DNA of 32,515 nucleotides from Microthyrium microscopicum. Taxonomy: Eukaryota. Shown in pieces: positions 1-32,515 of this stretch (positions are counted from its first letter, which is position 1; the number at the start of each line of letters is the position of its first letter). Location: NCBI GenBank assembly GCA_010405405.1, contig MU004231.1:4462689-4495203 (forward strand), given 5' to 3'. The notes beneath the pieces were generated by a model, which was not told the DNA's origin, did not search any database, and saw only the letters and a program-made list of their open reading frames with translations. The position numbers and the translations under genes were made by a program.

Positions 1-1856
1 CTGAGATCGCCGTGAATGGAAGTCTCGTACTGGTTTTGGCACATCACGAATGCTTAATGCTGTGCAATTGGCTGATTGGTTTGTCGTGGAAACTTCCCCG
101 GCTTTGCCAATTAGTCAAGGTTCAACATGGATTTGAAAATCTACAGACATGACGATCAGCTTACATACCTCACAAAATAGAGACTTCACCCACTTTGCCA
201 AGTGACCTTTTCGGGTATCTGTAGATATGTGCTTACAAGAGAGATGATAGCTTTTAGTGACTGAACTCCTAGAGGTAGAAGGTGCTTAAGTCTCTGAGTA
301 CTACATTTTGTAGGATATACCATTGAAGATTTCAAATACGTGAAATGGTCAGTAAGTGAGAAGGTGTACATAAGTGTATAGTAGTTACTTGTTGTTTACG
401 ACATGTATGGTTATCGCGACCACTAACATGACTTTGCTGCACTGCCATTCTTTTGTTATGATGAAAAAAATAGACCAGTAGCTGATGTCTGTCTAACAAG
501 TCATTTTCTGAGCGCGCCTCGGAGAACCATTGGAAAAATATTAAGCATTGACTGTTTTCCAATATTCTCATGATTTGGCACTCGTAAGGCAGGCTAAAAG
601 TCATCAGTTACTTCTGGATCAAGCTCCCACCTCACACTCTGGAATTACCATTGGCTTGGTGAATTGAGCAACACCACAGAGCCGCTTTATTTACAAAAAT
701 CCGATGTGCCCGTGAAGAGGGAAGAGGAAGCGTGGTAGTCCACTATACAAGGCTGAGCTAGCATATGATTGGCTGAACTAATCTAGCTCCCTTAGTTCCC
801 ACATTACTCTAATTCTAAGATTGCAGTAGCCTTTTTTCCGGTATATACTCCGTGATTGTTTTTGATCCGCATAAGATCCTCTATGACCTTTCTAGAAGTC
901 ATAAAGAGGAAGAGCAGACTGGCTTACTTCTGGGTAACCTTCTGACTCCTGAGAAACGACTTTTGAACTTGTAGCAGCGCTGTCGTGGGCGAACTGGGTC
1001 TGGAACTCCTACAGCCTCGCCGGCACGACCAGCTTCCGTACTAGACTAGTTCGATACGCTACTACAAATACATAATTGGTCCTTTATACCATCATTCCTC
1101 ACGATCGTACATTATTGAATTGTCAAGACATATCTCCGATCACTCAAATTTCTGAGAAAAACTATGTTTACTCGCTGTGTCATAAGTGACGTACGCTCGT
1201 TGGCAAGAGTTAAACATTCCCGATGTTTCAGTGTATCCGAATGAAAAGTGGAGGCCGTGAAACGCGCAGGTCAGATTCGTTCTTATTTTTAGCCGCCACC
1301 ACGCCAGTTCGGGAAGTGGCCTTAACTTTGTTTCCGCATCAGATGGTTGTTGTTTTTCTCACGGAACTTGCCTTCCGTAATTGTTCGTTGTTATCGCAGC
1401 TAGATGTCATAGAACAGTAATATGTTACACATAATTGGCTAATGGATGTTGAATTACAGACAGGTCACGAAACCCTACAACAACACTAGTATTGCAAAAG
1501 TACCTAGGTATTGATTGCCGTTACGCGTAGCGATTGATGTTCTGCAGATGCTGAGGTAAGTTTGTAGAAAACAAGTGGAGTTATGTCAGATTTCTATTTT
1601 ACGAAGCAATGCGATTCGGTAACTTCCGTGCCTGGTCCTTGCATATGGCAGGATGGGGAAGGTTATGACGGGTTTTGGTTGTTGAAATCGCTTCGGGTGT
1701 TGCTCAGGGGCATCTTGGAATGGAAAGGATGTGATACTCAGCCACCTACGATTCATTGGTGAGACAAACATCACCCTATTTTCTGACCGAATCCAGTATT
1801 TGAAAAGAGCTTAAAGCTGCTTGTCTGCTGATATTGTTTCGGCGTTTCTGTTTTCG

Positions 1857-1863
1857 TATAAAA
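1857..1863 (+). promoter_or_regulatory. Putative TATA box (TATAAAA) of the cupredoxin gene
   Basis: TATAAAA about 70 bp upstream of ATG 1930, which sits in a good fungal context (CAACATCATGG). Confidence 0.5.
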
Positions 1864-1929
1864 TCTGCTCAAATCATCTCATTATATTCCCTAACTCTAA
1901 ACCTTTAAACTTGAGCTTATATCAACATC

Positions 1930-2663
1930 ATGGTTTCTTCAAAGATCTTTGCCGCTGCCGCGCTTGCGAGTATCGCGTCTGCCATTGACCATCAGGTCAA
2001 GGTTGGTTCAGGCGGAAACGTTTATTCTCCTTCAACCATTCCTGGAGTTGCTGTTGGCGATACTGTCAGTTTCCAATTCCAAGGCACCGTTCACAATGTC
2101 GTTCAATCGAGTTTCTCTTCTCCATGTACACCAATGGACAATGGATTCTCTGTTCCATTCCAGTCAAGTTCCGATACCTTCACTGTCAACGTGACAACCA
2201 CCGACGCGATCTGGTTCTATTGTTCATACCAAAACCACTGCAACTTGGGTATGGTAGGAGTTATCAATCCGGGGTAAGCACCATCCGAACTATTCATTTC
2301 CATTTAGACGCGTCATTGACATGATATTAGAACTGGACAAACTCAAGGAGCCTTTGCCTCTGCTGCAAAGGGCGCGACAGTCTCTCAACCAAAGAGTAAC
2401 AGCGCGGTTGGTGGCGTTCTTGGTAGCGGTTAGTGCATCTTCTCCAGAAACTTTAAAAAGTATCCACTAAAAATATCACAGGGTCTTCTTCCGGAGCAAC
2501 AACCTCTTCCGCATCAGGTTCATCTGCTTCATCCTCAGCCTCTTCATCCATGTCAGCTTCAATGGGAATGGCAAGCTCAACAAGCTCTGGATCTGGTGCT
2601 ATCTCTACCGCCATGCCAGCAGCACTCGCGATGGTTGCTGGTCTTGCTGCTGCAGTGCTATAA
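1930..2663 (+). CDS. Secreted, probably GPI-anchored cupredoxin-domain Ser-rich protein, about 207 aa; join(1930..2273,2331..2428,2482..2663)
   Basis: Signal peptide MVSSKIFAAAALASIASA. Cupredoxin motifs VGDTVSFQF, HNVVQSSFSSPC and WFYCSYQNHCNLGMVGVIN supply His...Cys-x4-His-x4-Met type-1 Cu ligands. Introns GTAAGC..TAG (2274-2330) and GTTAGT..CAG (2429-2481) keep the frame. A Ser-rich stalk is followed by a hydrophobic tail (AMPAALAMVAGLAAAVL*) typical of a GPI signal. Confidence 0.88.
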
Positions 2664-2800
2664 GAGTTGGAAAGAATACAAACTACAATACTAGCTCGAC
2701 ATGATCCGATGCCACAATAGTTGTAGAATTATCGAGTATGAGCGCTTTGGTTACAAATTATAATTTGCGTAGTATTCTCCAATCTCTCGATACATTCTCT

Positions 2801-3045
2801 CCGCTGTCGGTGATTGAAATGAACAAAGAAGACATTGGACAAATCCGAGTGATCCGCTGGTCGGAGGTATTTTGGTATACAGACAGATGGTAAGGCCGTG
2901 CAAGGAGAAAACTAACCAGGTTTTTTTATGCAAGTCATTCAAGTCGTTGCAGGTGCACGCAGTCAGTTTGGTAGGCCGGCCGTCGGAGGCAATGGGAATA
3001 GGAATTGATGTTGTCTGATTGGTTGTTGAGAAAGACCGAAATCGG
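2801..3045. promoter_or_regulatory. Cluster of Leu3/LeuB-type Zn2Cys6 binding sites upstream of LEU1
   Basis: CCG-N4-CGG at 2801-2810 (CCGCTGTCGG) and 3036-3045 (CCGAAATCGG). CCG-N5-CGG at 2854-2864 and 2976-2986. Reverse CCAAT (ATTGG) at about 3018. All lie within 450 bp of the LEU1 ATG. Confidence 0.6.
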
Positions 3046-3244
3046 GGACAAATGCGATCTCGGAGGGGTCAAGATACATTATTTTTGTTGTCAGCCAACA
3101 TTCAAGTCAACCTTAAACATCGCCGCTTCGCCCTCATCTATTGAGCTTTTATCAAAGCTGCGGATAACTTTGTCCACAATATATAAGTTCCGCACTGGGA
3201 GTCTGCCTTCAACGCAGTTCATTACATCCTTTTGAGCATTCATC

Positions 3245-5681
3245 ATGCCTGGCATCATCAACAAGCCCCAGACTCTCTATGAGAAGGTCTTCAATGACCA
3301 TATCGTTGACGAGAGAGACGATGGCACAATCCTCCTTTATATTGGTAAGCCTTTTCTCATCTTCAATGGCAATGGAACTGATCCTATACAGACAGACATC
3401 TTGTGCACGAAGTCACGTCGCCACAAGCTTTCGAAGGACTCAAAAATGCGGGGCGCAGAGTTCGAAGACCAGATTGCACCCTAGCTACTGTCGACCACGT
3501 ATGTTCCTTATGTCCTTGTCTGTTGAGGTTTTGCTAACGAAGGCTGATTAGAACATCCCTACTTCCTCCCGAAAATCCTACAAGAGTGTCGAAACCTTTG
3601 TCGAAGAAGACGATTCCCGCACTCAATGCGTTACCCTCGAACAGAATGTCAAAGACTTTGGTCTTGTATACTTTGGCCTCGATGACAAGCGACAAGGAAT
3701 TGTGCATATCATTGGACCTGAGCAAGGCTTCACACTACCGGGCACAACTCTAGTCTGCGGCGACAGTCACACATCTACACATGGCGCCTTTGGTGCTCTT
3801 GCTTTTGGAATTGGTACTTCAGAAGTTGAACATGTTTTGGCCACACAAACACTCATCACACGGCGGAGCAAGAACATGAGAGTGCAGGTCGAAGGTGAAC
3901 TTGCACCAGGTGTCTCTAGCAAAGATGTCGTTCTTCATATCATTGGCTTGACTGGTACTGCTGGTGGTACTGGTGCTGTTATTGAATACTGCGGTTCCAC
4001 CATCAGAGCTTTAAGCATGGAGGCACGCATGTCTATCTGCAACATGTCCATTGAGGGCGGTGCTCGAGCTGGAATGATTGCTCCCGATGAGACAACATTC
4101 GAGTACCTCAAAGGCAAGCCACTTGCTCCAAAGTACGGCAGCGAGGAGTGGAACAAAGCCGTTGCATATTGGTCAAGTCTGAAAACTGATGAGGGAGCCA
4201 CCTTTGATATCGACTATCAAATCAATGCCAAGGACATTGCACCTACAGTTTCTTGGGGCAACTCTCCACAAGATGTCGTCCCAATCACTGGAGTTGTTCC
4301 AGGCCCAGAAGATTTCACAGATCCCGTGAAGAAGGAGTCGTGCGTTCGCGCCCTTGAGTATATGGGTCTCAAAGCTGGAACTCCAATGCAAGAAATTCCC
4401 ATCGACAAAGTCTTTATTGGTTCCTGCACGAATGCTCGGATGGAAGATCTCCGCATTGCTGCAAAGGTCGTCGAAGGCAAACGTGTTGCTTCAAATGTCA
4501 AGCGTGCCATGATCGTTCCCGGATCTGGTCTTGTGCGAGACCAGGCGGAAGCTGAAGGCCTTGATAAGATCTTCACCGATGCCGGTTTTGAGTGGAGAGA
4601 AGCAGGATGTTCCATGTGCCTTGGCATGAATCCAGACATCCTGGCTCCACAAGAACGATGCGCAAGCACGTCGAACCGGAATTTCGAGGGTCGCCAAGGT
4701 GCTGGTGGACGAACTCATTTGATGTCGCCCGCAATGGCAGCTGCAGCCGCAATTGTTGGCAACCTAGCAGACGTCCGAAAGGTAGCAAGTGGCCTTCAAA
4801 TTAGCGCCCATAAGAGTGGCCCCAAGGTTCAGGTTGACGCTGCTCATGCTGCTGATATCAACTCCGACTCCGACCTTGACCGCATTATGGATGCGCCAGA
4901 AGATGCACAGACAACACGCACTGCGACTCCTGGAGCCACCTCATCACCCGCCGCTGCCAGTATTCCCAAATTCACACAACTCAAAGGCTATGCCGCCCCA
5001 TTTCAGAACGGAAACATTGACACCGATGCCATCATTCCAAAACAATTCCTCAAAACCATCAAGCGCTCAGGTCTTGGTAGCGCTCTTTTCCATGCATGGC
5101 GTTACGACGCAAAAACCAACAAGGAAACGCCCGAATTTGTTCTAAACAAGGAACCATATCGAAATTCCAAGCTCTTGGTATGCACTGGCCCTAATTTTGG
5201 CTGTGGAAGTTCACGTGAACATGCTCCATGGGCTCTACTTGACTTTGGCATCAAAGCTGTCGTTGCCAGCTCCTTTGGCGACATCTTCTACAACAACATG
5301 TCAAAGAATGGCATGGTCTCTGCTATTGTCACTGATAAGGCTCAACTCCAAGCTGTCTATGACGAGGCCGCAGCTGGAAAAGAGATTGAACTAGATCTCC
5401 CAGCACAAACAATCAAGTCGGCCGACGGTAAAGAGCTTGCCAAGTTTGACATTGAGCCTTTCCTCAAGGAATGCCTTGTCAATGGCTGGGATGATATCGG
5501 TCTTACCATGCGCATGGATGACAAGATTGGCACCTATGAGAGTCGTCGTGCTCAGGCTTGGCCTTGGCTAGAGGGCAAAGCGTATCTAAAGCGCGATAAG
5601 AATGGTAATGTGAGAATTGATGCGGCGCCGGTGCCAAAGACAAATCGGGGCGATGTGATTTCGGAACCGCTGGAGTGGTAG
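3245..5681 (+). CDS. LEU1: 3-isopropylmalate dehydratase (fused large and small subunit), about 778 aa; join(3245..3344,3392..3498,3552..5681)
   Basis: Spliced N-terminus [35 protein letters not shown]. Motifs [20 protein letters not shown] and [11 protein letters not shown] (Fe-S cysteines), [12 protein letters not shown], and small-subunit [14 protein letters not shown] and [13 protein letters not shown]. Canonical introns at 3345-3391 and 3499-3551. Confidence 0.97.
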
Positions 5682-6087
5682 TGGTACTTCAAAATGGTGT
5701 TTGGTTGAGATGCAATATGTGCTACGGCCTTTTCTGTAATATGCAATTGCTAATAGCTTCTTGTCTATTAATTTATCCAGTTCTGTTAATGTTCAATAGT
5801 TCGAATATGAGACTTTCAGAATGTACTGTGATATTCATCAGCAGCTTCACATTTATCTACCAATGTTTCTAGTTCGTGAATCTTGACTTTAATGCTGCAC
5901 TTCCTAGTCAATATAGAGAGACACACGCGAGACCGCATTGCAACGCCACCGTGTCTCATGTCACTGACCAGTCTGGGTGCTTTTGAGCTTTAGTCATTCG
6001 TGGAACTTCTCGTGAAGGTTGTTGTAGTTGAGTGTGTGCAGCCTAATCGAATAATTACTGACCCGGATTCTGATAGCTTCTTCTTCT

Positions 6088-9000
6088 TTATTCCTCCGCG
6101 AATTTCTTAGGTCTATATTCTTCAATGACACTCTTCGGCTGAACATACGTTCCTAGAGGCTGATATTCGTTTGCAAAACCAAAAGCTTTTGGGCCGCCAA
6201 TTTCAACCGCACGTTCTGTGTCAACCCATCGTGGAGAGCAAGTGATACCAATGACCGTCACCCTGTACCCATATCTGAATTCCGGAACACCAAGAGCCTT
6301 TCCAGATCCATTGTCCAAAACAGCAATTAGATCTGGGACGGAAGCAATGATTTTCACCTCTCCATCGTCAGCTTCGTGTTCTGCAGTAATGATTTCGTTT
6401 TTGAATGGTAGTTTAAGCAGGCCACCATGGGCTACAGCGGCCATAAGAGGTCTTGAAGACTGGTCTTCATCTTCGATATGATCAAAAGATTTGATGTGGA
6501 CTACGCCGTAGCTATGACCTTGAGATAGCTCATTCTCCACTTGAATGATCTTGCCCCTGAAGAGTATCTTTGCTACTCCTGGTCCGCCAGCTTCTTCAAT
6601 GATCGATTCGGCAACAGATGAGATTGTGTTTGAGAAGTTACATCTCGCAATGCTACGACCTATCCGCCAAGCAAGTGAAAAAGTATTGAGAACTGCATAT
6701 TTCGTCACATCTGCTTTGTTGGTTGGCCGAGTAGCTGCACCAACTGCAGAACCCATTTCTACACACGCTGCTCTTAGGATTGAATCAACGAGCTTGTCAC
6801 TTGAAGAAGCTGTCATGATAATCGTGCTCCCGTCACCAGAGTCGATTGCACAAGGAACGAGGCGATGACTCTCGTGAGCGGCAAGAGTAGTTTGCCATGC
6901 TGTTGGATATGCGCGACCCATCCAATCACCATCAACTACTGGTACATTGAAGAAACGCGATGATCCAAGAAGTAAAGGCTCAAGACCATTTCCTCCACCA
7001 ATCTCAATCGGCATTACTGCTTGGAAATTGTCGTGACCAAGATATGCCATAAGTGCTTTCATGGCGGACACATTCTCTGTGGATTGTAGTCGTTCGACTC
7101 CAACTGCTGGTGAACCCAGTCCACCTCCACTATAGATTATATCGTCCGTCCCCAGGGCCGATGGGTCAATTATGCGCATGATATAGCCTTCGCGAAGCAT
7201 TCGAGTAAGTTGGATTTTGACCGCTGCTGGACTCCCTCCTCCAGCGCAACCGAGCACATAGCAACCATCGGCCAAGTAAGCAACGTCGGTTACACTAACA
7301 ACCCACTCGAGTCTGTCGTTTTGATAAACAACTTTCGGAGAGTAAGTGAGCGGATTTACTTCTTCGCTTTTGAGAATCGGGTCGTCTAGTCGTTGGGAGA
7401 ATCTTTCAGGCTCATCATCAATGTCATCGTCGTCTTGATCTTCCTCAAATTGAAATTGAGGGAAGCTCACACGAGTGTCAACGTCTCCAACAGCTCGGGC
7501 GATAATTCGTATCCGTTTTTCAATGTATGAGACCGGCATGGTCTCCACTTCGGTGATATGTATGCTGTTTTCTGAGGCGCCCGATTCTTTGGCTTTCTCG
7601 ATAGCCAATCGTTTCGCATGACTGATGGCTTGCTGGACAGATTGCGTGCGGGTGTCTTGTAAGATATCCACGCAACCACTAATTTGAGATATCGCGGCAC
7701 CAACAGCGTTGGCAACGTCGTAGAAAATAGGGCGGGTTAGTGAAGCTGCACCTTGTAAGGACTCTGGAGCGATGATTGCACCACCGCCGACAAGGAGGAC
7801 CGGTAAGGGATCCGGTGAAAGTTTCATAACATCCATTGCGGTCTCAAACATCTTTTTCATACTTTTTCGTGCTTCCTCAACCAAGAAGTGATCTAAATGA
7901 GAAACTTTGGATGAGTCACCAATATTGGCCATGCCAGCAGCAACAGCGATGTCAGTCGCAGTAATTGTGGTTCCACCGAATACCAATGCCTCACGTTCCA
8001 ACTCTTTACCAACGGAATCTGGTCCTACTGTCACTTTCCCATCAACATGTCTGACGATACATCCTCCCCCGAGACCGATTGAGTGAAGGTGCGGTAGGCT
8101 ATAATTGACCCGAACTCCAGGTACTATCTCAACGTAGGCAAAAGCCTGACGAGGCACGTTGGAAGAAAGAAGCACGCCAACGTCAGTAGTAGTACCTCCT
8201 ACGTCAATAACAATTGACTGTAAACCATCCAAGTTCTTTCCCGATAAATATGCTGCTCCGCGCATTGAATTTGTTGCACCAGAGCAAAAGGTGCGAATTG
8301 GAGTCTTTGCGGCGGAAGAAGCGCTCAGTCCTGTGCCATCATTTTGAGTAATAAAGATCGGGCATGTCAAGTACAATTGTCTCATAGCAAGATGAAATGC
8401 CTTGACTGTTTTGCGAGCGTACTTCAGGATCGCAGCATTCAAGATACTCGCGTTCTCCCGCTCCATGAAGCCAACATTGGCAACAGTGTGACTACAGACA
8501 ACATCTGCACCAGGGATTTCATTAAGCAATATGTCGCGAATACGATCTTCTTGCTTAAAGTCTTGGTCAATTGGGGAAAAGACTCCTGCAACCACAATGG
8601 TATTCAAGCCAAGCTCTTTGATCTTCGTGGCTTCTTGAACCACCTGCTCTTCAATGACAGATGCTTCTTCTCGCCCATCTATGTGTATTCCTCCATCGAC
8701 ATAGCCAACGTAACCTCTAATCAGTCTAGCTAGGTCTGCAGGCCACTCCGCGAACGGTGGAATTTCACGTAGGAAGGACTTGGAGACTCTGATGATTGCT
8801 ACTGGTCTCAGCCGTCGGGCATCTCTCTCAATCACAGCGTTCATGAAATGAGTTGTGCCGATGGTCACGGTCGCAACTCGAGATGGGCTGATGCTGGCTG
8901 ATTCGATAACATGTTTGACTGCGTCGGTGATACCTGTTGTCGCGTCTGGCGTGGTCGTTGTTTTCTGGTGTGCAAGGACGCCACGATGTGCAGCATTTCC

Positions 9001-9165
9001 CTTCAATGAGAGATCAACAGCCACTGCATCAGTATTCGTACCTGATTGCGTTAGTGAATATTGACATCTGGTAGCCTAACTGATAGACAAAGTAAATGGC
9101 ATGACCCCACCGACTTCGATGGCACCTACACGACACACTCTGAGATCGGGTGCTTTATCTACCAC
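6088..9165 (-). CDS. Hydantoinase/oxoprolinase-family protein fused to a C-terminal DUF917 domain, about 1000 aa; main exon 9041..6088, first exon (about 9165..9111) uncertain and possibly defective
   Basis: GTNTDAV follows the acceptor CAG (branch CACTAAC). Other motifs: VTIGTTHFMNAV, ERENASILNA, SGATNSMRGA, IVIDVGGTTTDVG, SIGLGGG, VANAVGAA. DUF917 part: GCYVLGCAGGGSP, EIGGGNG, VDGDWMGRAYP, SVPDLIAVLD. The upstream exon reads ..RVGAIEVG (compare RIGVDVGG) but has no in-frame ATG. Confidence 0.88.
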
Positions 9166-9793
9166 ATAGGGCGTTCAAGCTTGAAGAAAACCTCCCAGTA
9201 TTTAAGAGCGTTCGTGTGAGCCAGCGAAGTTGATGGGAGAACGCTAATTATTTTGTCATCTGGTCATTGTTGTGGCTTTGTTCATTCCAAACCGCACCTC
9301 CAACATCAACACCAATACGAATGGTTGCGCAATCGACTTCCATATTTGTTTTCCCCTGACAGCTTTTATTTTGATCTGTCAAACACTTTCGTGGAGGTGG
9401 TCTCCTCGCATGAACACATTGTCAGTCGAGCCAGTGACCGGTCAAACCGGCGTGTCGTGTACCGTGTGACCGGTGAGCTTAATCCGGAGGGATGCGATGC
9501 GCGATTTGGCGGGCGCCAATCAATTCCAGGAGACCGATTGACTTCTTATCATCATGTCAATATTTCAAATGTGGCCGCACAAGTGTGCCTTTCATTTTCG
9601 TTCACCTTGTTCAGGAGGCTTGTTTAATGTTCTTTCCAACCGGGAAGCATCTAGGCCACATATCAAAATTTCTGGACAAATTCTTGGGAGCATATGCATC
9701 GCAAGAGATATTGGCGAATACAACAATAAAACGTTACGCCATAAAGACTAAGCACCAAACATCCTCTACGTCTTTGGCGAGGTCGCCATCTTC

Positions 9794-11830
9794 ATGATGA
9801 GCCAAGAGCAAAAGAGTAGAGAAACCAAAGGAAGACGACGCAGCCTGTCTTTCAGTTGGATCCTGTATGGCCATATCAAGATATCATCGGTCCCCGTTCC
9901 CCTATCGTTGAAGTCATCGCACGAGTCACATTCAATAAATCAGCATCCACCCCAGCGGCCATTCCAGAACGCGCAACATGAAATCCGAATTCTTCACCTG
10001 CAGCCAGGCGAATGGTCAGAACCAATCGTCACCAAACTGGAAACAATATCCTCGCCTTATGACGTGCCTTATGAAGCGCTTTCATATACTTGGGGTAGTG
10101 CTACCGATACCAAACCAATCACTGTGGACGGATCAGAGTACCACGTTACTAGAAACCTGGAGGCTGCACTTCGTCACCTTCGTTTGACTGATGAGACACG
10201 CAAGTTGTGGTGTGATTCAGTTTGCATAAATCAGATGGACAATATTGAGAAGAGTATACAGGTGCAGAAGATGGGACACATTTTCTCTGGAGCATCCATG
10301 GTTCTCGTTTGGCTTGGAAAGTCGTATGAAAACCAAGATCAGTGGAGTCTTGACGTTGATGAAGACCTTTTAAAGAAGGCTATAGATCTTGCTTCAAATC
10401 TTAGGCAAGCTTACGACCAGTCGTTGCATGATGATCCCTTCCAGTGGGCATCTTTACTCAGGCAACGGGTACAAGATCTGCAGCTTTGTCATGCGGAAAG
10501 CAATGGTGATGGTCGTGTAACAGCCTTACTGATCAATCTGTTAGGCCGCCCATAGTGAGTGAAAGTCCTTGAGGATCGTGAACTGTAATAACGAATCAGG
10601 TTTTCTAGAGTTTGGATGATACAGGAAGCCAATCTTCATTTGAAGCCGACTGAAGTCGTTTTGGGTGGTTATTCCTCCCGTCTAGATAACTTCACACATA
10701 GTGCACATTACCTTGCGATACTGCAAGACTTCTTCGGAGATGAATATGGTCATCCAAGTCCTGATTTTCTATTCCCACCATTCTACTGGCAAGATTTGCA
10801 GTTCGTAATCAGACACCCATCATTCAAAGCTCTATCGAAAGCATATCGACTACAGGTATTGCTGTCAATGACATCGGCTTCTTTCCATTGCTCAGACCCA
10901 AGAGATCGCATTTACGCCTTACTAGGACTGTCAAATAACAAGAATAATGGGCAGAGTACAGTCACCGTAGACTATCTCAAAACCTTTCAGACCGTGGCCT
11001 TAGACACAGCAATCAGCTTGATAGAAGGTACTCAATCCTTCGCGTTGCTGTCATTTGCACCTGACACGACGCCAGGCATGCCATCGTGGGTACCAGCTTG
11101 GAATCGTCCCGTCATCTATACGCGGAAGGAGACATATTTCGATGACTACTTCGCCATTTTGACCTGTTTTCCAGGGCGCCACGCGGCTAGATTTCAACTA
11201 AGTCCTGATCGAATGACATTGTATGCAAGTGGAGTTATCTTGGGAGCTGTTGCCAGCGTAGTCAAATTACCTGATCTGACCATGCCTGACGATGATACCG
11301 TTTCGAACCGAGCGACCAAGAATATAGAGCTTATGAAACGATTTGAGGAAAGGTTATTGACAATTCCATCTTTAGCCAAATGCTTCGAATTGTCGAGAGA
11401 AGATATAAGTATTCTAGGTCATGTATTAGAGGGCACTCGATACAATTGGACGTGGGAGGAGGATGTACAAAGGTATGATGCGATCATGGATAGACTGCCT
11501 GAAGGCATGAAATCCATTTCCGAGCTCGAGATGGGCAAATATCTTGATGCACTGGCATTTGTCGCGAAAGGAGACACTATCTTCAGCACTGCTCAGCAAG
11601 ACATAGGCCGTACTCTCTTGGGTCCTGTGGGAGACTCACCTCTAGAAGCCGACTGTATTGCCCTATTCCCTGGATGTCTTCGACCTGTGCTCCTTCGACC
11701 AGTGACTGGCGGATATAGAAACCTTGGTCAATGCTACCTTCACGGCTACATGGATATGGATGAGCAAGCTGCCGTCTTTGAGAAAGCGTTGGCAGAGCAG
11801 GGAAAACTAGCCATGATAGCTCTACTATAA
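9794..11830 (+). pseudogene. HET-domain (heterokaryon incompatibility, HET-6-like) gene, join(9794..10554,10600..11830), with one in-frame TAG across the splice junction; null allele or editing/readthrough-dependent gene
   Basis: HET motifs EIRILHL, YEALSYTWG, VTRNLEAALRHLR, LWCDSVCINQ, EKSIQVQKMGHIFSGA..VLVWLG, then RP[TA|G]FSRVWMIQEA, CSDPRDRIYALLGL, PSWVPAW and C-terminal YRNLGQCYLHGYMD. Intron GTGAGT(10555)..CAG(10599). The start codon is uncertain. Confidence 0.85.
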
Positions 11831-12175
11831 TGTAGAAATACTCCAATCATAGTCTTTGTAAGCAACATTGAACTCGGCTCCTTTGGTAATTTCAGTAGAA
11901 AGTTCTAATGTATGGTGAGCCCAGCATGGTCTGCTTCATCCTGGTTTGAAATGTACTCGTCTGCGGCTTCCGCAAGTGAAGCTGGAATTGTTATTAATAT
12001 CTGATTCACCCTCTTCTAGTTGCCGCCGAATCCCTTCTGATCCTTCTTGGATCGTTCCTTGACAATTGATGTACTGCTTTATTGCTATCGGAATGCTGCC
12101 CGCAGAAAACACTTGTAATTTGGGATGAGCAAGCAAGTCGAGATGTAATTGCCCAAAAAGTCAAGTAGCTTTCTT

Positions 12176-13919
12176 TCAGCTCAAAAGCCTTCCCGCATAC
12201 TCGGCAATGGCTATCATCCTCTCCTCAGTAAATCTGCGGCCCACTATTTGAACTCCAACATGGGCGCCATCATATATCTCTGGATCATAGCCTTCAAATA
12301 CAGAGTTGTCATCATCGCTGAGAGGAGCATATCCTGGCTCATATTGATCCACCGCTTTGTCCACATGAGTAACTGGAACAGTCACGGACGTCAAATCGAG
12401 ACCATTCACCCACCCAGTAAATCCATAGTAACGATAATGGCCTGGTCTAGCAGCGGGAAAGGGAGCCACTGGAGCGATGACACCATCTACTGGACGACCT
12501 GTTCCAGTCAGAGACTCGGTGCTGTTCCAGTAATCCATATATTCTTTCTTGCATTGGCGTATTCCAACATTAACAGCTGCTATCTGAGAGGCAGTGGATT
12601 GTTCGGAAAGATCTGTTCCTAGTAGTAATTGTACTTGTGCGGATGATGGTTCTCCTGACAAGCCAAACGCTTTATCAGCATCTGCTCCACCATCAAATGT
12701 CCATGCAGAAAATGTTAAGGCGAGTATGGCTTTGTGAGATGGTGGCTTCCATTCGATGATTTTATGTCCAGCCTTTTCCAAAACCGCGACTAGCATGTTC
12801 ACCGCTCGTAGCACCGGCGGATTTGGGTTGACAACTCCATCGCCTCTCATAACCCCAAATGAGAGTTGCCCTCTCGATTTCGCATCGGTAGTGTTAACCA
12901 AGTCAGTGACTGCCTGCTCTTCAGCATCACGCCAAGGCATTTCTACAACCAAAGGATCGTGGTACCATGGTTTCTGCGATAGAAGCGATTTGACTACCAA
13001 TCTTAGCGAGCCTGCTGTGGTAGCTAGGGGCCCTACAACTGATAGCACCGAGTTTTGCCCATCAAAGGAATTTGCCATCCCTTCATATGGCAGCCGCCCA
13101 ACGGATGGACGGAGACTATATAGGCCATTGAAGACTGCGGGAATTCGGATTGATCCGCCAATGTCTGTCCCAAAACCGAGCGGTGATCCTCTCAAACTAA
13201 TCAATGCCCCTTCACCACCCGAGCTACCTCCTGAGGAAAGGTTGCGATTCTTGGGATTCCAAGTATATCCAATGATGTTGTTCACCGTCTCACCACTCAT
13301 CAAAGTATGAGGAACGCTGGTTTTGCAGTAGAGCACTGCTCCAAGGTTACGCAGTTCTCGAACCATTTCACTTTCGTAGATTTTCTGACGGGGATCATTT
13401 TTCTTGCCCTCAAAGGTGTCAATCCATCCTACGTATCCCATAGTAGTTTCGACGTCTTTGACGTGGAACAGATCTTTCAAAGACACAGGAACACCATGTA
13501 ATGGTCCAATGGGCTTCCCATGTTCTGCAAGATACTCGTCTAGTACACTGGCATCCCTCAATGCAGCATCGAAGAATGTCTCGTGAAGACAATTGACCTA
13601 GTATCCATTAACTTTGTGGCCAAAATGATCCCCGTCGTTGTCTCACTAATTGGTGTGCTAATGAAGCTCTATGGCAAAACGCTTTAGCAACCTCAACAGC
13701 GGACCACTGTCCTGTAGTTGTCTGCTTTGCAAGGCCAACTGCATCGGTTTCTGTGATCTCGATTTCCCTTGGTGTCAAAAACTGCTGGATATACGAACCT
13801 GTAACGTCTCGTTGCTCTTCGGCGTTAGGAATAGTTGATGTTATTCTCCATTTCTGAGGCAAAGAATCCAGTATGGACCTTTTCTTTGCACTAGCTTTTT
13901 CTTTCCAGTCTCGGTTCGT
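12176..13919 (-). CDS. Amidase signature family enzyme (acetamidase-like), about 564 aa; join(13919..13647,13597..12176); apparent start is ACG rather than ATG
   Basis: GPLHGVPVSLKD (catalytic Lys), GGSSGGEG and GTDIGGSIRIPA (Ser-Ser-Lys triad intact). Exon 1 WKEKASAKKRSILDSLPQKW..AFCHRASLAHQL joins VNCLHETFFDAA through a GTGAGA..TAG intron at 13646-13598. Confidence 0.9.
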
Positions 13920-15090
13920 TTTGAGGTGGATCAATTGAGCTGCGAAGAAACCGGAGAATCGCGAATATGTCTAGATACGTGCGGTTGCAAGGCTGACTGT
14001 ACCTGTTTCTAGACTGGTGCCCAACGTTGCATGACTCGGCCAGTACCCCTCGCTTTTGTTCAAGATAAGGACAGCAAGGGTAGAACGTAATAGTGGGTAC
14101 TTTATCACGAATGAAAACTTTCCAGGCTTGCCTTGTTATGCTTTCAGCGCTGCAAAGTTGTTGGCGTACTTCAGAAATCGCCTTTTCCTGAGCTCCCATC
14201 GAATGTGATGTTTGCCATAACATTTCTCAAAGAGAAGGTGTGATACTGGCCTGGAGCAACTCACTACCAGCAACAGCGCGCAAGACAAGAGGCTTGCTTT
14301 TAGTACCTTCTCAGGCGGAAATAGGCCTTGCTGATGGCGATTTGAAAGTCGTTAATGCAATTCCGCGGACACTCTCTGGTAAGTTGCTTTCATGCACAAC
14401 CGACGGACAAGATAAATGGCGCGCTCCCATCAGCTTCTTTGGCTTCACTTGCTTCATTTTCTATCGAGTGCGAAGACGCAGTTGCAAAATATTGATTAGG
14501 ATGGAAACTAGAGAGCATGATGTTCACAAGGTAGGAGGGAAGGTGGAAGACTTCGCCAATACTGTGTCCAACCATACTACAACCACGTGCCAACCACTAA
14601 GCCCGAACTCTTCAAGACCACTCAGACGTGCTCAACCGGTTGATCATAGTAAAGGCCTGGGGTGCGCGACTGGCTTGCAAAACCGAATCTTTGGACCTCA
14701 CGGAGCAAATCTACTTTCTCTCTTCTACTGAGCTGGCAAGGACTTACTATTGGTAGCGCGCCGAGATTCACAGAATACTCCCAACGCACCCAACTGGGAG
14801 ACATCGCTTTGTATGGCATAATTTCACTCATTCCAGGATGAGGTTCATGTGCTAGTTTGCTTCATATCGGATTTCAGATGGAAGCCCGGCTGCTAGTCCG
14901 CTGTTTGCGGTGGAAGAAGCAAATCGAACGGGAAGTCGCAGAGCACCCATGAGCAATAGGCCAAGCTACCTCATTGCCAAATGTCACCACCGTCGGTCTA
15001 CAACAAAATACTTCCACTACCTCATCAGTGCTACACAGAACCCTCTCAATCCCATCAAGTTACTCTCAGTCCCATCAAAATACCTTCAAA

Positions 15091-17103
15091 ATGGCTTCAG
15101 AGGACGAAGATATGCAAGATTCTCAAGCCACGCAATCCACTATTCCCGACTCTCCATTTGATCAAACGGCTCCTGGTGCCGACGACGACGAAGATGATAA
15201 CTCGGAAAGCGATGATGAGCCTCGCTCGCCACGCACATATTCAAGATTTTCGTCTTTCCAATCCGGTGCCACTGCGAATGATGAAGAGGAAAATATTCCT
15301 TTCCATGTCGAACGAGTCTGCAATCACATCGACAAGCTCACACCGCCGCAATATATACGGTTCTCGCTTCCTGGTCACGAATACGGCCTACTCCTTGAGA
15401 GCAAAGGCCTGGAGGCTGTTGCGTCGAAGATTCTTGATGATGAGATCAGTTCCGGATATTTCAAACCCGATCCGCAGTTACTGTCCAGCCTCAAATCTCT
15501 GACGTTGAGCTTTTTGACTGGCATCCACCGACCGACCTTGAAAGCGCTGATTGAAGGGGACCTCGCATATCAAGTGTTCCACAACCATGAAGTCAACAAA
15601 CGTGCGATGGAACTACGCGATCAGGTGCCAAAGCAGCTCGCTGGTATCTATCAAATCGCTCTCGTCGACAAATGCGGAGTAAGATTTCCCTTTTCCTTTG
15701 ACTACATGCCAGAGATCAAAATCTGCGATGTCCTCCAGCACATTTGATGGCTCCGATACCATGTGGATCCTCATACTAACAACAATCAGATGAGTCCTAC
15801 CGCAGCCCACCTGATAGAAGCTCATGACGTTGCTTTGCACTATACGGAACGCTCAGACGATCAAGAGCCCGAAAGATACGAGCATTTCGAAGAAATTGAC
15901 ACATACAAGCATGCAGCTTTTCCGCGGCGCGATTTAAGGTGGCGTCGATATCTCATGCATAAAGTCCAAGGTCGCTGGAAATGGAAGACAAAGCGTGTTG
16001 ATGCTTTCCGTTTGTTTCTTCACAATCTTAAGTACCTGCTGGATACTGTCCCTAATTCACACTTGGCCCAGCCATTTCCGTACCCACTGCGAGACATAGG
16101 TTATAGCAGTGATTTGGTAAGACGCGCGAAGGACCATGCAGAACACCAAAGCTCAAATGCCCTCATGTGCCTTCTTGATGCTGTAATCGCCACCACTGTC
16201 AATAACCACGTCTCAGGTTCTTTTGATGGCTCTCCATACAAGCAGATGTTTGTTGTGGTCAGCTTCATTCCTGCCACGATAATGTCTCCCCTGGCCGAAA
16301 TCGCGCTGACGCGCCTCGCTTCTGCATATTCGGAGTTCAGCGGTGTTGGTCTCAACACTCATCCAGCAGGGCGATCCGTTCCTCTTCCCAATGATCCTCC
16401 GCCAACCGATGCAATGTTCCAGCATTCATGGATGTGGGGATTCCAAAACAGCGCGATTATGAAAGAGAATATGGCCGACGACCAAATGAAAGCTAAGGCG
16501 AAGATTGACAAGCTCCAGAAAAAGTTCGCCACCCTGACGCAACAAGTCAAAGACCAAGAGATTGACCTTCTCCAATTCCACTACAACAAGGAGCACGAAG
16601 AAGCATTCAAACTCATGAAGCAAAGCGCTGGACCCTCGCTAAGACCACTCTACACGATGAGCCGAACTCTGTTTATGGAAGCCTTCCCGGAAGATTACAA
16701 CCGATACTATCACGAGGAGGTGGAGCCTGGTTTTTCATCTCCTCCACGCCTCACTCGAGCTCGAGCTCGCTCTCTGGGCTCCTCGAGCCCTACGTCATCC
16801 TTTGAGATCATAGGTCCAGTTCGCGGAGCCCAGACAGGCCTCACACAGCTCAATAGCCAAGACGATTCAGAAGCTCCCGCGCAAGCTGCTCTTCAAGCAC
16901 TTCCCCAAGCTCTCCCTCAGCAACAACCCAGTTTGGTGGTTCACCCCGTGGACCAAGTGGCATCTTCCTCTACCGCCAGTCCTTCTGCAGGTACTGCCGG
17001 CACGTCCTATCGGAGTAGAGGAATCATCCCAACACGTCCTACAGGCTGGTTTCGTGGTCGTGGTGCTGGTCGTCCTAGTGGCAGCCGTGCTAGTAGCCGC
17101 TAG
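15091..17103 (+). CDS. Orphan protein of about 633 aa with a divergent GIY-YIG nuclease-like domain, acidic N-terminus, coiled coil and low-complexity/RG-rich C-terminus; join(15091..15678,15790..17103)
   Basis: ATG in CAAAATGG context. A phase-0 intron GTAAGA..ACTAAC..CAG joins two long ORFs. Motifs GIY (15643), DIGYSSDLVRRAKDH (16093-16137), AEIALTRL (Glu 16297) and GLN (Asn 16354). The gene model is firmer than the functional call. Confidence 0.75.
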
Positions 17104-17180
17104 CAATACGACAAGCTGAACGGCCATGGTGTGATTGCTGGCGTCAAAGCTGTCCGTTGGTACAACTTGAACTGGTAATG

Positions 17181-17207
17181 GTAGCTACTTGTAGCTACTT
17201 GTAGCTA
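17181..17207 (+). repeat. Short tandem repeat (GTAGCTACTT) x2.7
   Basis: GTAGCTACTT GTAGCTACTT GTAGCTA read directly, in the 3' flank of the GIY-YIG-like gene. Confidence 0.7.
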
Positions 17208-18428
17208 GATCAAAAAGGCTGCTTTTCCAAACACATCCCTCGTAAGCTCTCTTAATTGAACAATTCAAGTCTTATCGGACTAGCAGGTCTTTTCCACCTT
17301 GCTAGTAGCTCTGGGCTGCCCAATCTGTGCTCTCTGTCATTCGCTTGGGTCGATATTCGCGGATGGGCTCTAGAAGTAACCGAAGAAAAGAACACTTGTA
17401 CACGGTTTGAATTCATGTATCAGCGTTAAATCATGACCTGCCTACCTGCAAGGAGGTCTCAGCACGAGATATATCCCAACCTGCTAGTCCCGTTTGCATT
17501 ACAGGACTCTTATACGATCTAAAGGATAAGAATCGGTTGCCCGAGCCTGCTGAAGTTACAAGGCTATGAGTATTGAAATGTTTGGTTGCTGAGACAGCCC
17601 CGTTAGCTTTTATTGAAGGTATTATCCGAGTAGTGCCAAACGGTTACCTCGCAGTCAACAACCTGTACACCTTTTACTGAATTATATTAGATGGCGCCAT
17701 GTGCGTAGTTTCAGGTCCCTAGAGCATGTAGGGAATGTCGAAGCCGTTAGTAGACGTTAGTATCATATGAAGATCCCCCTATGAGCCCGCTGGAATGCCA
17801 GATGACGCCAGTAGCAGTGCCACTGTTGGATGCTTCCATTCCTTCGCCGACTAAGTAATCCTTTTTGATGGAACTGATTTCGTGAGTTATCTACACGAAA
17901 AGCATCACCGCATTGGGAGGGCGTGATCATGTAAGCACTCCGTGTAATGCTCCGGTAACTACGAGCTCTGCCACCACACTTGATAAGAAGAATAGTCCTT
18001 CCCGTGCTTGTGAGAGTTGATATACGTTGCTGCGTGGATCTCAACAACGAGAAAAGTGTATCTTCTTTTGTTTCTGAGTGGCAGTCGCTGGTTTCGTTAT
18101 TGACGTGTGCCAAACAAAACAACTGGCGGACATATAAAGTACTTGGTTCACGCCCAAATCGTGAAACCCATCTGGACGGAAATCGCAGAGTTTGCTTCTG
18201 AGTACTCAACTGGGTCGACCTTGAGGGCCCACTAACACATCCAGCTTGGCCAATAAGCTTGAAATCTGAGGTGAAGTCTTGAAGTGAGGTTTCCCTGGCA
18301 ATCTCAACACGCCACTAGTAGTATATAACGTAGCAAACAACCTCCAGCTCAGTATTTTGGCTTCCAAACTTCTCTACTCTTCCCCAACGAGAAAAACTTG
18401 GCTCACTACGGAGTACACGCTTGCCACT

Positions 18429-18978
18429 ATGACGGACCCAAAGGAAGACGCAACCTCTGCCCCAGATCGCAATGTCGTTCCGGTTAGTAATATCTCATGA
18501 TATATTCAGTGCGCTAACAGCTTTCCCATAGATCGCGGAAGATCGACAAGCCGCTTTGAGCAGTGCCCTGGAGCAATTCTCGGACACGGTCACTCTGAAA
18601 GAACTACTGAAGGCCACACTCCCATTTCCAGTTTTCTTTGAGGAGGATGTTGATCCTAGTAGGTGTTTCAGCCTGAAATATGGCAGACTCTAACATTACT
18701 ATTTAGAAGCTACTGAGGCCATTCGCAAAGAGCTACAAACTGTCAAATCCGAAAATGGCGGCCTGCACTTCACCAACAAACTGCTTAGCGAATATCTGAA
18801 TAGTCTTCCTGACAAAATCAAAGCCGCTTCGGCTGATGAATCGAAAGATATGCGCATTAAGGAGCTGGAGGAGCAGGTGGAATATAAGAATAGGAAACTT
18901 GCTTACTATCGTGGAGATCATGCTCAATCTGAGGGCGAGGAGCGCGGTAGGAGTGGGGCTCGACAAGATGACATCTGA
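18429..18978 (+). CDS. Small orphan protein (about 150 aa) with a C-terminal coiled-coil segment; join(18429..18482,18532..18658,18707..18978); absent from the ORF track
   Basis: TATATAA at about 18322. ATG 18429. Introns GTTAGT..GCTAAC..TAG and GTAGGT..TCTAAC..TAG preserve one frame: MTDPKEDATSAPDRNVVP/IAEDRQAALSSALEQF..DP/KATEAIRKELQTVKSEN..KDMRIKELEEQVEYKNRKLAYY. The 3' end could extend through a further GTAGGA donor at about 18948. Confidence 0.7.
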
Positions 18979-20041
18979 CTGCCTTTTGGTCTGTTAGCAT
19001 GCTGTCACGCCGTTGGCTTGTCTTCAAATTAAGATACACGCCCATTAGCAGAGCATGTTGTGCCTCGAATGATTATAACTGTCCATGAATTGTCCTTGAC
19101 TCGATACTGTGACCAGGTTCAATAGAACCCATTGATCTTGATGCCTCCCACTATCTCTACGAGCGGCAATTCCTTCATCTGTCAATACAAACAGCGACTT
19201 CATTTGAGCTGCAACGGGTGATCTTGCTGACTCAGAGGTTCTGGATATCCCGCCTCTTTTTAATGAGGCCACGAGAGCATCAGAATCAATGCGATCCAAC
19301 ACGTCGCGACAAAGATCTCGGCAGAGCGTACCAAACGTTGAAAATCAGGCATCACCAGGAAAGAGGGAGAGTTGAAGGTTACGGTCTCATCAGGTTTTAT
19401 CTTGTTGTTGGGTTTGACGCGCGGAGCATTGCTTTGCAGGGATCCGATTATCATTATGGTAGCGCGCAGGCTGAGCCGATTGCCGCCGCGTCTATACCCT
19501 AGTGTGAGGTTAAAAAAACTTCCAACTACATACGGACGTAGTACGCTAGACAAACAACCACAAAGTGCATCCCATCGCTCAAAGGCCGATTCATCGTCTC
19601 TCCGCTCTTTCTCCTCGTTCTCCTCATCGTTTAGCGAAGGTTGCCAGTGATTCGACGCGTGGAGAAGCTGGAAACGTCAGTATCATCCTGCGAATATCAG
19701 CAATGCTTGGAGGAGCTCAGAAGTGGATCAAAGGCCAACCTGCCGACTGTTATAGCTTGCCACAATTGATGGGGCAATATTATTTCAGCAGTCATTGTTG
19801 ACGAGAGTGACCACAAGATCAGTGGCCACAAGCCAGCTGCGTTCGCAAGACCAGTCTCAGCTACCTTTATACAATCAAGATTTCATTACTACACAAAGCG
19901 AGCTGTTCAACATCACAAGTCTCTAATAAGCCCATAATACTACGCACTACAAGTACCGCCCTCGGTGACCCTTGAGAGAGGCATCGTAGCAAACGGCAAC
20001 CGAGGGCGCACTTCCTATAGTAGTGAGCAGCTCTTGCTGGA

Positions 20042-21119
20042 TCACTTCAAGGCATCTTCCCGCATGAGAGCAATGAGTGACTCTCGTGCCGTGAGGGCTT
20101 CCTGCAAGAAGGCGATATTTGCCAAACAGCGGTCCTTGAAGGCAAGAAGCTCCACGCACTTGTCACTCATAACATCGTGAACGTTAGACATTGTAGTGAA
20201 AGCCTGCTCCCATTCCTTCTGAGCAAGGAAAGAACTCTCCTTTTCCTGCTTCAGTTTTAGCTGCAACTCTGCGATTTCGTTCTTCAGTGCCTCAAGCCGT
20301 CCCTGGTAGGCTGCCTCCGCAGCGGAAATTGCCTTGTTGGTCGACTGGGTCGACTGGGCGTACTGTTGAGAGTTTGAGGCGACCAGATCTTGTAAGGTCT
20401 CCAGCAAGCTTTTGCCTCCCGTCGCGGATAAATCAAAGGACTGCAGACCGCCGGCCTTTAAGGTGGCGACTTCCGTAAGAAGGTCTTGGTTCTGAGCACT
20501 TGACTTTTGTAGATCCTCCTCAAGTTGTTTGATGCGCTCCATGGCGGCATTCAGCTTTACCGCATTAGCGACTGTATCTGGCAGTTGGAGTAGTAGCGAG
20601 TCTAAGTTATTCTCCTTGACTTGCAGCTGCCGAAGTTTGTTGTTGGTCTCTTCGTTTTGACGCTTGAATTCTGTTAGACGGTCAGCACTATCCAAAGTGT
20701 AGCAACTATATCAGTCTGGACTGAGATCGGTGCTTACCTTCTTGATCATCGTCGAAGAATAGGTCAAATGGCATTATCGACTTCAAAAACGGCTTGATGA
20801 AGTCGTGAAAACCGGGCGAGTTTGCGAAGTGTTTCTTGTAGGCTTTGGCAAAAGCCAGGACCTCCAGTTTGAAGTGATGAGCGTCCATAGCGTACTCGCC
20901 CTCGTTATCAACCAATTTGGCGAATGATTGGAAGCCCGAGGGCTTTCCCGCTTTAGTATCGTAGAGAACTTGCTGCTCCTGAATCGAATCCTCAAGTTTT
21001 GACACAATGGATTCGTTTTGCTGCATCTTGTCGTGATAATCATCGGAAAGTTTGGTTGCAAGAGCATTGTAGCTAGTCGCCGCTCCGAAGTTACGACTGA
21101 ACGCGGTTGTTGTAGTCAT
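20042..21119 (-). CDS. Orphan coiled-coil protein, about 336 aa; join(21119..20738,20670..20042)
   Basis: A phase-1 intron GTAAGC..GCTGAC/CTAACAG joins two track ORFs in frame (DDDQE-E-FKRQNEE). Heptad-rich segments include MERIKQLEEDLQK and RLEALKNEIAELQLKLKQEKE. Confidence 0.75.
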
Positions 21120-21687
21120 GATGGGCTATACCGAGTGTGCGGAAAGAGAATGTACGACCGAGACGTTGGGTTTGAGGGAACTGAAGTTTGGCGGCCGGAT
21201 GCTAAGCGCTGGTGAAGTGATGATGCTGAGTCTTCCAACATGCCTGCTGACGAGTCCCTTTACCATATCGTGCCTGCCGGGCAAAGTTGCTAAAGGTACT
21301 GTGGTGTTGGCGGTGACTACCTACAAACTTCGCAGGAACACCTCAAGATCAAGACTAGAGGTGCCCAATTGACCGAAAAGGAACGAAGGCGCCTCAGATA
21401 TCAATAGCTGGTAGTGTTGGAGTTATATTGGGTCAGTACTCCAGGTGAACTCGTAAACACTTCATGAAGCTCTTTCCGAATCAATATATTGCCCTGTTCC
21501 AAACAGTAAGACTTGCTCCTACCTTCATAGTCAGACCGACTTATCGTTTTCACCACCTTCATTATTGGGGCTGCTTCTTTAGCAAATCCCTTCTCTCCCA
21601 TTATACCCCTTCCCTCTCACCAGACCGCTTCAGACCCATCTCTTTCCTTTCACCAGATTTACTCTCTCCATTCGGTTACTTCTTCAA

Positions 21688-23418
21688 ATGTCGAACAATC
21701 CTCCAAACGTAGGTGATATCCCTATATCTGGCGGTGGCAATCAACCACGAAACTCCTTGAGTCGATCCAAATCATTACCAATGTCGTTGCCGCCGACAGA
21801 TCTGCCTGTCCGATCAAGTAGTAAGCGACCGACAGTGACCTCGCCAACTTTTGACAAGCAAACTCCCGACAAGAAGCGCAAGAGCAATGAGGGAGGCCCG
21901 ACTCGGCAAGAGATCCCGCAATTGCTTTTACAGGGCCCGACCAGCCCTGATCGCCCCGGTGTTCCTGCTATCAGCTCCATCGACGCAGTACTTAACCAGA
22001 ATACCTATTCTCTTCGCGTTCCTGCGGCCTTTGCCCCTGGAGTTCCGACTACGGGAGCCACAGTTGGGTCACTTGGGGGTTCCTCCACACTAGATGCTCC
22101 TTCAACACCAATTCCTGGTCTTGCTGCCAGTACGTCTGTCTCTATGGATACTGACATGCCACTTGCTCCTTCTATTCCTGAAGCACAAATGAGCATCTCT
22201 CGCACTCGAGCGCAATTCAAAGCGGAAACTGCAATGGCAAATCTTCGACGTATCTTTCTACCTGACCGAAGCGCAACCAGCAAAGAAAACAAAGTCATAC
22301 TAGAAGAAGTCGCCAATGTGAGCTCTTCGCCGAATATCTTGCCAAATGGACAGGACTTGCGGAGTAAGGCATTACTTGAACTGGAGGTATATCGACAGAC
22401 ACGTAGCGTGAGAGAACGTGTCCGTGGAACTGGAGATTTCTTGTCATCGGCACATGCCTCCTCCAGTGACACCTCTTTCGTTACTCGTCAGCACTTTCCT
22501 CCCGCCGGTGGACTTTCCTCATCTGCCAGCGCTCAGAACCAGTATCATCAGCCACAATCAGATGCTTCCACTCGATTGATTGATTTGTTCGCTCCTACTC
22601 TAGCTACCACTTCGGCCACGTCTAATGTCGAATTCGATACAGGCGCAACTCCTTCCAACCGCTCCTTCTTGCAATCGCGAAACACTTTGCGATCGCCAGT
22701 GCGTCATTTATCTGTAGTCGTACCATCTCGTATACCAGCTCCAGATCCGAATTCACCGCTCACTCCTCGGACCCGTAAGTATTCCGTAGCAATCAACTCC
22801 TCCTTTACTGACATAACTTCAGCATACGGATCTATGCGCGCGATTCAAGGCCTCGCAGCTTCCAAGCTTGGCATCCAATCTTCGGACGATCAAGACGTCG
22901 CTGCTCCCCCCGCTGACCCCACTCCTCCTATCGTTCTGAATAATCCGGATACTCTGGCTGTTGTTGCTGCTTCTCCTGCTCGTTGGAAGAACCTGCCCGC
23001 AATGCCCACACCACCCATGAACTACCCTCTACCCGTTCGGTTCATCCTTGACGCATACACACTTGCTCTGGATAGAATGGCCATAACGCAAGGAAAGGCC
23101 AAAAAGACCAAAGGCGATTCATCTAGCACCATAGCACCTACTCAAATTCCCGCATGCGCCTTCAGTTACCTGAAGAAGACTAGTCAGCCTGGCTGGGAGA
23201 CAGCCACTGCCGGTGAGGAATACATCACTCGGTGTGATTATTGTCGAGGAAATGGGAAGGACCCAAAAGCCAATGCTCTATGCGCGCAGCGATCAGGCAA
23301 TCAATGGTTCGTTAGACGTCACGAGAACAGCACTGGCTCGCCAACAGATGACAGCTACTATATAGGTGACGGAGTGAACAAGTATCCTCCTGCTCCTTCA
23401 GGTCTCGGCCGTAGATAG
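21688..23418 (+). CDS. Orphan Ser/Pro/Thr-rich, largely disordered protein (576 aa) with a basic NLS-like motif and a C-terminal Cys cluster
   Basis: Long uninterrupted ORF with ATG in TCAAATGT context after a pyrimidine-rich leader. PDKKRKS is NLS-like. C...RCDYC-x12-C lies near the C-terminus. Divergent from the 21119 gene. Confidence 0.75.
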   Translation: MSNNPPNVGDIPISGGGNQPRNSLSRSKSLPMSLPPTDLPVRSSSKRPTVTSPTFDKQTPDKKRKSNEGGPTRQEIPQLLLQGPTSPDRPGVPAISSIDAVLNQNTYSLRVPAAFAPGVPTTGATVGSLGGSSTLDAPSTPIPGLAASTSVSMDTDMPLAPSIPEAQMSISRTRAQFKAETAMANLRRIFLPDRSATSKENKVILEEVANVSSSPNILPNGQDLRSKALLELEVYRQTRSVRERVRGTGDFLSSAHASSSDTSFVTRQHFPPAGGLSSSASAQNQYHQPQSDASTRLIDLFAPTLATTSATSNVEFDTGATPSNRSFLQSRNTLRSPVRHLSVVVPSRIPAPDPNSPLTPRTRKYSVAINSSFTDITSAYGSMRAIQGLAASKLGIQSSDDQDVAAPPADPTPPIVLNNPDTLAVVAASPARWKNLPAMPTPPMNYPLPVRFILDAYTLALDRMAITQGKAKKTKGDSSSTIAPTQIPACAFSYLKKTSQPGWETATAGEEYITRCDYCRGNGKDPKANALCAQRSGNQWFVRRHENSTGSPTDDSYYIGDGVNKYPPAPSGLGRR

Positions 23419-26400
23419 AAGGTTGTCTCAACATTTGAGAAGCTTTTGTGGATTGTTGTTGTAGCATATCTGTTGGGGTAGTCAGCTTTGCTCTTGGGGG
23501 AGTAGTTGTCACCATTACTTGCATCGTTCCCTCTGTAGGCTGTCAGTACTCCTGCCGTTTGGGGCAGTGTCTGTCACGTTAGTGTAACTTCTCTCAGAGA
23601 AGTCAAAAGTTTGTTGATTTCCTAAGTAATAGAGATCTTGTGTTCCAACGACATTTCCCAGTTGAAGCGAAAGCATTGTTCTCCCATCGGCTGCGATGTC
23701 CACCATAGCATCAATAGGAAACGTCGGCATTCTGCAATTTTATGCTGTGGAGTTTGACTTCTGCTCGATAACCTTTCTTTGGGAAATACGATCAAACCTT
23801 ATCTGCCATCAAAAACGATTGCCATTATAGCAATCAATTCAGACCGCTTGTTTTGGTGCCTATCGAATGTGGCGAGAAGTCACGGTTCCAGGCTGAAAAG
23901 GCCGATTGCCGGTTCACTGACGTTCCTTGGACAGATTGAAACCACAGAGCGTCGTATTTTACATTGTCGATGATGAAATGGGCCATCGAATGCGATGAGT
24001 AGTCTACCCATCTCAAATATTCTTTGTGACTCAGGATCTAGCCGCGAGGTAATGAGGCGTTCCTGGAGAGGTTTCCTCACCATAGAACCTGCCTGCTTGA
24101 TCCTTGAATCAATCGAAATAGTGACTGAAGAGTGTGGATACGCAAGTAAAGAGGCAACATATTGAGTATCGCGTCTTTTGTTTTGCCACAATGCCTTGTA
24201 CCTTCTGACTTTTGAGCTGGTAGCTCGAGATTCAATAGGCTCGAGGATGATGGCTAACAATATGGTATCTCTGCAGATCGAGAAATCTCAGACACCCACT
24301 CTGTTGCTGTGACCCGTCAAGAGCGAGGGTCGACTGACTTGGCTCATGTTCACAGCCAAGACGGTAGGACACGGCATCTGCCAGAATGCTGCTTGGATTA
24401 TCCTGTCAGATAGCGGCGTTGTAGCCTAGACATTAACTTCTCATACATCAATGCCTGGAGTACGTGATTTTCTTGCCGTTACCCCTTGCACAGTAATGCA
24501 CGACCTTGGAACAAGACTTCCTTGGTGTATTCTGTCGTTTTTCCTGCCAATGGAAACAAGATGCTGCGAACTCAGTATGGTAAGCTCGTGTCCCCCGATA
24601 GTGTCGAGCATGATGCTTCTTCCTCTATCCTTGCATCGCAACGCAATCTGCCGGCATCATGGCCCGTCAGTGATGTTTGTCGGCAGAGCCAAGCGCCGTC
24701 TCGTCAAAGCGGACTTGTCACATCCTGAACATGCGGTGCATTTGTCAAAATTCTACATATATCGACACATTATTCATGCCCATTGCCCTTCTTTCCGCTA
24801 CCTTCACATCGACCTAATAATGCAAATTCCTCAGGCAGTTTCCGCTAGCCCCCAATTGGCAGAACGGCTGCTGGCCCCGATACGACATAGTCCTGCAGTA
24901 CAATGGCGGGCTTTGCCGGTCCGCTGCCTGGCTCTTTCGTACATCTAGACACTAGCTGTCTATTCTCATTACACTAGCGCATCATGCGAATCTTGAAGTG
25001 GTGTGGAGGGTCGTTCCTGCTGCAAAGCAAGTCTTCAATAGCCTCAGCGACTACAGTCAACAATTTGGTTTTCTCGAATTAGCCAATGTTCCTTCTAGAT
25101 GGCGTCGCGCGCCATCATCATGCAAGGAGTTACCCAGATTGGACTGTTGCTACCAGACAAAAACTAGAAACTTGTTAAGTTGCATGAGACAGTGAGCGCA
25201 AGCTTGCGCTACCGGGTGCATACATGCTGGGAGCTCTGTAGCCTTCGCATATAGCTTGTTTTCGGGGACAAGAAAAGCATGATCCTTTGAAGCTGGCGTT
25301 TCATTGATACTGACGTTCCTCCATTGTTGCGGCGGGCCAATGTAGAAAGTAAGCTGTGATGGTGCCCTGCTTTGTAGAAGAGATATCCGCAGCAGCTTAT
25401 TTAACTTTCGCGTCCCACTTTGCAGATGGTTATGTAAGGCAAGGGCGACCAGCAGATATCAATCACTGGCATTGAGTCACGAACGAGGACTTGCCATTCC
25501 AGTTGCTTCATTGCAATACTGCCTACCAGTACTGACTAACATAATTGGATGCAAATGACTCAACTAGGGGCATTTTAATATAAAGCAGTCATTGGCAAGA
25601 CGGTATTGTTCAGGCCACCCCGTTCGACTAATGTGCCTTGACGATATCTGCCAAAACTGAATATGTCAGTCCTCCCAGGACAAATGCAGTGACCGCTCAA
25701 GCAGAAGCGATGGACAGGAGAGAACAAGATCTATCCCCGAGATGTAGCTCATGTGACAATGTTAGCTGACGGGGTTGCGACTGTGAATGCGGTCGTGCTT
25801 CCATTCAGGATGCGCATATGACCACATAATCCGGTCATCAAAGTTATCTTCAGCCCGATTCAGCACTATGTTACTCCACCGCCTTGGGATGTATGTTGCC
25901 AATTGCTCAGCTCTCAAGCACTGGTGACTACTCCGCATGTTACTTCGGTTGCAAGACAGCCCACGTTCGAGCGGCACCGCGGGCGGCCGCCATAAATGAT
26001 AGAAAGGAGTACACTGCAAAGGCTTTTTACCTAACACAGCCGTATTGAATAGTTTGATGATCTTCTTGTCATACCTGCTGCTACTACAACGCACGATGGG
26101 GTGACTTGGGTATCGGTAGAAGGGTGTATTCCACTTGACTAGGTCTGTACATACAGCCCTGGAAGTAGTCGAGTACTTGAACAGCTGCAAGCTTTATTTT
26201 TGCCCGCTATAATCTACTAGTAGAGCCGCTAAGCGCACCTCAAATCGCAAGTCAATGGTCGTTTATGTGTCGGACACTATGAGGCGAGAAAGTACGGAAA
26301 GTATTTTCAACGAGGGCCATGAGGCCATGGAATATCGCTTGATATTTCCTATTACTTCTCCGTGGCACTACTCTTGCTTAGAGAAGAGCATTCCTACCTT

Positions 26401-28199
26401 CCGCAACATAATGATTTGCAATACACAGCAGCGACAAAACGTGCCTTTCATCCCCCTTGGTCGCTCCATCCCATCATGTTCCTCCTGCAGAGCTTCCTTT
26501 CTCAAGTACAAGAGTCCATCAGGAATATCGAAATAGAGGCGTCTCCAAAAAAACAGCTGATACATAGTGTCATCCTGTAGGTATATGATGATCTGACTGA
26601 AATGACGTTATCAATGCTGCTATATACTAGAAAACGACGTTCATGCTAGCAAACGCACGGTCTTCCGGTTGGAATGAGGTTATCACAGCAACAGCAGCGG
26701 TATCCCTTTCAACTGTCAAATATGAACCGGCACATGATGTCCAACTGACTTTGAGTTCCAATATGCGCCGTTTACTGAAACCTAAGCATGCTATAGGTGT
26801 TTTTGGGAGCTGACTTATGTCACAGATAATGGGCCCTGCATCCTTCGCCAGAAGTTGACATGAGCTGAGTTTAGGATGCCGCCTCTATTTCGGCCAAGCA
26901 AAGTAGAAAGCACGTGTAGGCAACATCGCACTACATCAACGATGTTCCAGTTAGTTCCTCGCGAAACGAGCACTGTGGTGGATAAAAGTACACCTGGAAG
27001 TCAAGAACGCTATTTAGTAACGTGGAATCTGTAGTGGACATGTAGGAAGCCGAAGATGACACCGTACATGTAGCAAGCGCGGAGGATGAATTTGAAAGTG
27101 TGACTTGAGTCAATCTAACTTTCACCGCGAGACGTCGTATTGACGGAAGGCTAGATTGGAGCCCAAGGAATAAGAACTGAAACCATGCCGGGTACATGGC
27201 CATTACAACAGTCGGCAGTTTCTAGATACAGCGACTATATCAGCGTAAGAATTTCACAGAGGCCGCGGTGGTGGGCCAGTACGACGGGCAGAAGTATTTG
27301 CAGGCAGGAGCGACAGAAGAGATTCCCTTCCTTTTATCAAAAGCTTTTACCTGTTCACGTCCCCCGCCCTTGAAGCCAGGAATAAAGATAACATCAGACT
27401 CAGCAAAACAAATCATAAATGCTGATAGCCAGTGACTGAGACTCGCAAATCAGAGCTCTATTTTTTACTTACAATGTATGAACTCCTTTTTCACCAAGTG
27501 TATGAACCTTCGACATTGTAGAGCTGCTCCATTCAAGAACAGTAGGCAGGTTTCTTGGCTATTCCGATGTAGGGGATCGAGAGCTAACCGTGACGCAACA
27601 GCTTGAACGTACAAAGATCCTTATGCATTTAGGGATTGGTCGTCTAGTGATACCCACGTGCGATGTGCATTCAAGAGCGTTAGTCTAGGGAAAGTAAGGC
27701 GTTGAGAAAGAAAACAACTTGGGGTCAAAGACCTAACGGAGAACCGCGGCTGCGAGCCGCGTAAGACATGATAGACTTTCTGTTGTGTCTAGTCCAAAGG
27801 ATACATGGTGAGGGTTTCCTCGTTAGCAAACGGCAGTAGTCCTACCATCACTGGCTCGAAAGTCCATCAGTACGTTGGTATGTCCTAGTGGCGAGTCCAC
27901 TACGTAGCTAACTACTTAGTCAGATAAGGTCGTGGACTTTTGCGGGACAGGGGTATCGTCATGGCTGCCATGCTTTGCTTGTAGATACAGATATTCCGTG
28001 GTCAGATTGAACAGCGCCATTATTGCGAACGACTACGATGGTACACGACCAAACAATGGCTGTTCCCGGATAGTGAGTGAATATCCACTACAGGCGATCG
28101 ACGGCATCTTACCAAACCTGGACACATTCCACATCTTTGGCGCGTTGTGTACATCTGTTTATTGCGAAACACTCGATCAATGGTTCCCCCAGCTTCGTA

Positions 28200-28436
28200 C
28201 ACTGGTTTGCGAAATGTGGTGATCTCTGACCCTCCCCCCTAGTGTCTCCAAACATGTGAATTTTGCAGAATCTAACCAATCAGGCTTTGTATAGAGAGAC
28301 GGAATCTAAACATTGGGACCTAGGCCAGAGCCTTTACCACAAAGTAATGAGCTGTTCTTGATATGATTGGTTGTATTCTGCAAAAATAAGCCTATTCGGG
28401 AGGGGGTCAGAGTTCACCACATTTCGCAAACCAGTG
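28200..28436. mobile_element. 237-bp non-autonomous DNA transposon (MITE), Tc1/mariner-like by its TA target duplication
   Basis: TA|CACTGGTTTGCGAAATGTGGTGA(T/A)CTCTGACCC ... inverted copy ending CCAGTG|TA; TIR matches 32/33. A second internal inverted pair lies at 28261-28282 and 28364-28385 (20/22). No ORF. Confidence 0.88.
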
Positions 28437-31400
28437 TACCATTGAGTGGGGGGGTGAACTTTAGTCAGATGTAAGAACCCGCCTTCCTAGAGGATGTGGC
28501 GGCCTACGAAGAAAAACTCTAGGCTAAGGGATTAACTATCTTGAAGGGGTAATTTGCAGCCATTAAGAGAGGTTGTGCATTACTTCATAGCAGTGGCACC
28601 TCTCTTGGGGGTGGCTAGTCTTTTAACGCGTGATTATTCTGGCAATCCAAAGGACTAAATCTCCCAATCCAAACTCTACGGTCACATGCCAGCTAACATG
28701 AGTGACTCACGAGACAATGACCTCGGAAATTCTAAAGAGACTTCTCTCGGCCGGGGGTGCGTGTTAGCCACGAATAGTTAAGCAAGATGGCCTATGTTGC
28801 GCGAGCAAGCCTCCAGTGAGTATCTCAAGTGGCCAACGCGTTTGCGAGATAGAAGCTGATGGGGATGAGAGAAGAGTTTTGACAAGAGCACCTGGCAAAG
28901 ACAGCCTACGCTGCTGATACTGTAGACAAAGCTCAAATTGGACGATACTTCCCTACCACGTCGCAATTTGCTGGGAGGACTTCTTGCAAAGAGGATATTT
29001 CAACATTCGGAAGAAGGGTAAGTGGTTTGAGTTCGGAAATCATTCCATTCTTCCATTCTACTGTACCTGGTGGAATAGCTATCCGGAACAAACCTCGCAC
29101 TGCTGTTCTAGATACTCTTGAGGATCTGCTCGGGCTCTGTAGGTCGATATAAGTTCAGATCAAAGATGAGATGGGCACAAAACACTGGCATATCCAAAGC
29201 CAAACACACTCAAAAGATAGCGCCTAGTAATATACCCATTTTCAGAGCAGCAGGTGGAACTGCACACGCAGGACAATAACTTTGGAGCCGAATAGATAAG
29301 ATGCCGGCAGAAAGTTCTTCGCAAATGACAAGAGCATGGACCCAAGAACACAGTCGACAACGCCTCCATGAGTTCTGATCACTCATTCCCACTGCGAACC
29401 AAACAGAAGGAGTGCAATGCCCAATGATGCGTATAAGGCGATTTGAACTGCGGAAACCTGACAAGTCTATAGGTGCCAGGGAGATTAGCTTTAGAGAGCA
29501 AGATATCGTGCGTATCATCAATGCAGTTCAGAGCCAGGTCCAATGCAAAGTGAGGCAGCATATCCAGCCGTACTTAAGCAGCACTCCGCTGCTATCACAT
29601 TATGGAAAAAGGTGCCCATGGCCATCGCAGGGGCACCATACAAAGGTAAGAATAGATTGAACTAGCGGGTGCGGTATCTAATCATTCTCCAACGGGCAAT
29701 CGACTTACGAGAAAGACGCCACAGTATGAGACGATACAACGTTAGTGCTTATGTGAAATGCACTTGACTTCGTCCCATGAAGGATTAACGCCCGACCCTG
29801 AGCACGGTAGGCCAATGGCATATCAATGAACGGCCCAACTACATAACGCGGCAGATGAAATAGGTGTTGTTTATGAGCAAGCACCACTCGTGTAAACCAC
29901 AAGCATCCAAAAAAACCATCTCGAGGCTAATGGTGGACGAGCAAGACTGACACACATATACGCAATGTATGAACCAATAACACTCAGAGCACAAGAAAGA
30001 GCAGGAGTATTCGTGCCCGGAGTCCGAGTGCCAGCCCAAGCGAGCAGGGAGGGAAAGGAATAGAATCATGTATCTCATTGCTCGCAAGGAGGCTCGTTTT
30101 AGCGTATGTGCCAGAAGAGATACATCAGTGGCCCGTCCCTTTTTTTTTCGAAATGCGTCCACAAGGAAAGCGAACATGTTGGCATTGCAGGATCATCCAA
30201 GTTCACCGTCGGTGAAACCAATCAGACATGAATAGTAGCTAGAATCCAAGGCCGTGACTAAATAAATGGCTATAAATCAACCAGTGCCGTTGATTGATCA
30301 CCAAGGACTAGTTACTGCTGATCTAGCAAGAGCTCATATAGCAGATCCTCGTACATCAAACATTCCAGACTGGTGAAACCTTGGCAAGCAATAAGCTTGA
30401 AGGCAATCGCTCGCTCTTTTCATGGCTTGGCGCCAGAGCAGCAAACCGTAGAATGAAAAACGATTCATGTCAATCGACAATGAAAGGCACAAGCGAGGCA
30501 GAAACAGTAAACAGGGAGTGACAACAAGAAGCCGGTGATGGCATTGACGAAATCTTGACACACAGGTGCTGGAATAAGTCCGGAGCGCAGGTTGAAGAAC
30601 AGCATGTCAAGCATACCAAGTCAAGAGCCAGAGAGCCAATGTTCATTCATGGACGATCGCGCAAGTCGACAAATGGATTGACCAGTGACCCGTCCAAAAA
30701 GAGCAAAGACGAACAGAATTCATGATTGGTGCGAGACGGCGAAGAGGATCCATAGTGCAATAGAAGGCGAACATCGCCGAAAATAGGCGGTATGACATCG
30801 CAAATGGCCGAGGACATGTACTACATTTTGGCATATGCGGCGAGAGAGATGCTGTGAACACATTGAGAGATTGTAAGGAGCGGCATCAAGGGGGTGTTAG
30901 AAATGGAGTTCGTAACCGGCGTGATTTGTAAGAACTTAGTACTATCTACGAAGGTCGGGTATACAGTGACGCCGTATGAGAAGGCTGTTTGTTGACACAA
31001 GACAATATTATGCAGAAGTAAAAAAGAAAATAGCCCGATTCGTAGAAGGTTCACATGAATGTCTAGCTGATAGCTGGTTGCTGGTTGATCAAAGATCATT
31101 CAGGGGATCAAGATTTCGATGTTTTGCACAAGGTTTGGCAATCGAACTCCGCCACAAGGAGGTGGCGGAATCAAAGATGGCTGCGCGCTGCGCTTCAGGC
31201 TTCAGCTTCAGCCTTCCGACCGAACCCAAGAATACGTTCAGGGACGGGCCCAGCTACCTACAGAGCAGACCAAAATCTATCGCGCGGACTGCAAACGGCT
31301 GTCTCCTGATCCAAAGGATACCTATTTCCTTAAATCGAATCTGACACCAGCCGCATCTCATGAAACTTTCCGATGTCTGGCCAAGAGGCGTCTAGCACTC

Positions 31401-31671
31401 AGAGAGCCTAGTTTATTCCTGCGAGAGCCAAAACCTACCTTCACGATATTGTGTCCCGGTTTTCAACCTCCATATATTGCGTATAAGGCGAACAAAAGAG
31501 CAACGTGTAGCCCATTTGCTCATACTGAAGTATACGCCTGTCGGACGGTGCCATACATGAATAATGTTCTCTACTGGCGTGAGAGTAGGCATATATGTCG
31601 GTAGCCAAGGACAAGATTCATATAGTGGCAAGTTCGATACTGTCCAATGGTCCTTCGAAATCTATCGCGGC

Positions 31672-32408
31672 GCCCCCGTTGCGACGTGATGCTATGACGC
31701 AGGACAAAACGCCATCAAACCGTTGCAATTTCACGCCAGTTGCGAATTCCCACCCGTCGCGACTTCACATATTCATATTCGTTACGAACTCATACACTCA
31801 CACCCCTTGTGACTTCAAAACTGCTGCGAGTCCATGGCTGTTGCGAGTTCACGCCCCTTGCGACTTTAACCCTTTACACCTTCACACCCGCCGCGACTTC
31901 ATACATCCGCCTCCGCTACGATTCGATGCCTGGTGCGAGTTCGCCTATTGTGCCTTCAAACCTTCACACCAGCCGCGAGTCCAAGCAAGTCACGATTTCA
32001 TTGACGCTGGCCGCAAATTTCACATCCACCACGATATCGCAACCCACCGCGACTTCCACACAGACCCGCCGCGATTTGACACGCATTGCGACTGGACACC
32101 CGTTGCCAGCTCAACCCCGTTGCGACATGACACGCTCATGCCCGCCGTCGCGAGTCCAGACTGTCCGCGAGTCCAGACTGTCCGCGAGTCCACAAGGTCC
32201 GCGAATTTATACCCGCCGCGAGCTCAGACCGTTCGCGAATTTTTAGACGAGGACTTCGTACATCCACACACGCTGCGAATTCATGGCCGTTGTAACTTCA
32301 CGCCCGTCGCGACTTTCATTCGCATTTGCCGTGACTTCACTTTCAACGAGATTTCAAAACCCATTGCGACTTGCACACCGTAACGACTTGCACACCGTAA
32401 CGACTTAA
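31672..32408 (+). repeat. Telomere-associated degenerate minisatellite, about 17-bp unit (consensus approx. ACCCGTYGCGAVTTCAC)
   Basis: A GCGA core recurs at about 17-bp spacing. Near-exact runs: CGCGAGTCCAGACTGTC x2 plus a third variant (32149-32199), and CGACTTGCACACCGTAA x2 (32367-32400). Confidence 0.85.
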
Positions 32409-32421
32409 CAGGCAATTCCAG

Positions 32422-32515
32422 TTAGGGTTAGGGTTAGGGTTAGGGTTAGGGTTAGGGTTAGGGTTAGGGTTAGGGTTAGGGTTAGGGTTAGGGTTAGGGT
32501 TAGGGTTAGGGTTAG
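32422..32515 (+). repeat. Telomere (TTAGGG)n, right chromosome end
   Basis: 15 perfect TTAGGG units plus TTAG run to the end of the window, with the G-rich strand 5'->3' toward the end. Confidence 0.99.

Follow-up and report, generated by a model that had tools for sequence, protein, structure and literature searches.

A single UAG across a splice junction interrupts the HET domain of a transcribed gene in Microthyrium microscopicum

The window analyzed here, a stretch of 32,515 nt from the genome of the dothideomycete Microthyrium microscopicum, carries on its forward strand a HET-domain gene whose reading frame is broken by one stop codon. The stop is shared between the two exons, and the gene and the splice sites around it are laid out as follows:

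9794-11830, forward strand: HET-domain gene of 663 codons plus a terminal TAA (11828-11830), with a single intron
9794-10554, forward strand: exon 1, starting ATG ATG, with 253 full codons and then the TA of the split codon 254
10540-10545, forward strand: weak alternative donor GTTAGG, which with the acceptor at 10599 gives an open frame of 658 codons that lacks L-G-R-P and the stop
10553-10554, forward strand: T and A of the stop codon, whose third base G is 10600 in the spliced message or 10555 upon intron retention
10555-10599, forward strand: the only intron of the gene, 45 nt (a multiple of three), GTGAGT...AATCAG, phase 2
10555-10701, forward strand: 147-nt intron of the public gene model, a joint that the RNA contig does not have
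10600-11830, forward strand: exon 2, which opens with the last base (G) of codon 254 and runs through 409 codons to the TAA at 11828-11830
10601-10627, forward strand: FSRVWMIQE, directly 3' of the stop codon and forming the RxWxxQE block of the HET domain

When translated with X at the stops, the gene matches the Pfam HET family (PF06985) over the complete profile (positions 1-146 of 146) with 93.0 bits against a cut-off of 22.5. Exon 1 alone scores 93.6 bits (E 1.9e-26) over profile positions 1-96 of 146 and carries the first two conserved blocks, YEALSYTWG and LWCDSVCINQ. Exon 2 contributes the third block and a C-terminal region of about 390 amino acids that has no Pfam match; a search with 10601-11827 returned no family. 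The assignment as a HET gene in the preliminary description is thus borne out by a full-profile match that spans the break and by the presence of all three blocks. The domain is interrupted, because the spliced message has UAG at codon 254 of 663 and is therefore not one continuous complete HET coding sequence. In the spliced CDS this TAG is the sole internal stop. The exon ends, the 45-nt intron, the codon split as TA/G, and the HET motif had been described correctly in every detail. Retention of the intron, also said to leave a stop, produces TAG TGA ... TAA TAA, which amounts to four in-frame stops. The next acceptor (10608) had been expected to create TAA, and in agreement with this the pair is missing among the 46 GT..AG pairs that restore an open frame in our enumeration. 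The gene had further been considered free of other lesions. Indeed, both exons are open, and the translation aligns to the intact 626-aa protein P0021 over 95% of the query.

In an alignment of 119 homologues, the column of the stop holds W in 77 proteins, Y in 35, L in 4, and A, V, and R in one each, the single R being the intron-derived start of P0022. Tryptophan is the commonest residue, as the earlier wording of a conserved Trp implied, but given the share of tyrosine the position is better regarded as aromatic. In the adjacent block the same homologues have F or W (65 and 54, respectively), R (119), W (119), Q (118), and E (119), and the window gene keeps all R, W, Q, and E of this RxWxxQE block. 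Its closest full-length relatives, P0021 and P0023, read ...LINLLGRPW-F-[GS]-RVWMIQEAN, and both have W at the stop column. Since relatives carry W here, one G>A transition accounts for the stop. Among random one-step nonsense changes in the CDS, a TGG>TAG change has a chance of 0.05-0.11, depending on a transition:transversion weight of 1 to 4. Two sister proteins, P0022 and P0141, come from a lineage with 68% identity; both start within intron sequence, and the junction codon lies outside both models. In P0141, 18 in-frame intron-derived residues precede FSRVW, which places an intron at the corresponding position in the sister lineage. A comparison of exon 1 with representative proteins yielded only P0021 and P0241 as close matches among the best 150 of 45,257; P0241 (116 aa) ends with ...LINLLG, short of the stop position, apparently at a contig end. 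A metagenome scan for orthologue DNA found seven loci with 23-36% identity and no orthologue, a word-index search for longer proteins gave 19 distant matches (best identity 27%), and the last 101 residues of exon 1 had no match among proteins of 55-177 aa.

Assembled reads document the transcript. A 15,843-nt contig of run X5 matches 9600-10554 and 10600-12000 without any differing letter. Its joint, 10554>10600, skips exactly the 45 nt with GT..AG borders and is the sole joint observed, in one contig; X5 is taken as RNA-type from this missing intron. A DNA contig of run X3, likely from the source sample, crosses the 45 nt with no differences and no joint. Both contigs read A at 10554, the base that would have to change for any editing. 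As the spliced X5 contig keeps this A, the message carries UAG, and its perfect match over 9600-12000 indicates that the abundant transcript is unedited and spliced without avoidance of the stop; X5 represents one consensus from a probably vegetative sample, and contigs mask minority variants and rare isoforms. The stop-bearing mRNA was abundant enough for contig assembly. Position 10554 falls outside the pieces from two further runs. In X6, identical pieces cover 10023-10501 and 11043-11265 at a depth of 2-3.2, and in X7 a 219-nt contig at 10778-10996 (depth 2.4) derives from a 97%-identical relative.

The public protein of this locus, P0020 (629 aa, M. microscopicum), is letter for letter the translation of 9794-10554 joined to 10702-11830. 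The 147-nt intron of this model skips the stop (GRP-Y-AHYLAIL) but drops 34 codons, including FSRVWMIQE. P0020 is a stop-avoiding gene model and not the product of the observed mRNA. Automatic gene models often contain artefactual introns of this kind.

Apart from the stop, the gene looks well preserved. The consensus residue is present at 58 of 63 strongly conserved family columns. Unique changes number 20 in the window gene vs 12 in the sister P0141 (p 0.22), so that its branch is not significantly longer, and a relative-rate comparison with P0021 alone as outgroup gives 28 vs 28. The 219-nt X7 contig differs from the window at six sites, five synonymous and one non-synonymous; at most one non-synonymous change among six differences has a probability of 0.003 under neutrality. 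Signs of an old pseudogene, namely several lesions, lost conserved residues, and an accelerated branch, were not found, and the lesion is a single one. If the gene is a pseudogene, this lack of decay implies that it is a young one. The intact downstream sequence fits a very recent lesion and equally well a gene that is still in use. The remark that the underlying change is of the RIP type gains nothing from base composition: with TpA/ApT of 0.65 and (CpA+TpG)/(ApC+GpT) of 1.36, the gene has, by commonly used thresholds, no RIP-like dinucleotide bias and resembles the remainder of the window, where the two values are 0.70 and 1.30.

The best reading of these data is that a recent TGG>TAG change turned the gene into a null allele or pseudogene, which we regard as probable. 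One nonsense substitution at codon 254, in the simplest case TGG to TAG, would have inactivated the HET gene of this dothideomycete. The gene is still transcribed and its 45-nt intron is removed correctly, resulting in an mRNA with UAG two residues ahead of the invariant Arg of the RxWxxQE block. Translation should end once 253 residues have been joined, and the product, without the invariant R, W, and E and without the 409-residue C-terminal part, is presumably inert. Because the rest of the gene has not decayed, the lesion would be young or strain-specific. In sum, we infer an ancestral TGG codon, an inactive truncated product, and no recoding. Turnover in HET families is rapid, and many of their alleles are inactive. 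In Podospora anserina the family comprises 128 genes according to the available part of a preprint (bioRxiv 10.1101/2024.12.09.627484).

Three other explanations would let a longer protein be made from the same locus. A minor isoform could be spliced around the stop, either with the 147-nt intron or by joining the GTTAGG donor to the normal acceptor, and encode 629 or 658 codons. Both pairs are among the 46 frame-restoring ones, the 147-nt intron was the choice of the annotators, and rare isoforms can be hidden in contigs. Against this, the X5 contig has the 45-nt joint only and neither alternative joint. The 147-nt splice also removes the R, W, and E that all 119 homologues have without exception, and its product would not be a working HET domain. 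The other splice loses L-G-R-P-W, where R and P are majority residues (80 and 58 of 119), and GTTAGG deviates from the usual fungal donor consensus. Bypass of the stop by splicing is accordingly rated as highly unlikely. Programmed readthrough of UAG by a near-cognate tRNA, which would supply a low level of full-length protein, appears more improbable again and hardly credible. It would be in line with the intact and apparently constrained reading frame 3' of the stop. Contexts known to promote readthrough include CARYYA after UAG and CUA after UGA, and the UUU UCU AGA that follows the stop here fits neither of these. Moreover, the stop lies inside a conserved catalytic block, unlike the sites of known readthrough extensions.

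The third is restorative A-to-I editing, in which A 10554 would be deaminated at some stage (in fruiting bodies, upon virus infection, or under stress), so that ribosomes decode UAG as UGG and produce the complete HET protein at that stage alone. In ordinary hyphae the stop in the genome would hold a dangerous cell-death effector in check. The stop, a UAG in a W/Y column whose A is preceded by U, has the form that fungal editing restores, and A>I would yield Trp, the residue of 77 homologues and of both close full-length relatives. A random nonsense change takes this form in only the small fraction of cases given above, the ORF is otherwise intact without detectable relaxation, and the transcript is present and spliced. 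A review from 2024 describes, in the portion covered, a preference of fungal A-to-I editing for U at -1 and hairpin loops, with UAG a frequent target (PMC11156358). In Fusarium graminearum, 71 stop-interrupted genes with conserved stops are reported to be restored by editing in the covered part of the source (PMC10776026), and for Neurospora the accessible text on OLD-ZAO describes UAG>UIG editing in virus-infected hyphae that releases a harmful regulator (PMC12754623). A weak point is that the sole RNA-type consensus, X5, reads A at 10554, although this speaks only weakly against editing because contigs hide minority variants and X5 is one sample of unspecified stage. The organism is also a dothideomycete. 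The same review, in its covered portion, assigns sexual editing of this kind to Sordariomycetes and Pyronema and states that none was identified in Aspergillus nidulans and Botrytis cinerea (PMC11156358). Another study, in the part covered, describes the interaction of Ame1 with Tad3, on which mRNA editing depends, as having evolved in Sordariomycetes (PMC11087585), and a cofactor interaction reported as an innovation of that class stands against editing in a dothideomycete. Since the sources covered report no sexual A-to-I mRNA editing for the class of M. microscopicum, the lineage argues against this explanation. Three papers mention both A-to-I mRNA editing and Dothideomycetes. In structures predicted with flanks of 15-30 nt, a weak 5-nt hairpin loop contains A 10554, whereas with flanks of 40 nt the base is paired. 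Of the 98 UA adenosines of the same mRNA, 34 lie in hairpin loops, and 10554 ranks 57th of 98 by unpaired probability, so the loop prediction does not favor it over other UA sites. No Pfam deaminase (E<=0.001) was detected in the two neighbours and 30 further ORFs of the 63 listed with at least 90 aa, a screen that short exons could escape; a deaminase of the OTT_1508 type or any other was thus not found beside the gene. A search for a comparable stop at two more same-frame ORF pairs of the window (3168/3552 and 14953/15748) led in each case to a stop in what looks like an ordinary intron. No report joining A-to-I editing with HET domains was found in the literature searched. In the Fusarium study (PMC10776026), HET or heterokaryon is absent from the main text and one supplementary file, and incompatibility and NACHT have no occurrence in that file. 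The differentially expressed HET genes of Podospora mostly decrease during sexual development in the available part of the preprint (bioRxiv 10.1101/2024.12.09.627484), which would make an "on" switch at the sexual stage biologically odd. Taken together, editing of A 10554 is unlikely, and the fuller proposal, in which a TIR-like HET effector of a dothideomycete is kept off by a splice-straddling UAG and restored to Trp by editing under particular conditions (fruiting, virus, or non-self contact), is slightly less likely still. The editing interpretation put forward in the preliminary description gains no positive support from these data; the TGG>TAG null allele, named there as the simpler alternative, is better supported.

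If the null allele is the correct reading, its value is mainly corrective, because the stop-avoiding intron then makes the deposited protein an artefact, and what the true message encodes is a HET protein cut short. The locus would also be a further case of rapid turnover in fungal cell-death gene families. If editing were true, mRNA recoding would occur outside the lineages where it is known, in a new fungal class, and would be tied to the control of a self-destructive immune or cell-death module.

Like the 535 homologues found at E<=0.001, the window gene combines an N-terminal HET domain with a long C-terminal region, but its C-terminal 409 residues belong to no Pfam family whereas most homologues have PF26639. 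The gene may have a role in incompatibility. The genes beside it encode a hydantoinase/S-Me-THD fusion and an amidase, and no incompatibility partner was recognizable there. HET domains have been proposed to be TIR-like in the covered part of a review (PMC12881547), and no enzymatic activity of any HET domain is reported in the portion of the literature covered. A Foldseek search of the PDB with the 626-residue P0021 model gave no match at E<=0.001. Residues ~53-289 of this model align weakly to 19 chains with TIR or ThsB titles among the best 50 rows; the best structural match, 4w8h_A, has Z 5.8 (rmsd 3.4, 94 residues aligned), and all Z values are below 8, a range common for unrelated arrangements. 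The structural neighbours of the model, TIR domains and nucleoside 2-deoxyribosyltransferases, would suggest a weak likeness, in line with the TIR proposal. The known HET-domain proteins used for comparison, HET-6, TOL, and PIN-C of Neurospora and HET-E/-D/-R/-B of Podospora, are uninterrupted, whereas the window gene has UAG inside the domain.

With the premature-stop-corrected (PSC) genes of F. graminearum and Neurospora (PUK1, AMD1, and the 71 PSC pseudogenes), the gene shares a lone UAG that replaces Trp and has U ahead of its A, in an otherwise intact and transcribed ORF; were editing to take place, it would operate in the same manner. It differs from them in that no A>G was observed in the one consensus and in its lineage, for which mRNA editing is not known from the parts of the sources covered; the text and one supplementary file on the Fusarium PSC genes do not mention the HET family either. 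OLD-ZAO of Neurospora crassa and CHE1 of Fusarium provide, in the available portions of the sources, the same concept of a harmful defence protein that is held off by a genomic UAG and freed by UAG>UIG. OLD-ZAO has an adjacent OTT_1508-like deaminase gene, which was not found in the window ORFs tested, and its target is a zinc-finger transcription factor, whereas here the UAG interrupts a HET-domain protein.

The UAG that interrupts the HET-domain (PF06985) gene at 9794-11830, hereafter HET gene, probably reflects a TGG>TAG null allele, recent or confined to the strain, in a large, fast-turning-over cell-death family, transcribed and spliced, and masked in the annotation by an unsupported 147-nt intron. 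The gene is organized as follows.

9794-10554, + strand: exon 1, with an ATG ATG start and the end ...CGC CCA TA
10555-10599, + strand: intron of 45 bases, GTGAGT...AATCAG
10600-11830, + strand: exon 2, starting G TTT TCT AGA GTT TGG ATG ATA CAG GAA, with TAA at 11828-11830

The spliced CDS has 663 codons, and the TAG at codon 254 is its sole internal stop, in agreement with the single lesion in about 660 codons of the preliminary description. The exon ends, the 45-nt intron and the stop split as TA/G also are as claimed there, judged by sequence, frame and an RNA-type exon joint. Stops had further been claimed for two splicing variants, and both are present in the sequence: intron retention yields in-frame TAG, TGA, TAA, and TAA, and the next acceptor (intron end 10608) turns the split codon into TAA. 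The assignment to the HET family holds as well. Exon 1 alone matches positions 1-96 of the 146-position Pfam HET profile (E 1.9e-26), and the read-through translation, with X at stops, matches the full profile (1-146/146) across the break with 93 bits versus a cut-off of 22.5.

Seven public runs contain the stretch, and four were compared over 9600-12000. In the DNA run X3, from which the assembly may derive, one contig passes through this entire interval with 0 differences and thus agrees with the window at A 10554, the base that editing would have to change. In X5, whose RNA status ("RNA?") is a guess, one 15,843-nt contig agrees with the window at every letter of 9600-10554 and 10600-12000. 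Its sole joint connects 10554 to 10600, skips 45 nt with GT..AG borders, and is missing in X3. An intron absent here but present in DNA has the look of cDNA, so the abundant message is spliced as predicted in the preliminary description, and it reads A at 10554, that is, UAG. This A is the consensus of one contig from a sample of unstated growth stage, in which minority edited or differently spliced molecules would not show. By record coordinates the X5 contig spans about 2300-18300 and must cover several nearby genes in both orientations, so its depth is uninformative on the HET gene alone; this span points to transcripts that overlap or to some carried-over DNA in the run. The contigs of X6 and X7 lie outside the site.

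The best database match, P0020 (629 aa; hypothetical protein, Microthyrium microscopicum), is identical letter for letter to the translation of 9794-10554 plus 10702-11830. It thus assumes a different intron:

10555-10701, + strand: 147-nt intron of the P0020 model, with the real donor and an acceptor 102 nt downstream of 10599

In this model the split codon becomes TAT, and 34 codons are gone, from FSRVWMIQE on. The joint was not seen in the RNA-type X5 contig, which is one consensus contig. P0020 is a stop-avoiding model: built with an unsupported intron, the entry conceals the premature stop and is without the RxWxxQE block.

PMC12881547 describes HET domains as the cell-death modules found in NLR-like proteins and in proteins of fungal incompatibility, and a distant kinship with TIR domains is proposed; overexpression of the domain by itself is reported there to suffice for killing. 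The intact relative P0021 (626 aa) was modelled from a 75-sequence alignment (mean pLDDT 86.5, pTM 0.89). Foldseek with this model returned nothing at E<=0.001. A wide structural search placed residues about 53-289 near 19 TIR/ThsB-titled chains among the 50 matches listed, the best TIR match listed being 4w8h_A (Z 5.8, rmsd 3.4, 94 aligned), with nucleoside deoxyribosyltransferases also among the matches listed. Every Z is below 8, so that support for a TIR likeness of the modelled HET region is weak. In the model the stop falls at residue 219, well inside the TIR-like region and ahead of the invariant R222, W224, and E228. A 253-residue product would have an incomplete domain core and none of the C-terminal half, and would presumably be inactive.

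The preliminary description placed the stop at a conserved Trp. W is indeed the commonest residue in the column immediately preceding the block's F/W (77 of 119 aligned homologues), but Y occurs in 35 and other residues in seven (L 4, A, V, and R 1 each); the lone R belongs to the sister-lineage protein P0022, which starts with residues translated from the intron. The columns that follow are far stricter: F 65 or W 54, then R 119/119, W 119/119, Q 118/119, and E 119/119. Both closest full-length relatives, P0021 (about 50% identical) and P0023 (a 469-aa fragment), read ...LINLLGRPW-F-[GS]-RVWMIQEAN, so the ancestral codon very probably was TGG, from which one G>A transition would give TAG. The sister proteins both start inside the intron, P0022 with MVLHR directly before FSRVW and P0141 with 18 in-frame residues ahead of it; the intron thus lies at the same place, and the junction codon is not revealed. 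Among the best 150 of 45,257 matches in a representatives search, only P0021 and P0241 are close, and P0241, a 116-aa exon-1 fragment, breaks off at ...LINLLG, short of the orthologous codon and apparently at a contig end. A metagenome scan gave seven loci, all distant and none an orthologue, and a search among proteins of 55-177 aa found no exon-1 fragments; a sister's exon-1-only ORF would fall at 178-371 aa, outside this scope.

As far as is measurable, the HET gene is not decaying. The window keeps the consensus residue in 58 of the 63 family columns with a conservation of 80% or more. In exon 2, compared with the 68%-identical sister P0141/P0022, it has 20 unique changes versus 12 with P0021 and P0023 as outgroups (p 0.22), and 28 versus 28 with P0021 alone. 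A 219-nt X7 contig (depth 2.4) from a 97%-identical relative has six differences 3' of the stop, five synonymous and one N>S (P 0.003 under neutrality for <=1 non-synonymous in 6; 50.7 synonymous and 168.3 non-synonymous sites). None of the three comparisons detected relaxed selection, so the part downstream of the stop was under purifying selection until recently. Since the relative's contig covers only 10778-10996, this fits a null allele of recent origin and a gene still in use equally well. The RIP-type origin suggested for the TAG is not indicated, as the dinucleotide indices of the gene (0.65, 1.36) match those of the whole window (0.70, 1.30).

Forty-six GT..AG pairs restore an open frame, the pair ending at 10608 not among them. 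In four of the 46 the acceptor is the normal one, which preserves the RxWxxQE block in full, and only one of these four costs few residues (GTTAGG at 10540, 60-nt intron, 658 codons), but this donor is poor and was not seen in the X5 consensus. To our knowledge, UUU UCU AGA after the stop fits none of the known readthrough motifs. Restoration by A-to-I editing of the UAG, which we regard as improbable, can draw on the lack of decay and on a stop of the right form. TGG>TAG makes up 5-11% of the one-step nonsense changes possible in the CDS, depending on transition weight, and the "editable" form is mildly informative (likelihood ratio roughly 10), weakened as evidence because the window had been selected for exactly this form. 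The U at -1 follows from the codon itself. A 10554 is predicted in a weak 5-nt hairpin loop of the spliced mRNA at flanks of 15, 20, and 30 nt, paired at 40 nt, and in a 5-nt loop of the pre-mRNA at all four flanks; since 34 of the 98 UA adenosines in the same mRNA lie in predicted hairpin loops and A 10554 ranks 57th for unpaired probability, structure gives no discrimination. No positive evidence for editing was found, and the lineage as well as the gene family argue against it. M. microscopicum is a Dothideomycete (order Microthyriales). Genome-wide sexual A-to-I editing is reported in Fusarium, Neurospora, Sordaria, and Pyronema; none was detected in cleistothecia of Aspergillus nidulans or apothecia of Botrytis cinerea, and its distribution among classes is still to be established (PMC11156358). 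The Ame1-Tad3 interaction is described as arising in Sordariomycetes and, probably independently, in Pezizomycetes (PMC11087585). Fusarium has 71 stop-interrupted genes with conserved stops, and the available text and one supplement file of that study do not mention HET or heterokaryon (PMC10776026). Our literature search found no paper uniting A-to-I RNA editing with the HET domain and heterokaryon incompatibility. Of the 128 HET genes of Podospora, 59 are reported to shift expression in sexual development, most of those downward (bioRxiv 10.1101/2024.12.09.627484), which makes a sexual-stage "on" switch unintuitive. We thus favour the null allele.

Elsewhere in the window the following features were found.

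10895-10929: 35-nt stretch (within codons 354-365, ...PRDRIYALLGL...) matching other X3, X5, and X6 contigs with 4 mismatches and unlike flanks
6088-9075, - strand: 995-aa uninterrupted ORF, upstream neighbour, hydantoinase/oxoprolinase domains (Hydant_A_N, Hydantoinase_A) fused to S-Me-THD N- and C-terminal domains
12176-13597, - strand: 473-aa ORF, convergent downstream neighbour, full-length Amidase match (E 3.9e-92)
14953-17103, + strand: two same-frame ORFs (264 and 451 aa) with TGA between, no Pfam family, partly acidic/low-complexity
21583-23418, + strand: 611-aa open frame, no Pfam match at E<=0.001
3499-3551: 53-nt intron of an aconitase-family gene (3552-5678 plus upstream exon), GTATGT...GCTAAC...TAG

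The contigs matching 10895-10929 probably carry HET paralogues from the same genome; one paralogue, on an X5 (RNA-type) contig of 1,627 nt, may be transcribed. The TGA in 14953-17103 looks like part of an ordinary intron (roughly 15687-15789, ACTAAC branch site). The stop between the two aconitase-family ORFs was rejected as premature, as it lies in the ordinary intron 3499-3551.

Profiling of 30 further ORFs of at least 90 aa (63 listed) recovered no deaminase family in the window. The HET gene thereby differs from the Neurospora antiviral module OLD-ZAO, whose defining neighbour is a deaminase gene and in which, according to a commentary, UAG is edited to UIG in virus-infected hyphae and a harmful regulator is freed (PMC12754623).
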